Source: Longimicrobiales bacterium | GTDB lineage: Bacteria > Gemmatimonadota > Gemmatimonadetes > Longimicrobiales > Gaopeijiaceae | DNA: 64,000 bases | NCBI GenBank assembly: GCA_963422615.1 | Contig: OY730414.1 | Location: 1,240,001 to 1,304,000, forward strand | Direction: 5' to 3' | In this document: one piece after another, positions 1 to 64,000 of the stretch | Layout of the letters: each line of letters opens with the position of its first letter | Position numbering within the stretch: the stretch's first letter is position 1 | Position numbers and translations under genes: made by a program | The notes under the pieces: model-generated | Databases searched by the model: none | Told to the model about the DNA's origin: nothing | Seen by the model: the letters and a program-made list of their open reading frames with translations, nothing else

Positions 1-589
1 GGGACAGTTCCACGGTGCCCGAGTATGCGTACACGGCCACGGAGGTCGTCTGCTGAGAAAGACGACCGGTTCCCCATCCGGGGCTGATGGCCCGAATGGC
101 CAAGGGTCTCGTCCTCAGCCCGCGGGAAATCAGATGAAGGTCTTCGGGCTGGAAATTGGTGCCGGGCCGGATACTGGAGAACGACACCAAGAAGAGGGTG
201 GGCTCTTCTTCCCGGGAGAGGCGGGCCAGTTCTGGCCGGTATGTGCGGGCGATCCGGTGCAGCCGTTTCCCGGTGTCCGGGGCTGTCGCCTCCAAGACCC
301 AGGCGGCCAAGGGGGTGACTTCGATCCGTAGGTCACCGGCGGCCACGCGAACCGAAATCTGGTCTTGTCGGAGGGATCCGGAGCGAGCCAGGGCGTCGGG
401 GTCGTCCTTTTGATTTTCCGCCGCTGGCGCATGATTCCGGGCGCCGGAACCCGGAGTCGCCGAACCTGGACCAGCCGGCAGCGCGTTTCCAGAGCGGGAG
501 GCTGGCGCACAAGCGCCAACACCGGCGAACAGGGTCACAGAGATGCAGATCCGGCGGGACAACGGCGAAAGCCGCGGGCGAAGGGTCAC
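1..589 (-). CDS. Hypothetical lipoprotein (partial, runs off the window start)
   Basis: Translated by hand (not in ORF track): GTG at 589 directly after the engB stop; MTLRPRLSPLSRRICISVTLFAGVGAC has a basic N-terminus, hydrophobic core and lipobox-like VGAC; frame stays open to the window edge (GSLRQDQISVRVAAGDLRIEVTPL...). Confidence 0.65.
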   Translation of the reverse strand, partial: MTLRPRLSPLSRRICISVTLFAGVGACAPASRSGNALPAGPGSATPGSGARNHAPAAENQKDDPDALARSGSLRQDQISVRVAAGDLRIEVTPLAAWVLEATAPDTGKRLHRIARTYRPELARLSREEEPTLFLVSFSSIRPGTNFQPEDLHLISRGLRTRPLAIRAISPGWGTGRLSQQTTSVAVYAYSGTVELS

Positions 590-590
590 G

Positions 591-1208
591 TCAAGGCTCC
601 GTCTCCAGAAGCGTCTCCATGGCGGCCAACAGTTGGTGTGTTCCCTCTCCCGTGCGGGCGGAGCTCTTCACGATCTGGTCCTGGGTCACACCCAGGGCTT
701 CCACTGTCGGTCCCACGACGCCCCGTTGGCGCTCCTTGGACTTGAGCTTGTCGGTTTTGGTGAGGGCGATCAACGTCGGACTGCCTGTCTGGGAAAGAAA
801 ATCAACGAAGTCTCGGTCTGTACGGGCCGGCGGACGCCGGGAATCCACAAGATAAACCACGCCTCTCAGGTTGTGGCCGCTTCCCTGTCCGCGTTGTCCG
901 GACAGGTAGCTTCGGACCAGGGCTCCCCACGACTCCCGCACCGCCTTTGGGGCCCGGGCGTAGCCCGAGCCCGGAAGGTCCACCAGGAAGAAGGACCCGT
1001 TTACCCGGTAGAAGTTGAGGGCCTGGGTTTTGCCCGGGGCCGCCGATACCCGGGCGACTTTTCGCCGGGTCCGACCCAGGAGCCGATTGATCAGCGACGA
1101 CTTGCCCACGTTGGATCGGCCCGCGAAGGCGATCTGAGGAAGGTCACCGGGCAGCGGCTGTTTAGGTGAGACAACCGATCCCGCGAATTCCACCCTGTGA
1201 ATGACCAT
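591..1208 (-). CDS. engB: Ribosome biogenesis GTP-binding protein EngB/YihA
   Basis: GRSNVGKSSLIN (G1), PGKT, DLPG (G3), TKTD (G4); lies downstream of lon as is typical. Confidence 0.95.
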   Translation of the reverse strand: MVIHRVEFAGSVVSPKQPLPGDLPQIAFAGRSNVGKSSLINRLLGRTRRKVARVSAAPGKTQALNFYRVNGSFFLVDLPGSGYARAPKAVRESWGALVRSYLSGQRGQGSGHNLRGVVYLVDSRRPPARTDRDFVDFLSQTGSPTLIALTKTDKLKSKERQRGVVGPTVEALGVTQDQIVKSSARTGEGTHQLLAAMETLLETEP

Positions 1209-1216
1209 ATGCGGGG

Positions 1217-3748
1217 TCAGGGAACGCTTGCGCCCACGCCCGTTGACTTCGCGGGCATCCCCGGGATCTCCTGGGCCTCCCTCCTGGCGTCGCCCCGGCG
1301 CTTCAGCCCGGCCTCAACCTGGCCGATTCCGGGGACGGATCCCGCCTCGTCCCTGGGGCCGGCCTCCCGATAGGGGCCCTTTTCGGCCCGGGAGGGGACA
1401 AGCGCTTCCCGCAACACCTGGTCCATCGTCTCTACGAGGACCAGGTCTACCCCATTTTGGACCTCGGCGGGAAGCCGCTCAATGTCGGTTTCGTTCATTG
1501 CCGGGAGGAGGACCCGCTTGATCCCGCCCCTCAGGGCCGCCACCGCCTTCTCCTTGATCCCCCCCACCACCAACACGCGACCCCTCAGCGTGATCTCCCC
1601 GGTCATGGCCACATCGGCCCGGGTTGCCTTGTCGGTGAGGGCGGAGATCAGAGCCACAGCAATGGTAATGCCGGCAGAGGGGCCGTCTTTGGGCGTGGCG
1701 CCCTCCGGGATGTGAATGTGGGTGTCCACTTCCCGGTAAAACTGTTCCGACAGCCCCAGTCGGCGGGCTCGAGAACGCGCATAGGTGACGGCGGCAAAGG
1801 CCGACTCCTTCATCACGTCTCCAAGCGTTCCCGTTAGCTGAATTTTTCCCGATCCCGGTACGACTGCTACCTCCACTTCCAGGATCTCCCCGCCGGCGGC
1901 AGTCCAGGCCAGCCCGCATGCGATCCCGGAACGGTCCATCCCATCTTCCCGCCGCTGGGGCAGGTGAGCCGGGGGACCCAGGAGCTCCCGGAGATCGGCC
2001 GGGTCCACCCGACCCAGATCGCCCGCCTCGTCGTTCGTGACCTTGCGGGCCAGCTTGCGGGCCACCCGGGAAAGGCGCCGCTCCAGCTCCCGGACGCCGG
2101 CTTCCCTTGTGTACTCCGCCACGATAGCGTGGATGGCCTCGTCGGTGATCTTGGGCGCGAAGGGCTCAATCCCGTGGCGAGCGACTTGCTTCGGCCAGAG
2201 GAACCTGCGGGCGATGTCTTTCTTTTCCGTGTCCAGGTACCCCGGTAGGCGGATGACCTCCATCCGATCCCGGAGGGGTGCGGGGACTTCACCCAGGGTG
2301 TTGGCGGTTGCGATGAAGAGGACGGACGACAGGTCGAACTCAAGCTCCAGGTAGTGATCCGTGAACGTACGGTTTTGCTCCGGGTCCAGTACTTCCAGGA
2401 GCGCGGCTCCGGGGTCCCCGTGGAAGTCCCGGGCCAGCTTGTCCACTTCGTCCAGGAGAAAGACCGGATTCCGGGAACCCACCTTTCGAAGGCCCTGAAC
2501 GACCCGACCCGGGAGGGCCCCCACATAGGTTCTGCGGTGACCTCGGATTTCCGCCTCGTCTCGTATCCCTCCCAAACTCACCCGCACGAATTTCCTGTCC
2601 AGGCAGCGGGCGATACTCCGGCCCAGCGATGTCTTTCCCACCCCGGGAGGACCCACCAGACAAAGGATGGGCCCCCGAAGCTTCCCCACCAGGGAGAGAA
2701 CGGCGATGTGGTCCAGAATCCGCTCTTTGACTTCCTCCAGGCCGTAGTGTTCCCCCTCCAGAACCATCGCCGCGTTGTGAATGTCCAGGTTGTCCGGCGT
2801 TTCCGTCTCCCAAGGAAGCGCCAGGATCCAGTCCAGATACGTTCGAATGACAGATGCCTCCGGGGTGACGGGGCTCAGCCTTCGGAGACGCTTGAACTCC
2901 TTGTCCACCCGTTCCTTCGCGTAGCCGGGCAGGGACGTTCGGTCGATGACCCCTTCCAGCTCCACCCACTCGGGGTCGGCCATACCGATTTCCCCCCGGA
3001 CCGCGTCGAACCGCTCTTCCAAAGGGAGAGAAACCGAGGGCCTTCCCCCGTCCATCCCGAAGCGGATCTGTTCATCCAGCTTCTCCTGAAGGCGCAGGAT
3101 CTCAACCTCCCTGGCCAGGAGTTTCCGGAGCAGAGCAAACCGGTCCCGCACCTCCGTGGTTTCGAGAAGCTGCTGCTTGTCGGGGGTCCCCACCAACAGG
3201 TGTCCGGAGATCAGGTGTCCCAGGCGAACCCGGTCGGCGATTTCTACGACCGTCCCGGCGACGTCGTTCGGAATGTCTCGGGACAGGTGGACGTAGTCCC
3301 GAAACATCTTCTTGACGGTCTGGGCCTCTGCATCAAGGACCGGGTCCTCCTCCGGGTCGGGCTCGAACTCCCACTCGGACAGAATCTCGATTACAGCCCG
3401 GAAGCCCGCCTTGGACGGGAGATACCGCTTGATCCGGGCTCTGCCCAGCCCCGCCATCACTACCCTGGCGGTTGCGTCGGCAAGGCGGGAGACGTGTTCA
3501 ATGCGAATGACCGTCCCGGTGCGGTAAAGGTCGGCCTTCTCCGGGTGGTCCACCTCAGCGTTCTTTTGGGCCACAACTAGGATGAGGTTGCCACCGGCTT
3601 CTGCCTCCTCCAGGGCCGCGGCCGAAGCCGGGCGTCCGACCAGAATGGGCAGGACCATGTACGGGAAGTAGACCAAGTCCCGCAACGCAATGACCGGGAG
3701 TTCGGTGGGAACTTCGAAGGAGCCGTCGACCCGGTGGAGGATTGCCAT
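1217..3748 (-). CDS. lon: ATP-dependent protease La
   Basis: Walker A GPPGVGKTS, RGHRRTYVGA, LLDEVDK, catalytic PKDGPSAG and GGIKEK. Start set at ATG 3748, after the clpX stop, instead of 3829. Confidence 0.96.
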   Translation of the reverse strand: MAILHRVDGSFEVPTELPVIALRDLVYFPYMVLPILVGRPASAAALEEAEAGGNLILVVAQKNAEVDHPEKADLYRTGTVIRIEHVSRLADATARVVMAGLGRARIKRYLPSKAGFRAVIEILSEWEFEPDPEEDPVLDAEAQTVKKMFRDYVHLSRDIPNDVAGTVVEIADRVRLGHLISGHLLVGTPDKQQLLETTEVRDRFALLRKLLAREVEILRLQEKLDEQIRFGMDGGRPSVSLPLEERFDAVRGEIGMADPEWVELEGVIDRTSLPGYAKERVDKEFKRLRRLSPVTPEASVIRTYLDWILALPWETETPDNLDIHNAAMVLEGEHYGLEEVKERILDHIAVLSLVGKLRGPILCLVGPPGVGKTSLGRSIARCLDRKFVRVSLGGIRDEAEIRGHRRTYVGALPGRVVQGLRKVGSRNPVFLLDEVDKLARDFHGDPGAALLEVLDPEQNRTFTDHYLELEFDLSSVLFIATANTLGEVPAPLRDRMEVIRLPGYLDTEKKDIARRFLWPKQVARHGIEPFAPKITDEAIHAIVAEYTREAGVRELERRLSRVARKLARKVTNDEAGDLGRVDPADLRELLGPPAHLPQRREDGMDRSGIACGLAWTAAGGEILEVEVAVVPGSGKIQLTGTLGDVMKESAFAAVTYARSRARRLGLSEQFYREVDTHIHIPEGATPKDGPSAGITIAVALISALTDKATRADVAMTGEITLRGRVLVVGGIKEKAVAALRGGIKRVLLPAMNETDIERLPAEVQNGVDLVLVETMDQVLREALVPSRAEKGPYREAGPRDEAGSVPGIGQVEAGLKRRGDARREAQEIPGMPAKSTGVGASVP

Positions 3749-3762
3749 GGGCGGATTCCCGG

Positions 3763-4998
3763 TCAGGCCTCCTTCCTCCGGGTCTCCGGACTCAGGACCA
3801 AGAGGGGCGGAATGTTTCCCGCCACGCATTCGGGGGTCACAACGACTTCCTTCACGTCGTGCCGGGAGGGAAGGTCGAACATGACATCCCGCAAGATCTT
3901 CTCGAGTATGGCCCTGAGCCCTCGGGCTCCGGTGCCCCGCTCAAAGGTCTGTCTCGCGATTTCCCGCAGGGCCCCGGGGTCGAAGGTTAGCCCCACACCT
4001 TCCAGTTCGAACATCTTTTGGCACTGTTTGACCAGGGCGTTCCTGGGCTCCTGCAGGATCCGCACGAGCGCGTCCTCGTCCAGATCCTCCAAGGCCACCA
4101 TCACCGGTAGTCTGCCCACCAGCTCCGGGATGAGCCCGAAACGCTGAAGATCCCGGGGCGCCAAAGAGCGCATCGGGTCCTGGTCGTTTCCGTCTCCACC
4201 TTCTTCCTCCCCGAAGCCGATCTGCCGCTTTCCGATGCGGCGCTCGATGATCTTGTCCAGACCCTCGAAAGCCCCGCCGCAGATAAAGAGAATGTTTCGG
4301 GTGTCGATCTGAAAGTATTCCTGTTGGGGGTGCTTTCGACCCCCTTGGGGCGGCACATTGGCGACCGTCCCCTCCAAAATCTTCAAGAGCGCCTGCTGGA
4401 CTCCTTCGCCCGAGACATCCCGAGTAATCGACGGGTTTTCGGACTTCCGGGCGATCTTGTCCAGTTCGTCAATGTAAACGATCCCGCGCTCGCAGTCGGC
4501 CAGATTGAATTCGCTTGCCTGGAGGAGGCGCACAAGGATGTTTTCCACGTCTTCCCCCACGTAACCGGCCTCCGTCAGCGTGGTGGCGTCTGCGATCGTG
4601 AAGGGCACCTGAAGGGTCCGGGCCAACGTCTGAGCCAAAAGGGTCTTCCCGACGCCTGTGGGTCCCACGAGAAGGACGTTGGCTTTGTCGATCTCCACAT
4701 CCTCAGTGACACCCTGGCGATGTACCCGCTTGTAGTGATTGTACACGGCTACGGACAAAGAACGCTTGGCCTGCTCCTGGCCGATGACGTATTGGTCCAG
4801 GTGGTCCTTGATTTCCCGGGGAACCAGGGGGGTGACGGCGGTTTCCCGGTTTTCCCGTTCCTCTTCTTCGGCGAGGATCTCGTTGCAAAGGGAAACGCAT
4901 TCATTGCAGATGTAGACGGAGGGGCCGGAGATGAACTTCGTCACCGACTCCTTGGACTTTCCACAGAAACTACAACGCAGGTGTTTGTCATTCGACAT
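3763..4998 (-). CDS. clpX: ATP-dependent Clp protease ATP-binding subunit ClpX
   Basis: C4 zinc finger CSFC...[23 protein letters not shown] loop, IGF loop. Confidence 0.98.
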
Positions 4999-5007
4999 GT
5001 GCGAATC

Positions 5008-5622
5008 CTATTCGGAATCCGGAGCCGCCGCCCGGTCTTCTCCGTTCTGGAGAACCTGGTCGACCAGACCGTATTCTACGGCCTCCCTTGCGCCCATCCA
5101 TCGGTCCCGGTCCACATCAATGCCGATCTTCTCGACCGACTGTCCCGTGGTCCGGGACAGAATCCGGTTGAGCCGCTCCCGGGTCCCCAGAATCTCCTTG
5201 GCCGCAATCTCGATGTCTGCCGCGGTTCCCTGATAACCCGAGGAAGGCTGATGAAGCATGACCCTGGAATTGGGAAGGGCACTTCGTTTCCCTTTTTCGC
5301 CTGCCGACAGAAGCACCGCGCCCATGGACGCCGCCATTCCCACACAATAGGTGGATACCGGCGCCCGAAGATGATTCATGGTGTCGTAAATGGCGAGCCC
5401 GGCGTAGACCGTGCCACCAGGAGAGTTGATGTAAAGGTAGATGTCCCGGTTCGGGTCGTCGGCATCCAGGAACAGCATTTGCGCCACAATGATGTTTGCG
5501 ACATGGTCGTCAATGGGGCTTCCCAAAAAGACGATTCGGTCCATCAGAAGTCGGCTGAAAATATCGTAGCTGCGCTCCCCTCGGCTCGTCCGTTCGATAA
5601 CGTAGGGCGGATAAATTGGCAT
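5008..5622 (-). CDS. clpP: ATP-dependent Clp protease proteolytic subunit
   Basis: [24 protein letters not shown] motifs. Confidence 0.98.
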
Positions 5623-5645
5623 CTTCGAGAATCTCCTGGGTGGCG

Positions 5646-6941
5646 TTATGTAGTTACCGAGTCAATTGTCGAGGGGACCGGAGCCTGTGTGATCGTTGAC
5701 TGGCTCCGCAGCAACTCGGCCACCTTTCTGCCGGTCAGTTTTCGTTCCACGGCCTCGATTCGTCCGGACTTCTGCAGATCGGCGTACACCTTCGCCGGAG
5801 GCAAGCCCGCCGCTTCGGCCACCGCCTCCACTTCGGCGTCCACTGCTTCCTCCGTAGGCCGAAGCTCGTACTCTTCGACGATTCGGCTCATCAAAATGTC
5901 CCGCTTGGCGACGTACATTGCATCGTCTCTCAACCTCGTCCGAAGCGATTGCAGATCCTCGGGCTTCAAGTCGGGGGCTTCCCCGATCATCGAATCGCAG
6001 GCGGCTTCCACCATCGAATCCGGGATCTCGAAGTCGTTTGCCTCAAGGACGAGGCGAATAAGCGCATCGTCGACAGCGATGTCGGCTTGCCGCTCCGCTT
6101 CCTTCTGCAAGCCCGATTGGATCTTCGCCCGGAGCGCAAACATGTCCTCGACATGGCCGACCGACACCGCAAAATCCTTGTTCAGTTCCGGCAAAGCCGG
6201 AATGCGGCGGCTGACCAGCCGCACACCCAGGCGCTTGGGGTGGCCCTCTTCGTCGGGCGCAGTGAAGTCGATTTCCCGTTCGTGTCCAGGGCTGAGGGAA
6301 TAGATTGCCTCCTCGATCGCCTGTGGGGCCTTGCCCCGATCCAGGACGAAATCGTAGGACTGCCCCGAGTCCGGTTCCGCCCCGCTTCCGGGTGCATCGT
6401 GGACCTGGGTCAGCACCACCGTTACGGCATCTCCTGGCTTCGGTTTGCCATCGGGGACCTCGGTCCAGCTGACATGCTCTTCCCTGAGTTCCTCCAGGAC
6501 TCTTTCCACCAGCCCCTCGGGAACGACCGCCGCTTGCCGTTCAACCTCAAAACCGCCCAAGCGACCGATTCTCACGGTTGGGTACACGTCAAAGGAAGCC
6601 TTGAAGGACATAGGTTCCAGGGGCTTGAAGCGAACGTCTTCCAACTGGACCCGGGAGACGGGGTTCAACGCCTGGGACTTGACGGCGGCCTTGGTTGCAT
6701 TCCGGACCAGCCGCTCCCGGGCTTCCTCTTCCACAAGGGAACCGTAGCGCTTCGCGACAACCCCGGTGGGGATTTTCCCCTTCCGGAATCCCTTCACCTT
6801 GACCCGAGAGGCGAAGCGTCGGGTGACCTTTCGCTTCTCTTCCTCCACAAGGTCCCTGGGAATGGCGACGTGCATGACAACCCGGCAACGCGCTTCCCGG
6901 GTCACCGTTACGTCCAGGCGGGAGCCGTCCACGAGGCTCAC
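5646..6941 (-). CDS. tig: Trigger factor
   Basis: GFRKGK signature; tRNA-Leu-tig-clpP-clpX-lon synteny. Start approximate (GTG 6941 or 6932); the longer ORF runs through the tRNA. Confidence 0.9.
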
Positions 6942-6998
6942 GGCAGTGGGCCGGAGGCAAAACGAAAGAACCTGGAAAATCCAGCCTGTGACCGAAAG

Positions 6999-7081
6999 TG
7001 CGAAAGGGGGGACTCGAACCCCCACGGCCAGAGGCCACAAGATCCTAAGTCTTGCGCGTCTACCAGTTCCGCCACTTTCGC
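6999..7081 (-). tRNA. tRNA-Leu (anticodon TAG)
   Basis: Reverse complement GCGAAAGTGGCGGAACTGGTAGACGCGCAAGACTTAGGATCTTGTGGCCTCTGGCCGTGGGGGTTCGAGTCCCCCCTTTCGCA: acceptor stem, D-loop TGGTA, TAG anticodon, long variable arm, GTTCGA T-loop. Confidence 0.96.
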
Positions 7082-7296
7082 TCCCCTGTCCAAGGTCCCC
7101 CCAAGGTAAATCCATCCCCGCGGGCCGATGAGCCTTATGCCGTGCGATCCCCCGCTACGGATAAGGTAATATTCCAGCGACTTCTACCAAGTCCGACGGG
7201 CGCAACGGCAACCCACGCCGCAACGCCCGTCCGAGGTGGAACGGGTCGCTAGCCCGCGCTCAAGGCTCTACCCGTTAGTAGTGAAGTATGGGAAGC

Positions 7297-8859
7297 CTAC
7301 CGAGGAACGCGGATGTTGTAGACGTTCCTGTCGCTTGTGGACCCGTCCCGCCGGGGGCATTGGGCGATCAGGGATACCACCTCCCCGGCTTCTACCTCCC
7401 GAAACGCGGCTTCCACGTCGTCGGCATCCCGAATCGCCTGCCGGTTGATTTCCCGGATGACACAGTTCAACCCGAGGTTCCGTCGGGCGGCGGGGCCACC
7501 AGGCTGCACGCTCTGAACCACCGCGCCTTCCGTGGTCTCAAGGTTGAGGCGGCTGGCGATTTCCGGCGTGACATCGGCGACCTGGATTCCGATTTTGTCG
7601 GCGGTTCGAGCTCTGGGCGTTGGCGCCTCGGCCAACTGATCCGAGAACGGGGCCTCTTCCAGGCGCACTTGGATGTCCATGGGCTTCCCGTCCCGATAAA
7701 CCGTGACTCGAACCTGGTCGCCCGGGGCCCTGAGCGCGATGTTGTGCTGTAGGTCGTTGGACGTGTGGATGGCTTCGCCGTCCACCGCCGTGATCACGTC
7801 CACGGCTTGAATTCCAGCTTCCTCCGCTGGGGTGTCCTCCGTGACCTCCTGAACGAGGGCCCCGGCGATCTCCGGCAACTCGTACACCTCGGCGTCCTCC
7901 GGGGTGACCGATCTCATGCGCACGCCCAGGTAAGCTCTCCGTACCCTTCCGTAGGCGACCAGATCTTCCATGACCCGGTGCGCCAGGTCGATGGGTATGG
8001 CGAAACCATAGCCCTGGTAGAAGCCGGTGGCACTGGCAATGGCGGTATTGATCCCGATGACTTGCCCTCGGAGGTTTACCATGGGTCCCCCGGAGTTCCC
8101 CCGGTTGATCACGGCGTCGGTCTGGATGAAGTCTTCAATGGCGAACCCGGGAAGATTACCGGTGAATCGGGGATCCTGCTCCAGCTCGTTGGCGATCAGG
8201 CTGAGGTTTCGACCCCGCGCGGACACGATCCCCGCGGTGACGCTGTAGTCCAGGGAGCTGCCCCGGGAAAAGCCCGGATTTCCGATGGCCAGCACCCACT
8301 CCCCGACCCGCACCTCGGCGGAGGAGCCCAGGGAAGCGGCGGGGAAGTTCGAGCCGTCGATCTTGATGACGGCGACATCGGTTGTGGGGTCGGTTCCCAC
8401 GACTTCGGCGGGAAAGGTCCGCCCGTCCCGCACCGCGACGGTAATCGCCTCCGCGTCCTCGACGACGTGGTTGTTGGTCATCACGTACCCGTCCTCCGAA
8501 GTGATGAAGCCGCTTCCTTCCACCGTCACCACATCGGGCTGACCCCTGGGCTCTCGCGGAAAGAAGAACTCCTGGATGCCCCGGTCGTTACGGAGCTGTC
8601 GCCGTCGAACCTCAATCCTTACAACTGACGGAGTGACGGCGTCGGCGATGTTGACGAAAGCGTTGCTCAGGTCAAGGGCCGGCTGAACGGCGCTGGCGGG
8701 TACTTGGGGGCCCGTCTCCACATAGGGGCCGGCGGGGCGGGCGTCCGTAAAGCCGAACTGGGACGCCAGCCCCATTCCGCAGAGGAACGAAACCGCCACG
8801 AACAACGCGATTTTCGTCTTGGCTCTCAACGGGTCGTACACTTCGCGTTCCTTATTCAA
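7297..8859 (-). CDS. HtrA/DegP (Do) family serine protease with two PDZ domains
   Basis: TNNHVV, DVAV, IQTDAVINRGNSGGP; N-terminal hydrophobic segment; TTG 8859 preceded by GGGAGGGAGA. Confidence 0.93.
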   Translation of the reverse strand: MNKEREVYDPLRAKTKIALFVAVSFLCGMGLASQFGFTDARPAGPYVETGPQVPASAVQPALDLSNAFVNIADAVTPSVVRIEVRRRQLRNDRGIQEFFFPREPRGQPDVVTVEGSGFITSEDGYVMTNNHVVEDAEAITVAVRDGRTFPAEVVGTDPTTDVAVIKIDGSNFPAASLGSSAEVRVGEWVLAIGNPGFSRGSSLDYSVTAGIVSARGRNLSLIANELEQDPRFTGNLPGFAIEDFIQTDAVINRGNSGGPMVNLRGQVIGINTAIASATGFYQGYGFAIPIDLAHRVMEDLVAYGRVRRAYLGVRMRSVTPEDAEVYELPEIAGALVQEVTEDTPAEEAGIQAVDVITAVDGEAIHTSNDLQHNIALRAPGDQVRVTVYRDGKPMDIQVRLEEAPFSDQLAEAPTPRARTADKIGIQVADVTPEIASRLNLETTEGAVVQSVQPGGPAARRNLGLNCVIREINRQAIRDADDVEAAFREVEAGEVVSLIAQCPRRDGSTSDRNVYNIRVPR

Positions 8860-8959
8860 GGTATCTCCCTCCCATTCTGCCGCCCCCGATGCCGGCCGGG
8901 GGATTGCCGTTTCGCTGTTGGACGCGAGCCAGAGACCGACCGGTTGTCCCTCCGCCGAC

Positions 8960-10879
8960 TCACTTCTTCTCGTCAACGATTTCGTAGTCGGCTTCGACCA
9001 CTTCGTCGTCTTCTCCTACCGTATCCTCCGGGGTCCCCTCGGGGCCGGGGCTCTCCTCGCTGCCGGCTTCCGCGGCCTGGGCCTGGTACATTTCCTGGCC
9101 GGCCGCGCTGAACGCCTGCATGAGTTCGTCCCGGGCCTCGTTGATCTCGGCCACGTCGCTCCCCTTCAGAGCGCTCCTGCCCCGCTCCAGCGCCTCGTCC
9201 AAACGCTTCCGGGTGGTGTCGGCGACCTTGTCGCCCCACTCTCCCGAGTCCTTCTCGACCTGATACACCAAAGAGTCCAAGTGATTTCGGGCTTCGGCTT
9301 CTTCCCGACGCTTTTCGTCTTCGTTCGCGTGGGCTTCGGCGTCCTTGACCATCTTGTCGATTTCGGCACCGCTCAGGCCGCTCGAAGCCTCAATACGAAC
9401 TTTCTGCTCCTTGCTTGTGGCCCGGTCTTTGGCGGTGACGTGCAGGATCCCGTTGGCGTCAATGTCGAAGGCGACCTCGATTTGGGGGACGCCTCTGGGT
9501 GCCGGCGGAATTCCCGTCAGTTGGAACTTTCCGATGGTGCGGTTGTCCAAGGCCATCTTGCGTTCCCCCTGCAGAACATGGATTTCTACCGTCGTCTGGC
9601 TGTCTTCGGCGGTGGAAAAGACTTCCATCTTCTTCGTCGGGATCGTCGTATTGCGTTCAATGAGGGTGGTCATGACGCCGCCAAGGGTTTCGATCCCGAG
9701 CGACAGCGGCGTTACATCTAGGAGCAGCACGTCCTTGACGTCGCCGGCCAGGACACCCCCTTGAATCGCGGCCCCCACCGCCACCACCTCGTCGGCGTTT
9801 ACCCCCTTGTGGGGATCCTGCCCGAAGAACTCCCGAACGACCTCCTGAATCTTGGGGATTCTTGTCGAGCCGCCGACCAGGACAACCTCGTCGATGTCCC
9901 CCGCCTTCAGCTTCGCGTCGGCCAGAGCCTTCCGCATCGGTGGGATTGTGCGCTGCACGAGTTCGTCCACCAACTGTTCGAACTTTGCCCGGGACAGCGT
10001 GTAGTTGAGATGCTTCGGTCCTTCGGCGGTTGCGGTAATGAAGGGCAAGTTGACGTCTGTCGATTTGGTGGAAGACAACTCCATCTTTGCCTTTTCGGCG
10101 GCTTCCTTCAGGCGTTGCAGCGCCATGGAGTCCTTGGACAGGTTGATGCCCTGTTCCCTCCTGAACTCGGCGACCAGCCAGTCAATGATCGTCTGGTCGA
10201 AGTCATCGCCTCCCAGATGGGTGTCCCCGTTGGTCGCCTTCACTTCGAAAACCCCGTCCCCGATCTCCAGTACCGAGATGTCATAGGTTCCACCGCCCAG
10301 GTCGAAGACGGCGATCTTTTCGTCCTTCTTCTTGTCCAGGCCGTACGCGAGGGCTGCCGCCGTCGGCTCGTTGATGATCCGCATGACTTCCAGGCCGGCG
10401 ATCTTGCCTGCGTCCTTGGTGGCCTGGCGCTGGGCATCGTTGAAATAGGCAGGAACGGTGATGACGGCCTGGGAAACGGATGTTCCCAGGTAGTCCTCGG
10501 CGGTCTGGCGCATCTTCTGAAGGATCACCGCCGAGAGTTCCGGGGGCGTGTAGTCCTTTTCTCCGTTCGGAAGCTTGACGACCACCCGATCCCGATGGTC
10601 CCGGTCCACGGAGTACGGAACGCGCTTGCGCTCTTTTTCGACTTCTGAATGGCGCATCCCCATGAAGCGCTTGATCGAGAAAACCGTGTTCTCGGGGTTG
10701 GTGATGGCTTGGCGTCGGGCGACCTGCCCGACCAAGCGCTCCCCTTCCTTGGCGAATGCGACTACGGAAGGTGTCGTTCGCCCGCCCTCGGAGTTGGGAA
10801 TGACCGTGGGCTCTCCGCCCTCCATAACGGCAACCACGGAGTTGGTGGTCCCGAGGTCGATCCCGATAATTTTTCCCAT
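8960..10879 (-). CDS. dnaK: Molecular chaperone DnaK
   Basis: [41 protein letters not shown]. Confidence 0.99.
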
Positions 10880-10975
10880 TTTCTGCTTTGGTCCTTTCAG
10901 GTTTTTCGGCTCACCGAACCCGAGTCAACCGCCCGGTCGGATCATGTCCGCACATAAGGTAACGGATCAGCCAGA

Positions 10976-10991
10976 TGCAACGAACGTGCCG
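10976..10991 (-). promoter_or_regulatory. Putative sigma-54 (-24/-12) promoter of dnaK
   Basis: Minus strand CGGCACGTTCGTTGCA has GG-N10-GC spacing and a near-consensus TGGCACG-N4-TTGC match, about 97 bp upstream of the dnaK ATG. Confidence 0.75.
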
Positions 10992-11023
10992 TGACAACGG
11001 GAAGTCCGTTGTGCAGTCCGGTA

Positions 11024-11129
11024 TGCCATTTTGACAGGAACGGCCGGGCGGCCCTGTCAAAATGGCAGATCCGACCCGATCCAGGGAATCCGGGTCTGGG
11101 TCGGGTCTTGTCTTCTGCCATTTTGGCAG
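11024..11129. promoter_or_regulatory. Three TGCCA-N3-TG(A/G)CA sites, putative activator/regulator binding sites
   Basis: TGCCATTTTGACAGG (11024-11038), its exact reverse complement CCTGTCAAAATGGCA (11053-11067), and CTGCCATTTTGGCAG (11115-11129). Confidence 0.7.
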
Positions 11130-11299
11130 GTCTTGCTGCAGCCGGGATTCCCCCGGCGCCGGGGACGAGCACCTGCCGTACAGCCGTTCGGCTTTCAAGC
11201 GGGCGTTGGTGCCTTGATCGCATGATGCCTGGCCGGGGTAGCGGAGGCGGCGTATGGTAAGCGTTCCTTGACCGAGTCTGCGTTTCCCCGGGCTGACCC

Positions 11300-12826
11300 A
11301 TGTTCCGATCTTTCGACGGCGGTGCCTTTCTGACCGGGGCGCATTTCGTCCGGGCCTTCGTGGCCTTCGCTCTGTTCCTCCTTGTTGTGGTGGGGCCGGG
11401 TACGGAAGTCCTTTCCGCTACGAGTGCCCCGGCTATGAGTGCCCCGGAATTTCATGGGAGCGTCTCTGCCACGCCCGAAGTCGGGGCTGCGGTTCCCTCG
11501 TCTCAGGAAGGGTCCGAAACGCCCGTATCAACCCGCCTTCGGGGATTTTTGGGCCTTCTCGTTCTTGCCGTGGCGGCGTGGGCTTTGAGTACGAACCGCA
11601 GGCGGATCCCCTGGCGGGTGGTTCTGTGGGGCCTCGGGCTCCAGTTCATTTTCGCGCTACTGATCCTGCGAACGCCGGTGGGGGCGAGCGTCTTCCAGGC
11701 CGCAAACCAGGTCATCGTGTCCTTGGTGGGCTTCACCCTGGAGGGCGCGAGCTTCCTCTTTGGCGACTTGGTCTGGAACAACGTCCCGGTCGGCAGCGGG
11801 GATCCGGGAAACGGCTCCTTCGTGGCAGAAGGGGAGCAGGTTGCGAGAACGGGGGCCTTTGTCGCCTTCAACGTGCTTCCCACGATCATTTTCTTTGCGT
11901 CCCTCATGACCGTCCTCTACCACTTGGGCTTCATGCAGTGGCTGGTCGGGGGGATTGCGTGGGCGATGCAGCGCACCATGGGGACGAGCGGTGCCGAGAC
12001 TTTGACGGCGGCTGGGAACATCTTTATCGGGCAGACGGAAGCCCCTCTCCTCGTGAAACCCTTTGTGGACGGCATGACCCGCTCGGAGCTCATGGCGGTG
12101 ATGACGGCAGGCTTCGCCACGGTGGCGGGCGGGGTCATGGCCGCGTATGTAGGGATCCTGGTGGGCTACTTTCCCGACATTGCCGGGCATCTGATGGCGG
12201 CTTCCGTCATGTCGGCGCCCGCCGCCCTGGTGGTCGCGAAGCTGATGGTTCCCGAAGAGGCGGAGCCCGAGACGGCGGGTGGCTTGCAAGCCAAGGTGGA
12301 GCGCCCCGACGTGAATGTGATCGAGGCGGCGTCCAGGGGGGCGGGGGAGGGGCTGCACCTGGCCCTCAACGTGGGCGCCATGTTGCTGGCTTTTCTGGCC
12401 ATGATTGCCCTGGCCAACGGCCTGCTGGCGTGGGGCGGTGGGCTGGTGGGGGTGGAGGGCCTTTCTCTTGAGGGAATCCTGGGGGCGCTTCTCGCTCCCG
12501 TAGCCTGGGTGATGGGTGTGCCCTGGGAAGAAGCGGCGGCGGTCGGCACCCTCATGGGCCTCAAGACGGTGGCCACCGAGTTCGTCGCGTACCTGGGACT
12601 CGCGGAAACCCTGACCCGAGACAACCTGTCGCCCCGTTCGGCGGCCATCGCCGCGTACGCGATCTCGGGATTCGCGAACTTTTCCTCCATTGCCATTCAG
12701 ATCGGCGGGATTGGGGGAATCGCCCCCCGGCGGAGGAAGGATCTCGCCCGTCTGGGCCTACGGGCCATGGTTGGGGGCTCGATCGCCGCCTTCATGACGG
12801 CGGCCATCGCTGGGGTCCTTGTCTGA
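11300..12826 (+). CDS. NupC/CNT family Na+- or H+-coupled nucleoside transporter
   Basis: VLPTIIFF, NIFIGQTEAP, GFATVAG, GFANFSS motifs; adjacent to a nucleoside phosphorylase. Start uncertain. Confidence 0.93.
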   Translation: MFRSFDGGAFLTGAHFVRAFVAFALFLLVVVGPGTEVLSATSAPAMSAPEFHGSVSATPEVGAAVPSSQEGSETPVSTRLRGFLGLLVLAVAAWALSTNRRRIPWRVVLWGLGLQFIFALLILRTPVGASVFQAANQVIVSLVGFTLEGASFLFGDLVWNNVPVGSGDPGNGSFVAEGEQVARTGAFVAFNVLPTIIFFASLMTVLYHLGFMQWLVGGIAWAMQRTMGTSGAETLTAAGNIFIGQTEAPLLVKPFVDGMTRSELMAVMTAGFATVAGGVMAAYVGILVGYFPDIAGHLMAASVMSAPAALVVAKLMVPEEAEPETAGGLQAKVERPDVNVIEAASRGAGEGLHLALNVGAMLLAFLAMIALANGLLAWGGGLVGVEGLSLEGILGALLAPVAWVMGVPWEEAAAVGTLMGLKTVATEFVAYLGLAETLTRDNLSPRSAAIAAYAISGFANFSSIAIQIGGIGGIAPRRRKDLARLGLRAMVGGSIAAFMTAAIAGVLV

Positions 12827-13736
12827 GCGGGCGGCGGGCCGGACCGCCGGGATAGAGGCGTGCGTCCGCATCCTTCGAGCGCGGAGCGGCCTGCGACCCC
12901 GCCTTCACTTCGTCCTCGGCTCCGGCCTGGGCGGGGTGGCGGACAGCGTACGCGATCCTGTGGTTGTCCCTTTCTGTGACCTGCCCGGGTTCCCGGAAAC
13001 TTCGGTGTCCGGTCACGCCGGGCGCTTCGTCCTGGGCTGTATTGACGGGGTTCCGGTTCTGGTTCAGGCCGGCCGTTACCACTTCTACGAAGGGTGGGGA
13101 GGCCAGGTTGTGGCGCGGCCGGTGCGCGTTGGGCATGCCTTCGGGGCTCGGATCCTGGTGCTCACAAATGCCGCAGGCGGAATTCGGCGGGACTTGGTAC
13201 CCGGGACCTTTATGCTGGTGGATGACCACCTGAATCTGGCCTTCCGGACCCCTCTGGCGGGTCCTCTGAGGGAAGGCGAAGCCCGCTTCCCCGACGTGAG
13301 TCGGCCCTATGACCCGGCGTTGGCGGAGCTGGCAGCTGGGGTTGCCCGTCGGGCCGGGGTTCCCTTGACTCGGGGGGTCTACGGCATGGTTCTCGGACCG
13401 AACTTTGAGACCCGGGCCGAGATTCGGGCCCTGAGAGCGGGAGGTGCCGACGCCGTAGGCATGTCCACGGTGCCCGAAGTCGTCATCGCTCGGGCTTTGG
13501 GGCAGCGCGTATTGGCGATTTCCCTCATCACAAATCGTGCGGCCGGTCTGGGTCCCGGAGACCTTTGCCATGAAGAGGTCATGGCCCTAGGAGCGTCGGC
13601 GGGAAAGGTCCTGGGCTCTCTGCTAAAGGACCTGGTCCCTCCCTTGGCGGCAAGCTCAGGGGCGTCGGATGATCCCCAGCCCGCTTCGGCCGCCGCCTCT
13701 CGAGTCCTGGGGGAGGGCCCAGCGAAGCGGGACTAG
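12819..13736 (+). CDS. Purine-nucleoside phosphorylase (trimeric type)
   Basis: VLGSGLG, GHAG, GRYHFYEG, TNAAGG, GPNFET, VGMSTVPE. Confidence 0.92.
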   Translation: MSERAAGRTAGIEACVRILRARSGLRPRLHFVLGSGLGGVADSVRDPVVVPFCDLPGFPETSVSGHAGRFVLGCIDGVPVLVQAGRYHFYEGWGGQVVARPVRVGHAFGARILVLTNAAGGIRRDLVPGTFMLVDDHLNLAFRTPLAGPLREGEARFPDVSRPYDPALAELAAGVARRAGVPLTRGVYGMVLGPNFETRAEIRALRAGGADAVGMSTVPEVVIARALGQRVLAISLITNRAAGLGPGDLCHEEVMALGASAGKVLGSLLKDLVPPLAASSGASDDPQPASAAASRVLGEGPAKRD

Positions 13737-13745
13737 AACCGGTGG

Positions 13746-14555
13746 CTAGGCGAAGTGGTTCACGGGTCCGGCTCCTGCCCCCAGACCCGGTGCCTCGGCG
13801 ATGGCGCGGCGCAACCACGCCACCGCTTGGGCGACGGCGTCCGGGAGGGCATCCCCCCGGGCGAGACCGGCGGTGACCGCGGCGCTCAGGGTGCATCCGG
13901 TACCGTGAGTGTGGCGGGTGCGGACCCTCGTACCGGAAAAAAGGCGCCGGGTCTTGCCGTCCCAGAAGAGGTCCGTCACCTTGCGGTCCTCCAGGCCCAC
14001 TCCGGCCAGGTGTCCCCCCTTGACCAGAGCCGCTCCGGCCCCGGCGTCCACAAGGGTCCGGGCCGCTGCCTCCATTCCGGCGATGCTTGGGTCCCCGACC
14101 CCGGTCAAGAGGACGGCTTCGGGCCAGTTGGGCGTAACGAGGGTGGAGAGGGGAAGGAGCTCGGCTCTGACGATCGGAACGGCGTCCCGGTCCAACAGGA
14201 GATCGCCGCTCGTGGCGGCCATGACGGGGTCCAGCACGTAACGGTCCAAGCCCTGGTCCCGAATGGCCGCGGCGACTGCCCGGACGGTCACTCCGTTGGC
14301 CAGCATCCCGGTCTTGACCGCCCGGGGACGGATGTCCGTGGCGACGCTTCGGATTTGGGCTACAACCACTTCGGCAGGAACGGGATGGACCTCTTGAACG
14401 CCGGTGGTGTTCTGGGCTGTCACCGCCGTGACCGCCGAGGTTCCGTAGACGCCCCACCGATGAAACGTCTTCAGGTCGGCCTGGATTCCGGCGCCGCCAC
14501 CACTGTCACTGCCGGCGATGGTGAGTGCGACCGGGGGAAAACCCCCGAGATTCAT
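13746..14555 (-). CDS. thiD: Hydroxymethylpyrimidine/phosphomethylpyrimidine kinase
   Basis: [38 protein letters not shown]. Confidence 0.96.
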
Positions 14556-14587
14556 GGTTCGAACGTCCTGAACGGGAAGCGGAAAGC

Positions 14588-15346
14588 GTGATCAGCAAAG
14601 CTAAGCGCAGGCTGGTCAAACGGCTGAAAAGGCGGCGCGTTCGAGAGCGGGAAGGCTTGGCCCTGGTGGAGGGTCCCCGGGTTGCGGCCGAGGCCCTGGC
14701 GTCGTCGGCGGGGATCCTCTGGGCGTTGGTGGGAGAGGCGTATGCCGGGACGGACGTGGGCTGGAAGTTCCTTACCCAGTGCCGAGACCATGGCCTGGAA
14801 CCCGAATTCGCCCACGACGACCAAGTCCGTCGGCTCTGCTCAACGGAAGCACCCCAACCGGTGTTGATGGTTGTCCGTCCCCCGCCCCTCGAATCGCGAT
14901 CCCCGAATCGGGGTCGCTACTTGGTCACGGACGGCGTGCAGAACCCCGGTAACTTCGGCACTTTGGTGCGCTCGGCGCGAGGGTTCGGACTTGACGGAGT
15001 GGGGGTGGGAAGGGGTACCGTGGATCCCTGGAACGATAAGGTGATTCGGGCATCCGCGGGGGCCGTCTTTCGGATGCCCCTTTTCCGGCTTCCGGAAGGG
15101 TTTGCCCGTTCATCGGGCCCGCTGCCGAACCTTCTGTACGCGGATCCGGCGGGCGCGCCCCCGAACGCCGATGAGGTGGGGCCGGACTGGGTGCTGGTCG
15201 TCGGGAACGAGGGAAGCGGCGTGTCCCGGGGGTTCAGGCGCTTCGGCCTGGGGGTTGCCGTTCCCCTGGAGCCGGGCGTGGATTCCCTGAACGTGGCGGT
15301 TGCCGGATCAATCCTGATGTACCTCCTCTCCCGGCCGAGGCCGTGA
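14588..15346 (+). CDS. TrmH/SpoU family RNA methyltransferase
   Basis: NPGNFGTLVRSA, GNEGSG, SLNVAVA; start at GTG 14588. Confidence 0.9.
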   Translation: MISKAKRRLVKRLKRRRVREREGLALVEGPRVAAEALASSAGILWALVGEAYAGTDVGWKFLTQCRDHGLEPEFAHDDQVRRLCSTEAPQPVLMVVRPPPLESRSPNRGRYLVTDGVQNPGNFGTLVRSARGFGLDGVGVGRGTVDPWNDKVIRASAGAVFRMPLFRLPEGFARSSGPLPNLLYADPAGAPPNADEVGPDWVLVVGNEGSGVSRGFRRFGLGVAVPLEPGVDSLNVAVAGSILMYLLSRPRP

Positions 15347-16113
15347 GCGGCACCGTCGCGACCGGCTTCGCCGCCTTGGTGGGGGTTTGCGTCGGCTCGT
15401 TTCTGAACGTTTGCGTCTTCCGCTGGCCGGGGGGCGACTCCGTCCGGGAGCCTGCTTCCCGCTGCCTGGGTTGCGGTACGCCGGTGCGGTGGTTCGAGAA
15501 CATTCCCCTGGTGGGCTACCTGCTCCTGCGGGGCCGGTGTGCCCGCTGCGGGGTTCGCCTGAGCGTCCAGTACCCGCTGGTGGAAGCCGCGACGGGCTTG
15601 ATCTGGGCCGGCATGGTGCATCGGTGGGGGATGCACCCGGAGGCCCTTCGCGGAGGGCTTTTCCTTACCATCCTTCTGGGAATCTCCCTGGCGGACGTCC
15701 GCACCTATATCATCCCGGATCAGTTTACCGTGGGTGGAGCGGGAGCGGGGCTGGTTCTGGCGATTCTGCCGGGTGGGGTGTCTCTTGCGGAGGCCGCCAC
15801 CGGGGCTCTCCTGGGTTTCGGTCTCCTCTGGGGGGTTGCCGCTCTGGGCAAGATCCTCTTTCGCAGAGACGCCATGGGGGGCGGGGATGTGAAGATGATG
15901 GCCATGGTAGGAGCGTTCCTGGGTTCCGGGGGCGTCCTGGTGACCCTGTTCTCCGGGGCCCTGGCCGGTTCCGTGATCTTCGGTCCCGTCGCCTATCGGA
16001 CCGGCAAACTCGTGCCCTTCGGCCTCTTCCTCGCGTTGGGCGCTGGAGTCGCCTACAGCTGGGGGGAGGAGGTCATCCGCTGGTACATGGGCGTCGTCAT
16101 GTCCTTGTATTAG
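15343..16113 (+). CDS. pilD: Prepilin peptidase / N-methyltransferase
   Basis: GSFLNV, two CxxC motifs, MGGGDVK, VPFG. Confidence 0.92.
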   Translation: MSGTVATGFAALVGVCVGSFLNVCVFRWPGGDSVREPASRCLGCGTPVRWFENIPLVGYLLLRGRCARCGVRLSVQYPLVEAATGLIWAGMVHRWGMHPEALRGGLFLTILLGISLADVRTYIIPDQFTVGGAGAGLVLAILPGGVSLAEAATGALLGFGLLWGVAALGKILFRRDAMGGGDVKMMAMVGAFLGSGGVLVTLFSGALAGSVIFGPVAYRTGKLVPFGLFLALGAGVAYSWGEEVIRWYMGVVMSLY

Positions 16114-16181
16114 ACTTCGCTTCGCGCCTAAGGGAAACAGGCGAAACCCCACGACCCCTTAACCTTCCTCGACCAAACTCA

Positions 16182-17753
16182 ATGACCAAGGATCAGATTC
16201 TCGGTGCCCTCGGGATCGGGGACGCCAATCCGGGCGGCTTCGCCGGAGAATGGACCGGCTCGGGGCCCGCCCTCGACGTCGCTTCGCCCATTGACGGTTC
16301 GCGGATCGCCACGGTGAAGCAGGTCACCGAAGCCCAGTACGACGCGATTGCGGACAGGGCCCATCGGGCGTTTCTCGAATGGCGGCGGGTTCCGGCGCCC
16401 CGTCGGGGGGAAGTGGTTCGTCGGCTGGGAGACCGACTTCGGGCGAACAAGCCGGCGCTGGGTGCACTGGTGACCCTGGAAATGGGTAAGATCAGAGCGG
16501 AGGGAGAGGGCGAAGTCCAAGAGATGATCGACATCTGCGACTTTGCGTGTGGCCTTTCCCGGCAGCTCTACGGCCTGACCATGGGCAGTGAGCGGCCCGA
16601 CCATCACATGCGGGAACAGTGGCATCCCCTGGGCGTGGTCGGAGTGATCAGCGCCTTCAACTTTCCCGTGGCGGTCTGGTCCTGGAACGCGGCGGTGGCG
16701 GCGGTGTGTGGTGACGCGACCCTTTGGAAGCCCGCTTCCGGCACGCCCCTCACCGCGATTGCCGTCACGAAAATCGCATCCCAGGTCTGTCGGGAGAGTG
16801 GCGTGGACCCCGCGATTTTCAGTCTGGTGGTCGGCCGGGGTGCGACCGTAGGCGACCGGCTCCTTCGGGATCGGCGCATTCCCCTGGTCTCCGCGACGGG
16901 CTCGTGTGCGGTGGGCAGGCGAGTTGCCCAGGTCGTAGGGAAGCGACTGGGTCGCACAATCCTCGAGCTGGGCGGCAACAATGCCATCGTTGTCACCCCA
17001 AACGCCGATCTGGACTTGGCGGTTCCGTCGATTCTCTTCGGCGCAGTGGGAACGGCGGGGCAGCGCTGCACCAGCACGCGCCGGGTCATCGTGCATCGAT
17101 CGATTCGCGAAGAGTTGGTTTCTCGCCTCGTCCGCGCATACGGGAGTCTGCGCATCGGGGACCCCCTGGACGGAGACACCCTAATGGGCCCTGTGGTGAA
17201 CCGGCAGGCCCTGGAGGACCTGATGTCGGCGCGGCGGCGGGTTCAGGAGGAAGGGGGTGAGATTGTGTACGGCGGGGAGCGTCTTTCGGGGGATCGCTAT
17301 CCGGGCGGCTTGTACGTGACCCCGTGCATCGCGGCTGCGGAGAACCACTACCCGATCGTCCAGGATGAGACCTTCGCCCCGATCCTGTACGTCATCGGCT
17401 ACGGCAGCGCCGACACCTCCCCGGCCCGGGCCGTCGCCCAGCTGGACGAAGCCATTGCCCTGCACAACGCTGTTCCCCAGGGTCTTTCGTCGGCGATCTT
17501 CACCGACAACTTCCGAGAAGCCGAGCACTTCCTGTCCCACCGGGGCAGCGACTGCGGAATTGCCAACGTGAACATCGGCACTTCCGGGGCCGAGATCGGC
17601 GGCGCCTTCGGGGGAGAGAAGGATACCGGTGGCGGCCGGGAGTCGGGTTCGGACGCCTGGAAGTCCTACATGCGGCGTCAGACGAACACGGTGAACTGGA
17701 GCACCGCCCTTCCCCTTGCTCAGGGCATCGAGTTCGGGGGCCCGTCCGCCTAG
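16182..17753 (+). CDS. Aldehyde dehydrogenase, ALDH7/antiquitin-like
   Basis: AFNFP, ELGGNN, AGQRCT, ETFAP, EIGGAFGGEKDTGGGRESGSDAWK; true start ATG 16182. Confidence 0.92.
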   Translation: MTKDQILGALGIGDANPGGFAGEWTGSGPALDVASPIDGSRIATVKQVTEAQYDAIADRAHRAFLEWRRVPAPRRGEVVRRLGDRLRANKPALGALVTLEMGKIRAEGEGEVQEMIDICDFACGLSRQLYGLTMGSERPDHHMREQWHPLGVVGVISAFNFPVAVWSWNAAVAAVCGDATLWKPASGTPLTAIAVTKIASQVCRESGVDPAIFSLVVGRGATVGDRLLRDRRIPLVSATGSCAVGRRVAQVVGKRLGRTILELGGNNAIVVTPNADLDLAVPSILFGAVGTAGQRCTSTRRVIVHRSIREELVSRLVRAYGSLRIGDPLDGDTLMGPVVNRQALEDLMSARRRVQEEGGEIVYGGERLSGDRYPGGLYVTPCIAAAENHYPIVQDETFAPILYVIGYGSADTSPARAVAQLDEAIALHNAVPQGLSSAIFTDNFREAEHFLSHRGSDCGIANVNIGTSGAEIGGAFGGEKDTGGGRESGSDAWKSYMRRQTNTVNWSTALPLAQGIEFGGPSA

Positions 17754-18358
17754 GGGTCGCTGCAGTCCCGCTGGAATCCGCAGTTGAGGCAGACGATCTT
17801 GCAGTGTCGCTCCAGCACGGGGCCGTTGCAGAGGTCGCAGCCAACCTCCTTCAAGTAGCGGCGGGCAAGGGCCGCGTAGTGGGCTGCACTTCCCGCTGTC
17901 CACGCCCGGGCGCGTTCGCTGATGGGCCGGACCCTTCCGGGTACACCCGCTACCATGCGGCCGGGAGCAATTCGAGCGTCCTCCTTCACCACCGCGCCCG
18001 CTGCGATCAGGCAGTCGTGTGCCACTTCGGCTCCCTGAAGCACCGTCGCGCCCATCCCGACCACGGTCCTCCTGCCGATTCGGCAGCTGTCCAGGAGGGC
18101 CCCGTGGCCCACGGTCACTTCGTCCTCCAGGACGGTTGGCCCGGTTCCGCTTACGTGAACCACCGCATTGTCCTGGATGTTGGTTTCGGCTCCGATCCGA
18201 ATGCCGTGCTGGGCGTTGTCTCCCCGGATGACCGCGCCGAACCAGATGCTCGTTCGGGGTCCGATGTCCACATCCCCGACGATGACCGCCCCCGGTGCCA
18301 GGAATGCGGTTTCGGCGATCCGAGGCCGACGTCCCGCGAACGGCATGATCAGCGCCAT
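17750..18358 (-). CDS. Gamma carbonic anhydrase family protein with C-terminal Cys-rich zinc-ribbon extension
   Basis: IRGD, NIQDN..VH, VGH hexapeptide repeats; tail CDLC...HCKIVCLNCGFQRDCSDP. Confidence 0.88.
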   Translation of the reverse strand: MALIMPFAGRRPRIAETAFLAPGAVIVGDVDIGPRTSIWFGAVIRGDNAQHGIRIGAETNIQDNAVVHVSGTGPTVLEDEVTVGHGALLDSCRIGRRTVVGMGATVLQGAEVAHDCLIAAGAVVKEDARIAPGRMVAGVPGRVRPISERARAWTAGSAAHYAALARRYLKEVGCDLCNGPVLERHCKIVCLNCGFQRDCSDP

Positions 18359-19614
18359 CAGCTCTCCCCCGCTTCCCGCGCGGTTTCCGTCCGCCGGAGC
18401 CGAGCTCGGAGCACCTGCGTGTCCGAGGAATCGAGGACCTCGATCGTGGCTCCTCCCGCCTCCAGAGACGCACCCACCTCCGGTACTTGTCCCAGCTCTT
18501 CCACAATGAACCCATTCAGGGATCGGCTGTCTCCCTCGGGCAGGGCAAACCCGAAGCGCTGATTGATGTCCCGCAACTCTGCGCCCCCGGCCGCGATCAC
18601 CTCATCGGCGGAAAGGCGGGTCAGGGGTTCGTCGTCCACATCGGTCTCGTCCACGATCTCGCCGACCAATTCTTCCAGCACATCCTCCAGGGTGATCAGC
18701 CCGTCGGTTCCTCCGAACTCGTCGGCCACGATCCCCATATGGGTGCGCTTGGTGCGAAAATCCTGAAGGAGCTTGGCCAGGGAGAGGGAGCCGGGGACAA
18801 ACATGGGTTCCCGGGCCAGATCTGCGAGGGGGACTTCGGGTTTTCCGGCAACGTACGCACGGTACACATCCCGAACGTGGAGAATGCCGGTCACATCGTC
18901 GATGCTCTCCCCGTAGACGGGCACCCGGGAATGGGGCACGGTCTCCAATTCGGAGATGATGTCCCCCAGGCGTTGGGCGTCTTTCCACGCAAAGACGTCC
19001 ACCCTGGGGGTCATGACGTCCCACGCGTTGCGCTCATCAAGTTCGAAAGCCCGTTCAACCAGCCGATGTTCGTCGGATTCGACGATGCCCTCTCCGGCCC
19101 CGATCTGTAGCGCCTCCCTCACCTGACGCTCGTCGGTAGATCCGTCCTCCTTGCCGGATCCCCGAGAAATGAGCCGCTCCATCCGGTCCAGCGGAGAAAG
19201 CAGGTGGGCGAGAACGTCCGCGCTCCGCCGGAGCGCGGGCGCGGCCGCGAGGGCCAGGCGAACCGGGCTTCGGCTCCCGAAACCTCGGGGCACCACATCG
19301 CCTACGAGAACGATCAAGAGAAGGACGACGGCGCCGCCCCAGAGCCCCGGCAGTCCCCAGCGGACGACGGCCGCAGCGATTCCCGTTGCGATCGTCCCGA
19401 GAACGAAGATTGCCCGAAGGGCTCCCAACCGCACAACGCCGACTCGGTCTGCCCGAAACGCGGCAAGCGCGTCCGCTCCGGCGAAGCCTTCCCTGACCAG
19501 GATGCGGGCCCTCGAATCGCTAATCTTGAACGCGGCGGCGAGCGCGGCCGCAAGGATCGCTGACAGCGCCAGCAAGAACGCCGAGACCCCGGCCAGGCCA
19601 GCCGCTAGCGACAC
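18358..19614 (-). CDS. Hemolysin family / CNNM-CBS-CorC protein
   Basis: N-terminal TM helices, VMTPRVD, HSRVPVY, DEFGGTDGLITLED, CorC-like C-terminus. Confidence 0.9.
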   Translation of the reverse strand: MSLAAGLAGVSAFLLALSAILAAALAAAFKISDSRARILVREGFAGADALAAFRADRVGVVRLGALRAIFVLGTIATGIAAAVVRWGLPGLWGGAVVLLLIVLVGDVVPRGFGSRSPVRLALAAAPALRRSADVLAHLLSPLDRMERLISRGSGKEDGSTDERQVREALQIGAGEGIVESDEHRLVERAFELDERNAWDVMTPRVDVFAWKDAQRLGDIISELETVPHSRVPVYGESIDDVTGILHVRDVYRAYVAGKPEVPLADLAREPMFVPGSLSLAKLLQDFRTKRTHMGIVADEFGGTDGLITLEDVLEELVGEIVDETDVDDEPLTRLSADEVIAAGGAELRDINQRFGFALPEGDSRSLNGFIVEELGQVPEVGASLEAGGATIEVLDSSDTQVLRARLRRTETAREAGES

Positions 19615-19702
19615 GAGGTCGCCGCCTGATCCCTGGCCTCGCTTCGGGGCAACCTGCTCGAGTCTTTCCGACTCGGAGGTTGGTCCTCCGTAGACTGCGC
19701 GT

Positions 19703-20725
19703 CTAGGTCCATCTCCTGCTCTCGCTGAGTAGTTCTTCCACGACGTCTCGCGTGCTCATGCCCTCGGCCTCCCCGTCAAAGTTGACGACGATTCGGTGGG
19801 CGAGAATGGCAGGCGCGATGTCGCGCACGTCGTTGAGCGTCGGCATGGGGACCCCCCGAAACGCCGCCCGCGCCTTGGCCCCCAGCACTAGGTACTGGGA
19901 TGCGCGGGGCCCGGCACCCCAGCTGATGTACCGCTTCGCCACCTCGGCTTGCTCGGAACCGCCGGGCCGGGTGGAGCGCGCCAAGCGAACCGCGAACCCC
20001 ACGATGGAAGGCGGAACCGGAATGCGCCGAACCAGCCGCTGCAGCTCCAGGATTTCGTCCCCGTGAACGACCGGATCAACCCGCACGTCCTGCACCTCGG
20101 TCGTGAGTGTTGCGATCCTCTCTTCCTCTTCCCGGCCCGGATACCCGATCCGAAGGTCGAACATGAAGCGATCCAGCTGGGCTTCGGGAAGGGGATAGGT
20201 GCCCTCCTGCTCAATGGGGTTCTGGGTGGCCAGAACGAAGAACGGCGGATCGAGGGGATAGGTCTTTCCGGCAGCCGTGACGTCCCTCTCCTGCATGGCC
20301 TCGAGCAGCGCCGCCTGGGTCTTGGGAGGCGTCCGGTTGATCTCGTCGGCGAGAACGATGTTGGCGAAGATCGGACCGGGCACGAAGCGAAAAAGTCGCT
20401 CACCGGTGGCCTTGTTCTCCTCGATGACATCGGTTCCCGTGATGTCCGTCGGCATGAGATCCGGGGTGAACTGGATCCGGGAGAACTTGAGGTGGAGGGC
20501 ATCGGCCAAGGTCGAGATGATGAGGGTCTTCGCAAGCCCCGGGACGCCGACCAGGAGGACATGTCCGTTCGCCATCATGGCGGTGAGGATCCCGTCCACG
20601 ATGTGTTGCTGGCCGACGATCCGCTTCTCCACGGCGGTTCGCAGCTCGTCGGCGATTTTTCCCGCCCTTTGGAGGAGGCGGACATCTCGGTCGCCGCCGG
20701 CTTCGACGGAGAGGGTAGGGTTCAT
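19703..20725 (-). CDS. MoxR family AAA+ ATPase
   Basis: GVPGLAKT, RIQFTPDLMP, ADEINR, ATQNPIEQEGTYPLPEAQLDRF. Confidence 0.95.
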   Translation of the reverse strand: MNPTLSVEAGGDRDVRLLQRAGKIADELRTAVEKRIVGQQHIVDGILTAMMANGHVLLVGVPGLAKTLIISTLADALHLKFSRIQFTPDLMPTDITGTDVIEENKATGERLFRFVPGPIFANIVLADEINRTPPKTQAALLEAMQERDVTAAGKTYPLDPPFFVLATQNPIEQEGTYPLPEAQLDRFMFDLRIGYPGREEEERIATLTTEVQDVRVDPVVHGDEILELQRLVRRIPVPPSIVGFAVRLARSTRPGGSEQAEVAKRYISWGAGPRASQYLVLGAKARAAFRGVPMPTLNDVRDIAPAILAHRIVVNFDGEAEGMSTRDVVEELLSESRRWT

Positions 20726-20871
20726 AGCATTCCCAAAGAGGGCCGCCGGAGCCGTTTCGGATCGGCGAACACGAAGGGCCGAAGTATACGCCTAGCCCGG
20801 TTTGTCGGTCAAGAAGCGGGCCTTCCCGAAAACGCATGCGGGCCTCTCCGCCACCCCGACTGACCCATCTG

Positions 20872-22199
20872 TCAGGCAGAGTTTGATCTCTTCCGCAGCT
20901 TCGACTGTAGCGTGCTTCGGGGCAGTCCCAGCAATTCGGCCGCCTTCGTAACGTTGCCCTTTGTCATGGCCAGGGCCTTGTCCAGGTGGCGGGACATTGC
21001 TTCGGCGTAGGTAAGAAATTTCGGTTCTTTGGAACCCCAATCCACGGAACCACCGCCTCTTGAGCGCCAGGCGGCCAGCTGTTTCTCAACTTCCAGGCTC
21101 TTCCAAACGGTCCGTTGCGTAACCGTGCGACTGTCGCCCGCGATCGAAGCTGCCCGCCGAACCACGTTCATGAGCTGGCGGACGTTCCCGGGCCACGCGA
21201 AGTTGAGGAGATGCATCTTGGCGGCGCGACAGAACTTCTTTAGAGGATCCCTGCGTTGAAGGAAGAGATCCGCCAGAAAAAGAACGGAATCACCACAACC
21301 GTGCCCGCAATGCGGTCAACGAGATCCTCCCGAATTTTTGCGATCGATGTGGGCTGGGTCGAGGTGAACAGCCGGAAACGCCGGTTCTCTCCTCGACCGA
21401 TGGAGATCGTTTCATCCGATCCGACGGGACGGAAGACTCCGTCGTCGAGCACCGTCAGCAACTTGCTCTGAATGCAGGGAGGACACTCCCCGATATCGTC
21501 CAGGTAGATCAGCCGTGATTGGTCGCTTGCCACGGAGAAGATGCCCCGGCGATTCGTATGGGCACCCGTGAATGAACCCCTTACGTGCCCGAAGAGCTCG
21601 GAGTCAATGAGGCTCTCCGACGTGGCTGCAAGAGACACGGTGAAATGGGCGTCCAGGTTCCATTGCTTACATACTGCCCGGATCAGTTGCCCCTTGCCGA
21701 CGCCTCTCTCCCCAACTAAAAGGACCGGTGTCTTGTCGTCCAGGTGCGCGCTGAACGTCGTGCGGATCTCGACGATTTTCGTGTGATGGCCGGCGAAAAC
21801 AGTGTCCGGGTCGTAAGAATTTCCGCTTCCGGATTCCTGGGCGGTACGTTGGAGCTCCGCCAAGTAGCACAACGTGTAGCTGTCCAGTTCGTTCAGTTCT
21901 TCAAGGATCGGAGGCCCCTGAGCAATCTGGTCCGGGAGGCGGTCCACCGCGTCCCGGGCGGATTGGGAAATGAAGTCCTTCCGTGGCACTGCCGACAAGT
22001 GGTTGCACCAGGAAGCGACGGCCCGGAGCCAGTCGTAGCGGTCAAGGGGCGTCTCGCCCGGCGGGGGCAGTGGGGACTCAGGCGCCGTTGGAGTGCAGAC
22101 GCGGCGGGATGGGGTAGCACCGGAGCCTTTGGGCGGTAGCGAATTGGCGAGTGGCGGGGCGGTGGTTCTAGAGCCCGAAGATGGTTGGATGGATGTCAT
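20872..22199 (-). pseudogene. Sigma-54-dependent enhancer-binding protein (AAA+ plus Fis-type HTH), split by a frameshifting deletion
   Basis: Upstream ORF has GERGVGK, SELFGHVRGSFTGA, LDDIG and REDLVDRI; downstream frame has WPGNVRQL and GNVTKAAELLGLPRSTL. The frames join near 21285, where the conserved PLRER..DI segment is missing. Confidence 0.8.
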
Positions 22200-22606
22200 G
22201 AATCCTCCTCAAGCTCGAAGATGGGTCCTCTGGGGAGCTTGGGGCAAGGTTCCGTTGCCATTTCGGGATGCCATTCCGCATCGTTGTCTTTTTTCGAGAG
22301 GGAGAGCGCGAATCCCACCCCGTAGTGCGTATTGGGCACCTGGGCACCGGAGAAAATCGGAGGGCCGACCTCCGGCGCGTAGATGAGAGAAATGCGCGGG
22401 TTTTCCCCGTGCTGGAGGATGCCAAGGGGGAGGCGGGGCCGGTTGATTTTGCTTCTTGCCGCCGAGATTTCGGCCCCGCTGCCGACGGATGGCTGATGAG
22501 TCGACAAATCCGTCCCGACTGAGCTTGGGTTGCCGCATCGGTGCGGCTATCTGTAACGTTCTATGTGGTAATGAGTTACGTATCATTCGTGAATACATGT
22601 ACAAAA

Positions 22607-22622
22607 TGGCATGGATTATGCT
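22607..22622 (+). promoter_or_regulatory. Putative sigma-54 promoter
   Basis: TGGCATGGATTATGCT has GG-N10-GC spacing, sits in an AT-rich stretch, is divergent from the activator gene and points at the ORF at 22695. Confidence 0.65.
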
Positions 22623-22694
22623 TCTAAGAAAGCCCAGCGACCTCGGAATTCGCCGGGGTCGCAGGTCGTCAAAGACGGAAGTTTCTGCCGATGA

Positions 22695-23891
22695 TTGCAA
22701 AAAACGGTCTTAGCCATGTTTCGAGCTGATTGTCGTCCAGGCCTCTCGTGGGTCAGCGGCGGGATGGCCTGGGCGATCGCCGCCGGAGTTGTTCTTGCCC
22801 CTCCTGCGGAAGCCCAGTGGAGCTTGGCTCCTCCGGATGTAACGATTGACGAAGGTTCAGGGGTGGAATTTTCGCTCATCACGGACTTGCTCGTTTACGA
22901 AAATCGGATTTATGTGGCAGATTGGGGTTTCACGCAAATCCACGCCTTTGATCTGGCCACGGGTGACCACATCGTGACCACGGGGCGAGAGGGCGAAGGA
23001 CCGAGGGAGTTTCAGGGTCCGCTCGGGTTTGACCACTGTGGGGGAGACAGCGTCTTCGTTTCGGACAGAAGCTTTCCTCGGATATCCGTCTACTCCCTGG
23101 AACTCGACTACCTGCGTACCATCACCCTGCCGCGGAGTATTAGTAGGGCAGAAATCGGGTGCACCGGTTCAAGTGGGTTTGTCGTGCAAGACAAGCACCG
23201 TGATCCCATGCTGGTTAATGAATTGATTCGTAGCAATGAAGACGTTCCCAAGGATCCCTATAGTAGCACGTTCGACATCGTTTTTTTCGCGCCGGACGGG
23301 TCACATAGAATGACGATGGGCCCATTCACAGGTGAAGAACGATATCGTTCCGTCAACAGCGGGGGATGGACGGACCGACCTGTCACATGGGGGTTCGCCC
23401 CGATGTTCGGAGTTTCCCGCTGGGGTTTCGTTCTGGGAAGCGTGGATGCTTGGTCGTTATTGGTGCGTTACGATCCGGAGGGGAACGTTCGGGACACCAT
23501 TGGGGTGGACACGGAGCCTCTTGACATTCCTCGCTCTCACATCAACGCGGACATTGAAGAATGGGTCCGCTTCGCCGAGACTCAAGGCCGGGATCTTGCT
23601 TCGACTCGGCGCCGGTGGTCGGAACACCCGTATCCCTCCCACTATCCTGTTTACTCCGATGTACAGGCGGTGGACGGGGGCTTCGTATGGGTTGAACGCT
23701 TTTCCGTGCCGTACCCGGAGCCACAGCCTCCCCTCTGGGAGATTTTCGGGCCCGACGGCACCCTGGAGGCCACGGTGGATTTTCCGAGCGGTTTCGAGCT
23801 CATGTGGGTTGGCGATACCCACGTTGCCGGAATCGTGAAGGATGAGCTGGACGTTCCGAGCGTGGAAGTGCGTCCCATTCAACGACGCTAA
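22695..23891 (+). CDS. Exported 6-bladed beta-propeller (TolB/NHL-like) protein
   Basis: Signal peptide ending AEA-Q; IYVAD, GREGEGPREF, GDSVFVSD, C-terminal KDELDVPSV. Start uncertain (22695 or one of two downstream ATGs). Confidence 0.7.
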   Translation: MQKTVLAMFRADCRPGLSWVSGGMAWAIAAGVVLAPPAEAQWSLAPPDVTIDEGSGVEFSLITDLLVYENRIYVADWGFTQIHAFDLATGDHIVTTGREGEGPREFQGPLGFDHCGGDSVFVSDRSFPRISVYSLELDYLRTITLPRSISRAEIGCTGSSGFVVQDKHRDPMLVNELIRSNEDVPKDPYSSTFDIVFFAPDGSHRMTMGPFTGEERYRSVNSGGWTDRPVTWGFAPMFGVSRWGFVLGSVDAWSLLVRYDPEGNVRDTIGVDTEPLDIPRSHINADIEEWVRFAETQGRDLASTRRRWSEHPYPSHYPVYSDVQAVDGGFVWVERFSVPYPEPQPPLWEIFGPDGTLEATVDFPSGFELMWVGDTHVAGIVKDELDVPSVEVRPIQRR

Positions 23892-23939
23892 AGGACTTCT
23901 TACCGATTTTCCGGGGATGGCCGGCCCGGTGTCTGGCCA

Positions 23940-23958
23940 CCCCCCCCCCCCCCCCCCC
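23940..23958. repeat. Poly-C homopolymer (C19)
   Basis: 19 consecutive C residues, intergenic. Confidence 0.9.
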
Positions 23959-24174
23959 AGCGGGCTTGGGGACCCCTCAGGGCCGCCCCAATCGCAGCCG
24001 ACGCTCTCCCCCTGAATCGCTATTGATTCCGCCGCGGACCGGGCACTTTGCTTTGGACGCCCGATTTTGGCGTGCTTCGTCCGACGGGCTTCCGACTTCT
24101 TGACCCGGTCATTGGATTCGCCACCCACTCCAGGCCTGACGGGGCTGGGGTCCCGATCGCCCTACGGGCTTGAT

Positions 24175-24212
24175 TTCTCTCTTGGGGGAACGATTCTCTC
24201 TTGGGGGAACGA
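24175..24212. repeat. Perfect 19-bp tandem duplication
   Basis: TTCTCTCTTGGGGGAACGA occurs twice in tandem. Confidence 0.9.
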
Positions 24213-24214
24213 GC

Positions 24215-24242
24215 TTGCGAAATTTTTCACAAGCGCTACAAT
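24215..24242 (+). promoter_or_regulatory. Putative sigma-70 promoter of the atp operon
   Basis: TTGCGA-N16-TACAAT, about 105 bp upstream of the first atp gene. Confidence 0.6.
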
Positions 24243-24346
24243 TCCCTTTGCTTGGCCACGCGGTCACGGGTGGGTTTTCCCGGGACTCGGAAGAGCGGCC
24301 GGTCATCGTCAGGGAACGGGTCAAAAGTGAGGGAGCTAGGGGGGGC

Positions 24347-24619
24347 GTGAACGTGAAGGAGGACGCAGGTCCGTCAAGGCATTCGCCCGTTGGGGGGTCG
24401 GGTGGCCTTGGGCGTTACGCGGGATACGGGCTGGCGTGGGTGCTGACGGCACTTATTGGCGGCTGGATCGGCCTGGAGCTGGATGCGCGTCTGGGTACCA
24501 GCCCGTTGCTGGCGGTGCTGGGAACGCTTGGCGGAGCGGGGGCGGGGATGTACACGCTGTACGTCAGGCTCATCGTTGAACCCGGGAGCAAGCGCAAGGA
24601 GCGTAAGGGATCGCCATGA
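24347..24619 (+). CDS. AtpZ/AtpI family small membrane protein
   Basis: GWIGLELDARLGTSP-type motif with two TM helices; first gene of the atp operon. Start approximate. Confidence 0.8.
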   Translation: MNVKEDAGPSRHSPVGGSGGLGRYAGYGLAWVLTALIGGWIGLELDARLGTSPLLAVLGTLGGAGAGMYTLYVRLIVEPGSKRKERKGSP

Positions 24620-24996
24620 ACCGGTCGGCGCTATTCCCACTTACAGCCGTTCTAATGGTTTCGGCGGGCGTGCTGGGGGGCTTGCCGTTTCTAGGAGGGG
24701 CTGGCCGACGGGCCGTCGCGTGGTCCGGCGTCCTGGCCCTGGGCGTTCAGATTCCCATTCACCTCCTGCTTGGAGGCTGGCGTCGCCGGGCCGACCGTTT
24801 CTTCGCTGCCGTCGTGGTCAGCTTCGGGGTGCGGGTCATCACCATTGCCGCTGCCATCTTGTTGTTGGTCGTGCCGGAGCGCGTTCTCCCGGTGCCTTTC
24901 CTGCTCGGCCTTGCCGCCTTTGTCTTCGCCACTTCCGTTCTGGAAGCCCTTCTGGATCGACAGTCGGCGACATCGGAGGGTTCGCTGCGGTCATGA
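24616..24996 (+). CDS. AtpI-like 4-TM membrane protein
   Basis: Hydrophobic 126 aa with ATGA overlaps at both ends, directly before atpB. Confidence 0.7.
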   Translation: MNRSALFPLTAVLMVSAGVLGGLPFLGGAGRRAVAWSGVLALGVQIPIHLLLGGWRRRADRFFAAVVVSFGVRVITIAAAILLLVVPERVLPVPFLLGLAAFVFATSVLEALLDRQSATSEGSLRS

Positions 24997-25946
24997 CCGA
25001 GAGCCTTCTCACCTTGCCCAATCCTCCCGCCTTGCCACAGCAGGAGGATGGTCTTGCCCAAGAGCTCCAGGGTCCAGCCGCCACAGAGGACGCGCACGGC
25101 GGAGAGTTCGACCTGGGGGCCGACGTCCTGGCCCATCACATCCTGGACGCCCGGGAGTACGAGTTGCCGTTCTTTTCGCTCCACCTCCCCGAGAGTTGGG
25201 TGGTCCACATCGGGGGATTGGCCTTGGATCTTTCGCCCACCAAACACACCGTTCTGATGTTCCTGGCTGCCGCCATCTCCACTGTCTTGGTTCTGATCGC
25301 TTCTCGGACGGTCGCCGTCCGGGGAGTGTCCCGGGCGCCCTCCGGCTTCGCCAACGCCGTAGAGGCCATGGTCGTCTTTTTTCGTGACGAAGTGTGCAAG
25401 AGCAACATCGGTCGCGGCTACGAGCGCTTTGTTCCGTTCGTTCTCACGCTTTTCTTCTTCATTCTTGTAATGAACCTGCTGGGACTTGTGCCCTGGGGCG
25501 GCTCGGCCACGGGCAATCTTTCCGTCACCGCGGCCCTGGCCGCCGTTACTTTCGTCGTTACCGAGGTGTCGGGATTTCGGGCCCTGGGCTTTTCGGGCTA
25601 CATGAGGACGATCTTCTACGCGCCTCCGGGGATGGGGGGAATCGGCAAATTCTTCATGCTGTGCCTCATGACCCCTGTGGAGCTCATGAGCAAGATCACC
25701 AAGCCTTTCGCCTTGGCGGTGCGCCTCTTCGCCAACATGACGGCCGGCCACATGCTGATTTTCTCCCTCATGGGGCTGATCTTCGTCTTCGCCGACGTGG
25801 CGTTCGCCCGCTGGTTCGTAGCCGGCGCCTCGTTCTCCATGGTCACCCTGATCCTCCTGATGGAGCTGCTCATTGCCGTCATTCAGGCGTATGTTTTCGC
25901 CATGCTGTCGGCGGTCTTCATTGGGCTGATGCAACACGAACACTAA
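24993..25946 (+). CDS. atpB: ATP synthase Fo subunit a
   Basis: NLLGLVP, KPFALAVRLFANMTAGH, IQAYVF; start ATG 24993. Confidence 0.96.
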   Translation: MTESLLTLPNPPALPQQEDGLAQELQGPAATEDAHGGEFDLGADVLAHHILDAREYELPFFSLHLPESWVVHIGGLALDLSPTKHTVLMFLAAAISTVLVLIASRTVAVRGVSRAPSGFANAVEAMVVFFRDEVCKSNIGRGYERFVPFVLTLFFFILVMNLLGLVPWGGSATGNLSVTAALAAVTFVVTEVSGFRALGFSGYMRTIFYAPPGMGGIGKFFMLCLMTPVELMSKITKPFALAVRLFANMTAGHMLIFSLMGLIFVFADVAFARWFVAGASFSMVTLILLMELLIAVIQAYVFAMLSAVFIGLMQHEH

Positions 25947-26264
<318 letters not shown>

Positions 26265-26333
26265 TGCCCGGTTCGGACTTCCCACCTGCTCCCTTCAACG
26301 GCCAGAGCGTGTGACCTCATTTCAAGCGGAGAC

Positions 26334-26945
26334 GTGATGACGCCATTCCCGATGGTGCTTGCTGTGCGGGTCGTTCCAATCGCGCTGGTGACGCCACCCG
26401 TGGCGGCGGCGGAAGGGTGGGAATCCCTTTTCGCCGTGAACTGGGGGCTTTCCTTCTGGACCCTGGCCACTTTCCTGGCCATGCTCGCCATCCTCAGGCG
26501 CTTTGCGTGGAAGCCCCTGCTGGGTGCCCTGGGTGCCCGCGAGATGGGCATTCAGGGGACGATTGACGAGGCGAACCGGCAGCGCGAAGAAGCCGAGCGC
26601 CTGCTTGCCGATAACCGGGAACAACTGGCCGAGGGCCGCCGCCGCGTCCAGGCGATGATTGCCGAAGGCCGAGAGGCGGCCGAAAGACTGAGGAAGGATT
26701 TGGAGGCGAAGACCCGCCAGGAGAGCCAGGCGATTCTGGTCAACGCCCGCCGGGAGATCCAGCGGGAGCGGGATGCGGCGCTCGAAATCGTGCGCCGAGA
26801 GTCGGTTGAGCTTGCCTTGGCGGCCGCGTCTCGTCTTCTCGAAGAACGCCTGGACAACGATCGTGACCGCCAGCTCGTGATGGGATACGTTGACGAACTG
26901 TCCAGGGCCGAGGGCTTGTCGGGAGGGGGAGGACTTCGAGCGTGA
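26334..26945 (+). CDS. atpF: ATP synthase Fo subunit b
   Basis: Single TM, FAWKPLL..L..RE, long charged helix. Start uncertain. Confidence 0.92.
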   Translation: MMTPFPMVLAVRVVPIALVTPPVAAAEGWESLFAVNWGLSFWTLATFLAMLAILRRFAWKPLLGALGAREMGIQGTIDEANRQREEAERLLADNREQLAEGRRRVQAMIAEGREAAERLRKDLEAKTRQESQAILVNARREIQRERDAALEIVRRESVELALAAASRLLEERLDNDRDRQLVMGYVDELSRAEGLSGGGGLRA

Positions 26946-27505
26946 GGGAAGATACCGTCGCCCGAGGGTACGCCGAGACACTTTTCGAGCTGGCCGAACG
27001 CCACCAAGGCGCCCGAGTGTTCGGTAACGGCATCGAACTGGCTGCGAGCCTGATGGAGGACGCCCGGGTGCGCGAGTTCCTCGTTACCCCTCGGATCTCG
27101 GCGGCGGCGAAAAAGGCGGCCCTCGACCGAGGGCTGGGGGGCCAGGTGCCCGCAATGCTTCTTCGCTTTCTCAAAGTGGTTATCGACCGGGGCCGCCAGC
27201 GCCTGATTCCGCGCATCTCCCAGGCATACGCTTTGCTTTTGGACCGGCGTCTGGGTCGACGTCATGTGGAGGTAAGCGTGGCCCGGCCCCTGGACGAGGA
27301 AGCCCTGAAGGAGGTCGCGGCACGGTTGTCCGGCGCCGCCGGGGTGACCGTGATTCCCGACGTGAGGGTCAGGCCGGCGATTCTGGGTGGCATCGTAATT
27401 CGAGATGGCGACACGGTCTACGACGGATCCCTCAAGCGTCGCCTTGACGGAATGCGCAGGAAGCTGATGGCAACGGGACTGCCGACGCCTTCGCCCGCGC
27501 GGTGA
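26942..27505 (+). CDS. atpH: ATP synthase F1 subunit delta
   Basis: VARGYAETLF, ILGGIVIRDGDTVYDGS. Confidence 0.93.
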   Translation: MREDTVARGYAETLFELAERHQGARVFGNGIELAASLMEDARVREFLVTPRISAAAKKAALDRGLGGQVPAMLLRFLKVVIDRGRQRLIPRISQAYALLLDRRLGRRHVEVSVARPLDEEALKEVAARLSGAAGVTVIPDVRVRPAILGGIVIRDGDTVYDGSLKRRLDGMRRKLMATGLPTPSPAR

Positions 27506-27585
27506 GGCCCTCTTGAGCCCGACGGCAGCGGAAGCGTAGGCAAAACAATGACGTTGGATTGAGACTTCAAGGAAAATAGAACGAC

Positions 27586-29148
27586 ATGTCAGAATCCCAT
27601 CTCCGGGCGGGTGAGATCAAGAGCGTCCTCTTGGCGGAGATCGAAAACTACGAAGACGTCCTTCACGCGGAGGAAGTGGGCGAGGTTCTTGAGGTCAAAG
27701 ACGGTGTCGCCCGTATCTATGGCTTGAACCGGGCCATGGCCAGCGAGATGCTCGAAATCACCTCGAGCGGGAGCGGGGAGACCGTCACCGCCCTGGCCCT
27801 CAACCTGGAAGAGGACAACATCGGCGCCGTCATCATGGGGGAGTGGGCCGGGCTCCATGAGGGGGACGAAGTGCGGAGAACGGGACGCGTACTGGATGTT
27901 CCGGTCGGCGCAGAATACTTGGGCCGGGTCGTGGACGCTTTGGGGGCGCCCTTGGACGGCGGCCCCCCGATTGAAGCCAAGGACCGGCGCCAGATCGACG
28001 TCGTCGCCCCGGGGATCGTAAAGCGTCAGCCCGTGAAAGAGCCGCTCCAAACGGGGATCAAGGCCATTGACGCGATGATTCCCATTGGACGGGGTCAGCG
28101 GGAGCTCATCATCGGAGATCGGCAGACGGGCAAGACCGCCATTGCCATCGACGCGATTCTCAACCAGAGGGACACGGACGTCATCTGCATCTACTGTGCG
28201 ATCGGCCAGCGGGCAGGGAACGTGGCGGGGGTAGTGGACACCCTACGGCACCACGGCGCTCTGGACTACACTGTCGTTGTCACGGCCAACGCCTCCGACC
28301 CGGCCCCCATGCAGTACATCGCCCCCTATTCGGCCACCGCTCTGGCGGAGCATTTCATGTGGCAGGGCAAGCACACCCTGGTCATCTACGACGACCTTTC
28401 CAAGCAAGCCCAGGCCTACCGCCAGTTGTCCCTTGTGCTCCGCCGACCGCCGGGGCGAGAAGCCTACCCCGGGGACGTGTTCTACCTGCACTCTCGGCTT
28501 CTGGAGCGGGCTGCCAAGCTGTCCGACGAACTGGGCGGAGGGTCCCTGACGGCGCTTCCCGTCATTGAGACTCAAGCGGGAGATGTGTCGGCCTACATTC
28601 CGACGAACGTCATTTCCATCACCGACGGTCAGATTTATCTGGAGCCCGACCTGTTCAACTCCGGGGTGCGGCCCGCCGTGAATGTCGGCATCTCGGTTTC
28701 CCGGGTCGGCGGGGCCGCCCAGGTCAAGGCCATGAAGTCGGTGGCAGGGCGCCTCCGTCTCGATCTGGCCCAGTTTCGGGCCATGGAGACGTTTGCGCAG
28801 TTCGCGTCGGACCTGGACGCCGCGACCCAGCAACAGCTGGCGCGCGGGCAGCGAACCGTGGAGATCCTCAAGCAGCCCCAGTATCGGCCGGTGCCGGTCG
28901 AGAAGCAGATCGTGACCATTTACGCGGTGACCAATGGCTATCTGGACGGCGTGGATGTGTTGCAAGTGCGGGCCTGGGAGAGGGGGTTCCTCCAGTTTCT
29001 GGAGAGTCGCTTCGACGACGTTCTCATCGGACTTCGCCAAGAGGGTCGGCTCACGGACGACATTGAGGGCCGTCTCCAGAGAGCCATCGAAGCGTACAAC
29101 CGGGTTATTGAGGCCGAAGCGTCGGCCACGGCGGCCGGAGCGGCGTAG
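27586..29148 (+). CDS. atpA: ATP synthase F1 subunit alpha
   Basis: [28 protein letters not shown]. Confidence 0.99.
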
Positions 29149-29153
29149 GACCG

Positions 29154-30014
29154 GTGGCCAGCGCCAGCGACGTACAGCGGCGGATCAAGACGGTCCGCAA
29201 TACCCGCAAGATTACCCGCACCATGGAGCTCGTGGCCACGTCCAAGCTCAAGCGGGCCATGGATCGGATGGTCGCGGCCCGTCCATACGCTGAAGCCCTC
29301 ATTGACGTGGTGGGAGGGCTCTACGCGCCGGAGCTGGCGCAGGATCATCCCCTCCTTCGTCGGCCCCTCAAGACCAACCGAGCGGCCGTGCTTCTGCTCA
29401 CGGCCAACCGGGGCTTCTGCGGCGCGTTCAACGCAAACCTGATCCGGGAGGCTCGCCTTCGCGTGGAAGCGTTGCAAGGGCAGGGCGTGAAGACGGAACT
29501 GCACATTTCGGGCAAGAAGGGGATCACCTTCTTTCGGTTCCGCGGCACTCGAATCGCATCCACCACGACCGCCATCGGCGATACGCCCACGCCGGCCGAC
29601 GCCAGGACCCTGGCCGCACCTCTCGCGGAGCGCTTCGCGGCGGGAGAACTGGACGCCGTCGAAGTCGTGAGCTCCGAGTTTCGCTCCGCCATGTCTACGC
29701 CGCCCTGTACCTCCCACCTCCTACCGGTGACCCTGTCGGGGGAGGCCAAGGTGGCGGACGCGTTCATTCTTTCGCCCACAGCGGACAAGATGATGGGGAA
29801 GATTCTTCCTCGCTATGTGGAGAGCGTGGTCTACCGGGCCCTGGTGGAGAATGCCGCCGGAGAACAGGGGGCTCGCCGGGCGGCCATGAAGAGCGCGACC
29901 GACAACGCCGGCGAGATTCTGGAGAATCTAACCCGCAGCTACAACCGGGCGCGCCAAGCCCAGATCACCCAAGAGATTGCCGAGATTGTGGGGGGCGCCG
30001 CCGCGCTGGAGTAG
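29154..30014 (+). CDS. atpG: ATP synthase F1 subunit gamma
   Basis: KITRTMELVA, RGFCGAFN, ARQAQITQEIAEIVGGA. Confidence 0.97.
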   Translation: MASASDVQRRIKTVRNTRKITRTMELVATSKLKRAMDRMVAARPYAEALIDVVGGLYAPELAQDHPLLRRPLKTNRAAVLLLTANRGFCGAFNANLIREARLRVEALQGQGVKTELHISGKKGITFFRFRGTRIASTTTAIGDTPTPADARTLAAPLAERFAAGELDAVEVVSSEFRSAMSTPPCTSHLLPVTLSGEAKVADAFILSPTADKMMGKILPRYVESVVYRALVENAAGEQGARRAAMKSATDNAGEILENLTRSYNRARQAQITQEIAEIVGGAAALE

Positions 30015-30065
30015 GTTCACTTTGACCGAAAACGTGCTCATCGACGCCCGCCGGCGACGGCTTGA

Positions 30066-31544
<1,479 letters not shown>

Positions 31545-31547
31545 TTC

Positions 31548-31850
31548 ATGGCGGAACGCCGCTTGGCGGTGCGGGTGCTCACGCCCGAAGGGGTCGTCTT
31601 CGAGGGCGCCGCGCGTTCACTCGTGGCCCCGGCTTGGGATGGCCGGGTGGGGATCTTTCCCGGACACGCCCCGTTTCTCGCGCTCTCGGGTGAAGGGCCG
31701 CTGGATGTGCGCCCCGAATCGGGAGGAAACCTACGATTCCATCTGTCGGGGGGACTGCTGAAAGTCGATTCGGACCGCGTTACTGTCGTCGTTGATCAAG
31801 CGGTGCGGAGCGAAAACGAGGGTGGGGCCGGGAGCGGCCGCGGCGAATGA
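31548..31850 (+). CDS. atpC: ATP synthase F1 subunit epsilon (short form)
   Basis: VLTPE, GIFPGHAP, SGG; follows atpD. Confidence 0.9.
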   Translation: MAERRLAVRVLTPEGVVFEGAARSLVAPAWDGRVGIFPGHAPFLALSGEGPLDVRPESGGNLRFHLSGGLLKVDSDRVTVVVDQAVRSENEGGAGSGRGE

Positions 31851-31956
31851 AGCGACGGCCCTTTCCCGAGGGCCGGTCGACCCAGCCAGCCCGGCGTCCC
31901 GAGACGATACTCGTGAGGTCCCGGAGGACCCACTGCCGGCAGACGCCGCTTCCACT

Positions 31957-32775
31957 ATGAGAATCGACCTTCACGTCCACTCGACCGCTTCCGACGGCAC
32001 CTGCTCACCGGAAGAGGTAGTGAACCGAGCCGCAGGGGGCGGGCTGGACGTCCTGGCGCTTTCCGACCATGACACGGTGTCCGGGGTCGCGCGGGCCATT
32101 CGGGCGGCGAGATCGAGACGGCTCCATGTCATCCCTGCGGTGGAGCTCAGCAGCACCTGGCGAGGACAGGACATCCACATATTGGGGTACTTCATCGACG
32201 TGAGGTCGGATGCCCTGACGGACTACGAGCGGCGGGGGCTGGAGCGCCGATCCTCTCGCATGGCGGAGATGATGGACCGCCTCGCCCGCCAAGGGGTCGC
32301 CATCCGCTGGGAACAGCTGGAGGCACAGCGGCCTACGCCCGCCACCGCCCTGACCCGTCCCCACTTGGCTCGTGCGTTGGTCGAAACGGGTTACGCGGTC
32401 AGCGTGCAGGAAGCCTTCACGACGCTGATCGGAAACGGTTGTCCGGCCTATGTCCCCACGGAAGTGGCGGCCCCGGAAACGGCGATCCAAGTCATTCGGG
32501 TCGCTGGCGGGATTCCCGTTTGGGCACATCCTCCGGCGAACCTCCTCGACGATCTCCTGTCGGTTCTGGTGGACGCGGGGCTGGGAGGCGTGGAGGTTTA
32601 CCGCCCGGCCTTCGGGCAAAGCTATGTTTCCGCATTGTTGGCGCTGGCCGAAAGGGAGGGGCTTCTGGTAACCGGAGGCTCCGACTGGCACGGCCCAGAA
32701 GGAGGTGCGGAACTGGGCGATTTCTTCGTAGATGGGCCCGATGTGGCCGCTTTTCTGGCGGAGGGGGGCATCTGA
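31957..32775 (+). CDS. PHP domain phosphoesterase (TrpH/YciV-like)
   Basis: DLHVHSTASDG, SDHD, HILG, AHP, GGSDWHG; start ATG 31957. Confidence 0.92.
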   Translation: MRIDLHVHSTASDGTCSPEEVVNRAAGGGLDVLALSDHDTVSGVARAIRAARSRRLHVIPAVELSSTWRGQDIHILGYFIDVRSDALTDYERRGLERRSSRMAEMMDRLARQGVAIRWEQLEAQRPTPATALTRPHLARALVETGYAVSVQEAFTTLIGNGCPAYVPTEVAAPETAIQVIRVAGGIPVWAHPPANLLDDLLSVLVDAGLGGVEVYRPAFGQSYVSALLALAEREGLLVTGGSDWHGPEGGAELGDFFVDGPDVAAFLAEGGI

Positions 32776-32832
32776 TCCGGTTGGAGTAGCGGTGACATCC
32801 ATGCGGTTGCGGGATCCGGGATCCCTCCAGTG

Positions 32833-32861
32833 TTGACTTTCCCGAAATCGTTGTTTACCTT
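32833..32861 (+). promoter_or_regulatory. Putative sigma-70 promoter of the 23S-5S unit
   Basis: TTGACT-N17-TACCTT, about 290 bp upstream of the 23S 5' end. Confidence 0.65.
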
Positions 32862-33148
32862 CACTGGCTACGTCGGCACCCAGCCGAGCCCTTGAGGAGT
32901 TGGATCGGCTGGAAGTGCCAAATTGACGATTTTTGAAAACTTGGGTAGAGGAAGGAAGAGCCTTAGGTTCGCTCTTCATCGGTTCAATGATCCGGGGATG
33001 GCCCTCTTGGGGGTCGGCCTTTGGAGTGGGAATCGGTGGGAGTGTTCCGTGTTGGAGGCTACGGTGGACTGGCCCTGCTTGACAGGAGTCGGAACCGGGA
33101 CAGAAGGGTTTGGACGTCCCGGTTTTCGTTCCTCAAGGATAGAGGGCT

Positions 33149-36106
<2,958 letters not shown>

Positions 36107-36226
36107 AGCATTCCTCTTCCACGCCTTCCAGCACGGAAAAGGCTTTTCCTTCCTCTACCTTGATTGTGAGCCGTTGAGATGGCGACCCGTTAAGTCGGTT
36201 GCCGATTTTCAGGCTCATTCGCTTGG

Positions 36227-36345
<119 letters not shown>

Positions 36346-36351
36346 TTTTTC

Positions 36352-36399
36352 AGGCGCCCCGTTCAGGCTTTCTGCCCGGAACGGGGCGCTTTCCGTTTT
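36352..36399 (+). terminator. Putative intrinsic terminator after 5S
   Basis: GCGCCCCGTTC...GAACGGGGCGC hairpin followed by TTTCCGTTTT. Confidence 0.7.
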
Positions 36400-36489
36400 G
36401 CAAGAGAGGGTCCCGCCCTGATGTCCAGCGCCGCATCTCTTTCCGTGGCATAAAGACATGGGCTTGTGCTCCCACGCTGTTCCCGACGG

Positions 36490-37155
36490 CTACCCACAGT
36501 TTTTCCCTCCTGTTGCCTCAAGGACCCTCTTCACGGTTCGGCCCGGGTTTGCGGCTTCCATTATCCCGCTTACCATGGCGCACCCGACGGCGCCCGTCCT
36601 GAAGACGCTCAGGGCCCGATTGGCCGTGATGCCGCCGATTCCCACCACGGGTACGTCCACGGCGGCTACCATCGCCTTGAGTCCGTTCAGGCCGATGGCT
36701 CCGCCCACGCCGGCCTTGGTCTGCGTCGAGAACACGGATCCGCACCCGACGTAGTCGGCACCGGCGGCTATTGCCTCTCGGGCCGCTTCGGGCTCTCTGG
36801 CCGAGTATCCGATCAGGAAACCCGCCGGCGCAATTTTTCGCACCGCCGCAACGGGAAGGTCGGTGGGCCCCAGGTGAACGCCGTCGGCTTGGGTGGCCAG
36901 AGCCAGGTCCATTCGGTCGTTCACAAAGAATAGGGCCTGGGCGGCGCGGGTGTCCGCTCTGAGCCGCTGTGCAAGGGAGAATGTATGTCTCGGCGGATGC
37001 CTCTTGTCCCGCAGTTGAATGGCCGGCGCGCCGGCGCGAAGGGCCTCACCCACCACGTCAATGAGCGTCCTGGGATGGGCCCGCTCACGATCGGTAATGA
37101 CGATCAACCCTAGGCGACGGGCCAGCTCCTCCCTAGCGCGCAGCCCGCCGATCAC
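36490..37155 (-). CDS. thiE: Thiamine-phosphate synthase
   Basis: IQLRDK, VNDR, GVHLG, ADYVGCG, VGIGGI; GTGA overlap with mltG. Confidence 0.92.
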   Translation of the reverse strand: MIGGLRAREELARRLGLIVITDRERAHPRTLIDVVGEALRAGAPAIQLRDKRHPPRHTFSLAQRLRADTRAAQALFFVNDRMDLALATQADGVHLGPTDLPVAAVRKIAPAGFLIGYSAREPEAAREAIAAGADYVGCGSVFSTQTKAGVGGAIGLNGLKAMVAAVDVPVVGIGGITANRALSVFRTGAVGCAMVSGIMEAANPGRTVKRVLEATGGKNCG

Positions 37156-38180
37156 CAAAGGGGGTGCTGCCCGTTTGCCGGCCGGGTCGGGCCACGTCCG
37201 CTGGCCGACTCCCTCCGGGACCGAATGCGAGCGTTGTTGTGCTCTCGGAGGGAACGGCTGAAGATGTGCTCCCCGTTCGGCCGGGCGACGAAATAGAAGT
37301 AGTCTGTTATTGCGGGCTGAATCGCTGCGTCCAAGGCCGCGGCTCCGGGCGCACAGATGGGGCCGGGGGGAAGGCCGAGCCGGGTGTAGGTGTTGTAGGG
37401 GTGATCGGCTACGGAATCCATGGCGGCGTGAAGGAGGCGGGGCCGATGGCCGCCAAGGGCATAAAGGACAGTGGGGTCCGACTGAAGGCGCATTCCGGCG
37501 CGCAAGCGGTTGTGGTAGACGCTGGATATGGTGGGCATCTCGTCAACCCGACGGGCTTCGGCTTGGATAATCGAAGCCAGCGTCACTGCTTCTCGCTCGG
37601 ACAATCCGATGGCGGCGAGGCGTTCTCGCCGCTCCGCAGTCCAATAACGGTGGTAACGTTGGATCATGGTCGACACGACCTGGGCGATCGGTACCCCTTC
37701 CGCGAAGTGGTATGTGTCCGGGAAGAGGTAACCTTCGAGGCCCGGCCCAGGTACATTCCAGGCCATGGGGAGGGTGTCGTTGTTCAGTTCCTGGGCGACA
37801 GCTGCCGAATCCCTGTCCGTGGCGGCAGAAATCCGATCCGCAATGTGCTGGATCCTGGCTCCCTCGGGGATCATGACGGGGTAGGTTACCGCCCGGCCCT
37901 CCGTAAGGGTCTGGAGGACTTTCGAGAATCGGGCTCGCCTGGGGAGTCTGTACGTGCCTGCCTTTAGCGAGCGGTCCGACCCCTTGAAACGGGCGTAACT
38001 CAGAAAGAGAAGGGGTCGTTCAATTACTTGACGTGAATTCAGCGTGTCCACGATCTCCCGGAGGGTAGCTCCCCTGGGCACGTGAACCGTCACCTCCCCC
38101 TCTGGAAGTGACGGAGCCAAGCCGACGAGAATCGTGATCGCGAAAACCACGGCCGCGCCAACCAGCCAGGCCGACTTCAT
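37152..38180 (-). CDS. mltG: Endolytic transglycosylase MltG
   Basis: IPEG, LEGYLFPDTY, LASIIQAE, LQSDPT, PYNTY..GLPPGPI; ATG 38180 overlaps the ruvX stop. Confidence 0.93.
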   Translation of the reverse strand: MKSAWLVGAAVVFAITILVGLAPSLPEGEVTVHVPRGATLREIVDTLNSRQVIERPLLFLSYARFKGSDRSLKAGTYRLPRRARFSKVLQTLTEGRAVTYPVMIPEGARIQHIADRISAATDRDSAAVAQELNNDTLPMAWNVPGPGLEGYLFPDTYHFAEGVPIAQVVSTMIQRYHRYWTAERRERLAAIGLSEREAVTLASIIQAEARRVDEMPTISSVYHNRLRAGMRLQSDPTVLYALGGHRPRLLHAAMDSVADHPYNTYTRLGLPPGPICAPGAAALDAAIQPAITDYFYFVARPNGEHIFSRSLREHNNARIRSRRESASGRGPTRPANGQHPLW

Positions 38181-38698
38181 ACGCCCTCCTTCGACGGGCA
38201 AGTCGGCGGGGAAACCGTACGATCCAGCGTCGCGCCAGGGTGGGCGTCCAGCCAGTCTTGAAGGATGATGCACGCCGCCCCGGCATCAATTCTGGCCCGA
38301 TCCTCTCGCTTCTTCCGGGGCAACCCGATGGACCGTATTCGGGCCTCCGCCTCCACCGAAGAGTAGCGCTCGTCAAAGAACTCCACCGGCACACGACCCA
38401 CCTCCTTCAGTCGTCCGCCGAAGGCGCGGATTTCTCCGGTCCATTCGTTCTCCTGTCCGTCAATGTCCAAAGGAAGGCCGACGATGACCCTTCGCACCCC
38501 GTACGTGCGGACCAAGTCCAGGAGGTGAACAATAGGCGGTCGCTTGCCTGCACGGCGCTTCAGGGTGGCCAACGGGGTCGCCAAGCTTCTGCTGGCGTCG
38601 CTCAAGGCGATCCCGATCCGTCGGCGGCCATAGTCCAGAGCCATGATTCGACAGCCTTGGCTACCGGTTCGATCGGCCGTCCTTCCGGGCGTGTCCAA
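38177..38698 (-). CDS. ruvX: Holliday junction resolvase-like RuvX/YqgF
   Basis: ALDYGRRRIGIALSD, VGLP, DERYSS, IDAGAACIILQ. Confidence 0.93.
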   Translation of the reverse strand: MDTPGRTADRTGSQGCRIMALDYGRRRIGIALSDASRSLATPLATLKRRAGKRPPIVHLLDLVRTYGVRRVIVGLPLDIDGQENEWTGEIRAFGGRLKEVGRVPVEFFDERYSSVEAEARIRSIGLPRKKREDRARIDAGAACIILQDWLDAHPGATLDRTVSPPTCPSKEGV

Positions 38699-38730
38699 CG
38701 GATGGAAGCTCCTCTTTCCTATGTTCCTCC

Positions 38731-39516
38731 TTATGGCAGCCAGGGAAGCGGCTCCCGCTTCCAGGGCACCGCCTTCGGTCCCAATAAGTTATACCGGAAA
38801 ATGTACCAGATTGCCGCGATGCCGTCCTTCCAGTTGATCTTCTTGCCTTCGGCGTAGGAGCGACCGTCGTAGCTGATGGGCAGCTCGTAGATGCGGGCCT
38901 TCGCCTGGGCAAGCCGGGCCGTAATCTCGGGCTCGATTCCGAATCGATTTGCGGTCAAGGGGAGCGTCCGCAGGAGGTCGGTGCGAACCATCTTGTAGCA
39001 AGTCTCCATATCCGTGAGGTTGAGATCGGTGCAAAGATTGCTCAGGAACGTCAAAAACCGGTTGCCCAGCATGTGCCAGAAAAACAGTACCCGGTGGGGA
39101 CTTCCCAGAAATCGGGAGCCGTACACGGCGTCGGCCTTGCCGGTCGCGATGGGGCCCAGGAGGCGGGGAATTTCGCTGGGGTCGTACTCCAAGTCTGCGT
39201 CCTGGATGATCACCACGTGACCGATTGCGCTCCGGAATCCGGTGCGCAGTGCCGCTCCCTTCCCGCGGTTGACGTCGTGCAAGACGAGACGGTCAATGAA
39301 GCCCTGCTCCTCCAGCTGCTTCAGGGTTGTCCGGGTTCGGTCGGTAGAACCGTCGTCTACCACGATGACTTCTTTGGACAAGGGTACCGCAGCTACGCGC
39401 CGCAGGAGCTGTTCCACCGTGGCAGATTCGTTGTAGGCCGGGATCACGACCGAGACGGTAATGTGTTCCAGGCAAGACGGGGCCACGCCTTCAGGGATTT
39501 GCGGGTTGTTGCTCAT
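38731..39516 (-). CDS. GT2 glycosyltransferase (polyprenol-phosphate glycosyltransferase-like)
   Basis: VIPAYNE, VDDGSTD, NRGKGAA, QDADLEYDP, GSRF. Confidence 0.92.
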   Translation of the reverse strand: MSNNPQIPEGVAPSCLEHITVSVVIPAYNESATVEQLLRRVAAVPLSKEVIVVDDGSTDRTRTTLKQLEEQGFIDRLVLHDVNRGKGAALRTGFRSAIGHVVIIQDADLEYDPSEIPRLLGPIATGKADAVYGSRFLGSPHRVLFFWHMLGNRFLTFLSNLCTDLNLTDMETCYKMVRTDLLRTLPLTANRFGIEPEITARLAQAKARIYELPISYDGRSYAEGKKINWKDGIAAIWYIFRYNLLGPKAVPWKREPLPWLP

Positions 39517-39577
39517 GGAGAACGATCCATTCCCCCCGGACGGCACCGCAATGTGGAATCCGAACCGAGGTGGATGG

Positions 39578-40366
39578 CTACCGGAAAGCGATGGGTAACG
39601 CCAGCACTTGGCCGGGGTATATGCGGGAACTCCTGAGGCGGTTCGTGGACTTCAGCTCATCCACGGTGGTTCCGTAATTCCGGGCTATATTCCAGAGCGA
39701 ATCTCCCGGTCGGACCCTGTACCGTCTGTTCCTTTTCTGAACTTCTGCTTTCGCGATCCGGGTCTCCAGGACTCCCGTACCCGTATTCCTTTCCACACGA
39801 GCCACGTACTCGGCGTATGGGTTCGGATACACGGCAACATGGTAGTGGGGAGGCCGACTCTCTCTGGTTGCTTCCAGAACTCCCGACCCTTCAAGGTGAA
39901 TGAGCACATCTTCCAGCCAAGCGCGGCAGGGACGGAAGTTGCTCCTGCGCAAATCCACGGCCATGCCCGCGGGGTGAACCGATTTCGGGGAAGCGTTCGG
40001 TGGCTGGCGGGATTTGGGACGGGTCAGGCTGGTCACGACAAGCTGCTCCCCGCAGGCACTGCGGTACTGGCGGGAGAGGCGCTCCACGAATGTCCGCACT
40101 TCGGGGCGTGCGTAGGGGAACGAGACCTGATGGAGGCGATAGTCGGCGTTCCCCCTGACTGGAACCAAGAGCTCCAGGTCAACGAAGCGTTTCACATGGG
40201 CCGAGCTCCGAAGGAAGGTGAAGTCGTGGCGAAGCGCCTGATCGTTCTGTCGCTTCATTGCGCCCAGACTCCCTTTGAGGGACTGCGCTTCGCCGGCGTA
40301 ATGAAAAGCTGCCAATAGGAAAAACGCCAGGAACGGCCCGCTTGCTCGAAACCCGCTTCGCCTCAT
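39578..40366 (-). CDS. Exported DUF5715-like (M15-like metallopeptidase fold) protein with C-terminal LysM
   Basis: Signal peptide; VTSLTR, SVHPAGMAVDL, HYH; LysM YRVRPGDSLWNIA...IYPGQVL. Confidence 0.8.
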   Translation of the reverse strand: MRRSGFRASGPFLAFFLLAAFHYAGEAQSLKGSLGAMKRQNDQALRHDFTFLRSSAHVKRFVDLELLVPVRGNADYRLHQVSFPYARPEVRTFVERLSRQYRSACGEQLVVTSLTRPKSRQPPNASPKSVHPAGMAVDLRRSNFRPCRAWLEDVLIHLEGSGVLEATRESRPPHYHVAVYPNPYAEYVARVERNTGTGVLETRIAKAEVQKRNRRYRVRPGDSLWNIARNYGTTVDELKSTNRLRSSRIYPGQVLALPIAFR

Positions 40367-40491
40367 GGTTAGACTACCCTGCCGGGACCCCCCCGGCTCT
40401 GCCCTCGGTTGTTGATCCTCACACGTACGCTGTACCCAAGCGCTGTACCCAACGTAAACATACGTAGTCGGGCCTGTTTCCGCCAGGGCTT

Positions 40492-41136
40492 TTACGGGGT
40501 GACACTCCAGGCGCCGACCACGGATCCCACCCCGTCAATCACGAACTGAACGCCGACCACCATGACCATGAGCCCCATGATCCGGGTGACGACGTTGACG
40601 CCGGTTCTCCCCAGGGTATTCAGGACGGTTGGCGCCAGAATCAGAACGGGCAGCGTGACCAAGCCGACGAAGACGGCGGCGGCGTACACCCAGAAGAGCT
40701 GAACGGGGTTCTCCGCCTGTCCCGTGAGTGCGATCATGGTTACGATGCTGCCCGGGCCCGAGAGCGTCGGCAACCCCAGGGGAATGATGGCCAGAGTTTT
40801 TCGGTTTGCCGCCTCGTCCTGCTCTTGCCGGGTCGTCTTCACGCGGGATCGTTTTGCCTGGAGCATATCCGAGCCGATCCCGAAGAAAATCGCGCCAGCG
40901 GTGATCTGGAACGCCTCCGTCGTGATGTCGAAGAATCCCAGAATCGCGGAACCGGCAAAGGCGAAAAGGAGAAGGACGATCACCGAAGTCACCACCCCCC
41001 AAATCGCCGTCGTTCGACGCTCACGGTTCGTATCGTCGAGGGTCAGCGCTACAAAAATGGGTATGGCGCTCAAGGGGTTGTACACGACCAACAACGAGGT
41101 GAAGGCGATCGCCCCGAAGGCCAGGTTGTTTTCCAT
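40492..41136 (-). CDS. MarC family membrane protein
   Basis: NPLSAIPIF, IIPLGLPTLSGPG, TRIMGL. Confidence 0.92.
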   Translation of the reverse strand: MENNLAFGAIAFTSLLVVYNPLSAIPIFVALTLDDTNRERRTTAIWGVVTSVIVLLLFAFAGSAILGFFDITTEAFQITAGAIFFGIGSDMLQAKRSRVKTTRQEQDEAANRKTLAIIPLGLPTLSGPGSIVTMIALTGQAENPVQLFWVYAAAVFVGLVTLPVLILAPTVLNTLGRTGVNVVTRIMGLMVMVVGVQFVIDGVGSVVGAWSVTP

Positions 41137-41309
41137 GCGAATTCAGGCTCGAACGGCGCTAATGGATTTCTTGTCCCGGGGCCGGTGCTTGCCCGCGGTC
41201 TTCCATGGATGGGCAGTAACCGAAGCCACGGGCCGTTCCCGGTTCCCTCGCCCGAAGGACTCCGGCCGCCGATACGGACCGGTTTACCTCCAGCCGTCCG
41301 GGCCAACCA

Positions 41310-41927
41310 TCAGACCGTTCGGGCGTAATTCTCTCCGACGACCGTCCAGTTCACGACGTTCCAAAAGGCGGCAACGTACTCCGGTCGGCGATTCTGATAC
41401 TTCAGGTAGTAGGCATGCTCCCAGACATCTAGACCGAGGACCGGCGTCATGCCCTCCATGAGGGGCGTATCCTGGTTGGCCGTGGATGTGATCGTAAGGG
41501 CTCCGTCATCCCCTGCAACCAGCCATGCCCAACCCGATCCGAATCGGCCCACGGCTGCGGCTACGAACCGGCTCTTGAAGTCGTCCAAGCTCCCGAAAGC
41601 TGCGTCCATGGCCGACACCAGCTTCCCCCCAGGGGTGGTTTCGCCGCCCGGCGCGATGATTTGCCAGAAAAGGGCGTGGTTGACGTAGCCCCCTCCGTTG
41701 TTGCGAACGGCCGTCCGGATGCCTTCGGGAAGAGCCGAAAGATCTGTCAGCAGCTCCTGGGCGGATTGCCCGTGAAGTTCCGGGTGTCCCTCAAGAGCGG
41801 TATTGAGGTTGTTCGTATACGCTGCGTGATGTCTTCCGTGGTGGATTTCCATGGTACGGGCGTCTATATGGGGCTCCAAGGCAGCAGTTGGATACCCCAG
41901 GTCCGGGAGTTCGAAGGGATAGGCCAT
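41310..41927 (-). CDS. sodA: Superoxide dismutase, Mn/Fe family (probably Mn)
   Basis: [32 protein letters not shown]. Confidence 0.93.
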
Positions 41928-42421
41928 GGGTTCGGAAATCTCCTATGTAGATGGGATGAAGCTGAAATGTGTTGGCGGCGAATTCGGGGATGGGGGTCCA
42001 CCGACCGCAGTCTACCGGAATCGTCGGTCAGTGGGCCGATTCCCCGGAAATGTAGCCTGGCAGGACCGAGGCCGAAAACGTGTTGAAATTCGGGATGCCC
42101 TCGCAAGGTCCCCAAGCGATCCTCCCGGTGGACTGCGACGTGTCCCAACGTCCCGATCGTCCGCATGGAAAGACCCACCCCCGAGCCTTCGGCGGCAAGA
42201 GTGCTTTTTTCAAACGGGAACCGCCGCCGAGTCCGGCTTGAAGGACAGCCGTACTTGACCGTGGACGCCGTCTCCGAGCGGGGTGGGGCCAACTGAAACC
42301 GCCGTTCTCGTGGCGGCGACGGATATTGGAGCCGGTTGTCCAATCAGGGCCCCTCCTTACAAGGGATCCTCCCGCAGCATAAAGAATCCTCCCGAAGCGA
42401 ACCCCGGATCCGCGTCTTGGA

Positions 42422-44137
42422 TCACTTCTCTTTCCAGGGCTCCCGCCGAAAGTAGTCCCGGGTCAGTTCCACCACCTTGGGCGCCAGGAGCCCCAGGGCG
42501 ATGAGGTTAGGCCAGATCACGATCGCCAGGAGGACGTCCCCCAGGGCCCAGATTACGCCAAGGGGGAGAATCGCGCCAATGAAGTGGGTCACCACGAAGA
42601 CGATTTTGTAAGGAATCACGGCCTTGGCGCCGAAGAGATAGTTGGCGCAGCGGTCCCCGTAGTAGCTCCATGCGATTGCCGACGAGATGGCAAAGAGGAG
42701 CACGGAAAACACCACGATGTAGTGGCCCCAGTCGCCCAGGGGTCCCAGCCCGCGCTGGAAGGCCGCCATGGTCAGCGGCGCGCCGCTCTCCACGGCCATG
42801 CCGAAGAGGGAACCGAACGACTCTCCATCGTCGCTCGTGGCGGTCCCGGTCGCGGGATCAATCACGCCCGTGAAGGGCCGGGTTTGGGCTTCGTCCACGT
42901 ACAGCCGCTCTACGGGCACTTCGTGCCAGGACACGCGGGGGTCGGTTGGCCCGATGGCCGCGTGGGCACCGTCTTCGATTCGGATAACTCCCGGGGCACC
43001 GATGTTCAGGTAGCTTCCATCCGCCTCCACGGCTCGGTAGGAGAGGTCTCCGCCCCGAAGGGTGATCTCGGTTTCGAACCGGTCGTTCCACACACCGGTC
43101 ATGATGACAAGGAGGCCCGTCATGGTGCAGATGATCAGCGTGTCGATGAAGGGCTCGAGGAGAGCCACCACCCCCTCCGACACGGGTTCTTCCGTTTTGG
43201 CTGCCGAGTGGGCGATGGGAGCGGACCCCTGACCCGCTTCGTTGGAAAAGAGCCCCCTGCGCACCCCCCACATGAGGGTGACGAGGAACGCTCCGACTCC
43301 CGTGCCCGCCACGCCGGCCGTTGGGTTGAAGGCTTCCCGGAAGATCAATGCGAACGTCGGGAGGATGTCGCCGGCGTTCAGGAAGAGGATGATGAGGGCA
43401 CCGGCGACATAAACCAGCGCCATGACCGGAGCGAGGACGGCGGTGACCCGTCCGATTCGGGAAATGCCTCCCAGAATGACGGCTGCAACGACACCGGCGG
43501 TCAGCAGCCCGCTGATCCACTTGGGGATGCTGAATTCCGTGAACAGATTGTCAGCGACGGTGTTGGCCTGGGTACCGTTCCCGGTCACGAATGCGGTCAC
43601 GCCCAGAACGAAGGCAAAGAAGATGGCCATCCACTTCCAATTCGGCCCCAGCCCCCGTTCGATGTAGTACATGGGGCCTCCGGAAACCGTACCCGCCCAT
43701 TGCCCCTGGGTTTCCTTGACCCGGTACTTCTGGGCGAGTGTGACCTCCGAGTACTTGGTGGCCATACCCAGACCCGCCGTCACCCACATCCAGAAAAGGG
43801 CGCCGGGCCCCCCCCAGTGAATGGCAAGAGCCACGCCCGCAATGTTGCCGATACCGACGGTTGCAGAAAGGGCCGTCGTCAGCGCCTGAAAGTGGGTAAC
43901 GTCCCCTGAGTCGTCCGCCTTATCGTATCTTCCCGTCGCGACGGCGATTCCGTGGCCCAGGCGGGAGACCTGCACGAAACCCAGGCGGAGGGTCAGGTAT
44001 GTGCCGATCCCCAGAAGGATGATGACCATGTAGGGGATGTTCTCACCGCCAACCGAGATCCCCGCCTCAACGATGTTGGTGGCCGCGAAAACGGTAAGCC
44101 GTTCGATCCAGTCGGCGAGCCGTGCGATGAACTCCAT
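42422..44137 (-). CDS. Alanine/glycine:cation symporter (AGCS)
   Basis: ATVGIGNIAGVA, GGPGALFWMW, GGPMYY, RGLFSNEAGQGS; start ATG 44137. Confidence 0.94.
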   Translation of the reverse strand: MEFIARLADWIERLTVFAATNIVEAGISVGGENIPYMVIILLGIGTYLTLRLGFVQVSRLGHGIAVATGRYDKADDSGDVTHFQALTTALSATVGIGNIAGVALAIHWGGPGALFWMWVTAGLGMATKYSEVTLAQKYRVKETQGQWAGTVSGGPMYYIERGLGPNWKWMAIFFAFVLGVTAFVTGNGTQANTVADNLFTEFSIPKWISGLLTAGVVAAVILGGISRIGRVTAVLAPVMALVYVAGALIILFLNAGDILPTFALIFREAFNPTAGVAGTGVGAFLVTLMWGVRRGLFSNEAGQGSAPIAHSAAKTEEPVSEGVVALLEPFIDTLIICTMTGLLVIMTGVWNDRFETEITLRGGDLSYRAVEADGSYLNIGAPGVIRIEDGAHAAIGPTDPRVSWHEVPVERLYVDEAQTRPFTGVIDPATGTATSDDGESFGSLFGMAVESGAPLTMAAFQRGLGPLGDWGHYIVVFSVLLFAISSAIAWSYYGDRCANYLFGAKAVIPYKIVFVVTHFIGAILPLGVIWALGDVLLAIVIWPNLIALGLLAPKVVELTRDYFRREPWKEK

Positions 44138-44281
44138 GGGTGCGTTTTTCTCCATTGTTGCCCAGGGGGCCCCGGGGCAAGGGCGGGTCCGCAAGAAAAC
44201 CAAGCTAGACATAGGCACAATCGGCCGGTTGGACAAGCCTTCGGGCCCCTGCCCGCCAGGATGTTCCTCCTGGGAGCCGGT

Positions 44282-45322
44282 TCAGCCTACGGTGTTGACC
44301 AGGTCGAAAACCGGCAGGTACATGGCCACGATCATTCCTCCCACCACTACGCCCAGGATCACGATCATGGCGGGCTCCAGGGCGGCCAGTAGGGATTCCA
44401 CGGCCGTGTCCACCTCCTGGTCGTAGAGATTGGCGATTTTGGCCAGCATTTCGTCCAGTTCTCCCGTTTGCTCTCCCACGTGGATCATCCGCACAACCAT
44501 GGGCGGAAACACCCCCGATTCTTCCAAGGGCTCCGAGATGGTGTTTCCTCCGGCGATGGAGCGTCGGGCTTTCATGACCGCGTCATGGACGACCCGGTTC
44601 CCCGATGTCTTTGCCGTGACTTCCAATCCTTCCAGGATCGAAACCCCCGACATGACCAGGGTTCCCAGGGTTCTCGTGAAGCGGGATACGGCCGCCTTTC
44701 GAAGAAGGGTTCCCAGAACGGGTACGCCCAGGAGCAGGCGATCTGCAGCGAGTCGGCCGCGGGGGGTGCCCGAGGCGTGCTTGAGGAGTCCGGCTCCGCA
44801 GAGTACGGTGGCCAGTAGAATCCACCAGTAGGCCTTCACCAAAGCCGAGGCGCTGATCACGAGCTGGGTGGGCCGGGGCAGGGGAACGCCGGCCGAAGCG
44901 AACATGTCCTCGAAGGTGGGGATCACGAAGACCAGAAGAATTGCCACAGCGGGAACCGTGACGGCGACGATCATGGCGGGGTAGACCAGGGCGCTGCGCA
45001 CTTTGCGCGCTAGGGTGTTGTTTTTCTCCAGGAAATCCGCAAGTCGCAAGAGAATCGTGTCGAGGGCTCCCCCAGCCTCCCCGGCGGCCACCATGTTGAC
45101 ACTCAGATCCGGAAACACTTTCGGATGGCGGCCCATGGCGCCCGCCAGCGTATTGCCCGACTCCACGTCATGCAGCAGGGTACGGATGACCTCCCGCAGA
45201 CGCTCGTTCTCTGTGTGCCGGGTGAGAATGTCCAGGCTCTGCACGAGGGGGAGTCCCGCGTTGATCATGGTGGCGAACAACCGCGTGAAAACCATCACCT
45301 CCCGAACGGGAATACCGGTCAC
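44282..45322 (-). CDS. pilC: Type IV pilus platform protein PilC/GspF family (short N-terminus)
   Basis: FTRLFATMINAGLP, AGEAGGALD, YP, GEQTGELD, MYLP; GTG 45322 overlaps the pilT stop. Confidence 0.9.
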   Translation of the reverse strand: MTGIPVREVMVFTRLFATMINAGLPLVQSLDILTRHTENERLREVIRTLLHDVESGNTLAGAMGRHPKVFPDLSVNMVAAGEAGGALDTILLRLADFLEKNNTLARKVRSALVYPAMIVAVTVPAVAILLVFVIPTFEDMFASAGVPLPRPTQLVISASALVKAYWWILLATVLCGAGLLKHASGTPRGRLAADRLLLGVPVLGTLLRKAAVSRFTRTLGTLVMSGVSILEGLEVTAKTSGNRVVHDAVMKARRSIAGGNTISEPLEESGVFPPMVVRMIHVGEQTGELDEMLAKIANLYDQEVDTAVESLLAALEPAMIVILGVVVGGMIVAMYLPVFDLVNTVG

Positions 45323-46467
45323 CGGTACCAACCCGTTGACTCGGCTTGATGGAACCCATCAGGGGCGGGTTCCCCAACCGACCGGAGGAGTTCGGATGGG
45401 TCGGTGCTGTGCTTCAGCGCCTCTTCCAGGGCTACCTCCCCGTTGAGATAGAGCTTGGCGAGGGCCTCGTCCAAGGTCTGCATGCCATGTTTTTTTCCGG
45501 CTTGCATGAGGGAGTGGATTTGGTGGACCTTCTCGTCCCGGACCACTGCGCGGATGGCCGGCGTGCACACCATGACTTCGACCGCCGCGACCCGATCCCG
45601 TCTCCGGTCGCGGGGAAGCAGAATCTGGGTGACCACGCCTTGCAACACGGCTGCCAACTGCTTTCGAGCCTGGGTCTGCTGTCGGTAGGGGAAAGTGTCG
45701 ATGATCCGGTTGATGGATTCTGCGGCCGAGCTGGTGTGGAGGGTTGCGAGTACGAGATGCCCCGTCTCGGCGATGGTCAGGGCCGCTCTAGTCGTCTCCG
45801 AATCCCTCATCTCCCCGATGAGAATCACGTCGGGGTCTTGTCGAAGCGCGTGCTTGAGCGCGGCGGCGAAGCTTCGGGTGTCGCCCCCGATCTCCCGCTG
45901 ACTGACGATGCACCGGCGGGGCTGGTGGACGAATTCGATGGGGTCTTCGATGGCGATGATGTGACCTTGCCGTTCTCGGTTGATCTTGTCGACCATGGCG
46001 GCGAGGGTTGTGGACTTGCCCGACCCGGTGGGTCCGGTTACGAGCACCAGCCCTCTGGGTTGTCGTGCGAGATGGTTCAGCACCGGCGGCATTCCCAGTT
46101 GATTCAAGGGAGTGACGCAGTACGGGATTTGACGGATCGCCAACGCGATGCACCCCCGTTGGCGGAAGCAGTTGCCCCGGAAGCGCGCCAGCTCCTGGAC
46201 CTCGAAGGAAAAATCCAGATCGTCTTCCGCCTTGAAGCGCTCCCGCTGGTCCGGGGAGAGGATGGAGTACGCTAGACGCCGGGTATCTTCCCGCAGAAGC
46301 CTTTGGCCGGAACCGGTCTCCGTCAGGGCTCCGTTGATCCGGAGGACGGGGGGGTGGCCGGCGGTGATGTGGAGGTCGGATGCGCCCCGCCGGACCATTT
46401 CCCTTAGCAGTCCGTCCAGCTCCAGAGGCCTAGGCCCGGCGTCCCTCACGGGCGAGTCGTTACCCAT
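45319..46467 (-). CDS. pilT: Type IV pilus retraction ATPase PilT
   Basis: ASDLH, GPTGSGKST, IEDPIE, LRQDPDVILIGEMRD, ETGH, AIRNLIRE-like AIRAVVRD, GMQT. Confidence 0.94.
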   Translation of the reverse strand: MGNDSPVRDAGPRPLELDGLLREMVRRGASDLHITAGHPPVLRINGALTETGSGQRLLREDTRRLAYSILSPDQRERFKAEDDLDFSFEVQELARFRGNCFRQRGCIALAIRQIPYCVTPLNQLGMPPVLNHLARQPRGLVLVTGPTGSGKSTTLAAMVDKINRERQGHIIAIEDPIEFVHQPRRCIVSQREIGGDTRSFAAALKHALRQDPDVILIGEMRDSETTRAALTIAETGHLVLATLHTSSAAESINRIIDTFPYRQQTQARKQLAAVLQGVVTQILLPRDRRRDRVAAVEVMVCTPAIRAVVRDEKVHQIHSLMQAGKKHGMQTLDEALAKLYLNGEVALEEALKHSTDPSELLRSVGEPAPDGFHQAESTGWYR

Positions 46468-47120
46468 GGCGCGAGTCGAGCAAAGGTCTTGGCCCCGATT
46501 CCCTGCACATCCATGAGTTCCTTCGGGTCGACAAAGCCCCCGCGCTTGTTCCGAAGGGCGACGATGCGCCCGGCCATGACCGGACCCACGCCCGGCAGTT
46601 CCTGCAGTTCGGCCTCCGTCGCCCGGTTCAAGTGGACGGGGACTCCCGGAGCGGCTGCCCCGACGGAAGAGGTTTGCAGGGCTCGCGGGTTGTTGCGCTG
46701 GGCGGGACGGGATGAGGCGGTCGCCGCGCGGATCTTGAGGTACGGAGTAAGGCGCTCCACGGACTTGGGGCCCAGACCGGGCACTCGGGCCAAGTCCTCC
46801 GCCCGGGTGAAGGGGCCGTTTTGCTCCCGATCCTCCACGATGCGGCGTGCCTTCGACGCGCCCACCCCCGGCAGACGGTCCAAATCCTCTGCCCCGGCTA
46901 CATTCGGGTCGATCGTCTCTCCCGGTTCGAACGGACGGCTTCGGCGTTCGTTCTCGTCGGCGACGGAGTCACCCGCCTCAATGAGGCTGTCCGCAATGGA
47001 GGGACGTCCCTCCAGGGGCGAATCCGCCGGATCGGGCACGGCCACCACCTGCCGGATGACGGCGGCGCCCAGAAGAAACAGTGCCGCCCGGAGCATGTTC
47101 GTGCGCTCCCTGCTACTCAT
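46446..47120 (-). CDS. comEA: ComEA family DNA-binding protein with two helix-hairpin-helix modules
   Basis: N-terminal TM; LDRLPGVG..A..IV..R...GPF and LQELPGVG..A..IV..R...GGF; GAGGAG RBS before ATG 47120. Confidence 0.88.
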   Translation of the reverse strand: MSSRERTNMLRAALFLLGAAVIRQVVAVPDPADSPLEGRPSIADSLIEAGDSVADENERRSRPFEPGETIDPNVAGAEDLDRLPGVGASKARRIVEDREQNGPFTRAEDLARVPGLGPKSVERLTPYLKIRAATASSRPAQRNNPRALQTSSVGAAAPGVPVHLNRATEAELQELPGVGPVMAGRIVALRNKRGGFVDPKELMDVQGIGAKTFARLAPWVTTRP

Positions 47121-47295
47121 GGATCTCCTCCCGTAAGGTGCGGCACCGACGCGCAAGTCCTTAGGCGGGCGGTGCGGGCTTGTGGGCCGGAACGAGGAGC
47201 GTGACATCCCTGGGCGGGCGCCTCCATGCCCAATCGGGACCGGTTTGGGAAAGAGCGTCCCGGGGAGAAATGGGGCGTCCAGCCTCGGAGGCCGC

Positions 47296-50200
47296 TTACG
47301 ATGAGTTCAGGAGAAGGTCCGGCGTGAGCAGGAAGTGGCCGAAGAGGTTGAGCTGAAACCGGGTTGTGCCCACCTGCTGGCCGACAAAAGAGCGGCGGTC
47401 CAGGTAGCGGAACCGGAGCCCCAGCTGGAAGTCCCGCAAGGAGGAATCGAGTGAGAGGGAGGCGATCCGCTCCAGTTGGTCGATGAACGCGACGCAAGGA
47501 CTTCCCAGACTCCCGACCCGGCACTGCGTTTCGTTTCGGTACCGCAGATCCAACGTGATTCGGAGGGGTGCGCCCCGTTCCCGGAACGACTTCAAGGGGG
47601 AAGGGAAGGTGGCGGAGGCAAGGAGGGAGTGGGAGCTGCCCGCCCGCTTTGTGTTGCCGGCGGGATCGACGCTTTTCCCCCGATCAAGCCGGCTCCGGTA
47701 GATCAGGGTTGTACTTTCGGGAAACCCGAGCGTCAGAGACACCGGAATACTCCGGTCTTCCCGGAAACGGCTCTGCTGGGTGCCGGTGCCAAACGCCAGG
47801 CTCCTCATCTCTTTTCGGTATCCGGAGCTCGCCGAAAGGCGCGCCACGACGGTGCGAAAGAAGCCCGGCAGCGGCATGTCCGCGACCTCGGCCCGAACGT
47901 CCGGCCACACCCTGCGCAGGCTCTCCCTGTCGGACCGGGTGTCCAGGGTTTCGGCGAGGGACCGGTCGTAGGCAAGACCGACGGAAGCGGACCCGGGCAG
48001 TCGGAGTCCGCCCCTTGCGCTGATTCGGTTCCCCTCGCCTAGGGTAGCCGCCGAATCGGTGCCGATTCTCAGAAAGTTGGTTCGGCCGCCCCAGCCCAGC
48101 TGATACCCGGCCCCCGGTTCGACGGAATCGCGATTGAACCGGGACGTGAAACCGTTGGACCAAGTGACGGAAAGGGGATCGAAGGAGCGAGCCCACCAAT
48201 CGATCAAGGCGTTACGCCCCTCCTCCGGGGGGAGTTGTCCGGGATGAAGGGAAAAGGTGGCGGTAAGGTTCCTCTGTCCGTCGACGTTGCGCAGCAGCAC
48301 CGGGGTCGGGTCCGACCCGGGTCCGCTGCCTTTCAGGTCGGGATTCCGTTGGGACAGGTAGAGGGTGTTCATCTGTAGAGATGTATTGGCCCAGTCCGGG
48401 AGCCGGGGACGATAGGAGATGCGGGTTCGAAGCTGGCGGTCCACCTCCCACCCCAAGTCCACGCCGGCCGTCCTTCTTCGCTCGGTGGCGATGAGCGCCC
48501 GGGTTTCCGGGTCGCTGGTCAAGCGCTCCACGTCCAGCAAGTCGCGTCCGCTCACCAGGTCGGCCTCGGTGGTCAGGGATTCCAGGGGGCGGAGGACGAC
48601 GCGCGCCATCGTCGTCAATAGCCGTCGGGGCGATTCCGTCGCGCTCGCTGCGGCGTCGTCCGCGCTCTCAACGATTCTGTCAAAGCGGAACGTGCTGAGA
48701 TCTCTCTTCAGAAAGTCGCTCTCAAAGCGGAAACTCTCGGGCGTCCAACGAAGGCGAGCGTTGGCGACACGTTCTTCGAGAAAAGAGGGCAGGATCGCCC
48801 GAACCAGGGCGCTCATCCGTCCCGGAAAGAGGGGGATGTCCCCCCGCCCGGGGTTGGCGGCGTAACCCGCGAACACCTCGATTCCACCCCCTTCGCTCCT
48901 CGTTGTAATGGTCTGGAAGAACGAGCGGGTTGCTCCTCCCCGCAGGGCGAATCCGTCCAGCACTGCGTTCCAGAAACCGCCGTCCGACCGACTCCGGCGG
49001 CGCAGGGAAAGGTCGATCCGGGTGCGCTTGAACCCGGGGTTCCGGAGACCGGGAAGTCGATCGGCACGCACGTCGCTCCGACCCAGAAAGATGGGCGCTT
49101 GGTCCTCGCGTTCGTAGGTGACGGACAGGGGCATGTCCAGCCCCCAGGACCCCGGTGCAAAGCGGTCGAGCTGGAGGGTGGTCAGGAGGTCCAGGGCCCG
49201 ATCGTCTTGGAAGGAGGGGTTCCCTCGAAGCTGTCGGAAGAATCCTCCGTGGCTCCGGTATGTGGCCCGGGAGTAAAGAAAATCCCCCCCCCGGACTTCC
49301 GTGTCGAAAGCCGCCACCATGTCTCCGTCCCGGATGCTGCGGCTCAGCCGAAGCTCGTTCACCCAAAGCTCGCCCGAAACCGGGGCGTTGGTTTCGTTCG
49401 CCATCCCCATGGCGATCTCTCTCACCGAAGCCAGATTCGGAGCCCGGCCCCGGTCCTGAAGCACGACGGCATACGCGGAGTCGGCGGACCAGATGACGAG
49501 CGGGGAGTCGCCCGGCGTCCTGCCCTCGAGAATGAGCTGTTCTTCGGCTTGGCGCCGGAGGGCGAGCCACTCGTCGAACCGGATGACGACCTCCGGGAGC
49601 CAGTCTTCTTTCTGCACGGCCCGGGAAGAGGCTGCGGGGTCCAAGCGAGTGCGATACAGGTAGAAGTTCCGGTCGTCGGTCCCCACCTTGACGAAAAAGT
49701 AGCTGGGCACGCCCGCTCCGAAGCCGCCTTTGGGTGCAACCGCCCACAGTCGCATCTCCCGGTAGGACAGGAAGTCCCGGGGCCGTTGCGGAAACCGGTT
49801 GTAGACCTCGACCCGGTCTCCCGGCGGTACGTCTTGAAAGCGAACCGACAGGGAGCGTTCGTTGAACTCGATTCCCTGTCCGCCAAAGGCCGCTGTCGGG
49901 TCGTCCAGCTGTTCGATCACCCCGGGGGGAGACGCGTACGACTCTCCGGCGGTGAGCCTGGAGACCGGCCCTACTTCGACCCGGCCCTGAACGGACCCCT
50001 CACTGCCCCCGAGCCCCTTCAGCACGCCCGAAAGGGATCGCTTGATCCAGGTGGACCCTACGATCCCCATCCGGGCGAGGACGAATGAGTCGGTGCGCTT
50101 GCCGGTGACGGTCAGGCGAAGATGGCGCACGGCGCGCAACTCCGCGTCCGCGATGCTCCCGCCGACATCCAACCCCGACGGGTCCCGGAGGGGCACCCGG

Positions 50201-53200
50201 TACAGGCGAAAGGCGGTTCCCGTTTCCTCCCGGTCTCGAACGAGGAAGGGAGATGACCCGTTAAGGGGGATCACGAAGCGCCGATACCGCTCCAGAGTAT
50301 CCAGATTTCCGTCTTCGTTAAGGTCCTCCGAATCGGGTCTTCCGTTCCCCCGAGTGCAGTTGGCGGCGGGGTCCCCCAAACGGTACACGCGGCCCCGCTG
50401 CGCGAAGCAGATCTCGTCCCACACGCCCCGTCCGTCGGCTACGTTCCCCCAAACTTCACCGCGACGGGGATCTGCCTCCTGGTCCAGGACTCCCAGGCCC
50501 CACTGGACACCCGCGCCGGGCTTGATCCCGTTCAACACCCCGGTTTCGTGGACGAAGAAGGCATCCTCGCTCACCACGCCCACGTCCAGGATCAGATTGA
50601 GGAGGTCCCCGTCCCGGATATAGAATTCGATGAAGTCGCTTTTTGTGAGGTCGGCGCCGGTGGGGCTTAGAACCGTCGTGATCGAGGACCATGCGGACCA
50701 TGCGCCCAGCCCTTCCACGTTTCCGCTCCCCGGCCGGAATCGGACGAACAGGCCGGGCTCCCGGACGGCGCTGCCGCGAATCCGGATCTGCTGATCGATA
50801 TCGGCGCTGGGGCTAAATCCCTGAAAGACCCCCAGGCTGTCCCCGCCCACTCCCTCCTTGATCCAGACGTGCTGCCACGTCAGCTGGGCCGCCGAGGCCG
50901 CCGACATAACCGGGGGGAGCACCTCTTCGGCCCCGTCCCGAAACGACGGTCTGCTGCCCCGCCGCCAGTCCGGGCTGCGGACCGACAGCAGGCGGTTGTT
51001 CAGACCGTCATAGTCGTCCAGATACACATCACCCTGGGTGTTCGGGTTCGGCAGTGAGACCGCGGTCTCCCCGGAGAGACGAACAGACGACGTGTCGCCG
51101 GGCGCCAGGCCGGGTATGGCATTCAGCACCCGGGTAAGGAAGGGAGCGTCGAGGTTCAGGTTTCCGTTGACGCCGCCGAGTCCGACGGCGCCGGCTTCGA
51201 CCCCCAGTTGAGGGCGCCTGACAAGCTCGTTCTCGTTCTGGTAGAGGCTTGTCAGGTTGACGGTGCCGTAGTCTCCCATGTCGTACCGGGCGTTGACGCC
51301 GAGGACGGACGTGGGGGCCACCTGAAAGAAGCTCCGCTGCTCCCAGGAGACGTCCAGCGTCCGCCCCAAGTTCGTGGCGAGGAGTCCCGTCGGGTCCGTG
51401 AGGGTGATGTGACCCACATCGTAGTCGATCACGTAGTCTGCGTCCCGTTCCAGCACCCGGTCTCCCAGGACCACCCGCTCCGTACCTTCGCGAATCCCGA
51501 CCGCCCCCAGGGCGAAGGAGGACAAAGGCCCTTCTCCCCGAACCTCGTAGGAGAGATTCAGCCGGAAGACCCCGCCGTTCTCCCGCTCGAAGGGGTCGGT
51601 TTCCCGGTAGATGCGCGCGTTGCGGTTGGAGCCGAGAATCTTCCTGACCTCCTCCGGATCGAGAGACAGGCTTCTCAGGGGCGCGGGGTTGGCGAAAGGT
51701 TCCAACGCCGGGAAGATGATGAAGATCCCCGAGACCGGCGGTCGGTCGTCGAAGGAGTCCAGGGCGGGGCGGTAAACCTGGGATTCGTCGAGGCGGTCCG
51801 CGGGGGCCTCTTCGTCCAGCCCGAAAAGGCGCATCCAGGTTACGTCGTCTCCGTTGGGGTGCCGGGCAAAGGTTCGTCCCGCGCTCTGCTCCCCGAGGGA
51901 CACGGTGAGTTCAACGGAGCCGGGGTCCACCTCGTTCGAGGAGGAAACGCGGTACACCTGGTGCATTTCCGTCCGCCACGTGGGCCCGCCGGGCTGGTGT
52001 TGGGCCGACGACGCCCTGAGCAGCCTCAGGCGGGGGCGTTCTCCTTTTCGGTGCGCGCGCTCCGGATTGTAGGTGCCGACCGTGTCTCCGGTTGCGGTGA
52101 CATAGGTGACGGCGAGCATTTCGTCGGGTCTCAGGGGGGAGCGGAGAACGACCCAGAGCCCGCTCGGGTGGACTACGTAGTCCTGGCCGGGCTGAAGATA
52201 CCGGAACCAAGCCGATTCGCTCACCGTGTCGGCTTCCAAGCTGGCAAAGGCGTCGGCCTGAACGTGGCCCTCCACCTGCTGCCGGGCGTACAGGTCCGTC
52301 TCGGAACGGTAGAGCTGGATCGGGTCTGTCCCCGGCGCGACTGCGGGTGGCGCATCCGAAGGCGTCAGGGAAAGGACATCAACATAGGGATAATCGAAGA
52401 ACGCCGCGGGATCGAAAAGGAAGAAGAACTGGCCGTCAACGTAATCCGCGTCGTCCAAGACCAGCGTGTCGGCTCGGGAGACGCTCCGGCCCGAACCTTC
52501 CAGCCGCAGCCTTCGGGAGGTCACTTCTCCGGTCTGCTGCGCCCACACGGCCTGAACATCTACGGGACCCGCCTGGAGGGCGGCCTGAAAGCCGAAGTTG
52601 CCTGCGGGAATTGCCTCTCGCAGATAGCGGGACGGGGGCAGGTCGAACCGCACGTCCCCCAGGTTGAGGCGCTGGAGCGCTTCTCCAGGGAGTCCCTGAT
52701 AGCGAATGTTGACCTGGTTCGCCCCTGCGAACTCCCGGGTTTGGTCGTAGTCCACATCCACCCGAATCCGGTTGGTGATCGTTCCGTCGGCGGTTACGGC
52801 GAACCGGATGTCCGGCTGGATCCGTGGCAGGAGCGACACTTCGCAGGTTTCCTGGACGCTCTCGTCGCATGGTCGGAACCGGGTCCACTCCCCGCCGAAC
52901 TGGCCGGTGCCCCGGAGAGAAAAGCCCAGATCGGCAAACTCGGTTCGGAACCTGGGATTTTCCTGGCCCCGTGCGGGCGGTTTCTCCTCCCTCAATTGGG
53001 AGATCCGGGCGGCATCCACGGTACGGCCCAGCCTGCCGAAGCGAAGGGGAGGATTCCGAAGGCCGCCTCCGGTTCCTTCCCCGAGGCGAAAATCGGCTGT
53101 GGCGGCGTCCCCGGCCAGGAATGCGGGGACAGGCCCGAAGCGGGTGACCGGAATCCGGGCACGTCCAAGGCGCAGGAGGAAGACGGCTGCCGGTGGAGAT

Positions 53201-53388
53201 CGAAGGAATCGCACCGGTTGCCTCAGATCCGGAAGGATCCAGGGCACCGTATCCGCGGCGGAAGTCCACCCAACCGGGGGGTTGCGGGCGGTCGCCAGGA
53301 GTGGCTGTAACCCTGAATCTCCCAAGACGTCCGTTCCCGAAGTCGAGATCAGGGCTGTCGCGCCGGCCAGGAACCAGGAAACCGTCAT
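47296..53388 (-). CDS. sprA: SprA/Sov-like giant outer-membrane protein (homologue of the T9SS translocon)
   Basis: 2030 aa; SprA-like segments VDYD, YLDDYDG, NGRPDSEDLN.DG.LD, LYRVPL, LWVNELRL; beta-strand-rich C-terminal half. Confidence 0.8.
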   Translation of the reverse strand: MTVSWFLAGATALISTSGTDVLGDSGLQPLLATARNPPVGWTSAADTVPWILPDLRQPVRFLRSPPAAVFLLRLGRARIPVTRFGPVPAFLAGDAATADFRLGEGTGGGLRNPPLRFGRLGRTVDAARISQLREEKPPARGQENPRFRTEFADLGFSLRGTGQFGGEWTRFRPCDESVQETCEVSLLPRIQPDIRFAVTADGTITNRIRVDVDYDQTREFAGANQVNIRYQGLPGEALQRLNLGDVRFDLPPSRYLREAIPAGNFGFQAALQAGPVDVQAVWAQQTGEVTSRRLRLEGSGRSVSRADTLVLDDADYVDGQFFFLFDPAAFFDYPYVDVLSLTPSDAPPAVAPGTDPIQLYRSETDLYARQQVEGHVQADAFASLEADTVSESAWFRYLQPGQDYVVHPSGLWVVLRSPLRPDEMLAVTYVTATGDTVGTYNPERAHRKGERPRLRLLRASSAQHQPGGPTWRTEMHQVYRVSSSNEVDPGSVELTVSLGEQSAGRTFARHPNGDDVTWMRLFGLDEEAPADRLDESQVYRPALDSFDDRPPVSGIFIIFPALEPFANPAPLRSLSLDPEEVRKILGSNRNARIYRETDPFERENGGVFRLNLSYEVRGEGPLSSFALGAVGIREGTERVVLGDRVLERDADYVIDYDVGHITLTDPTGLLATNLGRTLDVSWEQRSFFQVAPTSVLGVNARYDMGDYGTVNLTSLYQNENELVRRPQLGVEAGAVGLGGVNGNLNLDAPFLTRVLNAIPGLAPGDTSSVRLSGETAVSLPNPNTQGDVYLDDYDGLNNRLLSVRSPDWRRGSRPSFRDGAEEVLPPVMSAASAAQLTWQHVWIKEGVGGDSLGVFQGFSPSADIDQQIRIRGSAVREPGLFVRFRPGSGNVEGLGAWSAWSSITTVLSPTGADLTKSDFIEFYIRDGDLLNLILDVGVVSEDAFFVHETGVLNGIKPGAGVQWGLGVLDQEADPRRGEVWGNVADGRGVWDEICFAQRGRVYRLGDPAANCTRGNGRPDSEDLNEDGNLDTLERYRRFVIPLNGSSPFLVRDREETGTAFRLYRVPLRDPSGLDVGGSIADAELRAVRHLRLTVTGKRTDSFVLARMGIVGSTWIKRSLSGVLKGLGGSEGSVQGRVEVGPVSRLTAGESYASPPGVIEQLDDPTAAFGGQGIEFNERSLSVRFQDVPPGDRVEVYNRFPQRPRDFLSYREMRLWAVAPKGGFGAGVPSYFFVKVGTDDRNFYLYRTRLDPAASSRAVQKEDWLPEVVIRFDEWLALRRQAEEQLILEGRTPGDSPLVIWSADSAYAVVLQDRGRAPNLASVREIAMGMANETNAPVSGELWVNELRLSRSIRDGDMVAAFDTEVRGGDFLYSRATYRSHGGFFRQLRGNPSFQDDRALDLLTTLQLDRFAPGSWGLDMPLSVTYEREDQAPIFLGRSDVRADRLPGLRNPGFKRTRIDLSLRRRSRSDGGFWNAVLDGFALRGGATRSFFQTITTRSEGGGIEVFAGYAANPGRGDIPLFPGRMSALVRAILPSFLEERVANARLRWTPESFRFESDFLKRDLSTFRFDRIVESADDAAASATESPRRLLTTMARVVLRPLESLTTEADLVSGRDLLDVERLTSDPETRALIATERRRTAGVDLGWEVDRQLRTRISYRPRLPDWANTSLQMNTLYLSQRNPDLKGSGPGSDPTPVLLRNVDGQRNLTATFSLHPGQLPPEEGRNALIDWWARSFDPLSVTWSNGFTSRFNRDSVEPGAGYQLGWGGRTNFLRIGTDSAATLGEGNRISARGGLRLPGSASVGLAYDRSLAETLDTRSDRESLRRVWPDVRAEVADMPLPGFFRTVVARLSASSGYRKEMRSLAFGTGTQQSRFREDRSIPVSLTLGFPESTTLIYRSRLDRGKSVDPAGNTKRAGSSHSLLASATFPSPLKSFRERGAPLRITLDLRYRNETQCRVGSLGSPCVAFIDQLERIASLSLDSSLRDFQLGLRFRYLDRRSFVGQQVGTTRFQLNLFGHFLLTPDLLLNSS

Positions 53389-53594
53389 GGTGGGCTGCTT
53401 CCGCGGGCAAGCCCTCGGGGGACGGGACGCCGGTTCACGGAACCCGGTCCGAATCGGTTACATTCTTCGGGCGGGAGACGTCGCTCGGGCCTTGATGTGC
53501 CGGAGACAGGTGCAGTGCAACGCCAAAGGCGCCTTCCGACGTCGGAGAAGTGACCCGCTCCTGCTTTCGCTGCGCCCCTCGAACCGTGCCGACC

Positions 53595-55007
53595 ATGAGG
53601 ATCCTGACCCGGTATCTGATTCGATCCCACGCCGGGCCCTTCGCCTTCGCGTTCACTCTCTTTACCGGGATGCTGTTCGTCAACACCGTCGCGCAGGGGC
53701 TCGATGAATTGGTGGGCAAGGGACTTCCCCTTCGAGTCATTGCCGAAGCCCTGCTCCTCTCGCTTCCCCATACCATCGCCGTCACCCTTCCCATGGCCGT
53801 CCTCGTGGCGGTCCTCTACACCGCCACCGAATTGGCGTCGGCAAGCGAGATCATCGCCATGTCCGCCAGCGGCGTGCAGCCCCGGAGCCTGATCCTCCCC
53901 ACGGTGCTCATGGGAGCCCTGATGGGAACGGTGACATATGTCTTCAATGACCAGATCCTCCCGGCTGCCAACCATCGGCTCAAGAATCTGCAATCATCCA
54001 TTCACGCGAAGAGCCCCACCTTCAACCTCCGGGCAAGGGCGGTCAACCGGATCGAGGCGGAAGACGGGTTGGGTCCGTACTTCCTGAAGGCGGCGGTCAT
54101 TGACCCCGCCGCCTCCGAGCTCACCGACGTCGTCATCTATGATATGAGTCGACCCGGTTTTCGGCGCACGACCTATGCGGCGCGGGGAGAAATGTCTCTG
54201 AACGCGTCCCTCACGAATCTGCACCTTCGGCTTCACGAAGGGCGGACCTTCGAGGTGGGAAATGGGGAGCTGGGATCGTTTCAGCAAACCGAATTCAAGG
54301 AGCAGCTGTATGTGCTTCGGGGCATCGGAGATGTGTTCGAGAGCTACCACAGTGACCAGCGAAGTGACCGGGAGATGTCGGTGGCCATGCTGCGCAACGC
54401 GGTCCACGAAACCTTGACCGAACTCGACTCGGTTCGGCAGGAATCCCGTGAACGGACGCTGGAGACGGTGGAGCGAGCGGTGGGTCTGGATCCGACATGG
54501 GATTCTCTTCGCAACGCGGCCCCCCGATTTTCCGATGGCGCGCCCAGGCTTCCCCCCGACGATCTGACCCAAGGGGCCTCCATTTCGGCCCGCACCCACG
54601 CAGTCCGGGCCGATGCCCTTCGCAAGCGGGCAAATCAGTACCGGGTCGAAATCCACAAGAAGTTCGTCATCCCCACTGCGTGCATCGTCTTCGTTCTTTT
54701 CGGACTTCCTGCGGGCGTGCGTTTCCCCCGGGGCGGAGTGGGCCTGGTCATCTTTGTCTCCACCGCAGTCCTCGCGGTCTATCAAGTGGTCCTTACCGAT
54801 GGGGAGGCCCTGGCCGATCGAAACCTCGTCCACCCCTTCTGGGCCATGTGGACGCCCAATCTCGTCTTTTTCGCCGTGGGGGTCTTTATGGTCTCCCGCA
54901 TGGGCCGGTGGATTGCTTCGGTGCGGGGTGGAGACTGGCGAGAAATCGGGCACGCGATCGGAAGACTGTTTCGTTCATCCATCCGAAATCGGAAACGGAT
55001 GACATGA
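53595..55007 (+). CDS. lptF: LPS export permease LptF
   Basis: MRILTRY, LPMAVL, SEIIAM..SG, EIHKKF, MWTPN; paired with lptG. Confidence 0.88.
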   Translation: MRILTRYLIRSHAGPFAFAFTLFTGMLFVNTVAQGLDELVGKGLPLRVIAEALLLSLPHTIAVTLPMAVLVAVLYTATELASASEIIAMSASGVQPRSLILPTVLMGALMGTVTYVFNDQILPAANHRLKNLQSSIHAKSPTFNLRARAVNRIEAEDGLGPYFLKAAVIDPAASELTDVVIYDMSRPGFRRTTYAARGEMSLNASLTNLHLRLHEGRTFEVGNGELGSFQQTEFKEQLYVLRGIGDVFESYHSDQRSDREMSVAMLRNAVHETLTELDSVRQESRERTLETVERAVGLDPTWDSLRNAAPRFSDGAPRLPPDDLTQGASISARTHAVRADALRKRANQYRVEIHKKFVIPTACIVFVLFGLPAGVRFPRGGVGLVIFVSTAVLAVYQVVLTDGEALADRNLVHPFWAMWTPNLVFFAVGVFMVSRMGRWIASVRGGDWREIGHAIGRLFRSSIRNRKRMT

Positions 55008-56068
55008 TTCGAACCCTGGACCGGCTGGTGGCCTCCACCTTTGCGGGGATCTTCGCCCTCTTCATCCTGTGCATTCCCATCCTCTTCATCCTTGGCGATC
55101 TGACGGAGAAGCTCAGGCGCTATCTGGACCGGGACCTTGCCCTGACCGACATCGGTCTTGGGTACCTCTTGCTGTACCCGCATTTCATGCTCTGGTCATT
55201 TCCGGTGGCCGCGCTGATCGGGTCCGTCTTCACGATCCATTCCATGAGCACCCACAGAGAAATCATGGCGGCCAATGGGGGCGGCATTTCCTTCTACCGC
55301 CTGGTTATGCCCCTCTGGTTGATGGGGGTCTTCCTGACCGCGGGGGCATTCCTTCTCGGTTCGGCCGTCCCGGCTGCCAACCGGAAGGCCGCCGAGACCT
55401 TGAAGGAACGGGAAGTCCGGAGAGAGTGGCGCCACAACTTCGTCTACCAGACCGAGAACGGCGAAACGCTGACCATCCAGCAGCTCTTCATCGCGTCCCG
55501 GTCCATCGAGGGCGTCCTCCTCGAGAGGATCGACGAAGGATCGCTGCGCCACATTTGGGCGACTCGCGGGTCGTACACCGAAGAGACGGGATGGACTTTC
55601 CATGAAGGGTATATGCGCTTGGTCCCTCCCGACGGTCGGGAAGTCGCCTACACCTTCGGGCGATACCACCCGGCCCGACTGACCGTGCCTCCCGTGGAGC
55701 TTCTGGAAGATCCCCCCGAAGAGCGAGAAATGACCTACAGCGAACTGGGGCGCAGGGCCGCTGCGGTACGGCGGTCGGGGGGCGATCCTAGAGAACTCCT
55801 CGTGAAACGGGAGCAGAAGCTCGCGATTCCGGCTGCCACATTCGTGATCGTTCTCCTGGGCGCTCCATTGGCCACGACCGCCAAGAAGGGTGGTGCTGTC
55901 TTCGGGGTCGGCATCTCCCTGGGATCCACGATCCTCTACATGATGCTATTGCGATTCTTCGGTGCCATCGGAAGCTCGGGCGGCCTCCCGCCCGGGTGGG
56001 CTGCGTGGACGCCCAACCTCGTGTTCTTCGCTGCCGCCATGGTCCTCATGGCCCGGGTTCGAACCTAG
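55004..56068 (+). CDS. lptG: LPS export permease LptG
   Basis: MIRTLDR, EIMA...GGIS, KLAIP, AAWTPN; ATGA coupling to lptF. Confidence 0.88.
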   Translation: MIRTLDRLVASTFAGIFALFILCIPILFILGDLTEKLRRYLDRDLALTDIGLGYLLLYPHFMLWSFPVAALIGSVFTIHSMSTHREIMAANGGGISFYRLVMPLWLMGVFLTAGAFLLGSAVPAANRKAAETLKEREVRREWRHNFVYQTENGETLTIQQLFIASRSIEGVLLERIDEGSLRHIWATRGSYTEETGWTFHEGYMRLVPPDGREVAYTFGRYHPARLTVPPVELLEDPPEEREMTYSELGRRAAAVRRSGGDPRELLVKREQKLAIPAATFVIVLLGAPLATTAKKGGAVFGVGISLGSTILYMMLLRFFGAIGSSGGLPPGWAAWTPNLVFFAAAMVLMARVRT

Positions 56069-57056
56069 CACGACCTTCGCCGGCGCGGGTTTCGCCGGCG
56101 CAGAAACCCGCTGCTAACTCCCCGATACATACTTCCTCCACGGGGCCCCGGAGGCGTACCGACCCGTCGGGGGCGACCTCCACCTCCATGGACCCCCCTT
56201 CCATGCGGACTTGAATCCTGCCCGCCGGCATCCGACCCGTCTTCACGGCGGCCGCCGCCGCTGCACACGCCGAAGTTCCCGACGACGAGGTCCGGCCCAC
56301 CCCCCTCTCCCAGATCCGGATTGCGATCTCCCGTCCCCCGAGAACACTGGCGAACTGGACGTTCGTTCCCTGTGGGAATACTTCGTGTCCGGCGATCCAG
56401 GGACCCAGGCGGGCGACATCGCCGGAGGCCCACGAATCGCGAAAGACCACGGCGTGAGGGTTACCCACGGAAACGGGAATCACCTCCAGGGGAACGTCCG
56501 TGCGCCGTGCAGCATGGACACGGGGCCGGGTTTCGGCCCCCTTGTGACTCCGGGCGTCTTCTCCCTTGCCGGGGATGGACAACGTCAAGGGGCACCGTCC
56601 CTCGGGTCCCGCCCGCCCTGGGGCGAGGAAGGGAGGGCCCTCCGGGAACGTGACGGTCCCCATGTCCACGCCAGCGTCATACACGCCTCCTGCATCGGGC
56701 CCCGTCACCCGTACCCACAGGCGGCTGCCGCCCACGGTGACCGGAAACGGGGTGTCGGACACCAAGCCCCGACGGGTCAGAAAAACCCCTGCGATGCGAA
56801 GGCCGTTGCCGCTGCGTTCGAATTCGCTGCCGTCGGGGTTGAACATCCGTAACCTCGCCTCCGCCCCCGGTGGGACGGATTCGACGACTACGACGCCGTC
56901 ACTTCCCGGACCCCGCCAACGGTGGCAGATCCGACGAATGAACGGCGGCGTGAGGAGGGGACCGGGGCCTTCCTCGAAGACCAGATAGTCGTTTCCGTGA
57001 CCGTGCCCCTTGAAGAACCGGGGGGTGATGGTGAGGGGGCTACCGCAACTTTCCAG
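56046..57056 (-). CDS. dapF: Diaminopimelate epimerase family protein (Ser/Ser active site, non-canonical start)
   Basis: The frame continues upstream of the listed ORF: FFKGHGHGNDYLV...ICHRWRGPGSDG...MFNPDGS; also GNPHAV, FPQGTNVQF, WERGVG. Start uncertain (CTG 57056 or ATC 57029). Confidence 0.85.
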   Translation of the reverse strand: MESCGSPLTITPRFFKGHGHGNDYLVFEEGPGPLLTPPFIRRICHRWRGPGSDGVVVVESVPPGAEARLRMFNPDGSEFERSGNGLRIAGVFLTRRGLVSDTPFPVTVGGSRLWVRVTGPDAGGVYDAGVDMGTVTFPEGPPFLAPGRAGPEGRCPLTLSIPGKGEDARSHKGAETRPRVHAARRTDVPLEVIPVSVGNPHAVVFRDSWASGDVARLGPWIAGHEVFPQGTNVQFASVLGGREIAIRIWERGVGRTSSSGTSACAAAAAAVKTGRMPAGRIQVRMEGGSMEVEVAPDGSVRLRGPVEEVCIGELAAGFCAGETRAGEGRARFEPGP

Positions 57057-57169
57057 ATTTTAGTCTCGTCAAAGAAGTGACCGCCGGGGCTACCGGACAA
57101 ATGTACCGACCTGGCGGCATCCGAGGGTAAACCTGAAGAGCGGGCCGAGGGGCGCGGGGAGGGGTTGAG

Positions 57170-59854
57170 ATGGGAGGTACGGCTGTGCGGATGGGTAGAG
57201 GAGGGGTGGTTGCCGCGGTGGTGAGTTTCGGATCTGGGCTTCTTGGCGCCGGAGGACTCCTGGGTCAGAGCATTGAGAAAGGGGCCGACGGGGTCACGGG
57301 CGGCGGCGCGCCGGTGCCCACGGTGGAGGCCTTGCGCTTGGTCGGACCCGACCCCGTTATCGACGGGTTCCTGGACGAGCCGGATTGGGAGAACGCGATG
57401 GCGGCGCGCAACTTCGTCGTCTTCGAACCCGACGAAGGCGCGGCTCCTTCCCAGGATACGGAGGCCCGAGTGCTCTACGGGGACGAGGCTCTCTATGTGG
57501 GGATCCGGGCCTTCGACGACTCCCCCGATTCCATCGTCACGCGTCTGGCCCGGCGCGACGAACGTCCCCACTCGGACTGGGTCGATGTTGTGATCGATAG
57601 CTACCACGACCGCCGCACGGCGTTCCGTTTCTCGGTCAACCCGGCCGGCGTCAAGGCAGACAGCTATCTCTTCGACGACACGGACCAGGACGACTCCTGG
57701 GACGCAGTATGGGATGTGGCCACCCAAATTGACGACCAGGGGTGGACGGCGGAATTCCGCATTCCCTACTCCCAGCTGCGCTTTGGCGGTGCGGCCCGTC
57801 AAACCTGGGGGATCAACTTCGTCCGCCAGATCGCTCGGCACCTGGAGATGAGCCTCTGGGCTCCGATCTCCAAGGGAGACGGGGCCATCGTGTCGCGTTT
57901 TGGAGAACTGAAGGGCCTTCGCGATCTGTCACCACCCCGGCGCCTTGAGGTCCTCCCGTACTCCCTGGTGCAGGTTGAGAGCGCCCCGGGGAGGTCGGCG
58001 GATCCCTTTCACGCCCCGCGGGACTTCTCTTCGGCGGTCGGCGGGGACATAAAGTACGGCATCACCACCAATCTCACGCTCGACCTCACCATCAACCCGG
58101 ATTTCGGCCAGGTGGAAGCAGACCCGGCCCAGGTGAACCTCACGGCTTTCGAAAGCTTTTTTCCCGAACGCAGGCCCTTCTTTGTCGAAGGCGCGAACAT
58201 CTTTTCCTTTGGATTTTCGGAAGGTGACGGGGATCTTGCGAGCGAGGGCCTCTTCTATTCCCGCCGAATCGGCAGGGCACCCCAAGGCCGGGTTCCGTCT
58301 TCGGTGTATTCCGACACCCCCGACCGGACCCGGATCGTCGGCGCAGCGAAGTTGTCGGGGAAGACCCGGACCGGGTGGTCTCTCGGTTTTCTCAATGCCC
58401 TGACCGGACGAGAGAAGGCCGATTTGGCCGACGAATCCGGCCCTCTGGACGGCCGGCTCGTCGAGCCGCTGACCCTCTATGGCGTGGGCCGGGTGAGCAA
58501 GGACTTCCGGGCCGGGAAGAGCGCCCTGGGCGTCATTTCCACTTGGACACAACGCGACCGGACCGGGGCCGACGAACTTGCGCTCCACACCGGAGCGTAC
58601 GCCGCCGGCGTCGACGCTCGCCATCGCTTCGGAAGCGATCGCTTCCTGGCTACCGGATATCTTCTGGGATCCACTGTCCGCGGCTCTGCGGAGGCGATCA
58701 GCCGAACTCAGCGATCGCCGGCCCGCTACTTTCAGCGGCCCGATGCGGAACACACCGAGTTTCACCCGGATCGCACTTCCCTCAAGGGTTGGGCCGGATC
58801 CGCTTCCTTTCTCAAGGTGGCGGGGGGATCCTGGCGCTACGGAACCGGGGTCATGGCCCGCTCTCCGGGGTTTGAGGCCAACGACCTGGGGTTCATGCGG
58901 GAATCGGACTTCCTCAGCCCCTGGGTCTGGGCAGGCTATAACCACTACAAGCCGACCGAGCGGCTGCAACGCTGGAACGTCAATTTCAATGGATGGAGCG
59001 CGTACAGTTTCGGAGGGGAGCGCTACAACACGGGTGGGAACCTGAACGGCAGCCTCACCCTGAAGAACTTCTGGAGTGGCTACGCGGGCGTTGCGCACAA
59101 CGCGGAGGGATTGACCAACACGGCCCTTCGGGGAGGCCCCTTGCTCCGCCGCGACGCATCGTGGAACGGCTGGTTCGGGGTCCGTTCCGATTCCCGCAAG
59201 CCGCTTCAGTTCAACGTGAACAACAACTGGCAGGTACGCCCGGAGAGCGGTTCCCGGCGTTACGCATCGAACGTCGGTTTGCGCTGGCGTCCGTCTTCCA
59301 GCGCCACGATTTCGGCGGGACCCTTCGTGAACTGGCGGGTGGAGGACCTCCAGTGGGTTGGCAGCTTCGACCTTGGGGGGCCGCCCCGTTATCTGTTTGG
59401 GCGCATGAGCCAGACGACGGGGGGCTTCACCGCCCGAGCGGACTGGACGTTTTCGCCAACCCTTTCCCTCCAGGTGTATGCCCAGCCCTTCGTTTCGGCG
59501 GGTGACTACAGCCAGTTCAAGCGGATCACCGATCCCCGAGCGCAGGCGTACCGGGACCGGTTTGTTGCCGTGGAGAGCGGGGACGGAGGGGAGGGAAGGC
59601 TAGAAGGAGACATTGATGGAGACGGCACCGGGGATGCCTTCCGAAACCCGGACTTCAACGTCAAGCAGTTCCGGTCGAACGTCGTTCTGAGATGGGAGTA
59701 TCAACCGGGCTCCACACTCTTCCTCGTCTGGTCCCAGGGAAGGGACCACTTTGCTCGGAGCGGCGACTTTTCCTTCGGCGGTGACTTGGGCACCCTTTTC
59801 GACCAGTCCAGCGAGGATGTATTCATGCTCAAGGCGAGTTACTGGATCGGGTAG
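57170..59854 (+). CDS. CBM9-like plus DUF5916 outer-membrane protein
   Basis: IDGFLDEPDW, WTAEFRIPYSQLRF, TINPDFGQVEADP, ERRPFFVEG, FYSRRIG, LRWEYQPGS; aromatic C-terminal strand. Confidence 0.85.
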   Translation: MGGTAVRMGRGGVVAAVVSFGSGLLGAGGLLGQSIEKGADGVTGGGAPVPTVEALRLVGPDPVIDGFLDEPDWENAMAARNFVVFEPDEGAAPSQDTEARVLYGDEALYVGIRAFDDSPDSIVTRLARRDERPHSDWVDVVIDSYHDRRTAFRFSVNPAGVKADSYLFDDTDQDDSWDAVWDVATQIDDQGWTAEFRIPYSQLRFGGAARQTWGINFVRQIARHLEMSLWAPISKGDGAIVSRFGELKGLRDLSPPRRLEVLPYSLVQVESAPGRSADPFHAPRDFSSAVGGDIKYGITTNLTLDLTINPDFGQVEADPAQVNLTAFESFFPERRPFFVEGANIFSFGFSEGDGDLASEGLFYSRRIGRAPQGRVPSSVYSDTPDRTRIVGAAKLSGKTRTGWSLGFLNALTGREKADLADESGPLDGRLVEPLTLYGVGRVSKDFRAGKSALGVISTWTQRDRTGADELALHTGAYAAGVDARHRFGSDRFLATGYLLGSTVRGSAEAISRTQRSPARYFQRPDAEHTEFHPDRTSLKGWAGSASFLKVAGGSWRYGTGVMARSPGFEANDLGFMRESDFLSPWVWAGYNHYKPTERLQRWNVNFNGWSAYSFGGERYNTGGNLNGSLTLKNFWSGYAGVAHNAEGLTNTALRGGPLLRRDASWNGWFGVRSDSRKPLQFNVNNNWQVRPESGSRRYASNVGLRWRPSSSATISAGPFVNWRVEDLQWVGSFDLGGPPRYLFGRMSQTTGGFTARADWTFSPTLSLQVYAQPFVSAGDYSQFKRITDPRAQAYRDRFVAVESGDGGEGRLEGDIDGDGTGDAFRNPDFNVKQFRSNVVLRWEYQPGSTLFLVWSQGRDHFARSGDFSFGGDLGTLFDQSSEDVFMLKASYWIG

Positions 59855-59889
59855 ACAGCCGGAGATGGGGGCGGGCCGCGGTTGGCGTC

Positions 59890-61542
59890 ATGCCGGGGGG
59901 GCCCGCTCCCGGTCCTCGGTCTCCTATTCCCGGCCCCGCAGGGGGGGAGACCGGGGAGTGCGGGTCCACGACGGGCGCGGCCCGGAGCCCCGGACCGGCC
60001 GTTGCCGCTCCGGGTTGCACCCGCCACCTTAGACTTCGTCTCCCGGTCGGTAGTCCTGGGGGGTCCCAATCTGCAGCCTTTCCGGTATCGGAGGTTTTTC
60101 TCCTGCCCGCTCCACGCTTTGTGGCCGTCGTCAAGAGCGACTGCGAAACCTGTCGCTTGGTGCTCCCGGTGCTTTCCGAGATCGCACGTGCCGGCCACGA
60201 CCTCACGGTCTACTGGCAGGATGACGGGGCCTTTGTCGACAGATGCCCTGCGACCGTGGTGGACGATCGGAGCCTTGAGCGCTCCTTTCGCCTGGGTGTC
60301 GAGACCGTCCCCACCTTGGTGTGTATGGAGGGCGGGTCGGAAAGGGGGCGGGCGGTGGCGTGGAACCGGGCCGAATGGCGCGCGTTGACGGACCTCCAGT
60401 GGCTGGGACCTGACCTTCCCGAACAGAGACCGGGCTGCGGTTCCGCTTCCGTGGATCCTGGGGTTGCGGACATCCTCCATGCCCGTTTCGGGGAGACGGG
60501 GATTCGGGCGCGGACCATTGAGGCCGGTCCCTACGCCGACCCAGTGGAAGCCTGTTTCGACAGAGGGTGGACGGACGGCCTTCCCGTCGTTCCTCCGACC
60601 CCGGAGAGGATCCTGCGGATGTTGCGAGGAACCCGCCGCGACCTGGGGGAGGTCATCGGCCTTGTTCCTCCGGATCTGGTCCCTTGCACCGTTGAAAAAG
60701 TGGCGATCAACGCCGTCTTGGCGGGATGTCGGCCCGAGTATTTACCCGTTGTGCTGGCCGCCCTGGAGGCAGCTCTCGACCCGGGGTTCACCCTGCACGG
60801 GGTCACGTGCAGCACCTGCTTTTCAAGCCCCGTCATCATCGTGAACGGCCCCGTTGCCAAGCGGATCGGCATGAACGGGGGGATGAACGCCCTGGGCCAG
60901 GGGAACCGGGCCAACGCGACCATTGGTCGAGCGGTCAATCTGGTGGTGCGCAACGTCGGGGGTGGGCGGCCCGGGGAAATCGACCGTGCGACGTTGGGAA
61001 GTCCGGGCAAGTACACCTTTTGCTTCTCGGAAGACGAGTCGGACCCGGAGTGGGAACCTCTTGCCGTGTCCAGGGGGGCAAGGGCCGGGAGGAGCGCGGT
61101 CACGGTGTTCGCCGGAGACGGCGTTCAAGGCGTGACGGACCGCCGCGCCCGGACCCCGGAGGAGCTGACCCGGTCTCTGGCCCTGGCCCTTCAAGCGGTG
61201 GGGCATCCGAAGCTGTGCGAGTGGGTGCCCGCCGTGCTGGTCATTTGCCCCGAACACCATGACATCTACCGGAGGGCCGGGTGGGATCGAAAAGGGATCA
61301 CCGATGCCCTCCACCGGGCCCTTCTGCGCCCCCGGGCAGAGGTCGTCGCTGGCGCGGTCGGGGTGGCGGAGGGAATGCCTCCTTCCCCGTCGTCGGAACG
61401 GGTCCCCAAGTTCCTTCCGGACGCCCTGCTCCTGGTCCGGGCTGGGGGGGCCGCCGGGGCTTTCTCCGCCATTCTCTCCGGATGGCCCGGCGGCCGCGTG
61501 TTCGGGGAGTCTCATCCTGTTACTCGAGAGATCGACGAATGA
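59890..61542 (+). CDS. Thioredoxin-like CxxC domain fused to the conserved 'GWTDGLPVVPPT' domain that accompanies UGSC proteins
   Basis: VKSDCETC, VETVP, PGCGS, GWTDGLPVVPPT, RANATIGRA; ATGA overlap with the next gene. Start uncertain. Confidence 0.8.
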   Translation: MPGGPAPGPRSPIPGPAGGETGECGSTTGAARSPGPAVAAPGCTRHLRLRLPVGSPGGSQSAAFPVSEVFLLPAPRFVAVVKSDCETCRLVLPVLSEIARAGHDLTVYWQDDGAFVDRCPATVVDDRSLERSFRLGVETVPTLVCMEGGSERGRAVAWNRAEWRALTDLQWLGPDLPEQRPGCGSASVDPGVADILHARFGETGIRARTIEAGPYADPVEACFDRGWTDGLPVVPPTPERILRMLRGTRRDLGEVIGLVPPDLVPCTVEKVAINAVLAGCRPEYLPVVLAALEAALDPGFTLHGVTCSTCFSSPVIIVNGPVAKRIGMNGGMNALGQGNRANATIGRAVNLVVRNVGGGRPGEIDRATLGSPGKYTFCFSEDESDPEWEPLAVSRGARAGRSAVTVFAGDGVQGVTDRRARTPEELTRSLALALQAVGHPKLCEWVPAVLVICPEHHDIYRRAGWDRKGITDALHRALLRPRAEVVAGAVGVAEGMPPSPSSERVPKFLPDALLLVRAGGAAGAFSAILSGWPGGRVFGESHPVTREIDE

Positions 61543-62069
61543 ACGAACACAGCACCGTCCTCCATGACCCCACGTCCGAGACCGCCCCGCGGATCCGACC
61601 CCGATGTCCCCCTCCGGCTTCCCTTGACGGAAAGACGGTCGGCCTCTTCGACCTGGGCAAGACCCGCGCGGGAGAGTTCCTGGACTACCTGGAATCCCGG
61701 CTTCGCGACCGGGGAGTTGCGACCCGGCGATTTGCCAAGCCGACAAACGCCAAACCGGCCACCCTGGAGATTCTGGAAGACATCGCGACCCATTCGGATG
61801 TGGTCGTGGAGGCTCTGGCCGATTGAGGGTCCTGCACATCATGCGGTCTGCATGACATCAAGGCGCTGGACGACCGGGATGTTCCTGGTGTGCTCGTGGC
61901 GACAACGGAGTTTCGGGAAGCGGCGGAACACCAAGCCCGGACGCTGGGATTTGGTCCCGCGGTTGTATGGGTGCCGCATCCCGTCCAGAACCGTACGCCC
62001 GAAGAGTTGGAACGGTTGGCCGGTGTGGCGACCCAACCCGTTTTGGAAGCCCTGACGATGACCAAGTGA
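61539..62069 (+). CDS. UGSC family selenoprotein (in-frame TGA read as Sec96)
   Basis: ATG 61539 ...EALAD-TGA(61824-61826)-GSCTSCGLHD... continues in frame to TGA 62067-62069; 176 aa; SECIS-like hairpin follows the TGA. Confidence 0.88.
61839..61855 (+). promoter_or_regulatory. Putative bacterial SECIS hairpin
   Basis: TCATGC-GGTCT-GCATGA: 6-bp stem with a G-led apical loop starting 18 nt after the in-frame TGA. Confidence 0.7.
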
Positions 62070-62117
62070 ATCCCGGGCGGCGGCCCGGCGCTTGTCGTGA
62101 TGGACCCCGGGAAGCCT

Positions 62118-63884
<1,767 letters not shown>

Positions 63885-64000
63885 CTTCGGCTGTCCGGGT
63901 GAAGAAGGTCCATGGTTGTGGAGTCCCCTTGGGAAGGAAGCGGATTCTCCCTAGGCCCTGGTTGCATAAGAAAGACTTCCGTGCTGGCCCACCCAGGGCG

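Follow-up and report, generated by a model that had tools for sequence, protein, structure and literature searches.

The 64,000-nucleotide window analysed here, taken from a Longimicrobiales genome, harbours a pair of overlapping genes, the shorter of which is crossed by an in-frame UGA (Table 1). The frame of this shorter gene, from the UGSC family, runs from ATG 61539 through the TGA at codon 96 and on for 80 further sense codons to a stop at TGA 62067–62069, and taking the internal TGA as U yields a 176-residue protein with the motif U-G-S-C-T-S-C, just as a sequence-only reading of this DNA had described. That reading also held that the 3′ half has no convincing start of its own; the first in-frame start there, GTG 61890 (59 codons), indeed lies past the motif and would lose it.

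Table 1 Positions of the two genes and their features in the window
Feature	Position	Strand	Description
Partner gene	60103..61542	+	Thioredoxin-like domain (CETC), Cys linker, about 345-aa 'Unknown_1' core
CxxC (CETC) of the partner's thioredoxin-like domain	60142..60153	+	Weak TIGR01068 match (E 0.08); 'thioredoxin' in source names
PGCGS linker motif of the partner	60430..60444	+	Cys codon replaced by TGA plus hairpin in one homologue
UGSC-family selenoprotein gene (inferred)	61539..62069	+	176 aa with U96-G-S-C99-T-S-C102; alpha/beta fold, predicted to be flavodoxin-like
In-frame UGA, inferred selenocysteine codon	61824..61826	+	Cys in homologues; TGA kept in phylum; Sec machinery
Putative bacterial SECIS upper stem-loop	61839..61855	+	6 bp stem, GGUCU loop 18 nt past UGA

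The UGSC gene and its relatives

The Pfam model PF24696 (UGSC) matches the read-through protein with 119.6 bits (E 2e-34; cut-off 25) over residues 8–173 and model positions 2–171 of 172, so that both halves around the TGA are covered. The NCBIfam model NF041046 matches over its entire length (1–147 of 147; E 1.4e-34) with a score, computed with C substituted for U, of 119.2 bits against an equivalog cut-off of 125. On the Pfam match the gene is, as had been proposed, a further member of the already known UGSC family, which dates back to about 2007 (PMC1976440; PMC2398784, Zhang & Gladyshev, both as far as their available text goes). According to the accessible part of PMC2398784, the family is among the most abundant selenoproteins of the GOS metagenomes, with 255 sequences, and has in common with our gene the U-G-S-C motif, interchange of Sec and Cys, a SECIS and linkage to a domain termed 'Unknown_1'; the accessible part of a 2026 review still lists it as uncharacterised (PMC13188914). 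The relevant papers returned by our search, which covered literature outside subscription, are bioinformatic surveys only, with no functional study among them, and the available sections of PMC1976440, PMC2398784 and PMC13188914 give neither a function for UGSC nor a link to GrdB.

A protein search found 52 relatives among 756 candidates. Among the 35 relatives that were aligned, all 25 full-length homologues have Cys in the column of the TGA; the remaining ten are short, nine ending at ...ALAD and one being aberrant, in keeping with the earlier expectation that automated annotation truncates this protein. A UGSC match above the cut-off is present in 35 of 301 genomes of the phylum, the source genome counted, each with one TGA inside, and selA is present in 36/36 TGA-bearing relative genomes examined, both being counts in which related genomes are not independent observations. 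Cys-form versions occur in cultured strains, for example of Bradyrhizobium, Methylobacterium and Sphingosinicella. The third Cys of the motif (C102) is kept in 60 of 70 UGSC members and is W or G in the other ten; the invariance of the GSC positions is no test, these being mostly fixed by the motif pattern used for picking members.

The hairpin and the selenocysteine machinery

The hairpin that the sequence-only reading placed right after the TGA is present, with TCATGC (61839–61844) and GCATGA (61850–61855) enclosing the loop GGTCT (61845–61849), but it begins 12 nt past the TGA and is not directly adjacent to it. The published rules for bacterial SECIS elements, as given in the available text of PMC13188914, call for a loop of 3–9 nt, a stem of 4–16 bp, G in the first two loop positions, a spacing of 16–37 nt and an MFE of –7.5 or lower, and the 5-nt loop, 6-bp stem and 18-nt spacing found here fall within this geometry. 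The MFE is –10.6 for the 39 nt after the UGA and –7.0 for a 26-nt core window. Taken by itself, the hairpin has no excess stability over shuffled sequences (four windows, z from –0.44 to –1.60). Of 1,500 random TGAs of the source genome, 197 are followed at SECIS distance by a G-loop hairpin that is just as stable, and 41 have a hairpin of –4 kcal/mol or lower with its loop at 18–19 nt.

The hairpin rises above chance through its conservation, which in the sequences compared is limited to TGA-bearing homologues. Once identical 60-mers and loci missing the motif pattern had been dropped, 32 phylum loci gave 15 sequences for the comparison, 121 metagenome loci gave 120 and 80 Cys loci gave 58; the metagenome loci were found by a DNA pattern that left position +17 free and did not extend to the 3′ arm. 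A stem of 5 bp, in register and enclosing a loop that opens with G, is present in 15/15 phylum, 120/120 metagenome and 2/58 Cys sequences, that is, in all 135 TGA forms as against two of the 58 Cys forms, which code for a near-identical peptide. Positions +17 and +29, both silent, can pair with each other in 135/135 TGA sequences and in 26 of the 58 Cys sequences, where 25 are expected by chance, and within the phylum they covary (A–T in eight, G–C in seven). Because the hairpin is kept in TGA forms and not in Cys forms, it is credible as a SECIS, as the earlier reading had supposed.

The loop has counterparts elsewhere. Counted from the U of UGA, GGTCT stands at offset +21 in the SECIS of Escherichia coli fdhF, in the source genome's own FdhA gene and in the UGSC gene, and the TGC...GCA closure of the loop is common to fdhF and UGSC; unlike the UGSC hairpin, that of fdhF carries one more A ahead of GG and its stem is longer and bulged, and the lower stems differ. 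The UGSC family may thus be seen as retaining an fdhF-like loop within a conserved coding motif.

The source genome (2.57 Mb, one contig, 98% complete) encodes all four components that the sequence-only reading had asked for, selA (497 bits), selB (308), tRNA-Sec or selC (79) and selD (378), each above its cut-off, and its selD has an in-frame TGA of its own. Since Cys aligns with the TGA, the hairpin is kept in TGA forms and the Sec machinery is in place, we regard it as nearly certain that TGA 61824 encodes selenocysteine and that the gene is a selenoprotein gene. That the TGA is instead a true stop, in a nonsense pseudogene or split gene whose hairpin is a by-product of its codons, seems extremely improbable: the insignificance of the isolated hairpin and the NF041046 score just below cut-off would suit such a stop, but an identical TGA followed by an open frame recurs in all 35 over-cut-off phylum genomes, the downstream frame spans at least 60 aa in 117 of 120 metagenome TGA sequences, and the hairpin separates TGA from Cys sequences. 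All 36 TGA-form genomes examined, moreover, carry selA; among 25 Cys-form genomes (chosen from the 80 Cys-form loci), by contrast, just 10 have tRNA-Sec.

Predicted fold and remote kinship to GrdB and PrdB

An AlphaFold model of the UGSC protein, based on 26 sequences (pLDDT 91.9), has five strands alternating with helices, and U96 sits where strand 3 ends and a helix starts. Its Foldseek matches are flavodoxin-like proteins, FMN reductases and TIR domains, its VIA matches are generic Rossmannoid folds (Z 9–11) without a clear winner, and no thioredoxin is among the top-listed structural matches of either. On these listed matches the fold is predicted to be flavodoxin-like, and probably not the thioredoxin fold proposed in print. 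Searches of PDB sequences with the protein and with its profile gave nothing significant, and an ESM Atlas search with a Cys homologue gave no usable match beyond PF24696.

When 70 UGSC members are compared with 18,950 NCBIfam models (E ≤ 0.1), 43 of them match GrdB (TIGR01917; best 1.3e-5), 40 GrdF, 19 TIGR01918, 18 GrdH and three PrdB (TIGR04483); every other family, UGSC itself aside, is matched by at most two of the 70. Two hhalign comparisons with 19 PrdB-like selenoproteins gave probabilities of 51% and 64%, at pairwise E values of 1.5e-4 and 6.5e-5. The alignments take in the U-x-x-C motif together with the strands that follow; the first places Sec on Sec, and the second is off by three residues. 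The source protein itself matches the GrdB model at E 0.036 with 13 bits, the curated cut-off being 602. We call any homology to GrdB and PrdB remote because an HMM of the 19 PrdB-like proteins does not place UGSC among its best 15 of the 32,191 frames of its own genome. Together these weak similarities suggest that UGSC is a remote homologue of the Sec-bearing end of reductase protein B, and not a member of that family.

The likeness is confined to part of each protein. UGSC shares the UxxCxxC motif and the weak recurring HMM matches with GrdB, GrdF and GrdH (TIGR01917, NF040794, NF040795), and the source protein's match falls on their C-terminal Sec region; those proteins, however, have about 430 residues as against 176, and UGSC lacks their N-terminal GRDB domain, with PF07355 absent from its Pfam matches. 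With PrdB and stand-alone PrdB-like selenoproteins it shares the format of a small Sec subunit with UxxC after a β-strand, and a downstream helix-GxPxV-strand pattern; unlike D-proline reductase, it has no PrdA-like proprotein, and single-sequence homology is undetectable. Families of the GrdA, GrdB and GrdE type were not found in the source genome, of which searches only that for GrdB was confirmed to work elsewhere. As a separate observation, stand-alone PrdB-like genes with an in-frame TGA (U-x-x-C) occur in many Gemmatimonadota, at 25 loci from genomes of the phylum; of the 26 genomes in which PF07355 matches, just one has a strong match to UGSC as well.

A conserved partner gene

The partner gene, like the link to GrdB, is an addition to the first reading. 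Its stop overlaps the UGSC start as ATGA, an overlap also seen in eight of nine relatives compared at the junction. It may begin at CTG 60103, behind GGAGG, or at the called GTG 60121; the CTG suits homologue lengths better, so a non-standard start is possible, and the longer open reading frame from ATG 59890 is probably an over-call. The closest named relatives are from Gemmatimonadota, and the family is very large, all 8,000 scored candidates having passed.

The two genes keep company. The partner adjoins UGSC in 79 of 80 Cys loci and lies beside it in 28/28 phylum and 14/14 metagenome loci with full flanks; it is seen in 61 of 121 metagenome loci overall, many of which are too short to judge. 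A strong partner match occurs in 35 of the 301 phylum genomes, the same 35 as for UGSC, with one extra marginal match from each search, in another genome. Gene order is reversed in the 21 most distant Cys loci, and in their partners our query did not find the thioredoxin-like domain.

The partner core is the 'Unknown_1' domain of PMC2398784, which the available part of that paper shows fused to UGSC in GOS reads (Fig. S1A); in the source genome, by contrast with that fusion, the two are encoded by distinct genes that overlap, and a thioredoxin-like domain accompanies 'Unknown_1'. Look-alikes of the partner in the ESM Atlas fall into unnamed or 'thioredoxin family' clusters, in one of which PF24696 is found on 16%. 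None of 88 partner cores matches an NCBIfam model, GrdE and PrdA included, there is no recurring Pfam family, and a partner profile searched against PDB sequences gave nothing significant; by sequence, then, the partner is unrelated to GrdE, the alpha subunit of the GrdB-type system. The core has invariant R, E and W residues, and its model is confident (pLDDT 93.5). Foldseek gave no match to it at E ≤ 0.001, and the best match in VIA has Z 5.3, which does not amount to proof of a new fold. The class I Fe-S fumarate hydratase fold was considered for the core and set aside as too weak (E 1e-3, TM 0.27; in VIA, Z 4.0 and rmsd 5.2 over 183 residues).

At one metagenome locus (L140; one of 86 motif matches), the linker reads PG-TGA-GS and an 8-bp hairpin follows with its loop 20 nt downstream. 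The partner there may be the second selenoprotein of its operon, and from this one case there is a hint of redox activity at the linker Cys.

Could U96, C99 and C102 instead bind an Fe-S cluster or metal, the pair then being a metal-dependent lyase of the hydratase or desulfidase type whose thioredoxin-like domain holds the ligands reduced? Three chalcogen residues at CxxCxxC spacing, the fumarate hydratases that head the insignificant Foldseek matches of the core, and carboxylate transporters recurring nearby would all accommodate this, but C102 is replaced in one-seventh of the members (10/70), the fumarase similarity is at noise level, and the GrdB relatives use the motif as a redox or nucleophile site, according to the available text of PMC13188914. 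We consider such a lyase improbable. Of the 'redox or metal site' put forward earlier, the redox half is thus the likelier and the metal half the less likely.

Genomic neighbourhood and proposed function

Around 160 loci, GntR regulators recur most often (27), followed by TctC carboxylate-binding proteins (16), SDRs (15) and thioredoxin reductase (10, a representative of this cluster being above the TIGR01292 cut-off); then come S9 peptidase (8), CoA-transferase III (7), and BKACE, 3-hydroxyacyl-CoA dehydrogenase and a dicarboxylate symporter (6 each). These counts include related genomes, and 38 of 62 neighbour clusters were annotated, most others resembling shadow frames. This company suggests small-acid catabolism, with no neighbour in the 160 loci common enough to name the substrate.

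A BKACE gene precedes the pair in several Bacteroidota, where an amino-acid permease and a gene resembling 3-hydroxyacyl-CoA dehydrogenase also lie close by. This cluster, which we take as a hint of carnitine- or amino-acid-type catabolism, is found at 5–6 loci, mostly in Bacteroidota, and is too narrow to serve as an indicator of substrate. In the source genome, an SLC13/DASS permease with TrkA-C domains (62118–63884, minus strand) is convergent with the UGSC gene; it was rejected as part of the system, being on the opposite strand and not recurring among the annotated neighbour clusters. A large DUF5916/CBM9-like protein (57170–59854, plus strand) is encoded immediately upstream of the partner and is likewise not among the annotated recurring neighbours. 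Within 59800–62200 we found no sigma-70-like promoter, and the single terminator-like match is at chance level.

The reading we favour, at a probability of roughly 45%, is that UGSC and its partner form a two-subunit, thioredoxin-driven reductase resembling GrdB and PrdB and acting on a small substrate, a proposal built on sequence and on analogy. Substrate binding in glycine reductase falls to GrdB, which bears the UxxCxxC motif, and its homologue PrdB takes part in reductive ring cleavage that is not coupled to phosphorylation (both from the accessible part of PMC13188914); Sec as an attacking nucleophile is described in the accessible part of PMC10838667. By analogy, the partner core would bind a small organic acid or amine, and Sec96 would attack the partner-held substrate and cleave a carbon–heteroatom bond, after which Cys99, along with Cys102 where present, would resolve the adduct and free the product. 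The oxidised site would then be recharged from NADPH by way of thioredoxin reductase and the partner's CxxC domain and linker Cys; we propose a thioredoxin-based electron supply because the partner has a thioredoxin-like domain and thioredoxin reductase lies near 10 of the 160 loci. As in proline reductase, the reaction would not be coupled to acetyl-phosphate formation.

Somewhat more tentatively, UGSC with 'Unknown_1' may represent a widespread, undescribed two-subunit selenium/thiol reductase with a built-in thioredoxin relay. It would combine a stand-alone GrdB-type Sec domain with a substrate-binding subunit that has no clear match among solved folds, and the linker Cys of its relay could itself be Sec. 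If this holds, selenol chemistry of the Stickland type would reach a new substrate in Gemmatimonadota, Proteobacteria, Bacteroidota, Actinomycetota and one archaeon.

The partner's CxxC domain and its thioredoxin reductase neighbours would equally serve a thiol/selenol repair or detoxification system, acting on a sulfoxide, disulfide, persulfide, peroxide or metalloid adduct, in place of a catabolic reductase that cleaves C–X bonds. UxxC is a general redox motif, the other selenoprotein candidates of the source genome are mostly peroxiredoxin- and OsmC-like, and the available part of PMC2398784 groups UGSC with thiol oxidoreductases. The predicted UGSC fold, however, is probably not thioredoxin-like, the sole recurring family matches are to Grd and Prd proteins, and a 345-aa core with invariant R, E and W, in a setting of transporters and regulators, suits a substrate-specific enzyme better. 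We judge repair or detoxification the unlikelier role, though clearly a stronger contender than the metal-dependent lyase.

For the favoured two-subunit reductase, three features make a concrete assay out of 'function unknown', namely the fixed partner, the GrdB-like Sec domain and a fold predicted to differ from that of thioredoxin; the Cys-form versions in cultured strains permit that assay without Sec expression. What merits testing is the putative, uncharacterised enzyme that the two genes would encode.

Other features of the source genome

Further in-frame TGAs were seen in the same genome. The formate dehydrogenase alpha-subunit gene at 2308502 (plus strand) has one (CSRA-U-HAP), with a SECIS whose GGUCU loop and offset are those of the UGSC gene. 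Two OsmC-like genes, at 874638 (minus) and 1009307 (plus), have near-identical hairpins with the loop GAG/GGAGG 26 nt past the UGA, and two AhpC/TSA (peroxiredoxin-like) genes, at 2454383 and 2470851 (both minus), carry HW-U-PYC and RG-U-TVQ, again with hairpins; on these sequence features, the OsmC-like pair and the AhpC/TSA pair are each likely to be selenoproteins. Elsewhere, 17 tRNA genes are gathered within 2.3 kb of the minus strand, at 287968–290279.
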